From IMG/VR virus record IMGVR_UViG_3300045988_075215: a stretch of DNA of 39,214 nt. One strand, given 5' to 3'. The translations under genes were made by a program, and so were the position numbers. Positions 1-39,214 of this stretch are shown here, in pieces. How positions within the stretch are numbered: position 1 is the stretch's first letter; every line of letters begins with the position of its first letter. This DNA comes from a virus. The notes beneath the pieces were generated by a model that saw only the letters and a list, made by a program, of their open reading frames with translations, was not told the origin of the DNA and searched no databases.

Positions 1-72
1 CGGAATGAGATTGCCAAGGATGTGCTGAAGGAATGTGTGTGGGATGGGAATACGCTTTTTCTTACGCTTTAA
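1..72 (+). CDS. 3' end of the serine integrase gene (duplicate of 39116-39187)
   Basis: Same sequence and frame as the end of ORF 37577..39187 (…NEIAKDVLKECVWDGNTLFLTL*), with stop TAA at 70-72. Confidence 0.9.
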   Translation, partial: RNEIAKDVLKECVWDGNTLFLTL

Positions 73-99
73 TTTTCCCTTTTTTATTTTGATACCCTC
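1..99 (+). repeat. Terminal overlap, copy 1 (identical to 39116-39214)
   Basis: Read directly: cggaatgagattgccaagg...gataccctc occurs at both window ends. Confidence 0.95.
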
Positions 100-109
100 T
101 CCCCTCAGA

Positions 110-154
110 ATGAAAAAGAGAAATAATAAGAGGGAGGCCAACCGGCCTCCCTCT
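110..154 (-). terminator. Rho-independent terminator after the lysis operon
   Basis: An 11-bp perfect stem (agagggaggcc/ggcctccctct, 129-154, loop aacc) is followed on the minus strand by a T-rich run (complement of 113-128). It lies just downstream of the stop of ORF 163..423. Confidence 0.75.
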
Positions 155-162
155 CTTCATGC

Positions 163-423
163 TTATTCACAGATGCAGACATTGATTTTTTTATCTGCTG
201 CCGCTTTTACTGCTGCCTCTGCCTCTTCCTTGGAATTGCATTCCTGGGTCACCTGGATGTAGCCCGGAAGATCCGGAGCCGCTCCCATCTTATATCCCTT
301 CAGGCCTGCTGCCTCCATCCCGCTCAGGAGTTTCTTTGCCTGATCCGTTGCTGCTGCCGGGAATGTTCCGGCCAGTACCCTTGCCTTTCCCTTTGTTTCT
401 GCTGTGTTCTTTACCTCTGCCAT
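163..423 (-). CDS. Small hypothetical protein at the end of the lysis cassette (possibly a SPOR-like peptidoglycan-binding fold)
   Basis: 86-aa ORF directly after the endolysin gene. The segment ARVLAGTFPAAATDQAKKLLSGMEAAGLKGYKM loosely resembles a SPOR repeat. Confidence 0.4.
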   Translation of the reverse strand: MAEVKNTAETKGKARVLAGTFPAAATDQAKKLLSGMEAAGLKGYKMGAAPDLPGYIQVTQECNSKEEAEAAVKAAADKKINVCICE

Positions 424-427
424 TTTC

Positions 428-1483
428 TTATCCTCTCTTTCTCAGATACTCTTTGCTTGAAAATCCGGTTTTCCCACCATAGGAGATATACAGCCATTTC
501 ACGCCACTCACCATGGTGTAATAGCCATAATTCTGCACCTCTGCTCCCTTAGGGATCTCCATGATAATATTATTACTCTTAATCTCCCCAGGCTTTGCTC
601 TCATGTTCAGCGGAGCTGTTGTGGTGTACTTTCCGGCCAGGCTTTTATCCAGGCTCTTTGCCGCCACCGGCTTCAGGTTCTTATTCCCCGCCGCTCCGTT
701 TTTCACAAATGTGTAATACTTCCCGCTTGCATTTGATGTATACGCATAACCGCAGGAAGCCCCCGGCCATACGATTTTCAACCATCCATTTGAGAGCTGT
801 TCCAGTACCTCCACGGAGGTTCCCTTGTTTACTCCCCCAATAGAGGCTGCATTTTTATTGGATCCGGATCTCACATTCATGTTCATCTTTGCGGTTGCCG
901 TTCCAATGCCTTTGCCTCTGTATGTTGTATTATTTGCACCACTGGAAGCCCCTGAAGCGTTCCCGGAGCCCGCCGGAGCCTTCGCTCCGCTTGATAAACT
1001 CATCACCGTATGAGATCCCTCATTGACATACACGCCGCCTCTCTGTGCATAGGCATCAGAGTTCAGGTGTGCAGCGTCTCTGTGTACTTTGAATTTTCCG
1101 GTGTTTTCCAGGATCTTCACCATATTTCCGGTGTAGCCACTGGCTGCAATGGATAAGCCTGCAAAAATATAGCAGGATAAGATCAGGGAGCTGCAATCAA
1201 AATCACCTTTTGCTCCTTTCACCTTCCTGCCATTGTTGATGATTGCCTGGTATCCAGTCCACCTATTTGGCTGTGAATAACCAAAATCATCATTCGCAGC
1301 AATCTCTTCCATGTAGGTTGCCGCTTTGTCTGCCATATTCAGATCCAGAGGCTCCAAGTACGCTGTGAAGCTCTTAGGATACCAGGATCTTGTGCAGATC
1401 TCTTTTCCGGTTTGATCACCCTTCTTTTTCCCTGTGATCTTTCCGTTTTCATCAATGCTCGCATGGCCAATTTTCACTGCCAT
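428..1483 (-). CDS. Endolysin: N-terminal Cys/His peptidoglycan hydrolase (Amidase_5/NlpC-P60-like) plus two SH3b domains
   Basis: It has a GDFDCSSLILSCY Cys motif and a downstream GSHTVM motif. It also has two C-terminal SH3b-like repeats (MNVRSGSN…GWLKIVWPG and LNMRAKPG…VKWLYISYGG). The GAGGAG RBS favours the third ATG (MAVKIGH) as start. Confidence 0.8.
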   Translation of the reverse strand: MAVKIGHASIDENGKITGKKKGDQTGKEICTRSWYPKSFTAYLEPLDLNMADKAATYMEEIAANDDFGYSQPNRWTGYQAIINNGRKVKGAKGDFDCSSLILSCYIFAGLSIAASGYTGNMVKILENTGKFKVHRDAAHLNSDAYAQRGGVYVNEGSHTVMSLSSGAKAPAGSGNASGASSGANNTTYRGKGIGTATAKMNMNVRSGSNKNAASIGGVNKGTSVEVLEQLSNGWLKIVWPGASCGYAYTSNASGKYYTFVKNGAAGNKNLKPVAAKSLDKSLAGKYTTTAPLNMRAKPGEIKSNNIIMEIPKGAEVQNYGYYTMVSGVKWLYISYGGKTGFSSKEYLRKRG

Positions 1484-1763
1484 CTTCATCATCTCCTCTC
1501 ATTTTTTCTTTTCTGCTCTGTACGGTATCACAAATCAGGATGCCGATCATGATAAAAGGCAATGCAGGCCAGAAGATTGCAAAGAGCATACACCCAAGGA
1601 AAAAGGTGCAGGCGGCCGCAATGCCAAGCCCTGCACCTTCCGGGTATCCGATCTCTTCACTTTCTCTCTCCCACTGCTTCCATCCTTTGAAGCAGAAGAT
1701 CATTGTTGCAATGTATATGAGTATTCCACCCAATACATAAACCATCAGAACAGTTTTCCACAT
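1452..1763 (-). CDS. Membrane protein, holin-like lysis cassette component
   Basis: 103 aa with at least 3 hydrophobic helices and a charged C-terminus. It overlaps the endolysin start. Confidence 0.5.
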   Translation of the reverse strand: MWKTVLMVYVLGGILIYIATMIFCFKGWKQWERESEEIGYPEGAGLGIAAACTFFLGCMLFAIFWPALPFIMIGILICDTVQSRKEKMRGDDEDGSENWPCEH

Positions 1764-1764
1764 T

Positions 1765-2115
1765 CTATCCCTCTTTTCTGTTGAAAAGTGCCTGAATAAA
1801 GTTCATCACAGCGGTTCCGATCTGGCTGTAGAGGTTATCATATCCAAAGATTGCCCCATACGTTACCAGAACGCCAACAATAAATGCCAGTACCCAGTAA
1901 TACCATAAGATCTGCACCGCAAGAATGCTGCACATGATGGCCATGGTCAAATATGTGAGTGCTTCAGCAATCACAAACACAACCACCTGAGCCGGATATT
2001 TCTCTCTGTTGATCAGTTTCTTCACCACCTGGGCAAAAACATTGGTGAGCGCAATCAGCACCAGAACCGCTGCCACCACCACCGTCAAAACCCACATTAC
2101 ACTCTCATAATTCAT
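1765..2115 (-). CDS. Putative holin (3 TM)
   Basis: Start MNYESVMWVLTVVVAAVLVLIAL is preceded by AAGGAGG. It has three TM segments and lies upstream of the endolysin. Confidence 0.55.
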   Translation of the reverse strand: MNYESVMWVLTVVVAAVLVLIALTNVFAQVVKKLINREKYPAQVVVFVIAEALTYLTMAIMCSILAVQILWYYWVLAFIVGVLVTYGAIFGYDNLYSQIGTAVMNFIQALFNRKEG

Positions 2116-2131
2116 TTTTTCTTTTTCCTCC

Positions 2132-2530
2132 TTATCCTTTAGCTTCTCCTGATGCCTCATCTGAAGCCTCAGATGCCCCTTCCTGCCCCTTTACTGCCAT
2201 ATCATAGACAATTCCACCCTGGGAGTTTTCCCTGGCTGATTTTGCCGCATACGCACAATAGGAAATGGTTTCTCCCACTGTTGCTCCTATCAGGCTATAC
2301 AGAGCAGACAGATCCGCAAAATGCCACATAGCAAACATGGCATAGATCTGAACCGCAGTGCATGAAATGAATATGTATAAAAGGGCTGTTTTGGCCGTTG
2401 TGAGCCTTTTCTTGCGTGGCATATACTTTTCCCTGGCTTCCATCAATTCAAGCCGCCTCTGGGCCTTCTTGCCACGTTCCCTGATGGCTCTGAGCCTTCT
2501 CTTGTGTCTCTGCTCCTCTTTGTCCATCAT
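2132..2530 (-). CDS. Basic N-terminus plus 2-TM membrane protein
   Basis: ORF 2132..2635 was trimmed to the MMDKEEQ start, which follows TAAGGAGGAA. It has hydrophobic segments LLYIFISCTAVQIYAMFAMW and LYSLIGATVGETISYCAYAA. Confidence 0.5.
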   Translation of the reverse strand: MMDKEEQRHKRRLRAIRERGKKAQRRLELMEAREKYMPRKKRLTTAKTALLYIFISCTAVQIYAMFAMWHFADLSALYSLIGATVGETISYCAYAAKSARENSQGGIVYDMAVKGQEGASEASDEASGEAKG

Positions 2531-2537
2531 TTCCTCC

Positions 2538-2921
2538 TTATGGATCCTCATGCAGGGCCAGGATCTCTCTGTCCAACATCTTTGCCTCTTCCTCTGCTTT
2601 TTCCAGTTCCTCAAAGGCATTCCTGAGATCATCATTGTGCTCTCCGGTTTCTATTGCCTTCACAACCCAGAACAGAAGCCTTCCGTTTGCGTGTTGGATC
2701 TTATCATTCACAATCCTTCTCCTCTGCCTGATCTCCTGATCCTTCTTTTCCTGCTCCTCTCTGCCCGCAAGCCGTTTCTCTATGTAGTGCCTAATGAACA
2801 AAAATGCGATCCCACACAGCCCGCTGCCTCCTATTAAGGCAGAGAGGATCATCTTTACTATTTCATTCAGTTCCTTCACCCCCTGCAATAGCATTTGCCA
2901 ACTTGTCAAGCTGCCCTCCAA
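2538..2921 (-). CDS. Membrane-anchored coiled-coil protein, function unknown
   Basis: One TM segment (ILSALIGGSGLCGIAFLFI) is followed by a charged helical region. The start codon is uncertain (TTG at 2921 or an internal ATG). Confidence 0.4.
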   Translation of the reverse strand: MEGSLTSWQMLLQGVKELNEIVKMILSALIGGSGLCGIAFLFIRHYIEKRLAGREEQEKKDQEIRQRRRIVNDKIQHANGRLLFWVVKAIETGEHNDDLRNAFEELEKAEEEAKMLDREILALHEDP

Positions 2922-2950
2922 GCAGCCAATTTGTTATTTTCTGCATGATC

Positions 2951-3139
2951 CTATACATCTGGTTCCCTCCTAACCTTCAAATTCTTGCAATCACAGCAAG
3001 GCTTTTGGCTGTAAGGGATGTGATAGTTCACGCATTCCCCGCAGTTACCAAAATCCTTGCACTCCGGGTTGCACTTCTCAAAAGTACGCTTGCAGTGTTT
3101 CAGTGCCACATGAAGGCACACAAAATTATCACTCTTCAT
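2951..3139 (-). CDS. Cys-rich 62-aa protein, possible metal binding
   Basis: It has 10 Cys, including CNPEC, CGEC and CCDC clusters. It is in the same operon downstream of the RT and overlaps the preceding ORF by 11 nt. Confidence 0.5.
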   Translation of the reverse strand: MKSDNFVCLHVALKHCKRTFEKCNPECKDFGNCGECVNYHIPYSQKPCCDCKNLKVRREPDV

Positions 3140-3338
3140 TATTCAGATTCTCCAACATTGCCACAAGCTCATTTTTTCTTTCAGCCAGTTTCTCTGATTC
3201 TGCAATTTCCTTTGCATACTCTTCCTTTGTGGCTCTGCCCATGGCAATCTTCGTGCCAATGTAATCATTGGCCTTCATAAGCTGATCAACGGCTCTGATC
3301 TCTGCCTCGATCTGCTCTCTTGTCATATTCTCATTCAT
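3129..3338 (-). CDS. 69-aa helical hypothetical protein translationally coupled to the RT
   Basis: Its ATG overlaps the RT stop (ATGA at 3335-3338), with AAAGGAGGA lying inside the RT 3' end. Confidence 0.55.
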   Translation of the reverse strand: MNENMTREQIEAEIRAVDQLMKANDYIGTKIAMGRATKEEYAKEIAESEKLAERKNELVAMLENLNNEE

Positions 3339-4627
3339 GCTGCTATCCTCCTTTCCTCTGAGTATTCAGGTATTTGTGGTACATATACCCATTCTTTTAT
3401 GAATAGCCGGTTGAAAAGAATATCCATCCGCCGGATGGTTTTATATGCGTCTTTCTGCCCGGCGTATCCTCTCCATGATTGATATGCCTCTCTAACCTGG
3501 GCATAGGTCATTGATCCCTCCTCCGTCAGTTTGGCAAATTTCTTCAGCTTTGCTCTTTCCCTTGTGATGGATTCCCGGCATAGCTTTTTCACTACTTTTC
3601 CGGTATCCGTCAGAATAAATCTGGTTTTCAGGAACGTGAAGCCCCTGCTCAGCTTCACAATTTTGGTTTTCTTCTCATTGAGCTGTATGCCTAATTCTGC
3701 ATATTTCTCTCTGAGTACATCCCACACCATTTTCAGATATTCCTTATCCTGGTGAATGATGAGTGAATCATCCATATATCTCTCATACGGCCTGATCCGC
3801 AGCACTTCCTTCACATAATGATCCACCGGATCCGGATATGCCACGGCACATCCCTGGCAGATTTCACTCCCCAGGCCCAGGCCTCTGGCATACTCATCTC
3901 CATAGAGCATTGCTTCCTCTTTTTGTTTCTGCACCTCCATCATCTTCTCATCAGCAAAGGCATCAATGAAGCTCTCTGTGAGTTTGATGATCTTTTCATC
4001 CGTGAATTTCTTCCGGATCATTTCTTTGAGTGGCTCATGTGGTATGCTTGCAAAATAGTTCTTCAGATCTATTTGCAGCACATAGCCCTCAGTACCGTAT
4101 TTCTCATAGTATTCCTGAAGGAATTGAGATACCCGGTTGATTGCGTGGCTTATGCCCATTCCTTGCCTTGATGCCCCATTGTCATATATGAGGCTGTTGC
4201 TTAGAACTGGCATTAAAGCATTCTTTGAGAGGCTCTTTTGCGGCACCCTTTCTGCAAAATGAACACTCTGGATATGCCGGAGCTTCCCTCTTTCCATAAT
4301 GTCAAAAGGTATGAAGCCCTTCCGCACATCCTCTCCATTGATTAGTGCGTTGTGAGTTCTGCACAGATTTTTCCCAAGCTCAGAACCATATCTCTGCACA
4401 CTGGCCTTCCAGTTTACGCCTTTTCTCGCTTCCCTATAGGCTTGATACAAAGAGTTGTAATCTGCCACCCTGGCAAAATCATCATATTCTGAGAGCTTCT
4501 CTCTTCGGTTTTTCTCCCGCTCAGCTTTCCTCCTGAGTTCTCTCTGTGCGTGTCTTTCTTCGCTTGTCATATTGTAATTGTGCCCAGTTCCCCCTTGTAC
4601 GGTTCTGTGTGCTATCCCTAACCGCAT
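3335..4627 (-). CDS. DGR reverse transcriptase
   Basis: RT motifs seen: RGKLRHI, YDNGASRQGMG, QIDLKNYFASI, LGSEICQ (the DGR-type LGxxxSQ position) and YMDD. It lies directly downstream of the TR. A possible in-frame CTG start at 4660 is preceded by GGGAGGTG. Confidence 0.9.
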   Translation of the reverse strand: MRLGIAHRTVQGGTGHNYNMTSEERHAQRELRRKAEREKNRREKLSEYDDFARVADYNSLYQAYREARKGVNWKASVQRYGSELGKNLCRTHNALINGEDVRKGFIPFDIMERGKLRHIQSVHFAERVPQKSLSKNALMPVLSNSLIYDNGASRQGMGISHAINRVSQFLQEYYEKYGTEGYVLQIDLKNYFASIPHEPLKEMIRKKFTDEKIIKLTESFIDAFADEKMMEVQKQKEEAMLYGDEYARGLGLGSEICQGCAVAYPDPVDHYVKEVLRIRPYERYMDDSLIIHQDKEYLKMVWDVLREKYAELGIQLNEKKTKIVKLSRGFTFLKTRFILTDTGKVVKKLCRESITRERAKLKKFAKLTEEGSMTYAQVREAYQSWRGYAGQKDAYKTIRRMDILFNRLFIKEWVYVPQIPEYSEERRIAA

Positions 4628-4848
4628 AATGGTATGGGTATGAAATGCACCTCTGCACAGCCTTCACCTCCCTTCCGATTTTTGCACCATGCAAGCAGCG
4701 TCCACCCATCCATATCAAGCATGATCCCGCTCATGGCACCAGAGCGGAATGAGATAATTTACATTTGCATGAAGGTCATTCACTCCTTCCTCTGTCTGAT
4801 ATTGATTTCTGCTTTTTACGGCGTACTTTGTCGAATCATTATGACAGT
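4628..4848 (-). ncRNA. Spacer between the TR and the RT start, presumed part of the DGR template RNA
   Basis: Assigned by position only. About 220 nt with no convincing ORF, and it contains the hairpin ccgctc-N9-gagcgg. Confidence 0.35.
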
Positions 4849-4972
4849 GAATCAGAGCGGCACCCGGAAGTCATTGGTGCAGTTGTTGTTGTTGGCATTG
4901 CCGTTGTTGTTGACATTGCAGGCATTGGTAGAATTGCCACCATTCACGGACAGAAGCCACCAGTTGGCCCGG
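4849..4972 (-). repeat. DGR template repeat (TR), 124 bp
   Basis: It aligns without gaps to 5493-5616 and 29326-29449. The minus strand reads RANWWLLSVNGGNSTNACNVNNNGNANNNNCTNDFRVPL*, with 14 AAY codons. Confidence 0.92.
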
Positions 4973-5003
4973 AGCGTAATTGTGCAGTGAATAACCTATG
5001 TTT

Positions 5004-5414
5004 TTACTTCTTTCTCTCTATGAGTTTCACTCTGTCCTTCCAGTTCCTCAATTTTTCATCTTCCTTCAGCATCAGGTTTAGCAGAGTATCAAATTTGTTC
5101 CAGTCTACCGGAAGGGTTGTGGCCAGATAATTGATGAGGTTGTATATATCCCGGAGTGTGTCTATTGCTTCCTGGGCTTTTCTCTTCCTCTCCGCAACCT
5201 TTTCCTCCGTGTATGTCCATATTCCATTGGCCATCCTGATCTCGTCATATAATTTCTGGCATAGGGCACACATTGGTTTTGAGAATACATCTCTCCATCC
5301 CTTTGGAACCACATTGGTGTTCCATACAAGCCTTGTGGCCTCTGCTCTTATTTCTTCAGCAAGCTGAAGCACATCTAACTGAGATTTTCCTCTCAGCCTG
5401 GCCAAAACGCTCAT
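5004..5414 (-). CDS. avd: Accessory variability determinant (Avd-like four-helix-bundle protein)
   Basis: 136 aa, basic and all-helical in character. It sits in the canonical position between the target gene and the TR, with a GGGAGGTG RBS. Confidence 0.7.
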   Translation of the reverse strand: MSVLARLRGKSQLDVLQLAEEIRAEATRLVWNTNVVPKGWRDVFSKPMCALCQKLYDEIRMANGIWTYTEEKVAERKRKAQEAIDTLRDIYNLINYLATTLPVDWNKFDTLLNLMLKEDEKLRNWKDRVKLIERKK

Positions 5415-5443
5415 GCGGCCACCTCCCTCTTTCGCAAGTTATA

Positions 5444-5466
5444 CCCGCCACCTGGAAAGTGGCGGG
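5444..5466 (-). promoter_or_regulatory. GC-rich hairpin downstream of VR1 (DGR target-recognition element)
   Basis: Stem cccgccac/gtggcggg (8 bp) with a 7-nt loop, 26 nt beyond the VR1 end. There is no U-tract, so it is not a typical terminator. Confidence 0.7.
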
Positions 5467-5477
5467 ATTGTTCCTGA

Positions 5478-6437
5478 TTATTCCGTGATTCGGAAGCAGA
5501 GCGGCACCCGGAAGTCATAGGTGCAGTTGTTGTAGTCGGCACTGCCGTTGTTGCCGACACGGCAGGCATAGGTAGAAGTGCCACCAGTCACGGACAGAAG
5601 CCCCCAGCTGGCCCGGCTTCCGCCGTCACCGGCCCCTTTGATGCGGCTTCTAAAGCTATTCGCAAATGCCGGATACTGAACCGCCTGGCCTGCACTCCAT
5701 CCCTTTGTGCCCCATACTACAGATCCAAATACTTCATACTCTGAAGGGATCCACAGCTTTCCAAGGTCTGCCCATCCCCATGAGTTTGAATCTGTCAGAG
5801 TTCCGGATCCGGAGTATCTATTTTCCAGAAGGAACCTTTTACTACTAATCACGCTCTGCAATTCTTTAGGCAGCTTTGACACCAAGCCATCCAGAAAGCT
5901 CTTGACTGTTGATTTCAAATAAGGTGCTGCATTTGCAGAGGTTCCGTTGTTATTGTTTTCTGTGAACCATTTCACAGTTTCCGGGTAGCAGTCTTTGGTT
6001 CCCCAGTCAATATGCCATCCAAGCTCCTGATCTGTGGTTCCAGTGTATGTATTGATGCCCAGGATCTCCGGCTTCATAGTGTAGCTTCCCACTGTGATGG
6101 TCATGAAGTCATGCACATGGATTCCATCCAGGTTGTGTGCTGCCAGTCTCGCCTTGATCCATCTCCAAGGGTCAGAGTATTTTGCAATCTCCTCTGCAAA
6201 TCTCACTGTAAGATCTACCCCCTGGTAGTTTTTATCTCCTTCCTCAATGGCAAAATTGCAGTGAGCATTTTCCTCATTGATCTGTTTTGCACCGTACTCA
6301 TCACCCTCCTGGGTGTATGGTGTCTGGTCTGTGTAGCTGAATGTGCCGTCAGAGTTTGTGGCCTGGGAAAATTTGCGATCCGTGGCCAACTCCTCATTGA
6401 TCACATCATCCTTGTAATCTGTTTTTAAGATTGACAT
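5478..6437 (-). CDS. DGR target protein 1: tail fibre/receptor-binding protein with C-terminal variable region
   Basis: 319 aa and the last gene of the tail module. The C-terminus …GGSRASWGLLSVTGGTSTYACRVGNNGSADYNNCTYDFRVPLCFRITE is encoded by VR1. Confidence 0.85.
   Translation of the reverse strand: MSILKTDYKDDVINEELATDRKFSQATNSDGTFSYTDQTPYTQEGDEYGAKQINEENAHCNFAIEEGDKNYQGVDLTVRFAEEIAKYSDPWRWIKARLAAHNLDGIHVHDFMTITVGSYTMKPEILGINTYTGTTDQELGWHIDWGTKDCYPETVKWFTENNNNGTSANAAPYLKSTVKSFLDGLVSKLPKELQSVISSKRFLLENRYSGSGTLTDSNSWGWADLGKLWIPSEYEVFGSVVWGTKGWSAGQAVQYPAFANSFRSRIKGAGDGGSRASWGLLSVTGGTSTYACRVGNNGSADYNNCTYDFRVPLCFRITE
5493..5616 (-). repeat. DGR variable repeat 1 (VR1)
   Basis: 124 bp with 14 mismatches to the TR. 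Thirteen are at TR adenines (plus-strand T) and one is elsewhere (4959). Confidence 0.92.
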
Positions 6438-6451
6438 TTCTTTCCTCCTTG

Positions 6452-7159
6452 TTATTCATTGTTTTCTGTCCGTGGCAGTTTGAATGGGAAGTATTCCCGG
6501 CCCATACGATATGGCAACCTCCTTTCTTCTTTCTCCTCCTTCAGGATCTCAGGATCCTCAAATGGGAAATACTGTCCGCCCAATCTGTACGGCAGCCGCC
6601 TCTTAGGTGTAATAACCGGCGGTTTATGGTATGGTGCAGGGCTCTTGAATGGATGATAAGCCCCGCCAAACCTGGAACCAAAGGCAAAAGGCAGCCGCAG
6701 TTTTGAAGGCTTCACCGGCTCCGGTATTCTCGGATCTTTCAAAGGGAAATACCGTCCTCCCAGTCTGAATGGGATTGCATGAGGCCTGGTGTATAAAAAC
6801 CGCATTTCCTCATACATCTTCAGGCAGGCTGATTCTATGCGGTTCAGATCCGCAAATCCTATGAATGCCCCATTGTCTGCATATTCTGTCTTTTCTCCTA
6901 TGTCACAGCCAACATATTTGTTGATGGCTTCCAGGTTCTCTGATAATACGTTGATTTCATCCGCATAGGGATATTCCTGATAGTTCCGATCCGGCATTGC
7001 TCTCACAAATACCGGCCAAAACTGATGGGCCACTGCTCCCAGGAACTCAATATTGTTCTTGATCCGGTTGTAGTCCGTGATGTTGAAATAATCTCCGGTA
7101 TACTTCCCGCTCTCATCTGTGGAGGCTGCCCAGTCTGTTTTTGGTGTGATCCACTCCAT
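6452..7159 (-). CDS. Tail fibre-associated structural protein with C-terminal Pro/aromatic repeats
   Basis: It has an N-terminal PKTDW…DYNRIKNNIEFL motif typical of Firmicute phage fibre proteins. Four copies of LP[YF]R[LM]GG.YFPF..P occupy aa 129-229. Confidence 0.55.
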   Translation of the reverse strand: MEWITPKTDWAASTDESGKYTGDYFNITDYNRIKNNIEFLGAVAHQFWPVFVRAMPDRNYQEYPYADEINVLSENLEAINKYVGCDIGEKTEYADNGAFIGFADLNRIESACLKMYEEMRFLYTRPHAIPFRLGGRYFPLKDPRIPEPVKPSKLRLPFAFGSRFGGAYHPFKSPAPYHKPPVITPKRRLPYRLGGQYFPFEDPEILKEEKEERRLPYRMGREYFPFKLPRTENNE

Positions 7160-9409
7160 TTATACCTTCCTCCTTGCCACCAGAGTGCCGCTGAGGCTTC
7201 CTGAGAACTTCAGGCTCACCTCTTCCAACCGGATCATCAAATCATCCACATACCGGCTTTCCAGGTATGCCAGATCATTGCAATCCAGGATTGGATCTCC
7301 TCTGTATTCCAAATCATACTGATTTCCGCCTTTATAATAGGCTCCAACCCACTCCACCAGGTTTGCAGCGTCCTCCGCCGAACTGATCAGAGGGTTGTTC
7401 CAGGTCTGAATGCTTCCGGTGTTATTTAACTTTGTCACCGCCTGAGCTGTGCTGATGCTGTATTCATATCCCCTCACCGTCAGCACAACCTTTGTGGCTG
7501 TCTTTGGTGGCTTTGTGATCCTAACCTTGCACCAATAGGAGCTGCTGTCTGTGACTTTCGCCCCAAAATCCTGCTCCACATCATCCACAACGCACACAAC
7601 ACTCAGATCATGAACCGCATTGCCAAAATCAATCTCAAATTCTTCCTCCACGCCTGCTGCCAGGATGATCTCATCTGCTGTGAGATCCTTCAGCTCGGTT
7701 CCTCTTGCGTATATTGTCCGGATCACTCTCAGTTCCTTCACCTTTTCCAACTTCGTGCCGTTTGGCGTGGCCGTCAGCTCATCATAGGTGATCTCATAAT
7801 CTGTCTGAGATCCAAATTCTATCCTCTTCAGGTGGATCCGGTTGTGCGGCTTTGCCTTCGTGAACTCTATTGTGATTTTGTCGGTATCAATAAAATCATA
7901 GAAAACTATGGTTTTCTCCGTTATGCTCTTGCTCAGGAAGCTCTTCAGTTTCTTTCCGTTGTTGTATGTTGTGATCACGAACTTCACCGGCTGAATGCTT
8001 CCAAAAAGCAGCGTCAGGTTGTGGAAGGTATATGCACTCTCCATGGTGAGTGTTATCACCGGATTTTCTTCAAATGTTCCATCCTCTCCGCTGATGGATG
8101 CGCTCACATATCCCACCTGAATGTAGTTGCCGCTTCGTGGCATGAAATACTGCTGCCCATCTACTCTGGCATAGTCTTTTTCAAATGCTGCATACTCTGA
8201 ATATGGTTCATCAGACAGCAAGCACTCCACATTGCCATACTCTGCCACCTGGTTGGCTGATACGCCCTTTTCTGGCTCAAATGATGATTTTATGAGGATC
8301 AGCCCATCTCTGTTCTGCATAACCACTGAGCGGCCTGCATTTGCTATGAGCTGAAGGCATTCCTTGTGTTTTACCATAGGGAGCGGATTGTATACCGTGA
8401 TATTCTTCAGGTATGGATCTACCCAATATTTATCCTCGTTCATCCCGGCATCTTCAAATACATCCACAGCCAAATCAAAAAGGGTGATGCCGTTTGGCCG
8501 GTACTCACCCCTCTTGTATTCATCCTGCATATATTCAAAAACATCCACGGCTCCAAATTTTGCCGTTTTATCATCAGCACTCCATTCCTGCATATACAGT
8601 GTGCCGCCCTTCACCCATTCGATCTCTCCATCATTCAGGGTGTATCCATAGTACACTTGCATCTCCTGGCCGGTTTCCATGTAGTTGATCGCACTGTCCT
8701 CATTGTCCACATTGTAGTATTTATCCATGTTTTCAATGGTCACTGTAAAATCTACACTCGGAAGGCTCTCTGAAATTGGTGAGAGAGTGCTTTTCAGCTC
8801 TGCACTCACTATCTTTTCATTGTCCAACACAATTCCTATGCCAAAAACTATGTTGTAGATCCTGAAGCGTCCTATGCCGTTCACCATCTCCGTTGGTGTT
8901 ATCCTCATAAAGGTGGTGTTGTTGAATGTATCCTCTGTTTTGAACTCCGGCCCAGTATTTTCATACTCATTCTTTTCCGTGTCTGTTTCTATTGTCAGTT
9001 TTACCGGGTACGCATCCCCAAATTGCAACGTGATCCCCTTTATGTCCAGAGGATCCGCTGTTTTGAACCGGATTAGAACCGCCGGGGAGCCGCCCTGGCC
9101 AAGCATGGCCTCTGTTACTATCCCGGCATTATACAGTTCCTTTCCGCTTCCCTGCCTCGGCAGGAAGTACATACTCCTATCCACCTTTGAAAAATCATTC
9201 TCAAATGTGGCATATACCTTTTTCACCGTTTCCTCACTCAGAGGCTTTACGGTATCCGAAAAATAGGTGAAACTGCCGTCCTGCACTTGTGCTGCCGTCT
9301 GTGCCGCCTGGTTTACTAAACCCAGGCTAATTCTCATATATGATTTATTTCTGGCCGCCTGCTTCATGGCCTCTTTGTATGCTGTACTCACATACTGCAT
9401 ATTCATCAC
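7160..9409 (-). CDS. Large tail-tip/baseplate structural protein (Tal-like)
   Basis: 749 aa, lying after the Dit-like gene and the tape measure gene. It has an internal duplicated module (YATFENDFSKVDRSMYFLPRQG… and YAAFEKDYARVDGQQYFMPRSG…). Confidence 0.55.
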   Translation of the reverse strand: MMNMQYVSTAYKEAMKQAARNKSYMRISLGLVNQAAQTAAQVQDGSFTYFSDTVKPLSEETVKKVYATFENDFSKVDRSMYFLPRQGSGKELYNAGIVTEAMLGQGGSPAVLIRFKTADPLDIKGITLQFGDAYPVKLTIETDTEKNEYENTGPEFKTEDTFNNTTFMRITPTEMVNGIGRFRIYNIVFGIGIVLDNEKIVSAELKSTLSPISESLPSVDFTVTIENMDKYYNVDNEDSAINYMETGQEMQVYYGYTLNDGEIEWVKGGTLYMQEWSADDKTAKFGAVDVFEYMQDEYKRGEYRPNGITLFDLAVDVFEDAGMNEDKYWVDPYLKNITVYNPLPMVKHKECLQLIANAGRSVVMQNRDGLILIKSSFEPEKGVSANQVAEYGNVECLLSDEPYSEYAAFEKDYARVDGQQYFMPRSGNYIQVGYVSASISGEDGTFEENPVITLTMESAYTFHNLTLLFGSIQPVKFVITTYNNGKKLKSFLSKSITEKTIVFYDFIDTDKITIEFTKAKPHNRIHLKRIEFGSQTDYEITYDELTATPNGTKLEKVKELRVIRTIYARGTELKDLTADEIILAAGVEEEFEIDFGNAVHDLSVVCVVDDVEQDFGAKVTDSSSYWCKVRITKPPKTATKVVLTVRGYEYSISTAQAVTKLNNTGSIQTWNNPLISSAEDAANLVEWVGAYYKGGNQYDLEYRGDPILDCNDLAYLESRYVDDLMIRLEEVSLKFSGSLSGTLVARRKV

Positions 9410-9781
9410 CTACATTTCTATGAAATTCATTGCAAAATCTTTATACACCGGTTTTCCATCTTCATAGGTGTAGATCGGTGTTGTTCGGTCTCCGGCGTAC
9501 ATCTCCAATGTTCCCGCCTCGTTCTGATCCGGAATGAAGAAAGTAACTGAAAGCCCAAACTTTTTCTTTATGGCTCTTCTGATCTCCATATAGGCATCCG
9601 GCCTGAGGATCTTCCACTTGCATTCAATTTTGTGAACATCCTCCCTGATAACCTGGGAGATCATTTTTCCGTTTGCGTTTCTCTCACTGTCTGATATGTC
9701 ATAATCTGAAATTTTCATCTCTGAAGGATCGGGGAGGGATACTCCGCCGACAATCAGAATATTATTGTATTTTGATGCCAT
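9410..9781 (-). CDS. Small tail component (distal tail protein-like position)
   Basis: 123 aa, immediately downstream of the tape measure gene. Assigned by synteny only. Confidence 0.4.
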   Translation of the reverse strand: MASKYNNILIVGGVSLPDPSEMKISDYDISDSERNANGKMISQVIREDVHKIECKWKILRPDAYMEIRRAIKKKFGLSVTFFIPDQNEAGTLEMYAGDRTTPIYTYEDGKPVYKDFAMNFIEM

Positions 9782-9796
9782 GTTTTTTCTCCCTCC

Positions 9797-12700
9797 TTAT
9801 GCGTTGGCCATCTGATAGCCTTTTCTCCTTCTGTATTTGTCCGTCTGTTCTACCAGTGTCTTGCTGTCAAGCTGCACAATGGTCTGAATGGTCTGGTACT
9901 CGCTTCCGCTGTCCATATCTCCAATGATTGCCCTCAGGTTCACTGAGATGATCTCTCCGATCCTTCCGGCTATCTTATCCATCCATCCGGTATTGTTTTC
10001 CAGTGGAACCACAGCCTCCTGCCCGGCTTCACCTACCATGGCCAGTGTGGCCTTGTCGATCACCCCGCCGGTTGCAAGTCTCGGTATTGAGATTTCTCCA
10101 ATGGTTGAGATGTTGAAGCCAAATGTTTCACCACCGATCTCCGGCACCCAGTCTGGTACATCAAAGCTCAGCCTATTCAAAGCTCTGATCATTCCATTCA
10201 GCCCTCTGATCGCACCGTTGGCCATCTTCTCCACTCCGCCTATGATGCTGTTGATCACACCTTTGATGGAGCTCCAAATTCCGTTGAAGATAGTCACAAC
10301 CGTGGTTTTCATGGTTCCCCACACATTTGCCCACACGGTTTTTATACCGTTCAGGGCAGTGCTGATCCCGCTTGATATGGTTCCCATGGTGGTTGTGATG
10401 GTGCTCTTGATACTTCCAAAAATCGTGCTAACAGTTGTTTTCACGCTTGTAAATATCGTACTGAATACCGTTTTGATTGTATTCAGAACTGTGCTGATGG
10501 TGGTGCTTATCGTGTTGATCGTGGTTGTGATCACCGACTTGATAGCATTCCAGATGGTTGTTACCGTGGTTTTGATGGCGTTCCAAATTGTCTCAAATAT
10601 CGTTTTGATTGTATTCAGAACTGTGCTGATCACTGTGGATACCGCACTGATGGCCGTGGATACTATGGTTTTCATAGCAGACCATATTGTGCTCAGTATC
10701 GTTTGCATGGCCTCCCAAATGGATGAGAAGAAGGTTTTTATACCCTCCCATGCTCTATCCCAGTCACCGGTGAAAACTCCGGCTATGAAGTCAATGAGGC
10801 CTCCCAGGGCATCAAAGATGTTGCCTACTACATCAGCAACTACCCCTGCCACCTTCAGGAATACATTTCCAACTATTTCAAGTTTTGCAGCGATCACCGG
10901 AGCAATGTTGGTGATAAACCACTCTATGAATGGCTGTAGCGTCTGCTCCCATATATCTTTCACCGCATCAGCAATTTTGCCTATGAGCTCCAATCCTTTA
11001 TTGATTGCAGGCTGTATATGCTCATCTATGAGCGGCCCAACCTTTTCCTGAAGCCCCTTCAGCACCGGCAGAATGTGTGTGTTGTATGCGTCAAGGCATA
11101 CAGAGGCAATGGAGCTGAAGCCGCTTGCCAATGAGTTGAACATTGGAGCAACATGCTGATCATATACCTCATTCGCTTTTGTGAATGTATCATCCACCAC
11201 TTTCTTGATATTTCCCAGTGCGTCTGCCGCCACTCCCAGGAGCTCATCAAGAGTGCTTTTGAAGCCTTCCTGATTTTCTATAAAAGGCCTCGTTATCATA
11301 TCCAGAACATCCCGGCTGATCTTTCCGGCCAGTTCGTTTATGCCCATCTGTGCATCTGCAAAAATGCCTATCAGATTGGCGGTTGCCTGCTGTGCGTTCT
11401 CTCCTCCAAATGCGGAGAAGATATTTGCTGCTGCCTGAGCAAAATTTCCCTGAATCGTCACGATCTCGGAGCCTATATCAAACATAGACACCAGATGCTT
11501 CTTGATCCTCTCTTTGTTCTGATCCAGGTATTTGTTGATTCCGCCCAGGATATTGGTTGCAATCGTTATTCCAACGCTTGCCATGGCTCCTGCCTGCTGC
11601 CCCAGTGAATATGCCAGGGAATTTGCAAAGCCGTTTGCCGCCGCAACCACTTCCGGTGCCGTGAATATTTCCCTGATGCTCTTCTTTATGCCGTCCACAG
11701 CCTTTGTGATGCCGCTCAGGTCTACATCTCCAAGCCCTGCCTTGAATCCATCCTTGAAAAGCTGCTGCAATTCCTTCAGCCTCTCTATGAGTTTTTCCAG
11801 TGCCGGGTTCAGGGTTTCATCTGTTTCATTTGCAGCGTCAACTATGTTCTCACTCAGGCCGCCTCCCGCTGCTCCGCCGCCTGATCCGGATCCGCCGCTT
11901 CCTGAATCATCATTCTTTGTCAGAGAATGAATCTCATCAAATGATGCCAGGCCTGCATATTCTTTTGCCGCCTTTTTGGCTGAAGATCCCGCTTTATTCG
12001 TTGCACCGCCCAGGTTCTCCATGGAACCGGTTGCTGTGTCCGCAGCTCCCCCAATTCCTTCCACCGCCGTGGTGGTTGTCTTTGTGTTCTTTCCGGTAAT
12101 TTTCGCAATCATGTTGCTGAATGCGTCTGTTACCGTTAGGATCTTACTCAGTAGTGCATTGAGCACTCTGATCACCGGTGTGAATACTACAATGAGCCCC
12201 TTGCCAATCGTGGCCTTCAGAGCGTTGAATCTCTCTGTGAGCACTCTCACCTGGTTGGCCCATCCGTCTGATGTTCTCGCAAAATCTCCCTGAGCATCCG
12301 CTGTCACAGACATAAGATAGTTATATCTGAGCATGGCCTGCTCCTGCTGTGTCATGGAGTTGTAGGCTTTTGTGATGCCCTGGCTTAAAGCGTAAGCCTC
12401 CAAATTGGCCACGCTCATGTTTATACCTAACTGTTTCAGCGGCTCTGTTTCTCCTGAGATACCTGAGCGGATTTTCTCAAATGCCACATCTGTATCCAGG
12501 TTATAGAAGGAAGCCATATCTGCTGCCAGTCCAGTCATTTGCATGGACATTTCAGCCGCCGCCTGGGTTGTGAAGCCCATTGATTTCAGCATGGCCCCCA
12601 ATGTTGATGAGTATTTTTTAGCACTTGTTTCTGAGAGGCCGAACTCTTCAAGCGCATCCCTGGCAAAACGGTTTATCGTCTCCGACATTGCCCCAAATGT

Positions 12701-12955
12701 TACATCCACCACATTCTGAACTTCGGCCAGGTCAGAGCCTAATTCAATACAGCTCTTTCCAAATCGAATGATCGCAGCGGCGGACAGTGCAATACTTATT
12801 GCCTTTCCTATTTTGCCAAATGCGCTCTTTATTTTGTCGGTCTGCCTCTCCACTGCACTTGTGGCTGATTTCGTCTGCTGCTGCACCTTTTTCAGCTCTT
12901 CATAGTAGGCTTTAGTCTGTGCCTCTATGATCACTTGCAGTTTTTCCAAGGTCAT
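9797..12955 (-). CDS. Tail tape measure protein
   Basis: About 1050 aa with helical repeats and a Gly-rich linker (GSGGSGSGGGAAGGG). It has a T/I/S-rich tandem repeat region. It follows the chaperone pair, and the probable start is MTLEKLQ (M26 of the ORF). Confidence 0.9.
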   Translation of the reverse strand: MTLEKLQVIIEAQTKAYYEELKKVQQQTKSATSAVERQTDKIKSAFGKIGKAISIALSAAAIIRFGKSCIELGSDLAEVQNVVDVTFGAMSETINRFARDALEEFGLSETSAKKYSSTLGAMLKSMGFTTQAAAEMSMQMTGLAADMASFYNLDTDVAFEKIRSGISGETEPLKQLGINMSVANLEAYALSQGITKAYNSMTQQEQAMLRYNYLMSVTADAQGDFARTSDGWANQVRVLTERFNALKATIGKGLIVVFTPVIRVLNALLSKILTVTDAFSNMIAKITGKNTKTTTTAVEGIGGAADTATGSMENLGGATNKAGSSAKKAAKEYAGLASFDEIHSLTKNDDSGSGGSGSGGGAAGGGLSENIVDAANETDETLNPALEKLIERLKELQQLFKDGFKAGLGDVDLSGITKAVDGIKKSIREIFTAPEVVAAANGFANSLAYSLGQQAGAMASVGITIATNILGGINKYLDQNKERIKKHLVSMFDIGSEIVTIQGNFAQAAANIFSAFGGENAQQATANLIGIFADAQMGINELAGKISRDVLDMITRPFIENQEGFKSTLDELLGVAADALGNIKKVVDDTFTKANEVYDQHVAPMFNSLASGFSSIASVCLDAYNTHILPVLKGLQEKVGPLIDEHIQPAINKGLELIGKIADAVKDIWEQTLQPFIEWFITNIAPVIAAKLEIVGNVFLKVAGVVADVVGNIFDALGGLIDFIAGVFTGDWDRAWEGIKTFFSSIWEAMQTILSTIWSAMKTIVSTAISAVSTVISTVLNTIKTIFETIWNAIKTTVTTIWNAIKSVITTTINTISTTISTVLNTIKTVFSTIFTSVKTTVSTIFGSIKSTITTTMGTISSGISTALNGIKTVWANVWGTMKTTVVTIFNGIWSSIKGVINSIIGGVEKMANGAIRGLNGMIRALNRLSFDVPDWVPEIGGETFGFNISTIGEISIPRLATGGVIDKATLAMVGEAGQEAVVPLENNTGWMDKIAGRIGEIISVNLRAIIGDMDSGSEYQTIQTIVQLDSKTLVEQTDKYRRRKGYQMANA

Positions 12956-13493
12956 TCCTTCCACTGCTTTCACCTCGCTCTTTGGCCATCCGTTCCCGGA
13001 ATGCCAAGTTGTGCCGGAAAATGTAATCATCCATTCTTGCCTTGTGGAGTTCCATTTCCGGGCTCAGCGTGGGCTTATCCCTACTCTCCTGCTCGGTGAA
13101 ATTTGTTTCCGCTGCCTCCTCTGTTTCCTTGTTACTGTATAATTCCGGGTAATACGCCGCAGGCATGATGAGTTGCGTTTCTTTGTTCATCAGTCTGCCA
13201 AGCACATTGCCCATCTGAAGTGCCTGGTTGAATAGGAGCATGATCTCATCCTTCAGCTCTGCCTCTCTGGCTTTCTGCTCATGTTCTTTCCTTCTGGCAT
13301 AGCTTTCAATAACATCATTTACCTCTCCCAGGCTCAGATCCCAAAAAAGTTGAGGGCTGTATCCGGCATCCAAAAATACCGGGTACAACCCCCATAATAG
13401 ATCTGTTACTGTTTCAGGTTCTTCTACAGAGCTTCCTCCTTCGCCTCCTGAAGAGCTCCGCTCATCTGGTTGCTGAGGTTTACGGAGAAAAAA
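12912..13493 (-). CDS. -1 frame extension of the tail assembly chaperone (gpT-like part of the G-T fusion)
   Basis: The -1 frame is open from the slippery site at 13493 to the stop at 12912. It has no good independent RBS or ATG (the track starts it at TTG 13388). Confidence 0.6.
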   Translation of the reverse strand, partial: FFLRKPQQPDERSSSGGEGGSSVEEPETVTDLLWGLYPVFLDAGYSPQLFWDLSLGEVNDVIESYARRKEHEQKAREAELKDEIMLLFNQALQMGNVLGRLMNKETQLIMPAAYYPELYSNKETEEAAETNFTEQESRDKPTLSPEMELHKARMDDYIFRHNLAFRERMAKERGESSGRNDLGKTASDHRGTD

Positions 13494-13921
13494 CCGCTCA
13501 CCGTGAAGATCTCCATGTATACCGTCATATAGAACGATAACTGAGAACCGCCTTCCTCAATGTATTTCTCAAAAAGGCTCTGCACTTCCTGCTTGGTGAT
13601 TCCATGCTGCCAGTCTTTCATTGCAGCGTGAGCCACATCCAACATCACAGAGAGAGCAGGCATCCCGCCCTGGCCGGATCCCATAATGTTCATCAGGTTG
13701 GTTTTATACTTGCTTTCCAGTTCCACAATGGCCGGTGTTTTCAACTTCAGCTTGTACTTTTTCCCGCCTACTTCCCACAGTGCAAAGGGTTTTCTCTTCG
13801 GAGATACCTCTGCCGTGGCCTCCTCTTTCTGTTCTTCCTGCTGCTCCATCTTTTCCTCTGTGTTTGCCGCTTCTACCGCTGCCTCCATGGCTGCATCTTT
13901 GCTGTTGTTAAAGAATCCCAT
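13424..13921 (-). CDS. Tail assembly chaperone (gpG-like)
   Basis: 165 aa, between the major tail gene and the tape measure gene. It has an acidic N-terminus and a FALWEVGGKKYKLKLKTPAIVELE motif typical of such chaperones. Confidence 0.7.
   Translation of the reverse strand: MGFFNNSKDAAMEAAVEAANTEEKMEQQEEQKEEATAEVSPKRKPFALWEVGGKKYKLKLKTPAIVELESKYKTNLMNIMGSGQGGMPALSVMLDVAHAAMKDWQHGITKQEVQSLFEKYIEEGGSQLSFYMTVYMEIFTVSGFFSVNLSNQMSGALQEAKEEAL
13487..13493 (-). promoter_or_regulatory. -1 programmed ribosomal frameshift slippery heptamer T_TTT_TTC
   Basis: In the G frame the sequence reads GGT TTT TTC (G F F). The -1 frame then continues LRKPQQPDER… without a stop into ORF 12912..13388. Confidence 0.6.
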
Positions 13922-13953
13922 TCTCTTATCCTCCTATTTTTTTATGTTCTCGT

Positions 13954-14367
13954 TTATACCGGATCCGTGGTTGTGATCTCACTCTGAAGAGCCATGTTCA
14001 GATCAAACTCCATAACTCCGTTTACTCCGCCGCCAGATCTCTTTACAGATACCTGGGCATCATACTCATACTTTGTATTGTCCGGGAGCGTCTCGCAGAA
14101 AGAGAGCACTTCCTTTGTGGCTGCTGCCTTTCTCATCACTCTGTATGGAGAGGTTTCGGAGGTGTTCTCATACTTAAATTTGTATGTGAGATCTCCTGCA
14201 TCTCCAATTCCATACTCATACTGCTTGACCTTATCTGCCAGGCCGCTGTTCTCTACCTTTTCAGGATCCTCTCCAAGCTCAGGGATCTCCTTCAGTCCGG
14301 TGAGGTCTGTGTAATCTCCACTTGCGCCCTTTTTCTTATAGCCAAGTTTTGCACCATTCGCTAACAT
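13954..14367 (-). CDS. Major tail protein
   Basis: 137 aa with GLKEIPELGEDPEKVENSGLADK…GIGDAGDLTYKFKY, the characteristic TP901-1/phi13-type major tail signature. Confidence 0.8.
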   Translation of the reverse strand: MLANGAKLGYKKKGASGDYTDLTGLKEIPELGEDPEKVENSGLADKVKQYEYGIGDAGDLTYKFKYENTSETSPYRVMRKAAATKEVLSFCETLPDNTKYEYDAQVSVKRSGGGVNGVMEFDLNMALQSEITTTDPV

Positions 14368-14386
14368 CTACTTTTTTCCTCCTTTT

Positions 14387-14743
14387 TTAGTTGTTGTAAA
14401 CCATCTCAGTATCCACATCAATGATGCCCTCATATCGCATCACCTTATGCTTCAGTCCGGAAGGATCCGCTACATCACCGCAGGCAATTCTCCTGAGGCC
14501 AAGTTTTGAGATCTCTGCGTCCACCTTCAGCGTGGTTTCTGAAGTGCTTCCATTGTTCCAAATATCCACTTTATAGAGCAGATGGGCCTTGCTTTCTTTT
14601 CCATCTACCCACTCAGCCACGGAATTATCTTCCTCCGTGTACTGTATTGCAGGGAGGATGCCCCAATCCTTTGGGTATCCGTCACTCACATTCTCTGTGA
14701 TCCCCTTAATTGCGTCATATACCTGATCTTTTACATTGATCAT
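14387..14743 (-). CDS. Tail terminator/head-tail joining protein
   Basis: 118 aa. Assigned by its position between the HK97 gp10-like gene and the major tail gene. Confidence 0.45.
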   Translation of the reverse strand: MINVKDQVYDAIKGITENVSDGYPKDWGILPAIQYTEEDNSVAEWVDGKESKAHLLYKVDIWNNGSTSETTLKVDAEISKLGLRRIACGDVADPSGLKHKVMRYEGIIDVDTEMVYNN

Positions 14744-15246
14744 GAGCTTCCACCTACTTTCTTGATTTCTGCTTGCAGATCCGCTGCAATACCGCTCACA
14801 ACCCTGCCCTCCATTGATTTTAGGGCCGGATACATGAATGGCTGAGCCTGCTGCCCTTGTGTTGCATGGAATCCGCCATCTTCATCCCGCCATACCCATC
14901 CATCCTGCCGGTATGCCACCGGGATGGCCGGTGATATTCCTGCATGGTTCGCTTGCCCTACCGGGCCAGTTCCAAATTCCACATAGGCTGCATATTCTTT
15001 GTTCGTATATACACACCCCACTGTTTTCTCTGCATCCTGCTCTACCTTCGTGTGAATGCTGCCCCTCAGCTCTCCTGGTGATGTTCCAGGAATGGGTTCT
15101 CCTCTCGGTGAGTACACCGGGCACAACTTAACGGCCACGCCCCGCACAACCTCCGCCTGCTTCCTCACGGCACTTTTCACAACCGGTTCCATGGTGCCAA
15201 GCTCATTGAATTTTCTCATCAGGCTTTCCACACCGTTTACTGCCAT
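14740..15246 (-). CDS. HK97 gp10-family head-tail joining protein
   Basis: Motifs PGELRGSIHTKV…YAAYVEFGTGP are typical of the gp10 family. Confidence 0.7.
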   Translation of the reverse strand: MAVNGVESLMRKFNELGTMEPVVKSAVRKQAEVVRGVAVKLCPVYSPRGEPIPGTSPGELRGSIHTKVEQDAEKTVGCVYTNKEYAAYVEFGTGPVGQANHAGISPAIPVAYRQDGWVWRDEDGGFHATQGQQAQPFMYPALKSMEGRVVSGIAADLQAEIKKVGGSS

Positions 15247-15247
15247 T

Positions 15248-15571
15248 TCAAATCTTCTCCAATTCCATCAACTTTGGGCTGTATTCAGGTTTGATTGAGA
15301 TAATCTTATAGTCCGGCGTACTTTCCGGCCCCACAAATACACAAATGCCATCACCTTCCTGCATGGTCTCATTGCCCTCATACTCCATGTTTTTGATGTA
15401 TGTGAGCCTTTCTCCGTACATTTCAGCCTGCACTCTTCCGCTTGCGGGCCAGATCGTTGCCTTGATCTCCACTGCCTCTGCATATTCTGTTATGCTTCCG
15501 CCTTCTTTGTCCTTCTTAGGAACCCTCTTTCTCAGATGGTATTTCTTCATCAGGCTTCTTCTCATACGCAT
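15248..15571 (-). CDS. Head-tail adaptor/head closure protein
   Basis: 107 aa with a SPP1 gp16-like pattern (ATIWPASGRVQAEMYGERL). The start may be an internal ATG. Confidence 0.6.
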   Translation of the reverse strand: MRMRRSLMKKYHLRKRVPKKDKEGGSITEYAEAVEIKATIWPASGRVQAEMYGERLTYIKNMEYEGNETMQEGDGICVFVGPESTPDYKIISIKPEYSPKLMELEKI

Positions 15572-15860
15572 GGCCTCTCACCCTCCCCAGTCTATAGTTC
15601 TTGATTGCCTGGCTAATATCTTCAGGAATATCCGCAAAAGCTGAAGAAATTCCTCCCTCACTCCTGCTTGTTTCTCCCTCGGTTCCCAGGCGGTTGTATG
15701 CTACTACAGCCCAGTCACGCACCGCAGGCCGCAGTGGGTAGATCATCCTGGTTCTATTTGCCAGTGCCAGGGTTTTCTCTTCCGACATCTGAAGCAGGAG
15801 AGTGAGCAGTTCCTCATCATCTTCTCCTGTCAGCTTCTTCAGCATTTCCAGATCTGTCAC
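15516..15860 (-). CDS. gp6-like head-tail connector protein
   Basis: The N-terminus LEMLKKLTGEDDEELLTLLLQMSEE is typical of this family, and the gene follows the capsid genes. Confidence 0.6.
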   Translation of the reverse strand: MTDLEMLKKLTGEDDEELLTLLLQMSEEKTLALANRTRMIYPLRPAVRDWAVVAYNRLGTEGETSRSEGGISSAFADIPEDISQAIKNYRLGRVRGHAYEKKPDEEIPSEKEGS

Positions 15861-15875
15861 TATATCACCTCCGGC

Positions 15876-16256
15876 TTAATGGTTCAGGATGGTTGCTACA
15901 AGGGTATCTTTGTTCATGTTGTTGTACCCCTGGATCTTCATTTCTTTTGCAATCTCTCTCAGTTCCTCAACCTTCAGTTTGCTCAGGGCTGCTTTCTTCT
16001 CTTTTTCAGAGGGAAGTTCCTGCCAGTCATATTTCTTTTCCTGCTGCACTTCGCCAGTGCCTTCCTGAGGCTCCTCAGTGCCCTCAGGAACCGCTTTCAC
16101 GGCTCCATTGGTATCATTCTGAGGCTGTGCTGTTTCTGAAGCATTCTGAGGCACCTGAGAAGGTTCATCTATGAATTTGTATCCTTCGGCAGTTCTTTTT
16201 GCCACCATGCCATCCGGTACGTTTCGGATCACATTATCCTTGATCATGGTTCTCAT
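15876..16256 (-). CDS. Head-associated protein with a Rho-N/SAP-like C-terminal motif
   Basis: C-terminal motif LSKLKVEELREIAKEMKIQGYNNMNKDTLVATI. Confidence 0.5.
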   Translation of the reverse strand: MRTMIKDNVIRNVPDGMVAKRTAEGYKFIDEPSQVPQNASETAQPQNDTNGAVKAVPEGTEEPQEGTGEVQQEKKYDWQELPSEKEKKAALSKLKVEELREIAKEMKIQGYNNMNKDTLVATILNH

Positions 16257-16275
16257 GTGTCATGCCCTCCTTTTT

Positions 16276-17190
16276 TTACTCTGCATCCTTCACATTTGCA
16301 TATACAAATTCCTGCTTGTTGTCCATTGTCCATACATCATGGAATCTTCTATAGTTCATCTTCCATGCGTCTGCATCCTGGTTCTGATCAGGTGTGAAGA
16401 TCTTCATCTTGTCCTGCTTAGTTACTGCAATCGGCACAGTGCGGCCAATAGCAATGAAATTCATCTGCTTTCCTGCCGGTACAAAGCCGCCTTTTTCCTG
16501 GGTGCTTGTTTTTCCATCATACATTGTGATGGCGGTGTGCATACGATCATCCGCAGTCTCAATGAGCAGGGTGTCTGTGTCGATTGCCGGAACCGTTGTA
16601 TCAATTCCTCCCTGCTTAAATGTTGCCGCTCTGAGCTGAGCTGCCAGTTCAAGCTCTAACTCCATAAGGGCATCAGAGGTGATGTGGATCATGATCTGGC
16701 CAACAAAGCCCTTCTTTCTGAGTGCTGCTCTGGCCTTCTTGATCTTCTGAAGCATGGTGCCCTTTGCCGGAGTGTATCCATACTCTACATTTCCCTTTGC
16801 AATGGCCAGGGTGCCAAGTTTGCTCAGGCGGTACGCATCAATCTCCGGGATCACATGAACTCTCTGGAACTCTCCCATGGTAGTTGCCGCTGTGGTCACA
16901 AAATTATTTTCATTCACATCCATGGCATCTAACTGGAACTTTCTTCCTCTGTCCTGCGTCATTTTCAGGGTTTCATACTCCAATGTTACGCTTCCCTGAG
17001 TGTATCCGTTGTCTCTGTCATAGTCTGCCAGGCCATCCAGGGAGATCTTCGGAACCTTTACCTCCGCACCGCCGTTATATACTACCTGGCCGGAATTTGC
17101 ATCCATCCATCCGGTTTTAGCCTCCTGAACCGCAATCTGATCCAAGGTAGTCTGAAAAATTGTTGCTGTTGCTAATGTGTTAATAGCCAT
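16276..17190 (-). CDS. Major capsid protein
   Basis: 304 aa, immediately after the scaffold gene. Its sequence character is typical of Firmicute siphovirus major capsid proteins. Confidence 0.8.
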   Translation of the reverse strand: MAINTLATATIFQTTLDQIAVQEAKTGWMDANSGQVVYNGGAEVKVPKISLDGLADYDRDNGYTQGSVTLEYETLKMTQDRGRKFQLDAMDVNENNFVTTAATTMGEFQRVHVIPEIDAYRLSKLGTLAIAKGNVEYGYTPAKGTMLQKIKKARAALRKKGFVGQIMIHITSDALMELELELAAQLRAATFKQGGIDTTVPAIDTDTLLIETADDRMHTAITMYDGKTSTQEKGGFVPAGKQMNFIAIGRTVPIAVTKQDKMKIFTPDQNQDADAWKMNYRRFHDVWTMDNKQEFVYANVKDAE

Positions 17191-17196
17191 TGTTCG

Positions 17197-17880
17197 TTAT
17201 TCTCCTTTCATTGCTTTCATGATCTGCTGCTCCAATGTGGCCTCATTGCCATCAGGAGCTTTCTTCGGCGGTTTTCCGCCTGCAAGGCGTGTTTCCACCG
17301 CCTTTTCTACCGCTTCCTGGAATGCCTTTCCTACAGCCTCAATGGAGGCCTTGCATTCCTCAGCACTTGCATAGTTCAGTACCTCTGCCAGAGAAGTAGG
17401 AAGGTTTTTCTCTGCAAGCTGCTCAATGGCCGTTGCTTTCAGTTCTCTTTTGGTGATTGCCGTCTCTCTGTCGGTCAATTCCTTCTCCTTCTTTTCCCTT
17501 GCATACTGGGCTTTCTGATCGGCGTTCATTTTTGCCATTTTCTCAGCCTCAGTTCTCTCATTCTCTAACTGAACGGCAAAATCCGCCTGAAGTTTGGTTT
17601 TGTTGGTTTCCAGAGCCTTTGCTATTCTTCGGTCAAACTCGGCCTGATTTTTCGGATTTTTCAGAAAATCATCAAAGCTCACACCCTGATCTCCTTCTCC
17701 GGTCTTTCCTCCATCTCCTGCTCCGTCTTTTCCATCAGCTCCGGCATCTCCTGAGGCACTGCTGCCACCGGCTCCACCGCCGCCCGCTCCTCCTTCTCCG
17801 CCGTCAATATCTACCGGCATCTTGAAATGAGCGTTTCCAAATACTCTGCTTACACCATAATGATTGTTCATATACTTCAT
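17197..17880 (-). CDS. Capsid scaffolding protein
   Basis: Start MKYMNNH is preceded by AGAGGAGG. It has a Gly/Ala-rich N-terminus followed by a long charged helical region (DUF4355-like). Confidence 0.7.
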   Translation of the reverse strand: MKYMNNHYGVSRVFGNAHFKMPVDIDGGEGGAGGGGAGGSSASGDAGADGKDGAGDGGKTGEGDQGVSFDDFLKNPKNQAEFDRRIAKALETNKTKLQADFAVQLENERTEAEKMAKMNADQKAQYAREKKEKELTDRETAITKRELKATAIEQLAEKNLPTSLAEVLNYASAEECKASIEAVGKAFQEAVEKAVETRLAGGKPPKKAPDGNEATLEQQIMKAMKGE

Positions 17881-18032
17881 ATTGTCCTCCTCTATGCCCC
17901 TGCATTGCCCCATAGGCCCCACAGATTCACTTTCTGGTTGATTTATGCAGCCGGTATTGTTTTAGGCCGTCCTGCTGCCTTCTGGCCGACTTTCTAACCC
18001 TCAGCCGGGGAGATAAAAGGATCACCGCCTTT

Positions 18033-18305
18033 CTATTCCACCACTTTCCAATCTTCAGCAAGGCAATCTCCGATAGACGGCACCCACATGGAATGAGAGC
18101 CATCAACATTCTTGATCTGAAGATATGGGTTGCACACAAATGGCTCACCTTCGTTCATTCCCCAGGCTTCCGCTGTCTGTTTGTTGCAAGGAATCCCCTG
18201 AGGGTATCCTTTCTGATACACCACAAACATTCCTCTGCCATTCCATCCTGCTCTTGCCACTTTCTTTCCGCCCTTCAGGGCTTCCAGTGCCTCTCCAAAA
18301 TTCAT
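18033..18305 (-). CDS. DUF2829 family protein (Tad2-like candidate anti-Thoeris sponge)
   Basis: MNFGEALEALKGGKKVARAGWNGRGMFVV…WVPSIGDCLAEDWKVVE matches the DUF2829 N- and C-terminal signatures. Confidence 0.75.
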   Translation of the reverse strand: MNFGEALEALKGGKKVARAGWNGRGMFVVYQKGYPQGIPCNKQTAEAWGMNEGEPFVCNPYLQIKNVDGSHSMWVPSIGDCLAEDWKVVE

Positions 18306-18389
18306 GCTCTGATCCTCCTCTCTTAAAATTTGCATATAAAAAGAGCCATGTGTTTCCACATAGCTCTTGCTGCCGTTTATATTATTCAG

Positions 18390-18590
18390 TTATTTTTTCA
18401 GGAGTTCTATTCCGTCCAGTTCGCTCTCCGCAAACATCCGGATCCCTCCTGCATAGTTGATCCCAATTTCAGGCTCACCGCTTTCTGTAGTTTCAGGCCC
18501 TTCCATCTCCACAACCTTCCCGGAGTATTCCTGGCCATCCGCTGTGAGGATCTTCACCCTCTTGCCCATATATTCACTTTTGATTATCAT
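18390..18590 (-). CDS. 66-aa acidic protein, candidate immunity partner of the MuF toxin domain
   Basis: It starts 3 nt after the MuF gene stop. No motif was recognised. Confidence 0.35.
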   Translation of the reverse strand: MIIKSEYMGKRVKILTADGQEYSGKVVEMEGPETTESGEPEIGINYAGGIRMFAESELDGIELLKK

Positions 18591-18593
18591 GGC

Positions 18594-20126
18594 CTATTCC
18601 CTCCTTGCCGGTATAATATGTACGCCTCCCTTTGAGTATGAAATCATAAAGGCGTTTGTGTCCTCCTCGGTTCCATCAAATTTGTTGATGTACCTCCCTA
18701 TATTATGATCTACCACAATCTTCTCTTTGTTTTGCCACTTCCCATCACTGTTGGAGCGGATGATCCTTCCGGTTCCTGCATATTGGTTCACAAGTTCCTG
18801 GGCCTGCTGCTCCGTGATATAGAGATAGCTCCTGCCTTCTGTATAGTTGTTATGGCTCATCAGGTGCTTTCCCTGCTTGCCTGAGAGGATTGTTTTATTG
18901 GTTTTATCTGATCTCAGCTTTTCACTCAGTTTGGTATCTTTGTACCTTGTTGTGATCTGCTGCCACTTCTCAGGTTCATTATACTTTATATCCTGAAATG
19001 CCGCAAGGCTTTTGCCCGCCTTCTGGCCTATCACATTCTTGTATTTTTCCCATTGCCTCTGATCTGAGCTCTTATTCAGGATCATCTTCTCAGCGGCCTG
19101 GGCCTTTGGGTTATTGGCCACATTCTTCTCATACCACTGCCTATAGTTCATATCTGCCGGAACCAGTTTATTTTCTCCGCTTACCGGATCCCTGGCTCTT
19201 CTCTTCAATCCTGCTGCCACATCCGGCCCAAGGTGTATGATGGTGGTTGATCGGCAAAATGGGTGCATAGGGTTCATGTTCACTCCCTGCTGTGCATCCT
19301 TTGTGTAGAACACTTTTCCATCCAGGCTCCTGCATATCTCTGAGGTTCTCAGATCCAGGACTGCCACAAACTCATATTGCTCCGCACCACATTCCTCATA
19401 GGCTGAGAGCTGCATCTGTCCAGAAACAAAGTTGCTTTCTGTCCTCACCAGTCTCCGGGCCTCAAATGCCCCGGTTGCATATTTATTTGCAATCTCCCTG
19501 GCCATCTCACCCTCTGTCTTTCCGGTGAGCAGGCCAAGAAGCATCTGCTCCTTCACATTATCAGCAACTCCCTGGGTGTTTTTCCATATTCTCTCTGAGT
19601 AGTTTGCACCGCTCCATTTTGAATTGAGCACCATGCTCACAGCTTTTGGATCCACTGCTGAGAATGAAAACTGAAAACCAACTTGCCTCTGCACATTGTA
19701 GATCTCACGGTAATATGAGTTACTGGCCAGATCTGCATAATGCCTGGTTGTGATTTTCTTTTCCTGGTTATACACTTCCTGCATCATTCTGTCTATTTCT
19801 GCCTGAAGCTGTTCCAACCTCTCAATTCTCGCTCTGTATGCCCCGCTCTCCATCTCCGCCAAAAGCCCCGCATTCTTTGGATCTTTGGCCAGGGCTTTCT
19901 TCAGCTCCTCAATGTCTGTTTTATCCCGGAGCGTATTCAGGAGCTTCACAGCCTCATCATCACTCAGGTTGTGTCTGTCTTTGAATTTATCATAAATCTC
20001 ATCAATTCTGTAGTTCAGGCTCCTGGAAGCCTTTGCGTACAGATCAGCAAGCTCCTGGGATACTGCCTCAGCATCTTTCATGTATTCATACATCATCTGA
20101 GCCTGCCGGTTTTCCCAGTATCCCAT
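18594..20126 (-). CDS. Minor head protein (SPP1 gp7/Mu F family) with a C-terminal polymorphic-toxin-like domain
   Basis: MuF core motifs seen: RLVRTESNFVSGQ…LDLRTSEICRSLDGKVF…PMHPFCRST. The extra C-terminal ~105 aa carries GKQGKHLMSHNNY…YAGTG…YSKGGVHIIPARR. Confidence 0.8.
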   Translation of the reverse strand: MGYWENRQAQMMYEYMKDAEAVSQELADLYAKASRSLNYRIDEIYDKFKDRHNLSDDEAVKLLNTLRDKTDIEELKKALAKDPKNAGLLAEMESGAYRARIERLEQLQAEIDRMMQEVYNQEKKITTRHYADLASNSYYREIYNVQRQVGFQFSFSAVDPKAVSMVLNSKWSGANYSERIWKNTQGVADNVKEQMLLGLLTGKTEGEMAREIANKYATGAFEARRLVRTESNFVSGQMQLSAYEECGAEQYEFVAVLDLRTSEICRSLDGKVFYTKDAQQGVNMNPMHPFCRSTTIIHLGPDVAAGLKRRARDPVSGENKLVPADMNYRQWYEKNVANNPKAQAAEKMILNKSSDQRQWEKYKNVIGQKAGKSLAAFQDIKYNEPEKWQQITTRYKDTKLSEKLRSDKTNKTILSGKQGKHLMSHNNYTEGRSYLYITEQQAQELVNQYAGTGRIIRSNSDGKWQNKEKIVVDHNIGRYINKFDGTEEDTNAFMISYSKGGVHIIPARRE

Positions 20127-20131
20127 TCATA

Positions 20132-21601
20132 TCACCTCTTGTCCTTATCCTTGCTCTTTTCTTTGTCCTCTTCCTTTGGAGGTTCGTTCTGCTCTTCCTC
20201 CTCATCATCCGGGATCACATCCTCCTCTTCCTCTGTTTCATCAGGAGGAGTGTTGGCTCCCTGGCTGAAAAGTTCCTGCTGCCGTCTCACATCTTCCTCT
20301 TTCTGTTTCTCAACCTCTTCAATTTCATAATCAGGATCTTCCACAAACGGAAGCAGCTTCAGAAGCGTTCTGGCTGATACGGAATCCTTCAGGCTTTGAA
20401 CAATCTGGGATAATTCCTGAAGGTTTTTAGGAAGTGCCCTGCTGAATGTGGCCACAATGGATCCTGCTTCCATCAGAATTGCTTTCATTTTGAGGAAATT
20501 GCAATAGAGGCGGATCCTCTTTCTCAGGCCCTTCTTGTACTGGCGTTCCTTTACTTTTGTTATCATTTCCAGGCCCAGGAGCTTGTACTCCATGGCCACG
20601 CCGCTCACATTCCCTGCAAAATTCTCATCCATGAAGTTTGGCACATGGCTGAAATTGTAAATATCCTCTTTGATGGCTTTTCTCAGAACTTCTGCTCCGC
20701 TCTCATCCATCTGCCTTGATAAATACTCCGCTTTTGCGTCTGCCGGAAGTTCCAGGAGCTTATTCTCTCTCAGTTGCTTTTGGGCCTCCGTGGTTTCTTC
20801 CTCATCATCCCCCATGAGTGCTCCATACAGAACCAGAACCGCATCTATGAACTGTTCTTTGTCATTGATTCGGTCACTCATCAGGGTATCATAGGCATCT
20901 ATGAGAGAGATCTGCTGCTCAAAGTCTCCTATGCCTTCCTTGTTGTTCAGAAATTCAATGATCTGAGGCTCTCCAAAATAATGCTCTTTCGGTTCTTCCG
21001 TCACCATCTGAGTTGCATCCGTGTTCTCTATGTTGAGCACATAGGTATAATGAGCAGTGCTCACTGTGGCCACATAGATGTAGGTTTCATTTGCATCATT
21101 CTTTTTTCTGTAGTAGTAGATCCCGCAGAGCTCATTCTCCTCAATCGTATCATCTACCACAATGAAGGAGGACACCGGGGAAATATTCTTTGAGAGAGGT
21201 TTTGTTTCTCCCTCTTTCACATACACATATTCATAGGCCAGGCCATAAATACTCATATCCAGAGCGTTATCTGCATCTACATCATCCACATTTGCCTCAT
21301 CAAATGCCGTGAGCAGTGGATCTATATCCGCATCCCCAGTATTGGAATATGTGATTGCATTTCCCATGAAGTATCCGGTTGCCGTGTCGGAAATATCCTT
21401 TGCATGGTTGCAGCTCATTTTGTTGTTCGGCGCATCTTTGTCTCTCTGTCTGTTCTCTATGGCGTGGTGGCCATCATAATAGGCTTTATTCTTGATAAGT
21501 CGGTCAACCATTCCCTCATGCTTTCTCACCAGAGTGAGGATCACATTCTTGTCCAGGTTCCGCTCGTCAAATTTCTCTGCCGGGTATGAAAACCTATACA
21601 C
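20132..21601 (-). CDS. Portal protein (SPP1 gp6-like)
   Basis: 489 aa, between TerL and the MuF gene, with an acidic C-terminal tail. Confidence 0.8.
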   Translation of the reverse strand: MYRFSYPAEKFDERNLDKNVILTLVRKHEGMVDRLIKNKAYYDGHHAIENRQRDKDAPNNKMSCNHAKDISDTATGYFMGNAITYSNTGDADIDPLLTAFDEANVDDVDADNALDMSIYGLAYEYVYVKEGETKPLSKNISPVSSFIVVDDTIEENELCGIYYYRKKNDANETYIYVATVSTAHYTYVLNIENTDATQMVTEEPKEHYFGEPQIIEFLNNKEGIGDFEQQISLIDAYDTLMSDRINDKEQFIDAVLVLYGALMGDDEEETTEAQKQLRENKLLELPADAKAEYLSRQMDESGAEVLRKAIKEDIYNFSHVPNFMDENFAGNVSGVAMEYKLLGLEMITKVKERQYKKGLRKRIRLYCNFLKMKAILMEAGSIVATFSRALPKNLQELSQIVQSLKDSVSARTLLKLLPFVEDPDYEIEEVEKQKEEDVRRQQELFSQGANTPPDETEEEEDVIPDDEEEEQNEPPKEEDKEKSKDKDKR

Positions 21602-21614
21602 TTTTCTCCCTCCT

Positions 21615-22883
21615 TTACCTCAGGCCCCTCTTTGCTTTGTTCCTGATCTTTGCTTTCTTGTTTACCATCTCATCCTCCAAGGCATATCTGGTTGCGTCTA
21701 TGCTGTGGTTGTCCTTGTCCGGGTACGATCCTTTGAAATTGCCGTTTTTATCCCTTTCAAGCTCATAGGTTGAAAATTCCCTGGCCGCATTCGGACAGCG
21801 TACCGGATCAATGATGATCTCATCCAGATCATCACTCAGATAGGCCATTCCAAAATCTACTGAACCAGGGCCTTTCTTTGCTCCATATACTCTGAGCCCC
21901 AACTCATTCATTGCTGCAATGGAGCGGGGCTCTTCGCTATCGGCTGTTATTATGCGGTTCTCAGGGTTCAGCTTCCGGATCTCCTCCACTGCCTTCCTGG
22001 TTTTGAGGTTTACCTGGTAAATCTCAGCAAAAATATACAGCCGCCTTTGTTTTTTATTCAGGTGCATTCTCTCAAATGCCAGAGGATCCGCAGCAAATCC
22101 AAAGTCAAGCCCCTGCTTGATTTTGTCAAATATTGCAATCTCCTCATCTGTGATCTCTCTCAGGATCACATTATCAAATACTTTTCCGCCGGTGCCTATT
22201 GCCTCACCCAGGTATTCATGCCGGTATGCAAGCCTCTTTCTTTTCTTCAGTTCCTCTGCCTCTATAAAGAACTGTTCTCCAAGCCACTCCCTCGGCACCG
22301 TCAAATAGGTGGAGTGGCTGCACAATGTATCCTCTCTCTCCTGAAGCACATCCTGGTTCACCCATGAGTTCAGGCTCTTTGGCGGGTTCCAGGTGTAAAA
22401 TACCACATATTTATCACCGCCACGCATGAGGGATTGGTTGATTTTTCTCTCATCCTCATCTCCCTCAAATTCTGCTCTTTCCTCATACCAGATGTATTTG
22501 AAATAGCCATGCCTCAGTTTTATTGATTTTGACTTGTTTGGATCATCACATCCTCTGAACACGATCCTCTGCCCTGTCGGCTTATAGGTCAGCCTCAGAG
22601 GTGATATACTCGGCTTCCATAGGTGTGCAACTCCCAGGGCATCTATAGCCCACAAGAGCTGTTCAAACACGCTCTCTGCCAATGTGTTTCCTACCCGCCT
22701 GAAGCAGGCAGCATTGGCATCCGGATCCTCCATCATCCCCATGATGATCTCTATGCTCACAAATGAGCTTTTTGTTGATCCTCTTCCTCCATACAGTTTA
22801 TAGTGGGTGTGTCTGCCCTCTATAATATCCCAATGAATATCATAGAACTGAGGCGCAATCAGCTCAGAGAGCCTAACCTCCAT
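21615..22883 (-). CDS. terL: Terminase large subunit (PBSX-type)
   Basis: Walker A motif YGGRGSTKS. Length and position fit TerL. Confidence 0.85.
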   Translation of the reverse strand: MEVRLSELIAPQFYDIHWDIIEGRHTHYKLYGGRGSTKSSFVSIEIIMGMMEDPDANAACFRRVGNTLAESVFEQLLWAIDALGVAHLWKPSISPLRLTYKPTGQRIVFRGCDDPNKSKSIKLRHGYFKYIWYEERAEFEGDEDERKINQSLMRGGDKYVVFYTWNPPKSLNSWVNQDVLQEREDTLCSHSTYLTVPREWLGEQFFIEAEELKKRKRLAYRHEYLGEAIGTGGKVFDNVILREITDEEIAIFDKIKQGLDFGFAADPLAFERMHLNKKQRRLYIFAEIYQVNLKTRKAVEEIRKLNPENRIITADSEEPRSIAAMNELGLRVYGAKKGPGSVDFGMAYLSDDLDEIIIDPVRCPNAAREFSTYELERDKNGNFKGSYPDKDNHSIDATRYALEDEMVNKKAKIRNKAKRGLR

Positions 22884-23325
22884 CTTTCTTCTCCCTCGGA
22901 ATATCGTTTATGATCGTTACTCCCTCGACTTTGCCGGAAATCTCCTGCTTATCCACAAATAGCCGGTATCTTTTCCCCAGGAGCTCTGCCGCCTTCGTTC
23001 TGTCCTGAAGTGACGGATCCAGATCAAATTGATCCTTTACCTCTCCCCTCATCACGGAAGTGAGATACCTCAGCACCTCGGAAGCGTCTGCAATCCTCGC
23101 CTCTTCCAATTCTGCAAGCCTCAGATCTATATATTCTTTTATGTATGGTTTTGTCATGTTTTCGCTTCCGGTTGTTCTTGCGGTCTTTTTTGAATAACCG
23201 GCCAGAATTGCGGCCTCCGTCTGATTGAGTGTCTCCACATAAAAATCACAGAATGCTTTCTGCTTTTCACTCATCTGTGCGGCAAGCTCATCCATTCTCT
23301 CCTTCTGCTGTGGATCCATCCTCAT
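22873..23325 (-). CDS. terS: Terminase small subunit
   Basis: KQKAFCDFYVETLNQTEAAILAGYSKKTARTTGSENMTKP is the Terminase_2-type HTH signature. Confidence 0.8.
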   Translation of the reverse strand: MRMDPQQKERMDELAAQMSEKQKAFCDFYVETLNQTEAAILAGYSKKTARTTGSENMTKPYIKEYIDLRLAELEEARIADASEVLRYLTSVMRGEVKDQFDLDPSLQDRTKAAELLGKRYRLFVDKQEISGKVEGVTIINDIPREKKDGG

Positions 23326-23542
23326 TCACTTCCTTCCACCGCTCCGCCAAGTATTTCAGCAACTTCACCTTGCTATAAAATGCTTCGCCGTCTCTGTTTG
23401 GGTGTTCTTCCCATAATATCAACCTTGTGCATATTCTCTCCTGCTTTTCTGAATAATATTGCTGAGTGTTGATTTTGTATACAATCCCCTTCATGCTCAG
23501 GGCAAGCAGTAGTTTGTTGATTTTGGTTTGAATATTTTGCAT
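23288..23542 (-). CDS. Hypothetical protein, first gene of the late operon
   Basis: Start MQNIQTK is preceded by AAGGAGG plus 7 nt. Confidence 0.5.
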   Translation of the reverse strand: MQNIQTKINKLLLALSMKGIVYKINTQQYYSEKQERICTRLILWEEHPNRDGEAFYSKVKLLKYLAERWKEVNEDGSTAEGENG

Positions 23543-23564
23543 CTTTATCCCTCCTTTGCACAAC

Positions 23565-23596
23565 AAAAAGGCACCTCGCTATGAGATGCCCTTTTT
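23565..23596 (-). terminator. Intrinsic terminator-like hairpin between the late regulator and the first late gene
   Basis: An 8-bp stem (23570-23577/23583-23590; one G-U pair on the minus strand) is flanked by an A-run and a T-run. The minus-strand U-tract is the complement of 23565-23569. Confidence 0.6.
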
Positions 23597-23680
23597 CAGG
23601 ATTCAATTATGATAGGGATAAGCTAACAAATTTTCACCTGATACAATCATAACATAAAAAAATGGGAATTGTGGGAAAGT

Positions 23681-24118
23681 TTAATTTTCCCCGCCATTTT
23701 CTCTCAGATACTTTGACACGGCTTTCTCTGCCGTTGTCCGGTCACAATGGAAGATCTGCCCTATCTTCTCCCAGGTGTATCCATCTATGTATCTGTATTC
23801 CACCATTCTCCGGATCTTGCTCTGTGGTATGGAGTTGATGAATGCTGTGATCCTGGTTTCCAGTTCTGCTGCCTGGTTCCTCCTTTTCTCCAATAGCATT
23901 CTCTTATTCATGATCTGTGCTCTGGTGTTTTTATCCGCCACCACATCAAAACCGGTGATCTTCACTGAGGTTGGCGTGTACGGAAAATCTTTCATTGATG
24001 CCTGCACCTTGTCGGAAACAATCCTGCTGCCTCGGCTGCTCAGTTTGGCTATTTTCGTTTCAATCTCAGCGATCTCTTCCCTCAGATCGCAAAGCTGCTG
24101 CAAATCTTCCTTTGTCAC
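23681..24118 (-). CDS. Putative late-gene transcriptional regulator (sigma-70 region-4-like HTH; ArpU/RinA/DUF1492-like)
   Basis: C-terminal motif IRRMVEYRYIDGYTWEKIGQIFHCDRTTAEKAVSKYL. It lies immediately upstream of the packaging genes. Confidence 0.5.
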   Translation of the reverse strand: MTKEDLQQLCDLREEIAEIETKIAKLSSRGSRIVSDKVQASMKDFPYTPTSVKITGFDVVADKNTRAQIMNKRMLLEKRRNQAAELETRITAFINSIPQSKIRRMVEYRYIDGYTWEKIGQIFHCDRTTAEKAVSKYLRENGGEN

Positions 24119-24130
24119 CCATCACACCTC

Positions 24131-24541
24131 CTAATTGAACGGAAGGCCGGTATCATACCCCTCAGGAATATCCATGAAGCCATCTCCTGCTTCCGCCTGG
24201 CCGCTCTGCTTACTGTCGCAGAATGTAAAGTTTTCACAGATAAATTCTGTATAATACACCTTGTTTCCATTCTTGTCTGTATAGGAGCCTGCCTCTGCCC
24301 TGGAAGATACACCTATCTTCATGCCTTTCTTCAGGTACTTCTCAGCAAATTCTCCTCTCGCCCCTAACGCCTTGAACGCCAGGAAGTCTGCTCCCTGGTT
24401 TTTTGTTGCTCTGTCTACTGCCAGGGTGAACCTTGCCACGCACAGCGGTTTCTCTCCCTGGGTATATCTCACCTCCGGATCCCTGGTGAGCCTGCCTATA
24501 AAATTACAGTTATTCACACTTTTGCCTCCTTTGCGTTCCAT
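24131..24541 (-). CDS. ssb: Single-stranded DNA-binding protein
   Basis: OB-fold signature NFIGRLTRDPEVRYT…ARFTLAV, with an acidic C-terminal tail ending GLPFN. Confidence 0.85.
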   Translation of the reverse strand: MERKGGKSVNNCNFIGRLTRDPEVRYTQGEKPLCVARFTLAVDRATKNQGADFLAFKALGARGEFAEKYLKKGMKIGVSSRAEAGSYTDKNGNKVYYTEFICENFTFCDSKQSGQAEAGDGFMDIPEGYDTGLPFN

Positions 24542-24876
24542 GGTCTGAAGTTCACAATCTTCTCAACCAGGCTCTTTGCATTTCCATCAAAACAGATGGC
24601 TCTATCATCCACAATGCACACCGCAGCCGGTTTATTGTTTGTCACCATATCCACCTCAATTCCATTTTTCTGAAGGAAATTGTTGATTGCATGGAAGCCT
24701 TCCTCTGTGTTTGCCCTGGATGATACAATAACCACCTCATAGCCTGCTGCCCTCAGTGCCTCAATGCTTTCTTTTATGCCCGGCACCGGCGGATCCGGCA
24801 CAACTGCTGCTCCCTGCCACCCGCTTTCATAGCTGTGGATCACTCCGTCAAAATCAAATGCCACTGTTTTCTTCAT
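24514..24876 (-). CDS. HAD-superfamily phosphatase-like protein
   Basis: N-terminal FDFDGVIH (DxDG motif I), followed by IVSSR and a late DD. Confidence 0.6.
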   Translation of the reverse strand: MKKTVAFDFDGVIHSYESGWQGAAVVPDPPVPGIKESIEALRAAGYEVVIVSSRANTEEGFHAINNFLQKNGIEVDMVTNNKPAAVCIVDDRAICFDGNAKSLVEKIVNFRPWNAKEAKV

Positions 24877-24880
24877 CTGT

Positions 24881-25456
24881 TCAAACTCCTTTTATCTGTG
24901 ATGCAATCATATCTGCCATGTGCGTATAAAGCACATTCGGATATATTTTCACGGCCCTGGAATAAAACTCCCACTCTTTGCTGTCTGTGAAGGATCCCAT
25001 GTGATACCGGATGCACATTTTCTCCTCTTCCGTGAGGTTGATGTGCCCCATCAGCATGATCAGGCTCTTCTCTCCGTGTCCTGGCCATATTCTTTCTTTG
25101 TTCCATTCCGCCTGAGGATTGCCATAGATCTTGCCGCCGTCTATCGTTGCACCAATTACTTCCTCCCGGATCAGGTAATCATCCATTTTGCATACATCAT
25201 GCAGCATTCCTATAATTTGCGGGCTGTTCTTCCTCTGCCACTTCAGCCCTAATTTCTCCGTGAGGTTGATGAGCTCATACGCCACCTGAAGAGAGTGCTC
25301 ATAAAGGGCACCCTCCTCTGATCCATGATGGCTCTTTGATGCCGGAGCCGTGAAATATCCATTTCCTTCAAGCCATTTCAAGAAATCATCATCCGCAGCT
25401 TCCAGGAGAAAATCTCTCAAAATGTCTTTCTTTGTTTCCAGTGTGAGGTTCGCCAT
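24881..25456 (-). CDS. HD-domain phosphohydrolase
   Basis: Motifs SHHG…HSLQV…MLHDVCK (the H…HD pattern). Confidence 0.7.
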   Translation of the reverse strand: MANLTLETKKDILRDFLLEAADDDFLKWLEGNGYFTAPASKSHHGSEEGALYEHSLQVAYELINLTEKLGLKWQRKNSPQIIGMLHDVCKMDDYLIREEVIGATIDGGKIYGNPQAEWNKERIWPGHGEKSLIMLMGHINLTEEEKMCIRYHMGSFTDSKEWEFYSRAVKIYPNVLYTHMADMIASQIKGV

Positions 25457-25839
25457 TATATCACCTTCCCTCCGTGTCTGTATGGTCTGCTCTTGTTAAA
25501 TTCATGTTTTTCCACAACTGCTGCTGCCAGGTCAATTCCATAATGATCACACATATCCATGAGGCGGATCACCACATCCGCAAGTTCCGCCGGTATGCCC
25601 TCCATTTTTCCATCCTGATCTCTGTAGTATGTCTCTGTAGGCTTATGGCCTGCTCTGTACTCTTCCAGAGCCTCTGAGAGCTCACTGTGGGCCAGTGCAA
25701 TCAGCTCTCCAAAGCTTCTCTCCTCTCCATCCCACCATCCATGCTCTCTGGCATTCTTTCCTACCTCTGCCTGAAGGCTTCTCATGCCGTCTATTACTTC
25801 CTGGCGTTCTTCCATCTTTGTCTGAATATCTTTCTCCAT
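25456..25839 (-). CDS. MazG-like nucleotide pyrophosphohydrolase
   Basis: Motifs LIALAHSELSEALEEYR…PAELADVVIRLMDMCDHYGIDL. Confidence 0.75.
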   Translation of the reverse strand: MEKDIQTKMEERQEVIDGMRSLQAEVGKNAREHGWWDGEERSFGELIALAHSELSEALEEYRAGHKPTETYYRDQDGKMEGIPAELADVVIRLMDMCDHYGIDLAAAVVEKHEFNKSRPYRHGGKVI

Positions 25840-25852
25840 GCTCTTCTCCTCC

Positions 25853-25981
25853 TTATTTCTTCTCAGTGATTGCTTTCCATACTGCTACAAAGCAGGCCAC
25901 CAAAATCATCAGTGCCAGTGCGGCCAACACGATCAGGCAGCATACTCCCAAAAATTTCAGTAACATCCATGCTCCTGCCAT
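25853..25981 (-). CDS. 42-aa single-TM peptide (absent from the ORF track)
   Basis: My translation is MAGAWMLLKFLGVCCLIVLAALALMILVACFVAVWKAITEKK*. Its ATG overlaps the upstream stop (TAATG). Confidence 0.4.
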   Translation of the reverse strand: MAGAWMLLKFLGVCCLIVLAALALMILVACFVAVWKAITEKK

Positions 25982-26382
25982 TACTCACTCACCCCTTCCT
26001 GCAATAATTCCACAAAATACTCATTGTTTGCCTCATCAAGCCAGAAATCATATACCCATCCCGCTCTATCCGTCCGGATCCCAATATGCTTCAGGAGGCT
26101 TTTATCCACGCCTTCCGGCATCTGGTTGGCTTTTCTGAGCATATTCTCAGTTTCCGTATACTTCATTGCCTGGTTGAGCTCTTTTCCGTATTCTCTCCAA
26201 CTTTCTCCAATCTCTCTGATTGCCTCGGACACCTCTGCTCCCATTCGCCTCAGTGCCTCTGAGAAGTTGTTCATACCTTCCCGGATTAGCTCCGGCCAGT
26301 GCTCTCTATACCATTTCTCATACTGTTCCGGTGTCATTCCATAGATTTTCTTGAACTGCTTTCTTTTCTGCCGTCTGTTCAC
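25981..26382 (-). CDS. Hypothetical early protein
   Basis: 133-aa ORF in the operon, overlapping its neighbours. No motif was recognised. Confidence 0.5.
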   Translation of the reverse strand: MNRRQKRKQFKKIYGMTPEQYEKWYREHWPELIREGMNNFSEALRRMGAEVSEAIREIGESWREYGKELNQAMKYTETENMLRKANQMPEGVDKSLLKHIGIRTDRAGWVYDFWLDEANNEYFVELLQEGVSE

Positions 26383-26609
26383 TTTCTCATCCTCTCACTC
26401 AGTATTTTCCCGCCTGCTGCCAGGGCGGCCTCTTTTGTTGGCCTCTCAATGCAGAGGAGCTCTCTATCTCCTCCGTTTGGTGCCGTATTGTGTTCCAATA
26501 TGTGCAACCTCCATCTCGGAATGCCGCTCTCTATGAATTTGAGGCTCTTGTATATGGGCCGCCCGGCCAGGACTTCATTGCATATCTCTTCAAATTCTTC
26601 CTCAGACAT
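26379..26609 (-). CDS. Hypothetical early protein
   Basis: 76-aa ORF with coupled overlaps on both sides. Confidence 0.45.
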   Translation of the reverse strand: MSEEEFEEICNEVLAGRPIYKSLKFIESGIPRWRLHILEHNTAPNGGDRELLCIERPTKEAALAAGGKILSERMRK

Positions 26610-27372
26610 TTACCTCCTCCGTATCCTCATCCAGTGTGGTCACATCCACAATGATTGCCCTCTGCCATGGCATCTGTGCCACTTTCTCCCAGGCTTTGCG
26701 GCGGGCCTCCTGGTATATCCGGTCTCTTTCCTTCTGGCTGAGTGCTTTTCCCGCTGCCGCTTTCTCCTCTGCATCCTCGGAAATGAGATCCACCAATTCA
26801 CTGGCTTCATGCCTCTCCCATATTCTTCCGCCGCCCAGGCTGTTCTTGTCCGTTAATATGTATTCTGATACCCGGCACCATCCAATAGTGCCTGCCCAGT
26901 ACCCGCTATCCTCTCCGCAGCATACTTCAGCATCTACCATGTGGAGGATCTTCATTCCCGGATGTGCCGTGATCAATCTGATCAGGTGCTCCTCTTCAGT
27001 CTCATCCAAGATCTCCACGTTTTTGGCCATGAAGGAAATTCCGCCCGCCGGTTCATATTTTCCTTCTCTCCATGCCTCTTCAAAATCTTCCCGGTTTCCG
27101 TAATAGGTTCCAAAGATAGGATCCTGCTCCATCTGCCAGATTGCTTCTTTTACTCTTGCATCTATTTCACAATCGCACTCATTCCAACCTACCAGGCTGT
27201 AGCTTTCGCCCTGGCTCTTCTTTACCCTTACCTCAACGCCATCCCAGGCATTTGCAACCGCTCTGAGCCATGGAAGATCCTTGATTGATACCATTCCGCC
27301 CTCTTCCATGAGTATTCTGTCACTCTTGCCTCCGGTGTGCAGTATTGCCTTCACTTCATCCTTACCCATCAA
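26602..27372 (-). CDS. Hypothetical early protein (256 aa, acidic)
   Basis: Long ORF in the operon. No motif was recognised. Confidence 0.5.
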   Translation of the reverse strand: MMGKDEVKAILHTGGKSDRILMEEGGMVSIKDLPWLRAVANAWDGVEVRVKKSQGESYSLVGWNECDCEIDARVKEAIWQMEQDPIFGTYYGNREDFEEAWREGKYEPAGGISFMAKNVEILDETEEEHLIRLITAHPGMKILHMVDAEVCCGEDSGYWAGTIGWCRVSEYILTDKNSLGGGRIWERHEASELVDLISEDAEEKAAAGKALSQKERDRIYQEARRKAWEKVAQMPWQRAIIVDVTTLDEDTEEVNV

Positions 27373-27958
27373 TTTTCACTCCTTTCTCTTTCAATGCCTG
27401 GATCCAGAACTGCTGCACCTCTTTGGTACAATGTTCCATTGCATCCTTCCAGGTTGGCCACCTCCCATGCTCATCATAGAATTTATACTGATATGCAAGG
27501 CTCTGAAGGTTGTGAGGTTGATCCGGATCATGTTTCACCGCACACATGAGGCAAGTGCCCTCCGGTGTTCTTCCGGCCAGTATTATCCCATGCCTTGCCT
27601 TCAGGAACCCTCCCTCAGGCTTTACAGTTTCCCTTTTTTCAATTTCTTCCAGATCAAACCGCTTGCCCCACGGCTGAAAAACGTGGTCTTTCATCTCTTC
27701 CTCTGTGATCCGGCCATCTTTTCTGTACTGAAGCACCTTGATGGCTTTTTCTGTGTCTCTTCCGCAGCAATCATTCCAGAGTTGATATGCTCTGCTGCCC
27801 TTTAGCCCTGCCTCTGTGAGCATGAGGAGGGCCTCATACCCTCCTTTTGAAAGTAATTCACAGCAAAACTGTATGCAGCCGGGATTGCCTTCTGATATGG
27901 CCACAATTATCTGCTCGGTGCTCTTGCCGCTTCCTCTTCCTCCCATGAAAATCTGCAT
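27362..27958 (-). CDS. Hypothetical protein with an N-terminal Walker-A-like GGRGSGKS
   Basis: A P-loop-like motif at residues 6-13, but no recognisable Walker B or ATPase core. Confidence 0.45.
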   Translation of the reverse strand: MQIFMGGRGSGKSTEQIIVAISEGNPGCIQFCCELLSKGGYEALLMLTEAGLKGSRAYQLWNDCCGRDTEKAIKVLQYRKDGRITEEEMKDHVFQPWGKRFDLEEIEKRETVKPEGGFLKARHGIILAGRTPEGTCLMCAVKHDPDQPHNLQSLAYQYKFYDEHGRWPTWKDAMEHCTKEVQQFWIQALKEKGVKIDG

Positions 27959-27972
27959 TGCTTATCCTCCTA

Positions 27973-28608
27973 TCACTTATAGAAATTGTGGTTTCCCACT
28001 GTTTTTATGTATTCCAGGTTCTTTGAGTGCCAGGTTCCTTCTCCGTTGGATGTTGCCTCAAAATATAGGGCTCCTTCACTCTCATCCCAGTGATCTACCA
28101 TCACCATATAAAGTGCTTTGTAACAATCCGCATCCGGTTCTACATTCCAGTATCTTTCCCCTGGCATAACGGAGCTGAACTGGAAAACTCCGTCTTTTAT
28201 TTCAAATATCACATCCTCAATGGTTCCTGGGAAATCATCATCCCAAACCCTATTGAGAACCGTTCTGATCACCATGGCCTTCCCTTCAGTGCTCTCTCCT
28301 TCCGCCTCTGCCATTGCAATCCTGGCCAGTAAATAGCTTTCATACGCATCCCAGTCCGTTGAGTGCTCTTCTGTTGCCGTTGGCCGTTCTTCCCGGATAA
28401 ATACCACCTGAACCTTCTCCGGCTCCTCTGTGGCCGTCTCAGCGGCTTCAGGGAGCGGTTCTGGCTCATCCTCTTTCTTCACCGCTGTCATGCAGATGCA
28501 GGACACAGAAATAATTATGAGCATGATCCCCAGGAGCTTCATGTTTATCCGTTTTCTTCTCCTTCTTTTCCTTCTGGTTCGTGTCTTATTCTCCATAATC
28601 TGTGCCAA
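27973..28608 (-). CDS. Membrane-anchored SleB/CwlJ-type cell wall hydrolase (Hydrolase_2-like)
   Basis: It has a basic N-terminus and a TM segment (LLGIMLIIISVSCICMTAV). Catalytic-domain motifs seen: LLARIAMAEAEGES…VIRTVLNRV…QFSSV…ALYF. Confidence 0.7.
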   Translation of the reverse strand: MAQIMENKTRTRRKRRRRKRINMKLLGIMLIIISVSCICMTAVKKEDEPEPLPEAAETATEEPEKVQVVFIREERPTATEEHSTDWDAYESYLLARIAMAEAEGESTEGKAMVIRTVLNRVWDDDFPGTIEDVIFEIKDGVFQFSSVMPGERYWNVEPDADCYKALYMVMVDHWDESEGALYFEATSNGEGTWHSKNLEYIKTVGNHNFYK

Positions 28609-28819
28609 TCAGCTCCTCTCTCAGTTCTTCATACCTGGTTTCCAGGTGCCTGAAGCTCTCCTCCTGCCTCTTTATGCAAAGAAGCATACTCACCATGAAG
28701 CACAGTAGCAAAATGATCAATGATACCGCTGCCCTGTTGAAGTTTCTGGCCTTTTTCAGTTCATCCTCCATGCTCAGCTTCTCATTCAGCATTTCAAAAT
28801 ATTCTTTTTCTCCACTCAC
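28586..28819 (-). CDS. Small single-TM protein
   Basis: 77 aa with the hydrophobic segment AAVSLIILLLCFMVSMLLCI. Confidence 0.45.
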   Translation of the reverse strand: MSGEKEYFEMLNEKLSMEDELKKARNFNRAAVSLIILLLCFMVSMLLCIKRQEESFRHLETRYEELREELIGTDYGE

Positions 28820-29232
28820 TTTTTCGCCTCCTCTCCGGTTTTTACCTTCAGCCCTATTTTTTCAAAATAAAATTTTATTTTCCCCTCATGTTCCTCCACC
28901 ATCCCATACCTCACTGCTATGCTGTATGTGCTCACATCTCTTGCAAGCCGCTTAGGTATTCCTGATAACATTTCTCGGAATGTTTCCAGGTCGAAAGTTG
29001 CTTTGTATTTATTACACGATCTGCATGAAGGGAGCATATTCTCCACAGAATCCACTTTCAGCCCAAGTTCATCATCCATATACTCATAATTTTTCAGGCA
29101 GAGCACATGATCTGCATGAAAACCTTTGAATGGTATTTCACAACCGCAGTACGCACACCTCCCGCCGGTTTTTTCGTATACTTCCCGCCGTTCCTTCTGT
29201 GTGAGCTTTTTCCTCATTCTCTCACCCCGCAA
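28816..29232 (-). CDS. HNH endonuclease
   Basis: Motifs GGRCAYCGCEI…HADHV…PSCRSCNKYK. Confidence 0.8.
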   Translation of the reverse strand: MRGERMRKKLTQKERREVYEKTGGRCAYCGCEIPFKGFHADHVLCLKNYEYMDDELGLKVDSVENMLPSCRSCNKYKATFDLETFREMLSGIPKRLARDVSTYSIAVRYGMVEEHEGKIKFYFEKIGLKVKTGEEAKK

Positions 29233-29275
29233 TTCTTATTTTCTAAAAATTCATTAGCGTATCCCTACCAGTTAC

Positions 29276-29299
29276 CCTGCCGCCGGTTACAGCGGCAGG
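29276..29299 (-). promoter_or_regulatory. GC-rich hairpin downstream of VR2 (DGR target-recognition element)
   Basis: Stem cctgccgc/gcggcagg (8 bp) with an 8-nt loop, 26 nt beyond the VR2 end. This is the same spacing as at VR1. Confidence 0.7.
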
Positions 29300-29310
29300 A
29301 TTGTTTTTGA

Positions 29311-29937
29311 TTATCTCTTGATTGAGAAGCAGAGCGGCACCCGGAAGTCATTGGTGCAGTTGTAGTCGTTGGCATAGCCGAAGTAGTTGACAAGGGAGGC
29401 ATCGGTAGAATTGCCACCATACACGGACAGAAGCCACCAGGTGGCCCGGCTTCCTCCGTGTCCTCCCATCTTTATTCTGTTTCTCGGATCCTTGAAGATC
29501 TCTAACTGCTCCCCTTCCTTTGCATCAGAGAACCATTCTTCTCCAAACACCTCATATTCTGAAGGGAGCCACAGCTTCAGCATGAATTTCTCCTCTTCGC
29601 CGTCCACAACCTGGATGCACTCTCTTTCACAGATCACAGCTTTCAGTTCTTCCGGAAGCTGCTGCCATACCTTTTCATTCAAAGCCTTGCAGAGGTCACT
29701 CTTCTTGAAGCCTCCGGTGTTTCTTCCGTTCTCATTCCATGTAAATCTCTCCGCCATGGTGTCACGGCTGATGAAGTCCATTCTGTCCTCCGTGATATGA
29801 GCCACCTCATACACCATCTTTTCTCCGGTGAGGAGCTCATCCTCAATCTGATCTCCTACCTTCAGGCTTCCTGCTGCCACCAGGGCTGCAATGTCCTTCC
29901 ATGTGGTTCCTTCTGTTCTTCTGGTTGTCAAATTCAT
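29311..29937 (-). CDS. DGR target protein 2: stand-alone 208-aa paralogue of the target-1 C-terminal domain
   Basis: It shares LWLPSEYEVFG and …GGSRATWWLLSV…DFRVPLCF with target 1. Its 3' end is VR2. Confidence 0.85.
   Translation of the reverse strand: MNLTTRRTEGTTWKDIAALVAAGSLKVGDQIEDELLTGEKMVYEVAHITEDRMDFISRDTMAERFTWNENGRNTGGFKKSDLCKALNEKVWQQLPEELKAVICERECIQVVDGEEEKFMLKLWLPSEYEVFGEEWFSDAKEGEQLEIFKDPRNRIKMGGHGGSRATWWLLSVYGGNSTDASLVNYFGYANDYNCTNDFRVPLCFSIKR
29326..29449 (-). repeat. DGR variable repeat 2 (VR2)
   Basis: 124 bp with 13 mismatches to the TR. Twelve are at TR adenines and one is elsewhere (4919). Confidence 0.9.
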
Positions 29938-29960
29938 TTTCTTATCCTCCTTCTATGTTC

Positions 29961-30230
29961 TCAGGCGTTCCGGCCGCCTGCTGCCGTCTCAGTGTCTTTG
30001 GCTCCCGCTGCAATAAGGGCCAACTTGATCTGCTGCACCTTCACCGGGCCAATGCCCTTGATCTGGCTGATTGCCTCCATGGCCAGTGCTGTATCAAATG
30101 ATGGGGCTGCTGCCTTCATTCCCATCTCAAAAATACTGTTTATGTATTCCTCCATGGTGTTGTGATCCATCTTGCGGATCTGATTGTATTTATTGCGGTT
30201 TATTTCCACCGCTTTCTTCTTTTTGGCCAT
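29961..30230 (-). CDS. Small protein with a helix-hairpin-helix-like motif
   Basis: Motif ISQIKGIGPVKVQQIKLAL. Confidence 0.4.
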   Translation of the reverse strand: MAKKKKAVEINRNKYNQIRKMDHNTMEEYINSIFEMGMKAAAPSFDTALAMEAISQIKGIGPVKVQQIKLALIAAGAKDTETAAGGRNA

Positions 30231-30241
30231 CCCCTGCCTCC

Positions 30242-31243
30242 TTATCTCTTTTTGCGATCATAATCTTCAAAGTTTCTGATTGTTCGGAATACTCTTTTTG
30301 AGTTCACCCATCTCTGCAAATCAATGCAGATTTGCGGTGCGTTCCATTTTTCATACACCATCACATATGGATCAAACCCCAAATCTCTGAGTGTGTATAT
30401 TCTGTGAAGATCCTGCTCTATTGTGCTGTTGAAATTGATCAGGGTGTATACTGTCAGCCTTCTTCTATCCAAGCCGGTGATCTCCTTGAACATTTTCAAT
30501 TTCGGCACAATCAGATCCTCATCCTCCGGGTTATCCCACGCAAAATGCAGCATCTTCACCTTTAGCTTCTTTATGAGCTCAGTGTTTTTCTCTGTGAGCA
30601 GCCTTGCATCAAGCCCTTGGTTTATATCCACCCACGCCTTAGAATCCACAAGCTGCTGCAATATTTCCAGGTGCTCCGGGCAGGCCAGGAGGTTTGGATC
30701 CATGAGTTTAATCTCTTTTTGTCCTCTCCAAAACTCATCCAAATCTGCCACCTTCCTGCTTTTCTTTCCCTCTTTGCATCCCACTATGCAGAAATGGCAT
30801 CCTCTTGGGCGCCCTCTGCTTGTGAATCCGTATGCAGTATCAGTTATTCCATACAGCGAATAATCAGGGTATATATGCTCTGCTTCATATGGCAAAATGT
30901 CCTGGTAGGTTTTTCCTGCCTCTGTAATCGTCAAAGGTATTCGATCACTTTCTTCCAGTCCAACCTTCTTTATAAGCTCATCCCTCATGCTTCTGAATCG
31001 TTCTTGCAGCTCACCATGAATGAATCCGCTTCCACCATATTGCACTGCATCTGCATTCATTGGATAATCAAAAAACTCCGAAAAAGAGAAAACCCTGCTC
31101 ACATATATCTTTTCCATGTGGCCTGATAAAAGCGGGTAGTACCACTCCACTTCATCTCCTGCTGCCTTGTGATATGCAGAGAGCTTCATCATTGGCAAAT
31201 TGGGGTAGTTGTGGCCATCCACATCAATCAAGCCTACTCTCAT
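30242..31243 (-). CDS. Radical-SAM-superfamily-like protein with an atypical Cys motif
   Basis: It reads TSRGRPRGCHFCIVGC where a canonical enzyme has RGCxxxCxFC. The N-terminal LIDVD…PNLPMMKLSAYHK is reminiscent of phage B12-like/radical-SAM proteins. Confidence 0.45.
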   Translation of the reverse strand: MRVGLIDVDGHNYPNLPMMKLSAYHKAAGDEVEWYYPLLSGHMEKIYVSRVFSFSEFFDYPMNADAVQYGGSGFIHGELQERFRSMRDELIKKVGLEESDRIPLTITEAGKTYQDILPYEAEHIYPDYSLYGITDTAYGFTSRGRPRGCHFCIVGCKEGKKSRKVADLDEFWRGQKEIKLMDPNLLACPEHLEILQQLVDSKAWVDINQGLDARLLTEKNTELIKKLKVKMLHFAWDNPEDEDLIVPKLKMFKEITGLDRRRLTVYTLINFNSTIEQDLHRIYTLRDLGFDPYVMVYEKWNAPQICIDLQRWVNSKRVFRTIRNFEDYDRKKR

Positions 31244-31256
31244 TCCTGCTGCCTCC

Positions 31257-31697
31257 TTACATTCTTGGGCCCCTGAATATCACCACCATGGATGGGAATG
31301 GGGCTCCTGCTGCCGCCTGGCCAAATTTCAAGCGGCCTCTCACAAATCTCACCTCTGCCCGGTGCAGGATGTAATCATGGAAATACTTTGTATCCGTCCG
31401 GGCCGGTATGAGCATAACCACCAGGGTATTCTCCTTGTGGCCTTCCTCATAGCTTTTCTGCACCCAATCACCAATTTCTCTGCCGTATGGAGGATTGCAG
31501 AATACACGGTGCCCCCCCCAATCCTTCAAAAGGCCGTTCTCTTCTTTGGTGAAAAATGTCTCACATTTATGGTTTTTCTCATCAGCACACGGATCCAGAT
31601 CAAAGGCAAATTCCACATTGAGCTCATTGAAGAACTCCTGAGGTGTGGCCCACTGATCTGTTTTGCTGCTATACATCACATCCAAATTGGCCATCAC
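31257..31697 (-). CDS. dam: Phage-type DNA N6-adenine methyltransferase
   Basis: Motifs DQWATPQEFF…FDLDPCA…FCNPPYG…ARTDTKYFH. Confidence 0.85.
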   Translation of the reverse strand: MMANLDVMYSSKTDQWATPQEFFNELNVEFAFDLDPCADEKNHKCETFFTKEENGLLKDWGGHRVFCNPPYGREIGDWVQKSYEEGHKENTLVVMLIPARTDTKYFHDYILHRAEVRFVRGRLKFGQAAAGAPFPSMVVIFRGPRM

Positions 31698-32086
31698 TCA
31701 TCCTCCTCTGCAAAATCAAATATGTGTGCCCCCTGCTCCGGGCCGGTAAATACGAACACGCCTCCCTTTGGTATCCCAAGCAAGCCATAGGCCGCCCAGT
31801 TGCATCCAGAGGAATCTCCCTCCTTTGGGCTTCCCTTCCCGGTGTATCTGCCAATACACTCCTCATAGGCACTGTTGGCCGGATCATTCACCTTCAGCTT
31901 TATGAAGTCCTCGACTGCTGCCACATGGCCGCACATAGGGCACTTGAATTTCCATTTGCGAACATCCGCCCCAAATCTTCTCTCTCCTTCAGTTTTCCAG
32001 GCATCCAGGCTCTCATACACCTTGTTTCCGTCTCCATCCTCAAACGTGATGAATCTTCCGCCGCCAATTTTCATGGTTCTCTTCAT
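31694..32086 (-). CDS. Hypothetical Cys-containing protein (possible zinc ribbon)
   Basis: 130 aa with KCPMCGH…C…GC. Confidence 0.4.
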   Translation of the reverse strand: MKRTMKIGGGRFITFEDGDGNKVYESLDAWKTEGERRFGADVRKWKFKCPMCGHVAAVEDFIKLKVNDPANSAYEECIGRYTGKGSPKEGDSSGCNWAAYGLLGIPKGGVFVFTGPEQGAHIFDFAEEDE

Positions 32087-32103
32087 TGCTTATCCCTTCT
32101 TTC

Positions 32104-32292
32104 TCAAATTTTTCTGTAGAGCTCCTTCCTGCTCTCTCCGCACCAGATCCTCTGCCCGGTGTCCGTCTGTATGGTCACAATTCCATCTCTGAACCGATAC
32201 CCGGCCACTATGCAGCCCTGCTGCCACCTTCCTTCATGGAAAATCTCTGCTCTCTGTCCGACTATGTACGGAAAACGGTCTCCATTCATCAC
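32104..32292 (-). CDS. Hypothetical small protein
   Basis: 62-aa ORF in the operon. Confidence 0.4.
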   Translation of the reverse strand: MMNGDRFPYIVGQRAEIFHEGRWQQGCIVAGYRFRDGIVTIQTDTGQRIWCGESRKELYRKI

Positions 32293-32645
32293 TCTTCATC
32301 ACCTTCCAGGTAGTTCTTGCCAAATTCCTGCATCCACAGCTCATGGCTGTATTTCTCCTCAAAGGCTCTCTGAGCCACCTCTTTGAGGTGCTTGTCCACT
32401 TCTTGGTTATCATGTGGAGCTTCCGGGCCGTGTTCGTGGTGCCGTTCTTCACACACATAGCCCCACAGCCCATAGTGCTCCGCCTTTTTTCTGAAACATC
32501 CGAACCGGCCATATATGAAATGGTGTTTATGAAGGCCGGTATGCCTCAACTCTCCATAGTATCCATTCCTCTCAGCCTCTTCCCTGCAAAGGAAGCACTC
32601 ACGGTTCAGAGGATCAGTTCTCTTCTGTATAATGCTTTTTGCCAT
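32289..32645 (-). CDS. Hypothetical His/Cys-rich protein (possibly HNH-like, beta-beta-alpha-metal fold)
   Basis: Motifs CFLC…LHKHH…GLWGYVCEERHHEHG. Confidence 0.3.
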   Translation of the reverse strand: MAKSIIQKRTDPLNRECFLCREEAERNGYYGELRHTGLHKHHFIYGRFGCFRKKAEHYGLWGYVCEERHHEHGPEAPHDNQEVDKHLKEVAQRAFEEKYSHELWMQEFGKNYLEGDEE

Positions 32646-33003
32646 TCATCAGCTCCTCCAATTCTCTCAGTATCTCTTTCCTCTTCTCCCGGCTCATATC
32701 CGTTGCCAGTGTCACCGGCAGGCCCATTTCTTTTGCCTTCAGGATCTCTGCCTTCATTCCCTCTGAGAGGTGGCTGAAGATCCGCAGTTCCCCGCATTCC
32801 TTCAGGAGCTCCATTCCCATCTCCATGCCTGCTGCCCTCTGGCTCTTCACCTCATCATTCAGCACTCCGGCATAGAACAGATGTGGGCAGATCGGAATCT
32901 TCCCCTCTTCAATCACCTTTATGCAATAAAACTTTGCCGCTTCCAGGTTGGCCGCCCGGTCTCCTCTGGTGCCATATTGTGAACACACATACACCTTTTT
33001 CAT
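32614..33003 (-). CDS. DUF4406/nucleoside 2-deoxyribosyltransferase-like protein
   Basis: Motifs MKKVYVCSQY…NLEAAKFYC…GKIPICPHLFY…LNDE…CGELRIF…EGMKAEILKAKEMGLPV. Confidence 0.45.
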   Translation of the reverse strand: MKKVYVCSQYGTRGDRAANLEAAKFYCIKVIEEGKIPICPHLFYAGVLNDEVKSQRAAGMEMGMELLKECGELRIFSHLSEGMKAEILKAKEMGLPVTLATDMSREKRKEILRELEELMNGKKHYTEEN

Positions 33004-33016
33004 TCTCTTCTCCTTC

Positions 33017-33346
33017 CTACCAACACGGCCTCACAATGTATGGATCCGGTTCTTCCTCTGAAGGATCTGCATACGCAATCTGCACATCCATTCCCAGGCG
33101 TACCGCCTCAACGATCTCATGCACCTCCGTGATGGTTCTGTAGTTCTCGGCAATGGCATCCATCACCTCATCTGCAATCTCCCTGGATGCCTCAATGCCC
33201 CTCTTTCCAGGGATCCTCTTCTGTACTGCTGCCAGGATAGTATCTCTCACCGCATTGATCTCCTGCATCCTCTGGCATGGTTCCTGCCGGTATCCGTCCA
33301 GGTATTCTCTTTTGGCCGCCGTATCATGGCACTGCTGCTCCGTCAT
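33017..33346 (-). CDS. Hypothetical protein
   Basis: 109-aa ORF in the operon. Confidence 0.45.
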   Translation of the reverse strand: MTEQQCHDTAAKREYLDGYRQEPCQRMQEINAVRDTILAAVQKRIPGKRGIEASREIADEVMDAIAENYRTITEVHEIVEAVRLGMDVQIAYADPSEEEPDPYIVRPCW

Positions 33347-33783
33347 TTCTTCTCCATCTCCTTCCTGATCTCAATCTGCATCACATTCTGAAATTCATGG
33401 TGCCCGCTGTGAAATGAATATGAATGCTTTCCCAGGGCTTCCAACATCTGCTGCCAGAGCTCCGCATTCTTCACCGGCTTTCCTTTGGCGTTGTGCCAGT
33501 CATTTTTCTGCCACTGTATATGCCAGAAGTTCCCCACCGTGTTCAAAATATGCTCACATTGAGTAAATACCCGGATTGAGCACTCTTTTGTGAGTATCTT
33601 TGCAGCCGCCGTGATGGCCATGAGAGATGCCTGGTTCTCTGTACCATCATCCAGATGGATCATTCCCTGCCTGGTGATGGACTCTCCGGCCCTTTTGTAC
33701 TCCACAAGCCACATGGCAACGCCTTTTCTCCTGGCCGGGCCCTTCCAGGTGGTCTCCACATAGATATTCACATCAAATTTCAT
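33343..33783 (-). CDS. RNase H-like protein with a non-canonical active site
   Basis: By eye it aligns to E. coli RNase HI (LMAI…, GKPVKNAELWQQ). The positions of D10, E48 and D70 read E10, S53 and Q75. Confidence 0.6.
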   Translation of the reverse strand: MKFDVNIYVETTWKGPARRKGVAMWLVEYKRAGESITRQGMIHLDDGTENQASLMAITAAAKILTKECSIRVFTQCEHILNTVGNFWHIQWQKNDWHNAKGKPVKNAELWQQMLEALGKHSYSFHSGHHEFQNVMQIEIRKEMEKK

Positions 33784-34556
33784 CCTGAATCACCTCCCGG
33801 CTCCACTTTCCTCATGATGTAATGCTGATATGGGTATCCAGTCACCGGGTTGATGCCGTTCACAATGGAATCCTTGATGATGTACCATCCTTTTTCCGGC
33901 TTTGGTTCTCTCTGCCATCTGTTTCTGTGGATCTTCTCCCGCTGAGGCTCCGGTACAATCAAATTTCTGCTCCTGGAATATGTGCAACCATCCTGCTCCT
34001 CTTTGGTCTCTTTCTTCACTATGTACTCAGCCAGGTTCTCAAACTCTCCATCCTCATACAGCGGGATGAATGCCTTTGATCCGTATTTCCAGTATTTCTG
34101 CACCATCTTTGTGGTGTTCAGTCCTGGCTCTGATATATCCTCAATGATCAGATGGTGGTGGCAGGCTCCCTGCTTGCCCCTCTCTGTCACATATATGTAT
34201 TTGAATTGCCTCCCGGCTTTCTTATAAGCTCCTCTCATATCTGCAAGGAATTTCTGGATCTGTTTCTTTGCCTCCCGGAAGCTCTCCGGCCTCAGGTCTT
34301 TCTTGTACTTCAGGATCAGGTGCCAATCACCCTCCTTGAAGTTGGCCAGGATCAACCTCTGCACTTTCTTCTCCCGGTTGGTCTTATTCTGCCTCTCTAT
34401 GTCCTCAGGCGTTCTCTTTCTCTTTGGCCCTCTCTTCACCCCCGGTGCTCCATAGTTACCCGGATAGTATTTGGCCACTTCCTTCAGCCACCCAAGGTCA
34501 TATACTCTTTTTATATACAAATTGCATATCACCCCTAACTTTAATATCCTTATCAA
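33780..34556 (-). CDS. HUH-type rolling-circle replication initiator (Rep)
   Basis: It has an HUH motif (GACHHHLII) preceded by FKYIYVTERG, and a candidate catalytic Tyr in LAEYIVKKE. The start is non-ATG: TTG 34556, GTG 34532 or TTG 34520. TTG 34520 is preceded by AGGGGTGA. Confidence 0.6.
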   Translation of the reverse strand: MIRILKLGVICNLYIKRVYDLGWLKEVAKYYPGNYGAPGVKRGPKRKRTPEDIERQNKTNREKKVQRLILANFKEGDWHLILKYKKDLRPESFREAKKQIQKFLADMRGAYKKAGRQFKYIYVTERGKQGACHHHLIIEDISEPGLNTTKMVQKYWKYGSKAFIPLYEDGEFENLAEYIVKKETKEEQDGCTYSRSRNLIVPEPQREKIHRNRWQREPKPEKGWYIIKDSIVNGINPVTGYPYQHYIMRKVEPGGDSG

Positions 34557-34668
34557 GCGGTTAAAAAGGGCTTAAAACCCTTGTTTTTCGCCGTTTTCGG
34601 TTGACTTTAAGCCCTCAAAGTGATATACTATTTATACGGTTTAGTATGTCCTTGTTTTTGAGGACTTT

Positions 34669-34703
34669 GGAGGCAGATTGCTCAGATCTGCCTCCATTTT
34701 TTT
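34669..34703 (+). other. 10-bp perfect hairpin plus T7 tract upstream of rep (terminator-like or candidate origin hairpin)
   Basis: Sequence ggaggcagat-tgctcag-atctgcctcc followed by attttttt. It sits between the small ORF stop at 34723 and the rep start. Confidence 0.5.
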
Positions 34704-34722
34704 GCCCTTCTCATAGATCCTC

Positions 34723-34869
34723 CTACCCGGCTTTTGCAGCTCGCTCTCTGTCGGCCGCCTGCTTCTCGCCGCTCTCAACCCTTCTCTTTGCTACCTTGAT
34801 GCAGGCCCTTGTGAACCGCTCCCGGTATCCATCTGAGAGGGTGATCTGAACCTTCACCTCTTTCTTCAT
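34723..34869 (-). CDS. 48-aa basic protein (absent from the ORF track)
   Basis: My translation is MKKEVKVQITLSDGYRERFTRACIKVAKRRVESGEKQAADRERAAKAG*. It has an ATGA overlap with the upstream ORF. Confidence 0.4.
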   Translation of the reverse strand: MKKEVKVQITLSDGYRERFTRACIKVAKRRVESGEKQAADRERAAKAG

Positions 34870-35030
34870 ACAGCGGCCACCTCCGGCTTGTTATCCTTCG
34901 CAATCTGGATCCCAATGATGATGCTCTTCACCTGCATCTTCTCGTTAGGATCCAGTTTGGAGTACAGTGCTGCAAATTCCTTTGCATCCTCAATTTCCGT
35001 GTTTCTTACATTCTTTCTTTCCTTCAGCAT
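34866..35030 (-). CDS. 54-aa protein (absent from the ORF track)
   Basis: My translation is MLKERKNVRNTEIEDAKEFAALYSKLDPNEKMQVKSIIIGIQIAKDNKPEVAAV*. An AAGGAG sits 9 nt upstream. Confidence 0.4.
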   Translation of the reverse strand: MLKERKNVRNTEIEDAKEFAALYSKLDPNEKMQVKSIIIGIQIAKDNKPEVAAV

Positions 35031-35035
35031 ACTTC

Positions 35036-35578
35036 TCAGCTCCTTTCCTCTATCATGGGATTGAGTTTCTTATCCTGCATCCCATTCATCATCTGCTGCA
35101 TCCTTGCATACTGCTTCAGCTCTTCCTCTGTTGGATCATGCCCCTCCGGTATGTCCTCCGGTCTTAGGGAAAACAGATTGTGTTTTTGAATAAAGGCACT
35201 TAAAAACAGATCAAACTCTTCCTTGAACAGTTCTCTGTAAAAGTCATATTCCACTCTGAGTTGCAAGCCCTCTGCCTTTGTGCATTGTATTCCGTAGGTT
35301 GTCCGGCTTCCCTTCCCATAGCGGTATATGTAATTCTTTTCCCGGTACGCTTTTCCGAACATCTTATAGAAAAGCTGTCTGAGGAGTTTCTTTTCCCATT
35401 CGGAATGGTATTTGAAATCAAAATCAATGATTTTATCCTCATTCAGTTCCTCTTCCTCAATGCCATACTTCTTGATCAGTTCTTTCAGCTTCCGCTCTGC
35501 CGTCTCCCGCTCTCCGCCAACCCCACGCTCTGCCAGGGCTTGCAGTTTTTTCAGGAGTTCCTTCTTTTTGTCACTCAT
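35036..35578 (-). CDS. DUF2786-like protein
   Basis: The N-terminal KKELLKKLQALAERGVGGERETAERKLKELIKKYGI matches the DUF2786 helix pattern. The ATG start overlaps the upstream stop. Confidence 0.45.
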   Translation of the reverse strand: MSDKKKELLKKLQALAERGVGGERETAERKLKELIKKYGIEEEELNEDKIIDFDFKYHSEWEKKLLRQLFYKMFGKAYREKNYIYRYGKGSRTTYGIQCTKAEGLQLRVEYDFYRELFKEEFDLFLSAFIQKHNLFSLRPEDIPEGHDPTEEELKQYARMQQMMNGMQDKKLNPMIEERS

Positions 35579-35891
35579 TCGCCTCCATGCCCTCCCCTCT
35601 CCGGATCTCTTCAATTTCCTCCTTCACCTTATTCAGGGCCGCCATGGCTTCTCTGAGTTCCCGCTCTTTCTGCTCCATCATGGTTGCTCTCGGCTTCATA
35701 TCATTGATGAGGCACATTCCAAACTTCACATACAGTTCAGCAATTTGCCCTTTTCCATCTGTTGCGCTGATTGCGGGGTGAAAATTGTATACATATTCAA
35801 TCAGCTTGTACTCTGCATCCGTTGGCTCCGGTGCAGTTTTGCCTTCCGGCAATGCTTTAGCCACATGGGCCTCAAATTCTTCTCTTGTCAT
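35571..35891 (-). CDS. Hypothetical early protein
   Basis: 106-aa ORF in the operon. Confidence 0.45.
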   Translation of the reverse strand: MTREEFEAHVAKALPEGKTAPEPTDAEYKLIEYVYNFHPAISATDGKGQIAELYVKFGMCLINDMKPRATMMEQKERELREAMAALNKVKEEIEEIRRGEGMEANE

Positions 35892-35907
35892 TGCTTATCC
35901 CTCTTCT

Positions 35908-36075
35908 TTACTCTGAAATTTTCAGCACCATATCATTGATCACGATCATCTGAGCCTTGATTTTTTCCAGGGCTTCCGGTGTTCTTTTAGTTGATGCTGC
36001 ATAATTGTCAGCCAGTTTATAGGTTTCATATAGCTGATCTGCAAGAGCCTGGATGATTTTCTCTTTCTCTTCCAT
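35908..36075 (-). CDS. 55-aa first gene of the leftward early operon (absent from the ORF track)
   Basis: My translation is MEEKEKIIQALADQLYETYKLADNYAASTKRTPEALEKIKAQMIVINDMVLKISE*. It is preceded by a GGAGGTG RBS and sits where a Cro or antirepressor gene is normally found. Confidence 0.45.
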   Translation of the reverse strand: MEEKEKIIQALADQLYETYKLADNYAASTKRTPEALEKIKAQMIVINDMVLKISE

Positions 36076-36217
36076 TCTGCACCTCCTTTGTGTTATACGT
36101 TTATTTCATTGTGTTTATAGCATAACACATTGTGATTGTGTTGGCAATAGTTTTTTATATAAAATTATTGCGTTGTGTTAATTTTCGTGTTATAGTGTCC
36201 ATAAAGGAGGTGATACC
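36076..36217. promoter_or_regulatory. Divergent lysis-lysogeny switch region: two promoters plus repeated GTGTTAT operator half-sites
   Basis: Rightward promoter: TTGCGT (36168-73), 17 nt, then TGtTATAGT (36188-96). Leftward promoter: TTGCCA (complement of 36142-47), 17 nt, then TATGCT (complement of 36119-24). GTGTTAT-like sites occur at 36090, 36111, 36121 (inverted), 36175 and 36187. Confidence 0.6.
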
Positions 36218-36682
36218 GTGGAGATTTATGAAAGAATTAAGCTCATCAGAAGGGAGCTCGGCATGAATCAGGCTGATTTTGCTGTTCCGCTCGGTCTTAA
36301 ACAGTCAACCATAGGAAACTATGAGAGCGGATCCCGGAGTGTGAGTGATGCAACCATCCTTGCTATATGCAGAGAGTATGGTGTGAGAGAAGAGTGGCTC
36401 CGATCCGGAACCGGTGATATGTTCCAATCTGGCCAGGTTCCCGCCTCGGCACTTTCTGAGGTTGCCCAGGAGTACAACCTGGATGCCGTGGATGTGGCCC
36501 TGATAACGGAGTACATGAAACTGGATGCAAGGTACAGAAACGCTCTGAAGAATAAGATCCGTGAGATTTTTCTGGCGGATGAGGCTTCAGATCCAATTTC
36601 TGAAGCCCCTTCCACTCCTGAAGAGTTGGAAAAGAAATACCCACCCATCAATCCACATGAAGATCATGAGGATGTTGGATGA
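36218..36682 (+). CDS. XRE-family HTH repressor (CI-like)
   Basis: GTG start with AAGGAGG 7 nt upstream. HTH segment IRRELGMNQADFAVPLGLKQSTIGNYESGSR. Confidence 0.8.
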   Translation: MEIYERIKLIRRELGMNQADFAVPLGLKQSTIGNYESGSRSVSDATILAICREYGVREEWLRSGTGDMFQSGQVPASALSEVAQEYNLDAVDVALITEYMKLDARYRNALKNKIREIFLADEASDPISEAPSTPEELEKKYPPINPHEDHEDVG

Positions 36683-36896
36683 TCACAAAAGCAATATCAG
36701 CTTTGTTTTGGCTTGAAAAGCCAGATTGTAGTACATAGTTTTGTTTGCCCGGTAGTAAATGGCGTATACATCACCCCTATGGTATTTGATGTACTTTTTT
36801 CTCATATCATCACCCTTTCTTTGTGGTTTTGATACTATGTTTTTCCATTTTCTGCCGTTTGGGCAATCGAACTTGCATGAATAGGAGGATTTCTAT

Positions 36897-37424
36897 ATGG
36901 AATTTGTCAAGAAATACAAATCACTGTTGATTGCCTCTGCTGTTGGCCTCATTCTCAGCATTGCGGTTGCTTCTGATGAGAGCTCCGGCCTCAATGTGTT
37001 CCAGGCGTTTGTATCCGCTGAGGTTTTTATCCTCATTGTGTACTTCATCATTTCCAGTAAGAAAAAGAAGGCTGCTGCCGCTGCTGAGGCTCAGAGAGCT
37101 GCTCAGATTGCCGCCGCTGAGGCTGCTGCAAAGGAGCAGGCACGTTGGAATGCGTTATCTCCTGAGGAGCAGATGGTAGAGCTGAAGAAGCAGGAAATTG
37201 ATCAGAGTGCCGCAATGCACCAGGAAGCCATGAAGATGCAGCAATCTTCCATGGATATGCAGGCGGCATATTACAGTACCATCAAGAAGTGCCCAAAATG
37301 TGGATCTACTTCCATCAGCGGCAACCGCAAGGGTGAGACCTTTTTCACCGGCATCCTCTTCTCAAAAAAAGTGTATTGTACTTGTATGAATTGTGGGTAC
37401 AGATGGAAGGCCGGCAAGAAATAA
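36897..37424 (+). CDS. 2-TM membrane protein with an Ala-rich coiled coil and a C-terminal zinc ribbon (lysogeny-module moron)
   Basis: TM segments LLIASAVGLILSIAVA and VSAEVFILIVYFII. Zinc-ribbon motif CPKCGS…CTCMNCG. AGGAGG lies upstream. Confidence 0.6.
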   Translation: MEFVKKYKSLLIASAVGLILSIAVASDESSGLNVFQAFVSAEVFILIVYFIISSKKKKAAAAAEAQRAAQIAAAEAAAKEQARWNALSPEEQMVELKKQEIDQSAAMHQEAMKMQQSSMDMQAAYYSTIKKCPKCGSTSISGNRKGETFFTGILFSKKVYCTCMNCGYRWKAGKK

Positions 37425-37461
37425 AGAATGTTGTATGCCAGGCTTATGGTTCTATTTTAGA

Positions 37462-37493
37462 TAAAAGAAAAAGCCCCGGCTTTCACCGGGGGC
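37462..37493 (-). terminator. Terminator-like GC hairpin with its U-tract on the minus strand
   Basis: Hairpin gccccgg-ctttca-ccgggggc (37473-37493). Read on the minus strand it is followed by tttttctttt. Confidence 0.5.
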
Positions 37494-37566
37494 ATCCCAT
37501 GAGTTGTGCTCATGTAATCTCGCAAATTATAGTATAGCACTGCTCCGGGATATTTTGAAGTATTCC

Positions 37567-37587
37567 GGGCATTTTTATGCCCTTTTT
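37567..37587 (+). promoter_or_regulatory. Small hairpin plus T5 immediately upstream of the integrase RBS
   Basis: Sequence gggcat-tttt-atgccc followed by ttttt, then AGGAGG (37588-93). Confidence 0.4.
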
Positions 37588-37600
37588 AGGAGGTTTTGCT

Positions 37601-39187
37601 GTGCATTTTGGAATTTATGGAAGAAAATCATATTTTAAGGACACCTCAGACAGTACACAGATGCAGTTTTCTGAAGGTGATAAATATATAGCTGAACACT
37701 TTTCCCCGGATGAGATTGAATCCGTCACATACTATGAGGATGATGGTTGGATCCGTTCTGATATGGATAGGCCGGATCTGAACCGCCTGAAGGATGATAT
37801 ACTTGCAGGACTCATCAATGTGGTGGTTATTTATAAAATAGACCGTCTGTGCTGTGATATGGCCGACTTTGTACCGTTCTATGCCTTCCTGAAGGATCAT
37901 GGTGTTAAATTCATCACCATCAAAGATGGCATTGATACCACCACGCCTATTGGAGAGGCCATGATGTACCTGGCTGTTATCTTCTCCGGCCTGGAAGTGC
38001 AAACCGACTCCCTCCGGATCACCGATAACATGAACCACCTGGCAGCGGAGGGCTTCTGGTGTGGAGGCAAGCCGCCCATTGGTTATGATATTCAGGAGAT
38101 CTCCCTGGGTGCAAAATCTCATAAAACCCTTGTTTTCAATGAGGATGAAATCCGATATAAAAACACTCTCATTGATATTTTCCTGGAAAACCATTTCTCC
38201 CTTCAGGGTATGGAGACCTACTGCAAAAACCATGGGATCACCTCCCTCAAAGGAAGTTTCCTCTCCACCACTCAGCTCTATAGTATGTTTGGCTCTCCCA
38301 TGTGCGTGGCCAACACTCCTGCTATGTATGATTATTTTGCGGATAAAGGATGCCAGATGAGTGAGGGAAGCCCAAGGGATGCCTGGGATGGAAAGCATGG
38401 GATCATTGTGTATGGCCGCACTATGGAGAAGAAAGTGAGCGGCAAAAAGAAACACATCCAGGCTCCTCCTGAGAACTGGCGTGTGAGTATCGGATACCAT
38501 GAGCCCTATATGACTGATGAGCGTTTCTTTGCCATTCAGGCTCAGTTTGGGCACAACGTATTCAGCAAGCAGGCCAAGTATGATCTCCCGCTGCTCAAAG
38601 GTTCCCTCCGGTGCAAATGTGGCCGCCTTATGTCCATGAGCCGGAAAAAGAAAGCTGATGGCTCTATTTCCACCTGGTACTATTGTCCCCGCCGGATGCG
38701 GAGCGGCGTTGAGGCTTGTGATATGAGCCAAGTCAAATCAGATCTCCTGGATAATAGGGTGATCAGTATCTTCCAGGAGATTGAACATGATCCTGCTGCC
38801 CTGAAAAAGTATCTGAAAGAAGAAAAGAAACAGCCGCAGGATAACGCCGCCGCTCTCCGGGCCGCCATGGAGAAATGCCAGGCCAAAATAGGCAAGCTCA
38901 CCGCCACCCTGAGCCTCAACTCTGAATCTGCTGCTGCAAAGTATATTGTGAATGAAATTGAGAAATTGGATATTGAGTATAATTCACTCAGGAAAAGAAT
39001 GCTGAGTGCAAATGCCGTTGATCGGAAGAATGCTCTCAACATGAAGAATGCTATGGAAAAAAGAGAGGAGATCATCCGCCTCCTCAATGATTTTGACAAC
39101 TTCACACCTAATGAGCGGAATGAGATTGCCAAGGATGTGCTGAAGGAATGTGTGTGGGATGGGAATACGCTTTTTCTTACGCTTTAA
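37601..39187 (+). CDS. Large serine recombinase (integrase)
   Basis: GTG start 7 nt after AGGAGG. The resolvase-type N-terminus reads HFGIYGRKS…VVIYKIDRL…ITIKDGIDTTTPIGEAM. A recombinase domain, a Cys-rich zinc ribbon (CKCG…CPRR) and a coiled coil follow. The track start at 37577 lacks an RBS. Confidence 0.85.
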   Translation: MHFGIYGRKSYFKDTSDSTQMQFSEGDKYIAEHFSPDEIESVTYYEDDGWIRSDMDRPDLNRLKDDILAGLINVVVIYKIDRLCCDMADFVPFYAFLKDHGVKFITIKDGIDTTTPIGEAMMYLAVIFSGLEVQTDSLRITDNMNHLAAEGFWCGGKPPIGYDIQEISLGAKSHKTLVFNEDEIRYKNTLIDIFLENHFSLQGMETYCKNHGITSLKGSFLSTTQLYSMFGSPMCVANTPAMYDYFADKGCQMSEGSPRDAWDGKHGIIVYGRTMEKKVSGKKKHIQAPPENWRVSIGYHEPYMTDERFFAIQAQFGHNVFSKQAKYDLPLLKGSLRCKCGRLMSMSRKKKADGSISTWYYCPRRMRSGVEACDMSQVKSDLLDNRVISIFQEIEHDPAALKKYLKEEKKQPQDNAAALRAAMEKCQAKIGKLTATLSLNSESAAAKYIVNEIEKLDIEYNSLRKRMLSANAVDRKNALNMKNAMEKREEIIRLLNDFDNFTPNERNEIAKDVLKECVWDGNTLFLTL

Positions 39188-39214
39188 TTTTCCCTTTTTT
39201 ATTTTGATACCCTC
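39116..39214 (+). repeat. Terminal overlap, copy 2 (identical to 1-99)
   Basis: Read directly. Confidence 0.95.

Follow-up and report, generated by a model that had tools for sequence, protein, structure and literature searches.

The end of the tail module in IMG/VR virus record IMGVR_UViG_3300045988_075215 (39,214 nt, analysed as a whole and hereafter the window) raises the question whether the reverse transcriptase (RT) gene, the repeats and the tail-fibre-like gene that lie together there form a complete diversity-generating retroelement (DGR), and what such an element would diversify. The first-pass annotation had described one with the mtd-avd-TR-brt layout of phage BPP-1. All the features that it named were found where it had placed them, and gene order and orientation match those of BPP-1: on the minus strand, target gene 1, with a variable repeat (VR1) at its end, is followed by an Avd-like gene, the template repeat (TR), a structured spacer RNA and an RT with a YMDD motif. 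The ORFs (minus strand: 5478..6437, 319 aa; 5004..5414, 136 aa; 3335..4627, 430 aa) are all intact. The adenine-specific mismatches, the kinship of the RT, the four-helix Avd-like protein and the VR-confined variation described below agree in supporting the interpretation as a DGR. We are highly confident that the window carries a complete DGR of BPP-1 architecture (target-avd-TR-RT), with two targets, in a temperate siphovirus-type phage of about 39.1 kb from gut Lachnospiraceae. The assignment to a Firmicute phage is supported by a prophage segment with 96% identity in an Acetatifactor (Lachnospiraceae) MAG. The element is closely related to that of Roseburia phage Shimadzu (LR596903.1; Cornuault et al., bioRxiv 10.1101/575076), in which both homologous VRs were reported to be diversified, from virion reads and mouse viromes (10.1101/575076). 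The features are:

3335..4570, minus strand: DGR reverse transcriptase, 411 aa from the probable start Met20 (RVT_1, phrog_1423, 8ub7, alignment with the Shimadzu RT)
4570..4840, minus strand: structured spacer RNA, Rfam RF03077 (RT-2 RNA), full-length Rfam match
4849..4972, minus strand: TR, non-coding (124-nt repeat alignment; 32 adenines)
5004..5414, minus strand: accessory gene, putative divergent Avd, 136 aa (structure model, Foldseek, similarity to Shimadzu Avd)
5444..5466, no strand assigned: GC-rich hairpin/cruciform-forming inverted repeat after VR1 (DNA fold: 9-bp stem, z = -4.45)
5478..6437, minus strand: target gene 1, 319 aa, DUF6273 domain (probably C-type-lectin-like) with VR1 at the C-terminus (Pfam, AlphaFold, Foldseek, Shimadzu orf22)
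5493..5616, minus strand: VR1, C-terminus of target 1 (repeat alignment, natural alleles)
29276..29299, no strand assigned: GC-rich hairpin/cruciform-forming inverted repeat after VR2 (DNA fold: 10-bp stem, z = -4.61)
29311..29937, minus strand: target gene 2, 208 aa, free-standing DUF6273 domain (Pfam, similarity to Shimadzu orf43)
29326..29449, minus strand: VR2, end of the 208-aa ORF (third repeat copy)

The two copies of the 124-nt direct repeat at 4849-4972 and 5493-5616 are 89% identical. Programmatic alignment reproduced the proposed coordinates as well as the adenine specificity: on the coding strand, 13 of the 14 TR/VR1 mismatches fall on an adenine of TR (six A>G, four A>C and three A>T; the remaining one is T>G), with a hypergeometric P of 3e-8 for 32 A in 124 nt. 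VR2, which had been missed together with its gene, 24 kb away, differs from TR at 13 positions, 12 of them TR adenines. The single non-adenine differences are T14G (VR1) and G54C (VR2). A pattern derived from TR by A->N substitution has three matches in the window versus none in 100 shuffles. In both target frames codon positions 1 or 2 hold 31 of the 32 TR adenines; TR in this frame has 14 AAY, 2 ACC and 1 GAC codons, and no stop codon can be reached by adenine substitution. The diversified part of VR1 spans 5515-5609 (TR positions 8-102) and that of VR2 29348-29442. The 3' end of VR1 (5493-5514) is invariant, GC-rich and IMH-like, with a fixed C at 5496 where TR has an A; the corresponding IMH-like end of VR2 is 29326-29347. 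This TR adenine (4852, position 121) makes an in-frame TGA and is never passed into the VRs.

The tail module ends with target gene 1, which comes after the genes for the tape measure, a distal-tail-like protein and a tail protein of 749 aa, and after an ORF of 235 aa. Its Pfam DUF6273 match scores 25.6 bits (cut-off 23.5). The AlphaFold model (pLDDT 80) is confident from residue ~70, the N-terminal ~70 aa being disordered or poorly modelled, and Foldseek matches it to an IgA peptidase that contains DUF6273 (E 6e-4), to the Lcl C-terminal domain and to C-type lectins. These weak scores and the DUF6273 literature suggest that the target domain is C-type-lectin-like. Target 2 (DUF6273, 71.3 bits) is located in the replication/DNA-modification module. 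It shares 38% identity with the C-terminal domain of target 1 and 39% with orf43 (209 aa), the second DGR target of Shimadzu, and its position is conserved in the Lachnospiraceae bacterium 10-1 prophage.

It had been proposed that the element hypervariates the receptor-binding tip of the phage. Hypervariation of the target VR was confirmed, whereas the receptor-binding role of target 1 is suggested by position and homology. The DGR might instead be active on proteins other than receptor-binding tail tips, target 1 being an accessory adhesin (for mucus, glycans or other environmental ligands) and target 2 a non-virion, possibly intracellular, binding protein; we regard this as unlikely, although it deserves consideration. 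No PHROG tail family with an annotated function matches either target, but target 1 closes the tail module in the same layout as mtd in BPP-1, and over 284 aa it is 52% identical to the C-terminal part of Shimadzu orf22, annotated 'tail fibre protein'. The N-termini of the two proteins differ, which fits a ligand-binding module carried on different tails. Target 2 has no N-terminal anchoring domain, and in three phages its neighbours in the replication module are DNA methylases on one side and a cell-wall hydrolase on the other. Shimadzu orf43 was reported to have no known function (10.1101/575076), and gut-phage DGR targets with non-receptor roles exist, e.g. Hoc-like Ig proteins (PMC11792537). 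For target 1 we prefer the reading as a receptor-binding tail-tip protein.

Relatives from gut metagenomes, ~97% identical to the window (range ~96-99%), were compared, public metagenomes serving as a surrogate for read data. As the first-pass annotation had expected of a DGR, heterogeneity stays within those VR positions that face an adenine in TR, whose own adenines are invariant (0/32 variable among 6 natural copies). Six natural alleles of VR1 show variation at 29/32 adenine sites and differ pairwise by 0.63 per A site versus 0.021 per non-A site; ten distinct alleles of VR2 show it at 30/32, and the divergence for both VRs is 0.54-0.63 versus about 0.01-0.02. Among 87 protein alleles of target 2 the entropy is 2.42 bits at codons with a TR adenine versus 0.125 elsewhere. 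Information flows from TR to VR, since two non-adenine TR polymorphisms, G16T and G28T, recur in both VRs of the same contigs. The T122C polymorphism of TR, found in relative L009, is like A121 never transferred. VRs are unique in nearly every sampled genome, although the flanks differ by only about 0.3-5%, which indicates that turnover is faster than point mutation in this lineage. The downstream flank of VR2 is mosaic among the relatives.

The RT was present with YMDD at 3767-3778, but the 430 aa assigned to it are probably too many. The ORF is open back to 4627; most likely, however, translation begins with the ATG at 4570 (Met20), and the protein is then 411 aa long. In the alignment with the Shimadzu RT, to which it is 54% identical, the sequence MTSEER... 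falls on residue 1. It matches Pfam RVT_1 and phrog_1423 (E 4e-82), and among annotated proteins phage DGR RTs are closest to it. The signature motif [I/V/L]GxxxSQ of DGR RTs (PMC7826257) appears as LGSEICQ (3854-3874), with Cys in place of Ser, and is preceded by a 21-aa insertion relative to Shimadzu.

These two peculiarities of the RT, together with the one non-adenine mismatch in each VR, could be taken to mean that the window copy is a DGR by descent but an inactive relic, its VR differences being historical. Such a relic is very improbable. Besides the intact ORFs and YMDD, the TR adenines are fully conserved across relatives, and two relatives carry VR1 and VR2 alleles that differ from those of the window: L012 has a 100% identical RT and TR, and L009 a 99.5% identical RT with the same Cys variant. 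The near-universal uniqueness of the VRs implies rapid turnover in this very lineage. The lineage thus makes ongoing activity of the window's own DGR copy likely.

That the RT belongs to another prokaryotic class, be it a group II intron maturase, a retron, an Abi RT or a DRT defence RT, and stands beside an unrelated duplication has next to no probability. This reading was rejected on the adenine-specific, unidirectional VR variation: a duplication cannot yield variation that is adenine-specific and tracks TR. The best raw NCBIfam score is that of a group II intron RT/maturase model (76.5 bits), the PADLOC matches to DRT UG17 (67.6 bits) and further RT models are weak, and some GenBank homologues are labelled 'retron-type' or 'group II intron RT domain'. 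However, the scores stay far below the curated cut-offs (group II 76.5/300, Drt3a 43/200, retron St85 19.5/235), the motif reads L-G-xxx-C-Q and not QGxxxSP as in group II and retroviral RTs (PMC7826257), an Rfam scan of 2500-7000 (E<=1) returned no group II intron RNA domain, with RT-2 as sole RNA match, the best PDB match and closest solved relative is the BPP-1 DGR RT (8ub7), and adenine-specific TR/VR pairs adjoin the loci so labelled. Indeed, all seven homologous RT loci examined have TR/VR pairs next to them, and 107 of the 111 mismatches in these pairs fall on TR adenines.

The 136-aa protein had been called basic, helical and Avd-like, and the predictions agree: its pI is 9.39, and the model is a four-helix bundle (pLDDT 86) with 2gsc, 2rld, 8ub7_C and 4dwl (Avd) as top Foldseek matches (TM 0.69-0.85), the best structural matches being of the Avd family, including BPP-1 Avd. 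The E-values of 0.025-0.4 are weak, as one would expect of helical bundles this small. Pfam, NCBIfam, PHROG and PDB sequence searches, curated Avd models included, gave no direct match, but the protein is 28% identical (E 2e-14) to the annotated Avd of Shimadzu, and among the 74 members of its family 11 match Pfam bAvd-like and 5 match 23S_rRNA_IVP. With the RT starting at Met20, the interval between TR and RT would be 278 nt instead of the previously estimated 220 nt or so. It is not a plain spacer but contains an RT-2 RNA (4570-4840; 99.4 bits, gathering score 40, full-length model), which occupies the same position in Shimadzu, in Faecalibacterium phages Roos and Taranis and in MT837512. 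It is presumed to be the functional equivalent of the BPP-1 Sp region, the source of priming and scaffold RNA for RT-Avd.

The hairpin after VR1 lies 26 nt past the end of TR homology, beyond the stop codon of target 1. It differs from the VR2 hairpin by two compensatory changes, and on the coding strand neither is followed by a T-run. Both Shimadzu VRs have analogous hairpins downstream. In BPP-1 a hairpin-containing sequence immediately downstream of the VR is required; the window hairpins, 26 nt beyond TR homology, are further away (PMC3240598).

Shimadzu shares with the window, besides the identities given above, the order of tail-fibre-type target, 136-aa Avd, TR, RT-2 RNA and RT, the VR-to-TR spacing (647 nt vs 644 nt in the window), the fixed CTG[A/C]TTC difference between TR and VR 3' ends, a second target in the replication/modification module, and a homologous small ORF overlapping the RT stop codon. 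In contrast, Shimadzu has the sheath and baseplate genes of a myovirus, whereas the tail genes of the window are of siphovirus type. In the window target 1 has a shorter, unrelated N-terminus (319 aa vs 431 aa), the RT motif is LGSETSQ in Shimadzu, and the RT-2 RNA of the window has two insertions (99 bits vs 145 bits). Activity was reported experimentally for Shimadzu; for the window it is deduced from natural variation.

With the prototype BPP-1 the element shares adenine-specific mutagenesis, AAY-rich TR codons, a VR at the C-terminus of a lectin-like domain, a basic accessory protein with four predicted helices, a structured RNA between TR and RT, and a GC-rich IMH-like VR 3' end with a TR-specific difference and a GC-rich hairpin downstream. 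The sequences, however, are only very distantly similar: the RT match is confined to the C-terminal half (E 2e-11), and Avd is undetectable by sequence, the spacer RNA of BPP-1 is RT-10 (PMC5737381) instead of RT-2 (RF03077), and its single target, against two in the window, has an Mtd domain instead of DUF6273; Mtd is absent from the top 50 Foldseek matches of the target 1 model.

Faecalibacterium phages Roos, Taranis, Lelie and CP11 (PMC11792537) and phages nd4/nd12 (PMC10743442) are likewise phages of gut Clostridia, with DUF6273 targets that have the VR at the domain C-terminus. Lelie and CP11 have 'large' and 'small' DUF6273 targets (PMC11792537). In some of these phages one TR serves a large and a small target, and in Roos and Taranis the RT-2 RNA directly follows TR. 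Their RTs are more distant in sequence (~32% identity to the window RT). Roos has extra ORFs between target and TR, in nd12 and Toutatis the target is downstream of the RT, and nd12, Brigit, Saumur and Toutatis have no RT-2 match. The window offers modest extras: the link between RT-2 and DGRs, a conserved free-standing second target, and the Ser-to-Cys variant of the RT signature motif.

Finally, BPP-1 biochemistry, with precedent for spacer priming and RT-Avd (PMC6182149), and homology point to the following mechanism. The RT and the Avd-like four-helix-bundle protein would jointly bind a transcript of the avd 3' end, TR and RT-2 spacer RNA. The spacer RNA may prime cDNA synthesis, which would begin within the GC-rich stretch of TR from position 103 to 120 and proceed 5'-ward through TR, with C, G and U copied faithfully and random nucleotides placed opposite adenines. 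The mutagenised cDNA would replace the homologous VR in either target gene; to find it, the cDNA would rely on the GC-rich, IMH-like 3' end of the VR and possibly on the downstream GC-rich hairpin/cruciform, for which the IMH and hairpin of BPP-1 are the precedent (PMC3240598). In this way 17 codons (14 AAY, 2 ACC, 1 GAC) on the surface of the DUF6273 / C-type-lectin-like domain would be rewritten without ever making a stop codon, a theoretical repertoire of ~10^18 variants per target.

The identification of the element as a diversity-generating retroelement (DGR) homologous to that of Roseburia phage Shimadzu, the closest known DGR, is well supported, and it shows the DGR-defining features testable here. 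The three minus-strand open reading frames described in the first-pass annotation between 3335 and 6437 were all found, together with a 124-nt direct repeat whose two copies there are 89% identical. On the coding strand, 13 of the 14 mismatches between these copies fall at adenines of the RT-proximal one, the template repeat TR (A>G six times, A>C four times and A>T three times), the remaining one being T>G. With 32 adenines in 124 nt the hypergeometric probability of this bias is ~3e-8; the repeat observation is real and non-random, and the adenine specificity claimed for the mismatches holds in the alignment. A blastn search with TR against the whole window returned a third copy 24 kb away, at the 3' end of a 208-aa open reading frame, with 12 of 13 mismatches at TR adenines.

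Features of the element (positions within the repeats are numbered 1-124 along TR)
4849-4972, minus strand: template repeat, TR
5493-5616, minus strand: variable repeat VR1
29326-29449, minus strand: variable repeat VR2
5478..6437, minus strand: target 1, 319 aa, ending in VR1
29311..29937, minus strand: target 2, 208 aa, ending in VR2
5004..5414, minus strand: Avd-like open reading frame, 136 aa
3335..4627, minus strand: reverse transcriptase (RT) open reading frame, 430 aa, with YMDD
4570-4840, minus strand: TR-RT interval, match to RT-2 RNA
5444-5466: GC-rich hairpin downstream of VR1, past the stop codon (z = -4.45)
29276-29299: GC-rich hairpin downstream of VR2, past the stop codon (z = -4.61)

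Both VRs lie in frame at the 3' end of coding targets, and 31 of the 32 TR adenines occupy codon position 1 or 2, in the same way in both targets. Read in the target frame, the TR codons are 14 AAY, two ACC and one GAC, from none of which a stop codon can be reached by mutation; in theory, each target can yield ~10^18 protein variants. Differences between TR and the VRs at other bases are rare, at most about one per allele. In the window these are T>G at 5603 (VR1 position 14) and G>C at 29396 (VR2 position 54), and in VR1 of the metagenome contig L012 they are T>G and C>G at positions 31 and 37. They could stem from a low rate of RT error at bases other than adenine or from point mutations acquired afterwards.

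Natural alleles of relatives were used as a stand-in for read data. With a TR pattern in which each A was replaced by N, we retrieved three IMG/VR contigs, a 68-kb contig of an uncultured Acetatifactor sp. MAG and 13 human-gut metagenome stretches, all 96-99% identical to the window outside the repeats; GenBank phages gave no near-identity DNA match to query 3300-6500.

Variation of the repeats among the relatives (repeat; copies; varying adenine sites; pairwise difference per A site; pairwise difference per non-A site)
TR; 6 copies; 0/32; 0; 0.016
VR1; 6 alleles, all distinct; 29/32; 0.63; 0.021
VR2; 11 alleles, 10 distinct; 30/32; 0.54; 0.010

The first-pass annotation had named heterogeneity confined to the VRs as a test, and the metagenome alleles showed it, none of the 32 TR adenines being variable as against 29-30 of 32 in the VRs. 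Flank divergence among the relatives was about 0.003-0.05 per site, the mosaic DNA downstream of VR2 excepted. For the target 2 protein, the mean entropy across 87 public alleles was 2.42 bits over the 17 TR-adenine codons, against 0.125 bits over the other 191 positions. One copy of the VR2 gene, in L008 (ADJT01008751.1), has its frame broken by two 1-nt indels, one upstream of the VR and one within it; these are most likely sequencing or assembly errors, and the copy was left out of the statistics. The data set is unusually clean, in that dozens of independent VR alleles occur in a nearly clonal background.

Polymorphisms of TR itself are informative on the direction of transfer. G16T and G28T in TR are mirrored in both VR1 and VR2 of the same contigs (L002, and L006 with L011), and the relative L009 carries G28T in its TR, with the matching change in VR2 of L013, another contig from that assembly. 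Both VRs have G in those genomes whose TR has it at positions 16/28. At the population level these shared polymorphisms, the invariant TR and the hypervariable VRs indicate that transfer is unidirectional, from TR to VR. The two ends of the transferred segment can be bounded as well. At position 121 the 6 TR copies all have A, which makes an in-frame TGA, and the 17 VR copies all have C and encode a conserved Cys there; the T122C polymorphism of the L009 TR has no copy in the VRs. Since neither A121 nor T122C is copied, the transferred segment starts between positions 103 and 120, and it extends to at least position 8, which sets bounds on the start and stop of cDNA synthesis. These boundaries agree with the rule for Bordetella phage BPP-1, the prototype DGR, in which synthesis of the cDNA begins close to the 3' end of TR, at a fixed GC-rich site (PMC6182149, PMC5758913). 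In L012 the TR and the RT protein are identical to those of the window and the VR1 and VR2 alleles differ, so that the machinery as encoded here is associated with recent diversification; this lineage-level variation suggests ongoing activity of the window's own copy.

TR and the VRs do not differ within the GC-rich, IMH-like segment at positions 103-120. Past position 124 the VR1 and VR2 flanks are alike and the TR flank is unlike both, and Shimadzu has the same A/C difference between the 3' ends of TR and VR. From these alignments, the VRs appear to carry an IMH at their 3' end and TR a non-identical IMH*. The two hairpins downstream of the VRs have stems of 9-10 bp, differ from each other by two compensatory changes and have counterparts after both Shimadzu VRs. 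They correspond to the hairpin/cruciform downstream of the BPP-1 VR, a target-recognition element in which the stem structure matters and not the stem sequence (PMC3240598), and by analogy would have the same function. A role as intrinsic terminators of the coding strand was rejected, that strand being without a T-run after either hairpin and the terminator pattern occurring on the antisense strand only.

The RT matches Pfam RVT_1 and phrog_1423 (E 4e-82). Its closest solved relative and best PDB match is 8ub7, the RT-Avd ribonucleoprotein of the BPP-1 DGR, and the closest annotated RT is that of Shimadzu (54% identity). As the Shimadzu protein starts (MTSEER...) exactly at the window's Met20, the RT is most likely 411 aa long (3335..4570); the open reading frame and YMDD motif described earlier stand, but the length of 430 aa does not. 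An adjacent repeat pair was present in all 7 homologous RT loci examined, with 107 of 111 mismatches at TR adenines. On sequence grounds the RT, which adjoins TR, thus appears to be of DGR type. Among the other RT types, a group II intron RT is the nearest in score, yet TIGR04416 gave 76.5 bits against a cut-off of 300 and the group II RNA models of Rfam had no match at E<=1 in 2500-7000. A retron or DRT defence RT scored lower still (NCBIfam: Drt3a 43 bits vs 200, St85 19.5 vs 235, Drt2 26 vs 390), PADLOC returned generic or weak RT matches only, with a generic RT model as the best, and the RT neighbours are the tail gene, Avd and lysis genes, with no effectors. With the rival models below their cut-offs and the BPP-1 RT (bRT) as the best PDB match, we concur with the earlier view that this is not a retron or group II RT, and we likewise reject a DRT or Abi defence RT.

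DGR RTs have the signature [I/V/L]GxxxSQ, whereas group II and retroviral RTs have QGxxxSP (PMC7826257). The corresponding motif of the window RT, LGSEICQ (3854-3874, minus strand), aligns with IGSLTSQ of bRT and is DGR-type at the discriminating positions (the first L and the last Q), with a Cys in place of the canonical Ser; the Shimadzu RT, in contrast, has the canonical LGSETSQ. The Cys variant is common to L009 and L012, whose RTs are 99.5%-identical or identical to that of the window and whose VRs are both diversified, which shows this variant of the signature motif to be compatible with diversification. Just before the motif, at about 3884-3946 (minus strand), the window RT contains an insertion of 21 aa, EKMMEVQKQKEEAMLYGDEYA, that the Shimadzu RT lacks.

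For the 136-aa open reading frame, the coding sequence of which adjoins TR, the proposal of an Avd-like protein was sustained by charge and fold, but not by direct sequence or profile matches to Avd. The protein is basic (pI 9.39), its structure model consists of four helices (pLDDT 86), and its best Foldseek matches are exclusively bundles of the Avd/S23 family (2gsc, 2rld, 8ub7_C and 4dwl; TM 0.69-0.85). It shares 28% identity (E 2e-14) with an equally long Shimadzu protein annotated as Avd. Searches of Pfam, NCBIfam, PHROGs, PADLOC and PDB sequences returned nothing meaningful; neither a shallow family profile against the PDB nor hhalign comparison with the Saumur Avd and with a Vibrio phage Avd named by PGAP gave a meaningful match, and a deeper 74-member profile had no match among PDB sequences. 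A profile search yielded 310 representative relatives, and when the 74 aligned members were scanned one by one against Pfam, 11 matched bAvd-like and 5 matched 23S_rRNA_IVP, any other Pfam family being found in one member each. The link to Avd is thus drawn from the fold comparison and the member-wise scans, on the basis of which we read the protein as probably a divergent Avd. By analogy, it would form a complex with the RT.

Between TR and RT, the RT-2 RNA model RF03077 matches over its full length (99.4 bits vs a gathering score of 40), and this is the sole Rfam match in the window. The covariance-model match was decisive for the identification of the spacer where single-sequence folding was uninformative (z = 0.10). 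RT-2 was also found in four other DGRs, i.e. those of Shimadzu (145 bits), the Faecalibacterium phages Roos and Taranis (175 bits) and MT837512 (170 bits), where it starts 5-9 nt past TR and extends to the RT start or close to it. With the window included, RT-2 occupies the TR-RT spacer of five independent DGRs; it was absent from five more distant DGR loci scanned. The window copy has two insertions and a lower score than the other four (99 bits vs 145-175).

RT-2 copies at other loci compared
L018: 5700-5923
L021: 1305-1525
L022: 1305-1525
L027: 1315-1540

Weinberg et al. linked only RT-10, the RNA of the BPP-1 spacer, to a DGR and suggested, as speculation, that further DGRs make use of other RT motifs (PMC5737381); RT-2 is a separate Rfam family from RT-10. 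A search of the literature for a connection of RT-2/RF03077 with DGRs turned up the paper that first described the motif and the one on Rfam 15, and no others. As judged from its position and the model match, the present data place RT-2 in the putative role of DGR spacer, whereby the family is tied to the TR-RT spacer of a DGR clade. By analogy, transfer would proceed through an RNA intermediate and the cDNA would be primed from RT-2.

The genes on the minus strand run in the order small and large terminase, portal, head, major tail, tape measure, tail-tip proteins, DGR and lysis; a serine integrase is encoded on the plus strand (37577..39187). An exact 99-bp terminal direct repeat (1-99 and 39116-39214) is consistent with a circularly closed genome of ~39.1 kb. 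In the longer metagenome contigs L012 and L015 the match to the window ends at ~98-100/39214, which would fit a prophage junction or attachment site next to the serine integrase. Directly upstream of target 1 lies a 235-aa open reading frame (6452-7159, minus strand), the N-terminal 117 aa of which match phrog_18725 and the C-terminus of which has four repeats of ~15-20 aa (IPFRLGGRYFPLKDP, LPFAFGSRFGGAYHPFKSP, LPYRLGGQYFPFEDP and LPYRMGREYFPFKLP); its product may be the part of the tail to which the DGR target is attached. At the other end, a 69-aa open reading frame (3129-3338, minus strand) has a 4-nt overlap with the RT stop codon and shares 41% identity with orf25 of Shimadzu, a gene that overlaps the RT stop there likewise. 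A function as a new DGR accessory gene is unsupported, since no homologue is present beside the RTs of Roos, Taranis and MT837512. Its XkdX-like 'G..T.EEY..I' motif suggests that it is probably a small protein of the tail or lysis module and not a DGR component.

Both targets pass the Pfam cut-off for DUF6273 and are 38% identical to each other over this domain, which in the literature is classed as C-type-lectin-like and described as a DGR target whose C-terminus holds the VR (PMC10743442, PMC11792537). The model of target 1 (pLDDT 80, confident from residue ~70) gave Foldseek matches that are lectin-themed but weak in score: a DUF6273-bearing IgA peptidase (9qa6, E 6e-4), the C-terminal domain of Legionella Lcl (prob 0.75) and C-type lectins (E~1). 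The receptor-binding role of the targets is putative. Non-adjacent second targets in the same prophage are common (PMC5758913), and the Shimadzu DGR was reported to diversify a tail protein and a small protein, based on virion reads and mouse viromes (10.1101/575076).

Target 2 is a free-standing 208-aa DUF6273 domain without a tail-anchoring N-terminus. Its gene lies within the replication/DNA-modification module, between DNA methylases and a cell-wall hydrolase, and this order recurs in Shimadzu and in the prophage of Lachnospiraceae bacterium 10-1, i.e. in at least three Lachnospiraceae phages with the window. The hydrolase-like gene near the small target is found in all three phages, at 27973-28608 (minus strand) in the window, at 11154-11840 in L028 and as orf40 in Shimadzu; it matches endolysin-type PHROGs, and Pfam Hydrolase_2 in the 10-1 prophage, and is separate from the endolysin of the lysis module (428..1492). 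The region around target 2 is mosaic (flanks 28769-29239 and 30103-31252). In the close relatives L001, L011, L015 and L017, unrelated sequence that does not align stands in place of an HNH endonuclease open reading frame (28816..29232), which is retained in the Acetatifactor MAG locus L004; a radical-SAM open reading frame (30242..31243) is likewise swapped out in L001, L011 and L015. It is conceivable, though we consider it rather unlikely, that target 2 is not a receptor-binding protein of the virion but a DGR-diversified soluble binder and, separately, that RT-2 is the self-priming template scaffold of the whole DGR clade of Clostridia phages. Such a binder could act in or on the infected or lysogenic cell, e.g. 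against a variable host or competitor factor.

DGRs are common in gut phages, and no other natural system that directs hypermutation to particular proteins is known from prokaryotes or their viruses. The present instance brings no new principle. Modestly new are the association of RT-2 RNA with DGRs, the signature-motif variant with Cys for Ser that is compatible with diversification, the movement of one and the same cassette between phages of siphovirus and myovirus type, the N-terminus of target 1 being swapped, and the conserved small second target. If the reading of target 2 as a soluble binder were true, it would carry phage DGR function past tropism switching. This conserved small protein would be a good experimental subject for the question of what purpose the DGRs of gut phages serve.

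Follow-up and report, generated by a model that had tools for sequence, protein, structure and literature searches.

A template repeat of a very probably recently active DGR with two targets in a temperate gut phage

The window, that is, the whole stretch of 39,214 nucleotides that was analysed, is a complete, circularly permuted phage contig in which bases 1-99 are repeated exactly at 39116-39214. The source phage has a genome of roughly 39.1 kb, is temperate and is associated with gut hosts of the Lachnospiraceae type. On the minus strand the order is tail genes, a first target gene, a gene for an Avd-like candidate, a template repeat (TR), a structured spacer RNA, a reverse transcriptase (RT), small membrane proteins and a lysin. 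More explicitly, the tape-measure and tail genes (9797-13030, 7160-9409 and 6452-7159) are followed by target gene 1 (5478-6437; 319 amino acids), which closes the tail module, the Avd-like candidate (5004-5414), the TR (4849-4972), the spacer RNA (4570-4840) and the RT gene (3335-4627). The second target gene (29311-29937, also on the minus strand; 208 amino acids) is located elsewhere, in the early/replication-side module.

A repeat finder recovered a three-copy family in the window at 4814-5007, 5458-5651 and 29291-29484, with offsets of +644 and +24477. In an ungapped alignment the homology has sharp limits at 4849 and 4972, and the flanks of the TR are unrelated on either side. The TR thus delimited comprises 124 nt, is non-coding and contains an in-frame TGA at 4852-4854. 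Of the other two copies, variable repeat 1 (VR1; 5493-5616, minus strand) lies at the C-terminal end of target 1 and corresponds to the last 41 codons of its ORF, and VR2 (29326-29449, minus strand) lies at the C-terminal end of target 2, at 24.5 kb from the TR. Both VRs end 15 nt before the stop codon of their target.

A per-base recount on the ungapped alignments reproduced exactly the 14 differences between TR and VR1 that an earlier note on this DNA had listed (4852, 4875, 4890, 4893, 4898, 4910, 4911, 4916, 4917, 4926, 4934, 4943, 4959 and 4964). Thirteen of these are at a coding-strand A, the sole exception being 4959 (T>G), where a TGG Trp codon becomes GGG (Gly). The list for VR2 was likewise matched site by site: 13 mismatches (4852, 4887, 4890, 4899, 4904, 4905, 4908, 4916, 4917, 4919, 4926, 4944 and 4964), with 12 at A and one at 4919 (G>C; TGC Cys to TCC Ser). 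These two non-A changes strike scaffold residues, a Trp and a Cys, that are otherwise invariant in the other copies. Given the one-sided Fisher p-values of 3e-8 for VR1 (13/32 A sites against 1/92 other sites) and 1.5e-7 for VR2, the bias of the differences towards A is far beyond chance. The earlier total of 25 differences at A out of 27 is correct as a count, although it includes position 4852, which had itself been called non-mutagenic; when this position is left out the figure becomes 23 out of 25.

The coding strand of the TR contains 32 A, 38 C, 28 G and 26 T. In agreement with what had been noted before, 28 of the 32 adenines are located in 14 AAY codons (8 AAC and 6 AAT), and the remaining four occur in two ACC codons, one GAC codon and the TGA. 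Read in the frame of the two VR-bearing ORFs, the minus strand of the TR translates to RANWWLLSVNGGNSTNACNVNNNGNANNNNCTNDFRVPL*.

Considering the fact that a megablast search of the cassette against the INPHARED phages gave no match, relatives were sought by protein and pattern scans. The scans of GTDB genomes and of JGI/ENA metagenomes with 18-mer IMH patterns returned mostly chance matches in unrelated, mainly high-GC bacteria, and pattern-scan loci were retained only if the non-A mismatch was low over the full 124 nt. The relatives comprise one contig from IMG/VR, several from ENA/JGI metagenomes and one from an Acetatifactor MAG, all collinear with the window at 95-99% identity. In this way 5 further TRs in proper context and 13 further VRs were obtained, so that the comparison set, with the window, consists of 6 TRs, 6 VR1s and 9 VR2s. 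The five genomes that supplied the further TRs are collinear with the window and 96.7-98.8% identical to it. A potential seventh TR, that of L105, was dropped as a probable chimera: the contig, of 1.5x coverage, combines 5' sequence of target 2, an unmutated TR, the 3' flank of the TR and a Nextera adapter.

All 32 adenines are kept in each of the five further TRs. When the 15 VRs were compared with their cognate TR, 235 of 480 A cells were changed against 5 of 1375 non-A cells, and without position 4852 the A count was 220/465, with a spectrum of 118 G, 63 T and 39 C. The pooled cells are not phylogenetically independent, so that a pooled p-value overstates the significance. The adenine-specific mutagenesis proposed on basis of the window is nevertheless borne out by this per-base table and by the constancy of the TR adenines. 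The 15 VRs all differ from one another. The mean pairwise difference among the six genomes was 17.8% for VR1 (range 14.5-21.8%), whereas it reached 2.6% in the remainder of target 1, 1.0% in the TR and 0.4% in the spacer RNA; the TR, the spacer RNA and the Avd gene are all strongly conserved (divergence 0.4-1.7%).

The few non-A polymorphisms of the TR are informative in another way. A G/T polymorphism at +4945 co-segregates with VR1 and VR2 in all four genomes that have the three repeats, and it also tracks with VR1 in two more genomes, while a G/T change at +4957 in the TR of UViG362 is present in the VR1 of the same genome as well. The reappearance of non-A TR alleles in the cognate VRs shows a flow of information from the TR into both VRs, and this transfer has occurred since the divergence of these very similar genomes. 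The earlier note had counted variation of the TR along with the VRs as evidence against a DGR. In fact, the TR adenines are constant and the non-A changes do track into the VRs, but since such tracking is what a DGR predicts, the covariation at non-A sites supports one and the clause had been mis-framed. The same note had called the homing events probably recent. This holds relative to the divergence of the genomes, considering the 0.4-2.6% difference in the flanks against 17.8% in VR1 and the TR alleles found in cognate VRs, although the data give no absolute date.

A protein search with target 2 yielded 87 full-length representatives of 90% identity clusters, which were 86-95% identical. Within this set the mean entropy of the 14 AAY columns was 2.78 bits, as compared to 0.13 bits elsewhere, and the GAC codon and both ACC codons varied to a lesser degree, so that the mutagenised tract extends at least to +4871. 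The stop-free AAY design that had been proposed is in line with these hypervariable columns and with the absence of stop codons in 15 out of 15 VRs. The accompanying estimate of 15^14 variants is arithmetically correct (2.9e16), although it is a slight underestimate because the adenines of both ACC codons and of the GAC codon vary as well in the relatives. The 31 A sites also allowed a comparison of the two VRs with each other. Within one genome VR1 and VR2 differ at 17-21 of these sites, and between genomes the mean is 17.5; no within-genome similarity of the kind expected for a shared ligand was found at the 31 A sites. Since pairs from the same genome are no more alike than pairs from different genomes, the two VRs were diversified independently, which confirms the earlier proposal of independent homing.

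The TR and the VRs are clearly distinguished at their 3' boundary. The TR ends in an IMH*-like element (4849-4872, minus strand; GACTTCCGGGTGCCGCTCTGATTC), in which a G+C-rich core is followed by the A at 4852, and the IMH-like ends of VR1 and VR2 are located at 5493-5516 and 29326-29349 (minus strand). The VRs, including VR1 of the window, terminate in …CTCTGCTTC where the TR has …CTCTGATTC. The sequence CTTCCGGGTGCCGCTCTG is followed at the position of +4852 by C in 15/15 VRs and by A in 6/6 TRs, and no A-site variation was found 3' of +4871 in either the 15 VRs or the 87 target-2 representatives. The same contrast between TGA in the TR and TGC in the VR was observed in two more distant relatives, namely the L002/L003 DGR (RT 62% identical) and Roseburia phage Shimadzu (RT 53% identical). 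Judged from these alignments, donor and recipient have a fixed difference at position 4852, on the 3' boundary, as the earlier note had suspected when it ascribed the position to an IMH*/IMH difference and not to mutagenesis.

The RT gene (minus strand) has an ORF of 430 amino acids when read from the ATG at 4627, with the YMDD motif at residues 284-287. Because the first 19 codons of this long ORF (4571-4627) lie inside the match to the RT-2 RNA described below, the ATG at 4570 (411 amino acids) is the more probable start. The protein matches the RVT_1 profile (E 7.7e-15) and phrog_1423 (E 3.9e-82), and in the PDB the Bordetella DGR RT (8ub7; E 2.4e-11) is its best match and ranks above group II intron RTs. 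Its alignment with Brt is full-length (25% identity, E 9e-19), and its motif 4 reads LGSEICQ where Brt has IGSLTSQ. An NCBIfam search recovered only sub-threshold matches to group II intron, Drt and retron models, without a DGR-specific model among the matches.

The non-coding stretch of about 270 nt between TR and RT (4570-4840, minus strand) is a full-length match to the RT-2 RNA of Rfam (RF03077), covering model positions 1-222 and scoring 99.4 bits with the covariance model, for which the gathering score is 40. The motif is present at the equivalent place in the related loci L002, L069 and L101. By analogy, this spacer presumably forms that portion of the DGR RNA by which cDNA synthesis is positioned or primed. 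Weinberg et al. linked only the RT-10 motif to a DGR and left open whether the other RT motifs belong to retrons or DGRs (PMC5737381). The arrangement TR, RT-2 and RT in a demonstrable DGR provides a context for a motif of open function, and the orphan RT-2 motif may be the spacer/priming RNA of the DGRs in this whole lineage.

The gene between target 1 and the TR (5004-5414, minus strand) encodes a basic protein (pI 9.39) of 136 amino acids, for which no match was found in Pfam, NCBIfam, PHROGs or the PDB (phmmer), and a comparison with bAvd using hhalign was negative. An AF2 model based on 24 homologues (pLDDT 86) predicts a four-helix bundle, and the top Foldseek matches of this model were members of the 23S-rRNA-IVS family (2gsc and 2rld) and the Bordetella Avd (4dwl; 8ub7_C, TMt 0.83), with weak E-values of 0.025-0.4. 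In addition, the protein is homologous to orf23 of phage Shimadzu, which is annotated as Avd (28% identity, E 2e-14). Given the predicted fold, the position and this homology, the product is a candidate Avd-like accessory protein, although it matches no curated sequence model.

Both targets contain a DUF6273 domain that carries the VR, with a Pfam score of 25.6 bits for target 1 and an E-value of 1.1e-19 for target 2. They are paralogous over 177 amino acids (38% identity, E 9e-27). The DUF6273 domain has been described in other DGR targets, including the 'large and small' pairs of Faecalibacterium phages (PMC11792537). A comparison of the target and Mtd profiles using hhalign was negative. 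For target 2, neither Foldseek nor a PDB profile search recovered a C-type-lectin fold, with an AF2 model that is weak over the VR (pLDDT <50 for residues 125-197). By eye, a hydrophobic N-terminal segment is not evident in target 2. The 14 variable positions presumably contact a ligand, and by analogy to BPP-1 the proteins may serve in receptor binding. The neighbours of target gene 2 include an HNH endonuclease, a cell-wall-hydrolase-like gene, a radical-SAM gene and methyltransferases, and the distant placement of the gene relative to the tail module is conserved in phage Shimadzu as well. It is conceivable, though we hold it to be the less likely option, that target 2 is not part of the virion and instead acts as a diversified binder elsewhere, for instance within the lysogen or at its surface, where it might serve superinfection exclusion, counter-defence or the modulation of the host surface. 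If so, a single template would co-evolve one structural and one non-structural function.

GC-rich hairpins follow the two VRs. The hairpin after VR1 (5444-5466, minus strand; CCCGCCAC…GTGGCGGG) and that after VR2 (29276-29299, minus strand; CCTGCCGC…GCGGCAGG) are both located 11 nt past the stop codon of their target and about 26 nt past the end of the TR homology, and have stems of 8-10 bp with a loop of 4-7 nt. The predicted DNA folds amount to -10.9 kcal/mol (z -3.7) and -11.8 kcal/mol (z -5.1), respectively, whereas there is no hairpin after the TR, where the fold reaches only -0.9 kcal/mol. The element is present in 6/6 VR1 and 9/9 VR2 copies, and the stems after VR1 and VR2 differ by two compensatory pair changes; compensatory changes also set these stems apart from those of L002 and Shimadzu. 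Such a GC-rich inverted repeat occurs downstream of the IMH in about 34% of DGRs (PMC5758913). Their position just past a stop codon would also suit transcription terminators of the target genes, and a consensus scan indeed flagged both hairpins as terminator-like, but only on the plus (antisense) strand; in sense orientation a T-run is absent behind both. Moreover, the avd gene, which has the same orientation, starts 30 nt past the VR1 hairpin and is probably co-transcribed. In L002 and in Shimadzu each VR has a hairpin of other sequence at the equivalent place, no hairpin follows any of the TRs, and the repeat of BPP-1 is required for efficient homing (reviewed in PMC5758913). It is therefore unlikely that the hairpins are terminators and not elements by which the DGR recognizes its targets. 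The two roles are not mutually exclusive.

Based on the A-specific pattern of the differences, the contrast between a stable TR and hypervariable VRs, the tracking of TR alleles into VRs and the parts and order of the cassette, we consider it highly probable that 4849-4972 is the TR of a complete and recently active DGR in a temperate gut phage, all of the variation being that seen between assemblies. By analogy to BPP-1, the TR and the adjacent RT-2 spacer (4570-4840) would be transcribed as one RNA, of which the RT (3335 to 4570 or 4627), together with the Avd-like protein, would copy the TR into cDNA with misincorporation opposite template adenines only. The cDNA would then replace the homologous 124 nt of VR1 or VR2 in the DUF6273 paralogs (5478-6437 and 29311-29937, respectively), and donor and recipient would be told apart by the IMH-type 3' end, which differs between the VRs and the TR, and by the GC-rich hairpin at the VRs only. 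Because 28 of the 32 adenines occupy the first two positions of the 14 AAY codons, each round would give stop-free NNY codons, encoding 15 amino acids, at 14 positions. It is on the example of BPP-1 that we infer the cDNA synthesis, the priming by the spacer RNA, the roles of IMH and hairpin and a requirement of Avd for homing.

Two other explanations of the repeats were considered. One of them holds that the VRs were once diversified by a DGR that is now inactive in this genome, so that the differences were inherited and do not reflect recent homing. The VR variation is indeed that seen between assemblies, the single non-A scaffold change in each VR of the window (Trp to Gly at 4959 and Cys to Ser at 4919) is what drift after homing would give, and the related two-target phage Lelie lacked a read-level DGR signal at the time of sequencing (PMC11792537). 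Nevertheless, such a fossil state is very improbable given that the RT ORF is intact and has its YMDD motif, that genomes 96.7-98.8% identical to the window combine a divergence of only 0.4-1.7% in the TR, the spacer RNA and Avd with one of 14.5-21.8% in VR1, that non-A TR alleles of this shallow clade are already found in both cognate VRs, and that every one of the 15 VRs is distinct. The other explanation dispenses with reverse transcription and takes the repeats for parts of ordinary paralogs, shaped by diversifying selection and point mutation or by recombinational cassette switching. Since the targets are true paralogs beyond the VR (38% over 177 amino acids), some of the sequence that they share does result from common descent. 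It would not be predicted in this way, however, that 98% of the differences are concentrated on one base of a further, non-coding copy, the adenines of which never change. This copy also lacks the context of an ORF, considering its in-frame TGA, its unrelated flanks and its sharp limits at 4849 and 4972, and it sits between the Avd-like gene and the RT gene, beside a structured RNA that is associated with RTs. Paralogy, selection and recombination as the full explanation are thus effectively excluded, and the DGR remains the preferred reading.

The locus does not reveal a new principle. It represents a DGR that is clean and complete, in a temperate gut phage that is abundant and uncultured, has no close relative in the annotated collection and has many near-identical copies in metagenomes. 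Together these provide a natural data set of one invariant TR, two independently diversified targets and a panel of VR variants under natural selection, dozens to hundreds in number. The panel of VRs could be used to derive amino-acid preferences for the DUF6273 binding surface and to study the 3' homing boundary.

The cassette has the same gene order and orientation as that of phage BPP-1 (mtd-avd-TR-brt, followed by lysis genes), with a structured spacer between TR and RT in either case. In both systems the mutagenesis is confined to A, the TR is rich in AAY codons, the GC-rich IMH has an IMH* counterpart that is not identical, and only the VR is followed by a GC-rich inverted repeat. The model of the Avd candidate superposes on bAvd of BPP-1 without sequence similarity. 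The differences concern the presence of two targets in the window, one of which is 24.5 kb away, and the nature of these targets, which are DUF6273 proteins without detectable sequence similarity to the Mtd of BPP-1. The spacer of the window is of the RT-2 type, whereas the spacer motif of BPP-1 is RT-10 according to Weinberg et al. Also unlike in BPP-1, the hairpin of the window is found about 26 nt past the TR homology and has a loop of 4-7 nt, IMH and IMH* differ at a single base, and the host belongs to a Gram-positive lineage of gut anaerobes.

By protein identity the closest annotated phage is Roseburia phage Shimadzu (LR596903.1). The identity amounts to 53% for the RT, 39% for orf43, which is the homolog of target 2 and holds the second VR of Shimadzu, and 28% for the 136-residue Avd. 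The layout is the same, with a tail fibre protein, Avd, TR and RT in succession and, among the early genes, a small hypothetical protein that holds a second VR, and the spacing between VR1 and TR is 647 nt in Shimadzu and 644 nt in the window. The TGA/TGC difference between the ends of TR and VR and the hairpin after each VR are likewise shared. According to work cited in PMC11792537, a tail protein and another protein, whose function is unknown, are diversified in Shimadzu. That phage differs in having a myovirus-type baseplate module and another TR sequence with another number of AAY codons, and the TR homology of its VR2 is shorter at the 5' end than in the window. The window extends this two-target architecture, of a tail protein plus a remote small protein, to another Lachnospiraceae-associated phage lineage.

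One TR serving two VRs, as in the window, is also found in the Faecalibacterium phages Lelie/Toutatis and CP11 and in the gut-virome phages nd4 and nd12, the RTs of which are about 32-35% identical to that of the window. In Lelie and CP11 the 'large and small' DUF6273 targets have the VR at the C-terminus of the DUF6273 domain (PMC11792537). The VR1 and VR2 of nd4/nd12 were diversified independently and without a shared pattern (PMC10743442), as was observed here, although the first target in these phages, a 'tentaclin', carries its VR at the N-terminus, unlike the first target of the window. More generally, there is published precedent for both traits of the system, in that two targets occur in about 13% of DGRs and non-adjacent DGR targets within a prophage are common.

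The first 99 nt of the window (1-99) are repeated exactly and in direct orientation at its other end (39116-39214), and the window is therefore a complete phage genome, circular or terminally redundant, of about 39,115 bp. Lengths of 38-40 kb are shared by many of the metagenome contigs that carry a gene for target 2. The phage is temperate, as marked by the gene on the plus strand for a large serine integrase (37577-39187; phrog_95). Collinear copies (L024, L069/L091 and L089/L108) were recovered on longer contigs of 61-81 kb and on a 68-kb contig of a metagenome-assembled genome of Acetatifactor sp., which suggests a Lachnospiraceae host.

Beyond the homology to the template repeat (TR), the regions past VR1 (5444-5475) and VR2 (29276-29308) have a common frame, TAATCA(GG/AA)AACAATCC-stem-loop-stem-G(T/G)TAAC, so that the recognisable 'recipient' signature reaches about 60 nt beyond the IMH, the 3' end of the VR. 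Within the window, only two differences between the TR and the VRs lie outside TR adenines, at 4919 (Cys to Ser, in VR2) and at 4959 (Trp to Gly, in VR1). The scaffold residues affected are constant in the other 13 VRs examined; in IMGVR_UViG_3300029419_000362 the Trp codon corresponding to 4959 reads TGT (Cys), in the TR as well as in VR1. The two changes could stem from point mutation after homing, from a rare error of the reverse transcriptase (RT) at a base other than A, or from sequencing error.

One short contig of low coverage (L105, ENA OZGM01024633; 1082 nt, 1.5x) carries, at positions 881-1082, a junction between 5' sequence of the gene for target 2 and unmutated TR sequence. The TR part has the TR-type A at the position equivalent to 4852 and continues into 5 nt of the TR 3' flank, after which comes a Nextera adapter (CTGTCTCTTATACACATCT). 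Such a fusion may represent a genuine TR/VR2 recombinant or a homing intermediate; most likely, the contig is a chimera of assembly or of reads across the repeat.

Immediately upstream of target 1, a gene on the minus strand (6452-7159) encodes a 235-aa protein, of which the only family matches were PHROGs of unknown function (phrog_18725 and phrog_30066). In its C-terminal half, a short peptide with the pattern RLP[YF]..GG.YFPF occurs in four to five tandem copies.

The long RT ORF (3335-4627, minus strand) starts at an ATG at 4627 that falls within the paired part of the match to the RT-2 RNA, whereas a second, in-frame ATG at 4570 coincides exactly with the end of that match. The N-termini of Brt, the RT of Bordetella phage BPP-1, and of the RT of Roseburia phage Shimadzu fit a start at 4570 better than one at 4627. 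In the region of RT residues ~205-262, the RT of the window reads LGSEICQ where Brt has IGSLTSQ, with Cys in place of Ser. Its BLASTP alignment to Brt also shows insertions in the window RT shortly before this motif, seen as two gaps, one of 13 and one of 9 residues (together about 22). The genes around target 2 (27973-31697) include one whose product resembles an endolysin or cell wall hydrolase (27973-28608) and one for a protein like HNH/Endonuclease VII (28816-29232), together with genes for a radical-SAM protein at 30242-31243 and for a DNA methyltransferase at 31257-31697. This setting is similar to that of orf40-orf43 of phage Shimadzu, which comprise a cell wall hydrolase, methyltransferases and a second DGR target.

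Follow-up and report, generated by a model that had tools for sequence, protein, structure and literature searches.

Matched hairpins after two distant variable repeats as likely recipient marks of a single phage DGR

How can one TR and one reverse transcriptase (RT) serve two targets 24 kb apart, and what distinguishes the targets from the template? The window, by which we mean the whole 39,214-nt stretch of DNA analysed, is a circular, temperate, siphovirus-like gut phage that encodes a DGR on its minus strand. The gene order is target 1 with VR1, hairpin, avd-like ORF, TR, Rfam RT-2 RNA and RT; target 2 with VR2 sits 24 kb from the rest (Table 1). The RT and TR, the adenine-biased differences between TR and VRs and the targets of C-type-lectin (C-lec) type place the element among the DGRs. 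Each VR is followed by a GC-rich inverted repeat, and by analogy with BPP-1 we consider it likely (probability about 0.8) that these two hairpins are cis-acting recipient marks of the one DGR.

Table 1. Features of the element, with coordinates in the window
Feature	Position	Strand	Remarks
RT ORF	3335..4627	(-)	DGR reverse transcriptase, from ATG at 4627; RVT_1 7.7e-15
RT-2 RNA	4570..4840	(-)	structured spacer RNA, TR to RT (Rfam RF03077); 99.4 bits, full model length
TR	4849..4972	(-)	IMH* core 4853-4867; adenine at 4852 (t on + strand); self-BLAST
avd-position accessory ORF	5004..5414	(-)	136 aa, predicted all-helical; between target 1 and TR
VR1 hairpin/cruciform-forming inverted repeat	5444..5466	(-)	sense strand CCCGCCAC-TTTCCAG-GTGGCGGG; + strand cccgccac-ctggaaa-gtggcggg
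Linker 1	5467..5492	(-)	26 nt: final four codons of target 1 (R I T E), TAA 5478-5480, 11 nt
Target gene 1	5478..6437	(-)	319 aa, C-terminal DUF6273 domain; final gene of tail module
VR1	5493..5616	(-)	IMH core 5497-5511; VR-specific C at 5496 (g on + strand); self-BLAST vs TR
VR2 hairpin/cruciform-forming inverted repeat	29276..29299	(-)	sense strand CCTGCCGC-TGTAACCG-GCGGCAGG; + strand cctgccgc-cggttaca-gcggcagg
Linker 2	29300..29325	(-)	26 nt: codons S I K R, TAA 29311-29313, 11 nt
Target gene 2	29311..29937	(-)	208 aa, DUF6273; outside tail module, ~24 kb from RT
VR2	29326..29449	(-)	IMH core 29330-29344; VR-specific C at 29329; self-BLAST vs TR

The TR is located about 280 nt upstream of the RT, the adjacency expected of a DGR. 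The RT has 2594 homologues at E ≤ 1e-40, whose alignment consensus begins MTSEER. The true start of the RT is probably the ATG at 4570, the point at which the RT-2 RNA stops and the homologues set in. The covariance-model match to the RT-2 RNA lies far above the gathering score of 40, and the RNA directly follows the TR in 12/12 relatives tested; it is the TR-side counterpart of the VR-side hairpin. A first-pass annotation made from the letters alone had described the TR flank as having no comparable structure. This holds for a GC hairpin (DNA fold z = -0.8), but the flank is structured, since it carries the RT-2 RNA (99 bits). The ORF in the avd position gave no Avd match in sequence searches of Pfam, PHROGs, NCBIfam or the PDB. 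Its single-sequence AlphaFold model is all-helical, with about four long helices among six called, and of low confidence (pLDDT 61); Foldseek with this weak model returned nothing significant. When the phage collection was searched with the DGR region, the only match was one of 189 nt to the RT of Roseburia phage Shimadzu, and no close annotated relative was found.

Both targets carry the VR at the C-terminus, in the region covered by the DUF6273 matches (1.1e-19 and 1.3e-05 for targets 1 and 2), a domain that is C-lec-like by description (PMC10743442). Self-BLAST aligns VR1 with the TR over 124 nt, 13 of the 14 mismatches falling at TR adenines; the VR2 alignment runs over 131 nt (29319-29449) with 13 of 16 mismatches at TR adenines. 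The homology end of VR1 (5493) was returned by independent self-BLAST and that of VR2 was set at 29326, in the same register. The GC-rich core CCGGGTGCCGCTCTG is identical in TR, VR1 and VR2. The base after it is C in both VRs but A in the TR, giving TGA there in place of the TGC (Cys) of the VRs; beyond this point the sequences diverge. This discriminator after CTG is common to nearly all members of the RT family. A GC-rich IMH core with a VR-specific continuation (IMH vs IMH*) is the arrangement known from BPP-1, and linker 1 corresponds in position to the BPP-1 spacer together with the part of the IMH outside its GC core.

The linkers are alike across the stop codons, with 19/26 positions identical and 7 unpaired changes, and the linker motif ATAATCARRAACAATCC has two occurrences only, both at the VRs. 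The target genes are paralogous over approximately 300 nt. Their homology continues through linker and hairpin and stops within about 10 nt past the hairpin; the hairpin therefore closes the conserved unit. We note that the identical 26-nt spacing at VR1 and VR2 is explained by common descent of the two gene ends. A second, small hairpin inside the linker was considered as a conserved feature and rejected: VR1 has TTCCG-AATCA-CGGAA, VR2 only a shifted 4-bp version, and within the subclade the pairing is broken in two relatives (L007 and L010) and the stretch is coding.

Both stems are perfect, with 8 bp and 7 G:C pairs, and each is separated by 26 nt from the end of TR homology and by 11 nt from the TAA. 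The positions, stem lengths and GC-richness given in the first-pass annotation are seen directly in the sequence, and its observations of equal spacing and similar linkers are borne out. In BPP-1-type systems a GC-rich repeat of 7-10 bp follows the VR at 4-34 bp from its 3′ end and is lacking at the TR; both hairpins agree with this. The two stems differ at two pairs, both compensatory (C-G to T-A and A-T to G-C). Folding of the flanks, which had been proposed as a check, favours the stems: the DNA folds of the VR1 and VR2 flanks have energies of -15.0 and -12.9 kcal/mol (z = -4.3 and -3.7), no shuffle (0/200) folded as well, and RNA folding agrees in giving both hairpins as the dominant structures of the VR flanks. 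Perfect stems of at least 8 bp with at least 6 GC occur at four sites in the whole 39-kb window, the two VR hairpins included, against 0.48 ± 0.83 expected in Markov-simulated sequence. On the sense strand a T·G pair can lengthen each stem, leaving loops TTCCA and TAAC. Strand asymmetry through G·T wobbles was considered and discarded, as flanking mismatches of the sense type (TG/GT) and of the antisense type (CA/AC) occur with similar frequency across the family and give no sign of one-strand-only folding.

The same comparison was made among relatives of the RT at 43-98% identity, using 93 distinct VR flanks and 93 TR flanks. Relatives were gathered by RT alignment and a DNA pattern for the linker, as single-protein locus searches gave too few; 125/169 of their loci have an A-biased TR/VR repeat pair. 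With a hairpin called as a perfect stem of at least 7 bp with at least 5 GC within 90 nt, one was present in 90/93 VR flanks and 0/93 TR flanks, compared with 2.2% of random windows and 8.8% of the regions downstream of other ORF stops. The mean DNA folding energy is -15.5 kcal/mol for VR flanks and -7.6 kcal/mol for TR flanks (Wilcoxon p = 7e-17). The association is with VRs, not with gene ends at large. The family hairpins comprise 57 distinct stem sequences. Among the nine hairpins of the subclade, double changes are found at 5/10 pairs, compared with 1.7 ± 0.9 in shuffles (reached in 1/500), and slid controls gave 0 double-change pairs. These comparisons indicate conservation of the stem's structure rather than of its sequence. 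Covariation in relatives, which the first-pass annotation had named as a check, is thus found, and the BPP-1-type target architecture that it proposed is supported by the comparison. Its expectation of a structure at a fixed distance from the VR was right as to the structure but not as to the distance: this is 24-28 nt in close relatives and 14-69 nt in the wider family, where it was measured from the BLAST homology end of each flank. Across the family the hairpin begins 3-55 nt after the stop codon.

Natural variation shows both sites in use. Metagenomes contain 6 distinct VR1 variants and 10 VR2 variants, and linker and hairpin are invariant among them. In the metagenomic copies 29/34 variable columns of VR1 are at TR adenines. 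The corresponding figure for VR2 is 31/74, a column total inflated by one misaligned copy with an indel (L200); the other VR2 copies have changes at TR adenines. Compared with a 95%-identical phage the genes differ at scattered sites and each VR at 18, with zero differences from the IMH through the hairpin. Both VR sites are active in nature. As both are diversified at TR adenines in natural populations, one TR/RT serves both sites, as had been suggested from the sequence of this phage.

The anatomy of the recipient module is observed directly, and its role in homing is inferred from work on BPP-1. There the hairpin is needed for efficient homing and its stem acts as structure, not sequence (PMC3240598); a reconstituted E. 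coli system confirmed these findings and led to a lagging-strand access model (PMC12875486). If this phage operates in the same way, the RT and the avd-position protein would bind the RT-2 spacer RNA that follows the TR, and adenine-mutagenised cDNA would begin in the GC-rich IMH* core and replace the homologous VR. A recipient would be accepted where the shared GC core precedes VR-type sequence (C for the A of the TR, then the conserved linker of about 26 nt) and where the linker leads into a GC-rich inverted repeat of 7-13 bp able to form an extruded hairpin or cruciform directly after the stop codon. By its structure the hairpin would probably raise the efficiency of homing, as in BPP-1, for example by holding the sense strand open or accessible for cDNA annealing in replication; it would not set the point of integration. 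We propose that the TR, having neither linker nor hairpin, would thereby be protected from self-mutagenesis, and that the same module at VR1 and VR2 would let the single TR/RT diversify both in trans across 24 kb. High-confidence inverted repeats were found in only 34% of surveyed DGRs (PMC5758913), thus the hairpin is not universally required.

The position of each hairpin just past a stop codon, and its strong GC stem in RNA, would also suit a transcription terminator or a 3′ mRNA-stabilising stem-loop of the target genes that acts on the sense strand and has nothing to do with retrohoming. GC-rich hairpins do follow 8.8% of other ORFs in these loci, and the resemblance to Rho-independent terminators extends to a GC-rich stem-loop soon after the stop codon. 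The transcribed strand, however, has no T-tract; the sense-strand tails past the hairpins are GTATAACTTGCG and GTAACTGGTAGG, and in only 21/90 family hairpins do the 10 nt that follow contain 5 T or more. Ordinary terminators in the window (at 34668-34696 and, on the minus strand, at 129-154) do have T-runs. The avd-position ORF, with a GGAGG site, begins 30 nt downstream of the VR1 hairpin, so that a terminator there would cut off avd, TR and RT. Termination also leaves unexplained the tenfold enrichment at VR-bearing gene ends (97% vs 8.8%) and the same geometry in two unrelated genomic contexts; according to Wu et al. terminators follow only a minority of DGR targets (PMC5758913). We therefore regard a role confined to the mRNA of the targets as unlikely, while noting that the hairpins may have a dual role. 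The first-pass annotation had stated that neither hairpin has a U-tract, which is correct for the transcribed (minus) strand but not for the + strand, the non-coding one, where a simple scan weakly flags both sites as terminator-like, the 8-bp stems being followed by ATTGTTCCTG and ATTGTTTTTG. Intrinsic termination of antisense transcription entering the target genes is nevertheless very unlikely. Up to about 36 kb from position 1 every credible gene is on the minus strand, with uniform GC skew, and no + transcript needs stopping at these sites; the T-richness at VR1 is marginal (5/8), an A-rich stretch precedes (on the sense strand) only 24/90 family hairpins, and the 2 such sites found are no excess over the 1.2-1.5 expected in shuffles.

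Duplication of one target 3′ end with some of its flank, which would account for the equal spacing, raises the question of whether the likeness of the hairpins is a passive relic and the inverted repeat functionless. The paralogy does run through linker and hairpin, but the stems differ only by the two compensatory pairs while the linker has accumulated its 7 unpaired changes, and the conserved unit closes with the hairpin. Perfect stems in 57 sequences and significant covariation among relatives also argue against a relic, which we think highly improbable. A perfect palindromic stem in an intergenic position might instead be a palindromic site bound sequence-specifically by a protein, for example a repressor or recombinase. 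In the family the stem sequence varies freely while pairing is kept, which is typical of a nucleic-acid structure but not of an operator recognised by its sequence, and the half-site spacing ranges from 3 to 8 nt; a protein site thus seems extremely unlikely.

BPP-1 (Guo et al. 2011, PMC3240598) resembles this phage in several ways. TR and VR have a GC-rich core in common, after which the VR continues with sequence of its own; a GC-rich inverted repeat of 8 bp lies shortly beyond the stop codon and is missing at the TR; and the stem is conserved in structure but not in sequence. The geometry is also comparable, the stem lying about 24 nt from the end of the GC core in BPP-1 and 30 nt here. The systems differ in other respects. 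The stretch between core and hairpin bears almost no relation to the TR flank in this phage, whereas in BPP-1 the IMH and IMH* differ at only 5 positions; the spacer RNA is Phage_DGR (RF03022) in BPP-1 and RT-2 here, the BPP-1 RT being of another family; and BPP-1 has one target where this element has two. Several VRs, some remote, are also served by one RT/TR in the DGRs of Treponema denticola, Stenotrophomonas and the gut phages nd4/nd12 (PMC5758913, PMC6602519, PMC10743442). These share the C-type-lectin/DUF6273 target fold, and hairpins have been reported after some of their remote targets. The nd4/nd12 targets have the N-terminal C-lec ‘tentaclin’ layout, unlike the C-terminal VR in small DUF6273 proteins found here, and our phage stands apart from the multi-target DGRs in that both hairpins are perfect and differ only by compensatory changes. 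Guo et al. drew an analogy with group IIC introns that target terminator stem-loops (PMC3240598), in which a retroelement likewise reads the shape of a GC-rich DNA stem-loop rather than its sequence. Here there is no intron, ribozyme, insertion or U-tract, and the copied information goes into a homologous repeat already present upstream of the hairpin.

A hairpin that marks target against template is already known; the phage is a clean new example and leaves the accepted mechanism unchanged. It is a natural case in which one retroelement has two targets 24 kb apart with the same cis module, both in use, and the compensatory changes amount to a stem swap carried out by evolution. The module suggests a minimal recipient tag for DGR directed evolution, and a candidate orthogonal targeting module, in which some 26 nt of linker join the GC core to an 8-bp GC hairpin.

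The loops depart from those of BPP-1. The BPP-1 hairpin is GCGGGGCC-GAAA-GGCCCCGC, and its 4-nt GRNA loop has a sequence-dependent role (PMC3240598); the GRNA tetraloop is a defining trait of the BPP-1 class and is required by myDGR. The loops of this phage, TTTCCAG and TGTAACCG, are of 7 and 8 nt, or 5 and 4 nt with the T·G pair, and neither is GRNA. No GRNA tetraloop hairpin was found on either strand in the 93 family flanks (0/93). Published search rules built on that tetraloop would miss every hairpin of this large RT clade, in which 97% of VR flanks have one, and hairpins missed in this way may partly account for the figure of about one third of DGRs given by surveys. It is possible, and we put it forward tentatively, that DGRs with the RT-2 spacer (those of gut Firmicutes, Actinobacteria and others, and of this phage) use a recipient hairpin class of their own; if so, loop class would track the lineage of RT and spacer RNA. 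The VR2 loop is an outlier in its subclade and differs from the VR1 loop. On that view, one RT working with two loops would mean that this clade does not read the sequence of the loop, or else that the targets are diversified at different rates. A test of whether the loop or its complement recurs in the spacer RNA of the same locus found the loop sequence at 27/81 loci (17.6 ± 2.7 in permutations), but pairing with or mimicry of the RNA was rejected: the RNA motif GGACGCUGCUUGCAUGG hardly changes from one DNA loop to another, with no covariation, and neither loop of the window has a match in the spacer RNA. Loops are pyrimidine-rich and of 5-8 nt; those of most members, in the wider RT family, are CTTGT-like and of 5-6 nt, those of the subclade of this phage are xTCCCA(G), and the stem is closed by C-G in 57/61 cases.

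Both flanks of the diversity-generating retroelement (DGR) targets carry an 8-bp GC-rich hairpin downstream of the variable repeat (VR1 or VR2); direct reading of the sequence showed these to be present as described in the first-pass annotation. Two base pairs distinguish the stems from each other, both through compensatory changes. The gap of 26 nt to each stem was also borne out, self-BLAST placing the end of homology to the template repeat (TR, the donor) at 5493 for VR1 and VR2 being in the same register. The linkers filling this gap, both 26 nt, are identical at 19 positions across the stop codons, and their shared motif occurs at these two sites only in the window. On folding, the hairpins dominate both flanks (DNA, -15.0 and -12.9 kcal/mol; z = -4.3 and -3.7) and none of 200 shuffles matched these energies. 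The TR flank has no GC hairpin (z = -0.8), as had been claimed, but it is not unstructured, since a structured RNA (Rfam RT-2) follows the TR. RNA folding parameters gave the same outcome. Only four perfect stems in the whole window reach 8 bp with 6 or more GC pairs, against 0.48 ± 0.83 expected in simulated sequence, and the DGR hairpins are two of the four. The others (129-154 and 34668-34696) have 11-bp stems and, unlike the DGR hairpins, T-runs: TTTTTTT after 34668-34696 on the + strand and a T-rich tail to 129-154 on the minus strand. These look like ordinary terminators.

Coordinates of the DGR and associated features in the window
Feature	Coordinates	Strand	Remarks
RT-2 structured RNA (RF03077)	4570-4840	minus	99 bits, full-length; spans the TR-RT interval
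TR	4849-4972	minus	
ORF in avd position	5004-5414	minus	136 aa
VR1 hairpin	5444-5466		+ strand reading cccgccac-ctggaaa-gtggcggg; perfect 8-bp stem, seven G:C pairs
Linker 1	5467-5492	minus (sense)	last four target codons, TAA 5478-5480, 11 non-coding bases, stem
Target gene 1	5478-6437	minus	DUF6273; VR1 at 3′ end
Neighbour of target 2	28816-29232	minus	
VR2 hairpin	29276-29299		+ strand reading cctgccgc-cggttaca-gcggcagg; perfect 8-bp stem, seven G:C pairs
Linker 2	29300-29325	minus (sense)	last four target codons, TAA 29311-29313, 11 non-coding bases, stem
Target gene 2	29311-29937	minus	DUF6273; 24 kb away; adjoins HNH endonuclease gene
Neighbour of target 2	30242-31243	minus	
Serine integrase, large	37577-39187	+	opposite to other genes

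The TR, VR1 and VR2 share the GC core ATGACTTCCGGGTGCCGCTCTG. It is followed by C in VR1 (5496) and VR2 (29329) but by A in the TR (4852), so that the VRs read TGC (Cys) and the TR reads TGA; the sequences then diverge. The contrast of CTG-C-TTC with CTG-A-TTC is seen in nearly all members of the wider family of reverse transcriptase (RT) relatives (loci L003-L168), with the Cys codon conserved in the VRs. Differences between the repeats lie at TR adenines in 13 of 14 cases for VR1 and 13 of 16 for VR2.

Starting from an alignment of 34 RT homologues, 160 loci were fetched from viral and genome collections; the nearest hosts are Lachnospiraceae. Of 169 loci searched by script, 125 contained adenine-biased repeat pairs, yielding 93 distinct VR 3′ flanks. 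Perfect hairpins (7 bp or more, with 5 or more GC pairs) at most 90 nt downstream are present in 90 of the 93 VR flanks and in none of the 93 TR flanks, compared with 2.2% of random windows from the same loci and 8.8% of regions downstream of other long ORFs. There are 57 distinct stem sequences, and mean GC is 82% in stems versus 39% in linkers. The proposed covariation check, made on nine distinct hairpins from the subclade of close relatives, supports the stem: RNAalifold recovers it with double changes in five of ten pairs (shuffles 1.7 ± 0.9, 1 of 500 reaching the observed value; slid controls zero). The expectation of a structure at a fixed distance from the VR in homologous targets held for the structure but not for the distance, which from homology end to hairpin is 14-69 nt in the family and 24-28 nt in the subclade. 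From stop codon to hairpin it is 3-55 nt (median 15; a few truncated loci without a settable reading frame excluded). Given this variation, the identical 26 nt in this phage is due to the shared origin of the two gene ends, with distance loosely constrained; the hairpin distance of BPP-1, the experimental reference DGR, is also flexible, in agreement with the family range (PMC3240598).

In many relatives (L034, L064, L078, L115, L123 and L168 among others) a further, smaller hairpin stands before the main one, downstream of the GC-rich 3′ element of the VR (IMH), and its loop contains the stop codon (for instance CTGC-GTAA-GCAG or GAGTGGGCGT-GTAA-ACGCCCACTC). Of 78 linkers, 14 contain such a stem of 6 bp or more, compared with 2.3% of shuffled sequences. 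In the window only a weak form is seen, at VR1 (TTCCG-AATCA-CGGAA), and the feature is not conserved in its subclade. About 5 kb downstream of one related DGR (L054, 11770-11834) there is a borderline type II hammerhead ribozyme match (37.6 bits, gathering score 37).

The BPP-1 hairpin, GCGGGGCC-GAAA-GGCCCCGC, is separated by about 24 nt from the GC core of that element; the corresponding gap in the window measures 30 nt, with an equivalent stem, whereas the loops have 7 and 8 nt and RT-2 takes the place of Rfam Phage_DGR as spacer RNA. None of the 93 family flanks conforms, on either strand, to the published loop rule (4 nt, GRNA), a search criterion in myDGR (PMC6602519). Most loops in the family read CTTGT, CTTGC, CTTTGT, TTTAT or CTCGT, with a C-G closing pair in 57 of 61; those of the subclade are xTCCCA(G), the TGTAACCG of VR2 being an outlier. 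The assignment to BPP-1-type target architecture thus stands for the GC core, the stem and its spacing, the loop being the exception, and the element is filed with that known module. It appears to work like the BPP-1 module, the clade-specific loop being its sole unusual point. The common family loop C-CTTG(T/C)-G resembles the near-invariant RT-2 motif GGACGCUGCUUGCAUGG (about 4675-4691 in the window, minus strand; most loci). Complementarity or mimicry between loop and spacer RNA is rejected, with no covariation between the DNA loop and the RNA, and strand asymmetry through wobble pairs is unsupported across the family hairpins.

Hairpins behind stop codons could act as sense-strand terminators or mRNA stabilisers. 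However, no T-tract follows either hairpin, a T-rich tail is present in only 21 of 90 relatives, a terminator at VR1 would cut off avd-TR-RT, and the tenfold enrichment at VR ends would be left unexplained. The earlier statement that a U-tract is lacking is correct for the transcribed minus strand but not for the + strand, where a simple scan flags both sites as terminator-like; against antisense terminators, the + strand is non-coding at both sites and the feature is not general in the family. A passive relic of duplication is contradicted by the compensatory changes and family covariation, and a protein operator by a stem sequence that is free to vary and by differing distances between the arms. 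The best-supported reading is that GC core, VR-type flank and hairpin together constitute a recipient mark of the kind already known, and that the TR would be a protected donor in which A replaces C and the RT-2 RNA replaces linker and hairpin. Direct observations cover the anatomy, the stability of the hairpins, their association with VRs and absence from TRs, a structure that is conserved while its sequence is not, and diversification at both sites. By analogy with BPP-1 (PMC3240598, PMC12875486), the hairpin would raise homing efficiency via its structure and may keep the sense strand single-stranded for longer, with cDNA synthesis starting in the GC core. Both targets share one orientation (uniform GC skew and gene orientation), which is compatible with the replication-direction preference reported in 2026, although not diagnostic in a phage.

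Searching viral and metagenome contigs with the linker DNA pattern gave six distinct natural sequences of VR1 and ten of VR2. Variable columns fall at TR adenines in 29 of 34 cases for VR1; the raw VR2 figure, 31 of 74, is inflated by a single misaligned copy with an indel (L200, ADJT01008751.1), the other copies changing at TR adenines. Over its 5′ two-thirds the L200 repeat does not align in register with the TR, implying an indel inside the VR as a non-canonical outcome; such outcomes have been noted before (PMC5758913). The 70 nt past VR2, linker and hairpin included, are invariant among copies, and past VR1 one base differs, outside the hairpin. Compared with a 95%-identical phage, each VR has 18 differences, the remainder of each gene has scattered ones and the stretch from IMH through hairpin has none. 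Both target types occur together on three long contigs. The claim that one TR/RT serves two distant targets is therefore upheld, both VRs being diversified in natural copies.

On the minus strand the order is target gene 1/VR1, first hairpin, avd-position ORF, TR, RT-2 RNA and RT. The avd-position ORF gave no match to Avd in Pfam, PHROG, NCBIfam, PDB sequence or, with a weak AlphaFold model, Foldseek. RT-2 directly follows the TR in 12 of 12 relatives. The RT has an RVT_1 match; it probably starts at 4570, rather than at the upstream ATG at 4627, because the RT-2 match ends at this in-frame ATG and RT homologues begin there (MTSEER...). Target 2 is outside the tail module, flanked by genes for a radical-SAM protein and an HNH/endonuclease VII, with an endolysin nearby. 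An exact 99-nt direct repeat (1-99 and 39116-39214) shared by both ends shows the window to be a phage genome of about 39.1 kb that is circularly closed (or terminally redundant); it encodes a tape-measure protein, tail genes, endolysin and serine integrase. The phage is therefore temperate, given this lysogeny module at 36-38 kb, near which the GC skew changes sign (beyond about 36 kb). Contigs of 61-80 kb with both VR types suggest integrated copies.

Follow-up and report, generated by a model that had tools for sequence, protein, structure and literature searches.

Genomic setting of the second target gene

The window, by which we mean the whole 39,214 nt stretch of viral DNA that was analysed (IMG/VR record IMGVR_UViG_3300045988_075215), belongs to a siphovirus-type, SPP1-like gut phage of Lachnospiraceae. 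It contains a DGR cassette adjoining a tail-fibre target gene (T1), and a short, remote gene (T2) that very probably encodes a second target. The features relevant to these genes are:

3335..4627, minus strand: DGR reverse transcriptase (RT; Pfam RVT_1, E 7.7e-15; PHROG 1423, E 3.9e-82)
4849..4972, minus strand: TR (template repeat), 124 nt, with 32 adenines, mostly in AAC/AAT codons
5004..5414, minus strand: Avd-like accessory protein, 136 aa, between T1 and TR, with no Pfam hit
5444..5466, minus strand: 9-bp GC hairpin, 26 nt downstream of VR1 (DNA fold z = -3.9)
5478..6437, minus strand: T1, a 319-aa putative tail-fibre/receptor-binding protein (RBP), the last gene of the tail module, with a stalk and a DUF6273 head
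5493..5616, minus strand: VR1, 124 nt, within T1
23681..24118, minus strand: putative late-gene regulator (PHROG 36 'transcriptional regulator', E 1.3e-17), just upstream of TerS
27973..28608, minus strand: membrane-anchored SleB-type cell-wall hydrolase (Pfam Hydrolase_2, E 1.5e-19), with a TM segment
28816-29232: HNH endonuclease, neighbour of T2
29276..29299, minus strand: hairpin with a 10-bp GC-rich stem and a 4-nt loop, 26 nt downstream of VR2; putative DGR target-recognition stem-loop
29311..29937, minus strand: T2, 208 aa with an ATG start, a stand-alone DUF6273 protein, putatively C-type-lectin-like; probable second DGR variable protein
29326..29349, minus strand: GC-rich 3' end of VR2 (GACTTCCGGGTGCCGCTCTGCTTC), invariant and IMH-like in the TR/VR1/VR2 alignment
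29326..29449, minus strand: VR2, 124 nt, T2 codons 163-204
29945..29953, minus strand: strong Shine-Dalgarno GAAGGAGGA, 8 nt before the ATG of T2, found from the sequence
29961-30230: 89-aa HhH-like ORF, neighbour of T2

As the original prediction had it, T2 lies between the HNH and HhH genes, and on a wider scale between replication genes and SSB, in a replication/early module devoted to DNA metabolism (Rep initiator, RNase H, Dam methyltransferase, radical SAM, MazG, HD phosphohydrolase and SSB). In the direction of transcription it is upstream of the putative late-gene regulator, which is related by BLASTP to Sigma70_r4-like ORFs that follow the T2 homologue in a relative (L007). The SleB-type hydrolase is the third ORF downstream of T2, after the HNH gene and a 77-aa TM ORF. 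A sigma-70 promoter scan of 27.5-31.5 kb found no sites where 4.8 were expected, and there was no sign of T2 forming a separate transcription unit or being a moron. No match to positions 27900-31300 was found by megablast among INPHARED phages.

T2 is a head without a stalk

T2 scores 71.3 bits against Pfam PF19789 (DUF6273), for which the curated gathering threshold is 23.5, with residues 58-207 matching profile positions 8-171 of 172; T1 scores 25.6 bits. No other domain was detected in T2, the 208 aa of which form a single globular domain without Ig domains by both Pfam and AF2 (pLDDT 78.7, pTM 0.82). The best structural match found by Foldseek was PDB 9qa6 (probability 1.00, TM 0.64 over the query), Mtd being absent among the top 50 PDB hits, and a profile search of PDB sequences with one of our alignments (A2) returned nothing at E <= 1. 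Neither a signal peptide nor a TM segment is apparent in T2 by a crude hydropathy test, in agreement with what had been predicted: the maximum Kyte-Doolittle mean over 19 residues is 0.64, compared with 2.64 in the neighbouring membrane-anchored hydrolase, and none of 106 representatives of the small family has a hydrophobic N-terminus by hydropathy.

T1 follows a 1077-aa tape measure and ORFs of 123, 749 and 235 aa. Its AF2 model has a low-confidence N-terminal stalk (residues 1-69, with pLDDT < 50 at 1-18 and 40-68) and a head in which pLDDT exceeds 90 (70-319). By BLASTP, residues 52-206 of T2 match 142-317 of T1 (38% identity, E 9e-27), and a MAFFT alignment together with the two AF2 models takes the correspondence back to about residue 13 of T2 and 88 of T1. 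The two proteins have in common the motifs KLW[LI]PSEYEVFG, GGSRA.W.LLSV and DFRVPLCF, much as originally described. T2 begins about 12 residues ahead of the head, with no N-terminal extension and no beta-prism or beta-sandwich attachment domains. Judged from the models, T2 is the globular head of T1 (residues ~75-319) minus a stalk of ~70-85 residues. It had been called a stand-alone paralogue of only the C-terminal half of T1, without the fibre's N-terminal part; the paralogy and the missing stalk stand, whereas the match is in fact to the entire globular head.

VR2 is a diversified copy of the template

A three-copy repeat family joins positions 4814-5007, 5458-5651 and 29291-29484, and its alignment places VR2 at exactly the coordinates first proposed. 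VR2 is 89.5% identical to TR; 12 of the 13 mismatches fall at TR adenines (binomial P = 8.6e-7), as do 13 of the 14 in VR1 (P = 2.4e-7), bearing out the claim that VR2 is a copy of TR and T2 a genuine second target. Near the 3' end, both VRs have a C where TR has an A (GCTTC rather than GATTC). The hairpin downstream of VR2 has a DNA fold z of -4.0, with none of 200 shuffles folding as well, and no equivalent was found downstream of TR in the same scan. A T-run follows this hairpin on the opposite strand only; since there is none on the coding strand, the structure is not a classic terminator.

These elements can be compared with phage BPP-1, in which Mtd has a C-type-lectin fold and a C-terminal VR of AAC-codon design, with an IMH and hairpin, and homing depends on RT and Avd. 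T2 is likewise a variable protein, putatively of the lectin type, with a C-terminal VR, AAC codons, an IMH-like end and a hairpin, and by analogy with the BPP-1 model the conserved VR2 3' end may act as an IMH. Unlike T2, Mtd has N-terminal beta-prism and beta-sandwich domains, forms a trimer on fibre tips and is encoded beside its cassette. On its architecture T2 does not fit an Mtd-type tail-fibre-tip RBP: it has no N-terminal attachment domains and no PDB sequence match.

Eighty-eight natural variants of T2 were found, each 208 aa long with the ORF intact. The hypervariable sites are the 14 AAC/AAT-derived codons of VR2, which have 2.0-3.4 bits and 6-14 amino acids per site, while no other position exceeds 1.15 bits. 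The dN/dS ratio is at least 5.7 in the VR, compared with 0.17-0.24 in the remainder of the gene. Among 15 cluster members, VR1 too is hypervariable at these codons. This confinement of variation to the TR AAC/AAT codons, with purifying selection elsewhere, implies that VR2 is intact and actively diversified, rather than a relic. In the window, T2 has undergone a private change, C181S, at a cysteine invariant in 87 relatives, and hence this particular allele may be impaired.

That T2 might be a decayed or non-functional target, or that the ORF is spurious and the repeat fortuitous, is therefore very improbable: C181S is the one observation in its favour, and it is refuted by the intact ORF in at least 88 variants, the low dN/dS outside the VR and hypervariability at adenine codons only, with the adenine bias (P ~9e-7), the strong ribosome binding site, the conserved cis hairpin and the core status of the counterpart in FP_Toutatis, discussed below, also against it. 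The original prediction had allowed for decay should VR2 prove invariant among related genomes; it is hypervariable in nature.

Relationship to described targets

T2 had been thought to be without precedent as a target in an early operon, a view that does not survive comparison with published phages. Along its full length T2 is homologous to orf43 of Roseburia phage Shimadzu (39% identity over residues 13-207, E 3e-44; 208 and 209 aa respectively), the VR2 of which has been shown by read analysis to diversify in mice as well as in vitro (Cornuault et al., bioRxiv 10.1101/575076, later ISME J). In both phages the small target is paired with a tail-fibre VR1 target adjoining an Avd-TR-RT cassette; the RTs are 54% identical (E 1e-146), and the window's Avd-like protein aligns along its whole length with the annotated Avd of Shimadzu (28% identity, E 2e-14). 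The Shimadzu VR1 and VR2 end in ...CTGCTTC, like those of the window, and its VR2 similarly lies at the C-terminus with a GC hairpin downstream. Like T2, orf43 is in the replication module, between a DNA methyltransferase and an Erf recombinase; the immediate neighbours differ, being Erf/SSB in Shimadzu and the HNH and HhH ORFs here. Shimadzu is also a myovirus with another backbone, and the diversification of its VR2 is experimental, whereas that of the window's VR2 is inferred from the 88 natural variants. With full-length homology, a single domain, a C-terminal VR and an early/replication gene away from the cassette, T2 fits the class represented by orf43, and is very probably a genuine, active second DGR target of this type.

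Less similar counterparts occur in Faecalibacterium phages. FP_Toutatis has a small DUF6273 target 17.5 kb from its TR that belongs to the core genes, occurring in 98.8% of genomes (bioRxiv 10.1101/2024.10.15.618418), and small remote DUF6273 targets have been published for Lelie and CP11 (PMC11792537); non-adjacent DGR targets within prophages had been noted in general terms by Wu et al. 2018 (PMC5758913). The targets of these phages (Toutatis gp24, Lelie, CP11 and Brigit gp06) are, like T2, stand-alone DUF6273 proteins of ~203-215 aa encoded far from the TR, and those of Toutatis and Brigit share its early-region location. However, they are very divergent from T2 (17% identity in a MAFFT alignment, A3), their VR lies ~100 nt ahead of the 3' end of the gene, and the other DGR target of Toutatis and of Brigit is a Hoc-like tentaclin instead of a tail fibre. 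T2 itself was rejected as a tentaclin (Baykov et al. 2023), as it has no Ig domains and consists of DUF6273 alone.

The proteins nd4_tgt2 and nd12_tgt2 (Baykov et al. 2023, PMC10743442) resemble T2 in having one small C-lec/DUF6273 domain whose C-terminal VR forms a beta-hairpin, and in each being the second target of a two-target phage DGR. By their published description they are within the DGR cassette, whereas T2 is remote, and they are larger (234 and 294 aa) with alpha-helical flanks, including a DUF3310-like motif in nd12. PDB 9qa6, the one DUF6273 fold to have been solved, is the N-terminal domain of a Thomasclavelia ramosa IgA peptidase (PMC12402451); unlike T2, it belongs to a secreted protein of 137 kDa and several domains that carries a putative sortase-anchoring motif, and is not a DGR target.

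The small form recurs in early regions

Searching IMG/VR with T2 as a single protein recovered only two close loci, and in a homologue search with the diverse alignment A3 the best 120 matches were all close relatives. No match was found on plasmids by tblastn, and the small family seems confined to phages and prophages.

In at least 11 distinct genomic contexts the ~203-221-aa, head-only form is encoded in the early/replication region, and in none of those examined does it belong to a late operon. Only contexts with enough flanking sequence were considered, a gene being placed in the early region when upstream of the terminase and/or late regulator, or beside replication genes. The contexts are the window, Shimadzu, Toutatis gp24 (upstream of the annotated antiterminator Q), Brigit gp06 (the first ORF past the regulatory genes), Dulem virus 34, and our loci L004, L005, L007, L026/L027, L032, L033 and L036. 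The small genes of Brigit, Toutatis and Dulem each match their own TR, and small remote targets co-occur with a related RT although 14-24 kb separate the two loci. Homologues that are more distant and extended at the N-terminus (289-311 aa) adjoin Avd-RT or sit in tail modules.

A cell-wall hydrolase is found near the small gene in six of the 11 contexts, and a DNA methyltransferase within the three genes upstream, also in six. Neither is taken as evidence of function, because the background rate of such proximity is not established.

Possible roles of T2

If the BPP-1 mechanism applies, TR RNA would be reverse-transcribed by RT-Avd with adenine-specific misincorporation, and the cDNA would replace VR2 in trans, at a distance of 24 kb (or 15 kb in the opposite direction, the genome being circular), guided by the IMH-like end and the hairpin. 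Going by gene position and protein architecture, T2 would be expressed earlier than the structural genes, as a cytoplasmic protein in soluble form that does not enter the tail in the way T1 does, and may act as a free, hypervariable binder of a ligand other than that of the fibre. Taken as a whole, the best explanation is that T2 is an intact, actively diversified second target of the only DGR in the phage, to which we assign a probability of roughly 0.8. The soluble role off the virion, suggested by the early-region position of the gene and the missing stalk, we would put at about even odds; the conservation of that position makes such a role plausible.

We favour a soluble binder off the virion over the possibility, tentative though closest to it, that T2 is an accessory receptor-binding or decoration protein of the virion encoded outside the structural module. 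Its head might then dock through an N-terminal beta-subdomain on the tail, baseplate, capsid or primary target, giving the particle a second diversifiable specificity, for instance for a secondary receptor or mucus glycans. The ~200-aa T2 module is the distal tip of bona fide fibres, such as one with a Phage_tail_fib N-terminus (P0169), and its BFVD matches include a tail-collar fibre and an RBP; as the module forms fibre tips, a virion role would be natural for the fold. The phage DGR targets that have been characterised are all binders displayed on the virion (Mtd, tentaclin/Hoc-like), and the small in-cassette targets of nd4 and nd12 have been read as Mtd-like receptor binders (PMC10743442). 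Residues 13-60 of T2, well folded and conserved according to the alignments and AF2, could be the docking surface. Against this, all 11 contexts examined place the gene in the early/replication module, with the extended homologues being those found in tail modules or near Avd-RT. The same full-length small protein is common to siphoviruses and myoviruses with unrelated tail modules, a distribution that speaks against docking at a virion site peculiar to one lineage. Furthermore, when Shimadzu bloomed in vivo, VR1 alleles were selected and VR2 alleles were not (10.1101/575076). A protein made early can, however, last until assembly, which counts against the off-virion part of the preferred explanation.

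One form of the off-virion reading, put forward in the original prediction with defence or surface-biogenesis factors as conceivable ligands, would make T2 an intracellular binder in phage-host conflict, serving counter-defence or host takeover, with the diversified surface tracking variable host proteins or cytoplasmic glycan precursors. The early position and lack of a secretion signal are consistent with this, as are the surrounding anti-restriction and nucleotide-pool genes (methyltransferases upstream in 6/11 contexts; radical SAM, MazG, HD and NDT), and cytoplasmic DGR-diversified C-type-lectin sensors have been proposed in bacteria (PMC10907252). [quoted passage not shown] We consider this role unlikely for T2. 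Its generalisation is also improbable, if marginally less so: that the ~203-221-aa stand-alone DUF6273 proteins form a conserved class of early, non-virion, DGR-diversified soluble binders in gut Firmicutes phages, acting within the cell in counter-defence, host takeover or binding of cytoplasmic glycan precursors and not on the particle, with the DGR cassette and the unlinked small gene travelling together across unrelated phage backbones.

More doubtful still is that T2 is a receptor-masking or decoy lectin, a free copy of the receptor-binding head that builds up in the cell and is released at lysis to coat receptors on debris or neighbouring cells, thereby limiting futile re-adsorption or superinfection. 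Llp of phage T5 provides a functional analogue. T2 does have the scaffold and TR of the fibre head while lacking the stalk and being presumably early and soluble, and a membrane-anchored cell-wall hydrolase recurs nearby. However, VR1 and VR2 of the same genome, whose resemblance would suggest a shared ligand, showed no clear correlation in a low-power comparison of four genome pairs, agreeing on average at 3.25 of 14 sites within genomes and 2.67 between them. No VR1/VR2 similarity was seen in nd4 or nd12 either (Baykov et al., PMC10743442), the primary target in Toutatis and Brigit is a Hoc-like protein rather than a fibre, and T2 has no export signal.

Implications for phage DGRs

Phage DGRs are understood almost wholly as a means of changing receptor specificity on the virion, and the role of second targets is acknowledged to be an open question (PMC10743442; PMC11792537). 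T2 is a well-supported addition to the already published class of small, remote targets. What is new is that the head-only, ~203-221-aa form lies in the early/replication module in every context examined, in siphoviruses and myoviruses alike, and upstream of the late regulators where these are identifiable, a regularity apparently not stated in the prior literature. Together with the co-occurrence of a related RT, this turns an off-virion function into a concrete, testable hypothesis, for which phage Shimadzu in Roseburia intestinalis L1-82 offers a cultivable system. Should T2 prove to be on the virion, it would be a second receptor-binding protein of the ordinary kind, though with its gene in an unusual place; if the intracellular reading were true, these would be the first phage DGR targets with an intracellular role.

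The genome and its DGR

The window is a complete phage genome in a circular assembly of approximately 39,115 bp, positions 1-99 being an exact 99-nt direct repeat of 39116-39214. Nearly all genes lie on the minus strand; the gene for a large serine integrase, which runs the other way (37577-39187 (+)), indicates that the phage is temperate. A repeat family is found in three copies (4814-5007, 5458-5651 and 29291-29484) with an aligned core of 124 nt, the third of which coincides exactly with the original prediction of VR2.

Components of the DGR in the window
3335-4627 (-), reverse transcriptase (RT), 430 aa, matching Pfam RVT_1 and PHROG 1423
4849-4972, template repeat (TR), between the RT and Avd-like ORFs, 32 adenines in 124 nt
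5004-5414, Avd-like ORF, 136 aa, 28% identity to the Avd of Roseburia phage Shimadzu
5493-5616, VR1, at the 3' end of the first target, T1 (ORF 5478-6437, 319 aa)
29326-29449, VR2, at the 3' end of the second target, T2 (ORF 29311-29937 (-), 208 aa)

The RT has 54% identity to the DGR RT of Shimadzu, and its true start is probably Met20, judging from the alignment, as the listed ORF begins 19 codons before the methionine matching the start of the Shimadzu protein (MTSEER...). Since the genome is circular, VR2 and the TR are separated by 24 kb in one direction and by around 15 kb in the other.

Mismatches between TR and VR2 fall at TR adenines in 12 of 13 cases (P 8.6e-7), as do 13 of the 14 between TR and VR1 (P 2.4e-7). 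Both VRs share an identical GC-rich 3' segment (...GACTTCCGGGTGCCGCTCTGCTTC). Four nt from the 3' end of the repeat, an adenine in the TR (4852) corresponds to a cytosine in VR1 (5496) and VR2 (29329), giving GATTC and GCTTC respectively; in the target frame this is TGA in the TR and TGC in the VRs, the latter encoding an invariant cysteine (Cys203 in T2, Cys314 in T1). This difference likely belongs to the IMH/IMH* distinction, rather than to mutagenesis. Past the repeat, the flanks of the two VRs align with one another and are both unlike that of the TR. A GC hairpin of 9-10 bp with a 4-5-nt loop lies 26 nt downstream of each VR (z = -3.9 and -4.0; none of 200 shuffles folds as well), and none was found in the TR flank. 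VR2 of Shimadzu is similar: it also terminates in ...CTGCTTC and is followed by a GC hairpin at an equal offset. In its cis elements, VR2 of the window has the make-up of a homing site.

Diversification and selection

Searching with the T2 protein identified 215 homologues; 87 cluster representatives among them are exactly 208 aa long and have 86-95% identity. When these 87 were combined with T2 itself (n=88), column entropies of 2.0-3.4 bits, with 6-14 residue types, were found only at codons 166, 173, 176, 179, 182, 184-186, 188, 190-193 and 196, which correspond exactly to the AAC and AAT codons of the TR; all other positions had at most 1.15 bits. Comparison with three nucleotide relatives (L002, L003 and L014) gave dN/dS values of 0.17-0.24 outside VR2, and of 5.7 inside it for two of the three, the third being undefined through having zero synonymous differences. 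The same pattern of variability is evident in VR1 among 15 members of the T1 cluster. Hence, on these sequence comparisons, VR2 is actively diversified and the T2 gene functional, both T1 and T2 being live targets; the decayed state envisaged for an invariant VR2 beside a variable VR1 is not what is seen, as both vary.

Each VR in the window also has a private, non-adenine change at an invariant scaffold residue: W279G in T1 (5602 region), where 14/14 relatives have tryptophan, and C181S in T2 (29396 region), where 87/87 have cysteine. Errors by the RT at non-adenine positions, ordinary mutation or mistakes in the consensus could each account for these changes, which may impair both target proteins in this particular genome.

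Genomic setting of T2

Gene order around T2, along the direction of transcription
33780-34556, Rep initiator
RNase H
Nucleoside deoxyribosyltransferase
31257-31697, Dam methyltransferase
30242-31243, radical SAM protein, PHROG 9298
29961-30230 (-), 89-aa HhH-like ORF, PHROG 19490, function unknown
29311-29937 (-), T2
HNH endonuclease
77-aa TM ORF
27973-28608 (-), SleB-type hydrolase, membrane-anchored
MazG
HD phosphohydrolase
SSB
23681-24118, PHROG-36 regulator, putatively late
TerS, TerL and portal

This order places T2 within a DNA-metabolism block, upstream of the putative late regulator, and agrees with its predicted location between HNH and HhH ORFs. No sigma-70-like promoter was found between 27.5 and 31.5 kb, nor is there a coding-strand T-run after the VR2 hairpin, hence T2 looks to belong to the operon around it. 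Its ribosome-binding site (GAAGGAGGA), 8 nt ahead of the ATG, is strong. The stop codon of the HhH-like ORF is 23 nt before this ATG, and the ORF is directly upstream of T2 in all prophages of the window's lineage (L004, L014-L022), and absent in other lineages. Genes for DNA modification and nucleotide-pool functions surround T2 (30242-31697, 32614-33003 and 24881-25839 (-)), encoding the radical SAM protein, Dam, a nucleoside 2-deoxyribosyltransferase, a MazG-like pyrophosphatase and the HD phosphohydrolase; this cluster may represent an anti-restriction or DNA-modification island. A syntenic prophage in an Acetatifactor sp. MAG (L014), with a 90% identical copy of T2, suggests that the host is a member of the Lachnospiraceae, in genomes of which the remaining relatives are also found.

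The T2 protein

T2 matches Pfam DUF6273 across residues 58-207 (71.3 bits, cut-off 23.5), as does T1, a putative tail fibre, across residues 160-314. BLASTP aligns residues 52-206 of T2 with 142-317 of T1 (38% identity, E 9e-27), and MAFFT extends this correspondence to around residue 13 of T2 and 88 of T1. The AF2 model of T2 is a single globular domain (pLDDT 78.7, pTM 0.82); that of T1 has a high-confidence head (70-319) following 69 low-confidence residues, comprising a short beta-hairpin and a long helix. T2 therefore corresponds to the entire T1 head minus its stalk: the two are paralogues, as proposed, with the similarity covering the whole head rather than only the C-terminal half, and T2 does lack a fibre-like N-terminal region. 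Likewise, there is no signal peptide or hydrophobic segment (KD maximum 0.64), and none of 106 small family representatives has a hydrophobic N-terminus.

Of solved structures, the one most similar to T2 is the N-terminal DUF6273 domain of an IgA peptidase from T. ramosa (9qa6, TM 0.64), with C-type lectins ranking below it as weak matches. Among predicted viral structures, those that match belong to DUF6273 proteins from MAGs of gut phages, of which some are small and some annotated as tail-collar fibres or receptor-binding proteins; in one family member (P0169, 435 aa), a T2-type module is joined to an N-terminal Phage_tail_fib domain. A subfamily of homologues of 270-294 aa from outside the window (P0126, P0129, P0131, P0134 and P0140) shares a conserved N-terminal extension of around 65-90 aa (M..LKIR.KGMELEV.G...DFYDF...), which has no Pfam match.

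A recurrent class of small targets

Amongst annotated phages, tblastn matched T2 to orf43 of Shimadzu (209 aa; 39% identity across T2 residues 13-207, E 3e-44), which contains a third copy of the Shimadzu TR and lies between a DNA methyltransferase and an Erf recombinase. Cornuault et al. assigned this VR2 to a gene of unknown function and found both VRs to be modified in reads; during a bloom in mice, VR1 alleles were selected and VR2 alleles were not (10.1101/575076). Toutatisvirus has a DUF6273 gene 17,480 nt from its TR in 98.8% of genomes (10.1101/2024.10.15.618418), Lelie and CP11 have 'large and small' DUF6273 targets (PMC11792537), nd4 and nd12 have single-domain targets inside the cassette (PMC10743442), and Wu et al. 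described many non-adjacent targets within prophages (PMC5758913). The original view that such a target lacks a characterised precedent is therefore contradicted, although none of these five studies establishes a function.

The stand-alone small form (approximately 203-221 aa) was found in the early/replication region in every context with sufficient flanking sequence.

Contexts of the small form
Shimadzu
Window's lineage, several Lachnospiraceae prophages
GpA-terminase lineage, after a radical SAM gene and before two Sigma70_r4-like ORFs
FP_Toutatis gp24, with replication initiator and annotated antiterminator Q downstream
FP_Brigit gp06 (L010 3948-4559), the first ORF past the regulatory genes, before exonuclease, RecT and replisome organiser
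Dulem virus 34, directly 3' of an adenine methyltransferase
Faecalicatena and R. hominis prophages
HK97-type phage, directly 3' of the Rep gene
Two further contigs, adjoining Rep and RNase H

The small genes of Brigit, Toutatis and Dulem each match their own TR; for gp06 of FP_Brigit, annotated as hypothetical, comparison with L012 (5412-5491 and 7477-7572) shows matches to the phage TR (89%, 80 nt) and to the Hoc-like target's VR, and the gene thus seems to be this phage's second DGR target. Distant homologues with N-terminal extensions (at most 33% identity, 289-311 aa; L029-L031) are instead found beside Avd-RT or at the end of the tail module. Head-only targets encoded in the early region hence form a separate class that recurs in siphoviruses and myoviruses with unrelated tail modules.

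In six of 11 contexts, an early-region cell-wall hydrolase is located a few genes from the small target (window 27973-28608 (-); L001 30548-31264; L004 11154-11840; L005 11948-12484; L009 7828-8358; L011 6181-7098). These are of SleB/Hydrolase_2 (with an N-terminal TM anchor in the window), 3D domain and Slt70-like types, and in Shimadzu and Brigit, where lysis genes are annotated, they are separate from the lysis module.

Possible functions of T2

The data show that T2 has a lectin-like head and is a live target of the DGR. In several lineages the gene precedes late regulators, which suggests expression before the late genes; the missing secretion signal implies that T2 would be soluble, and the missing stalk that it would not be incorporated by the route T1 takes. 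We consider there to be about an even chance (roughly 0.5) that T2 acts away from the virion. A virion accessory role, with which the fibre-tip fold is consistent, seems less likely, because the small protein is maintained at full length across phages with unrelated virion architectures, and VR2 was not selected during the Shimadzu bloom. Action off the virion is thus favoured, and such roles for DUF6273 proteins are already under discussion: a 2026 preprint (10.64898/2026.05.08.723808) reports that Mushu tentaclin, another DGR-diversified member, is expressed during lysogeny and detected in the secretome, without particles. A more speculative reading, an intracellular binder countering host defences, would fit the neighbouring methyltransferases and nucleotide-pool enzymes. 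Receptor masking or decoy activity, whereby T1 and T2 share a ligand, gains no support from comparing VR1 and VR2 within genomes, albeit at low power (n=4), an outcome matching that of Baykov et al. for nd4 and nd12 (PMC10743442).

The original observation of a second, stalkless target in the early block is consequently upheld, and its interpretation in part, the claim to be without precedent having failed. Remote small DGR targets are already known from published phages, to which T2 adds a further case; the chief value of these data is that conserved placement in the early module makes the function of second DGR targets a testable question.
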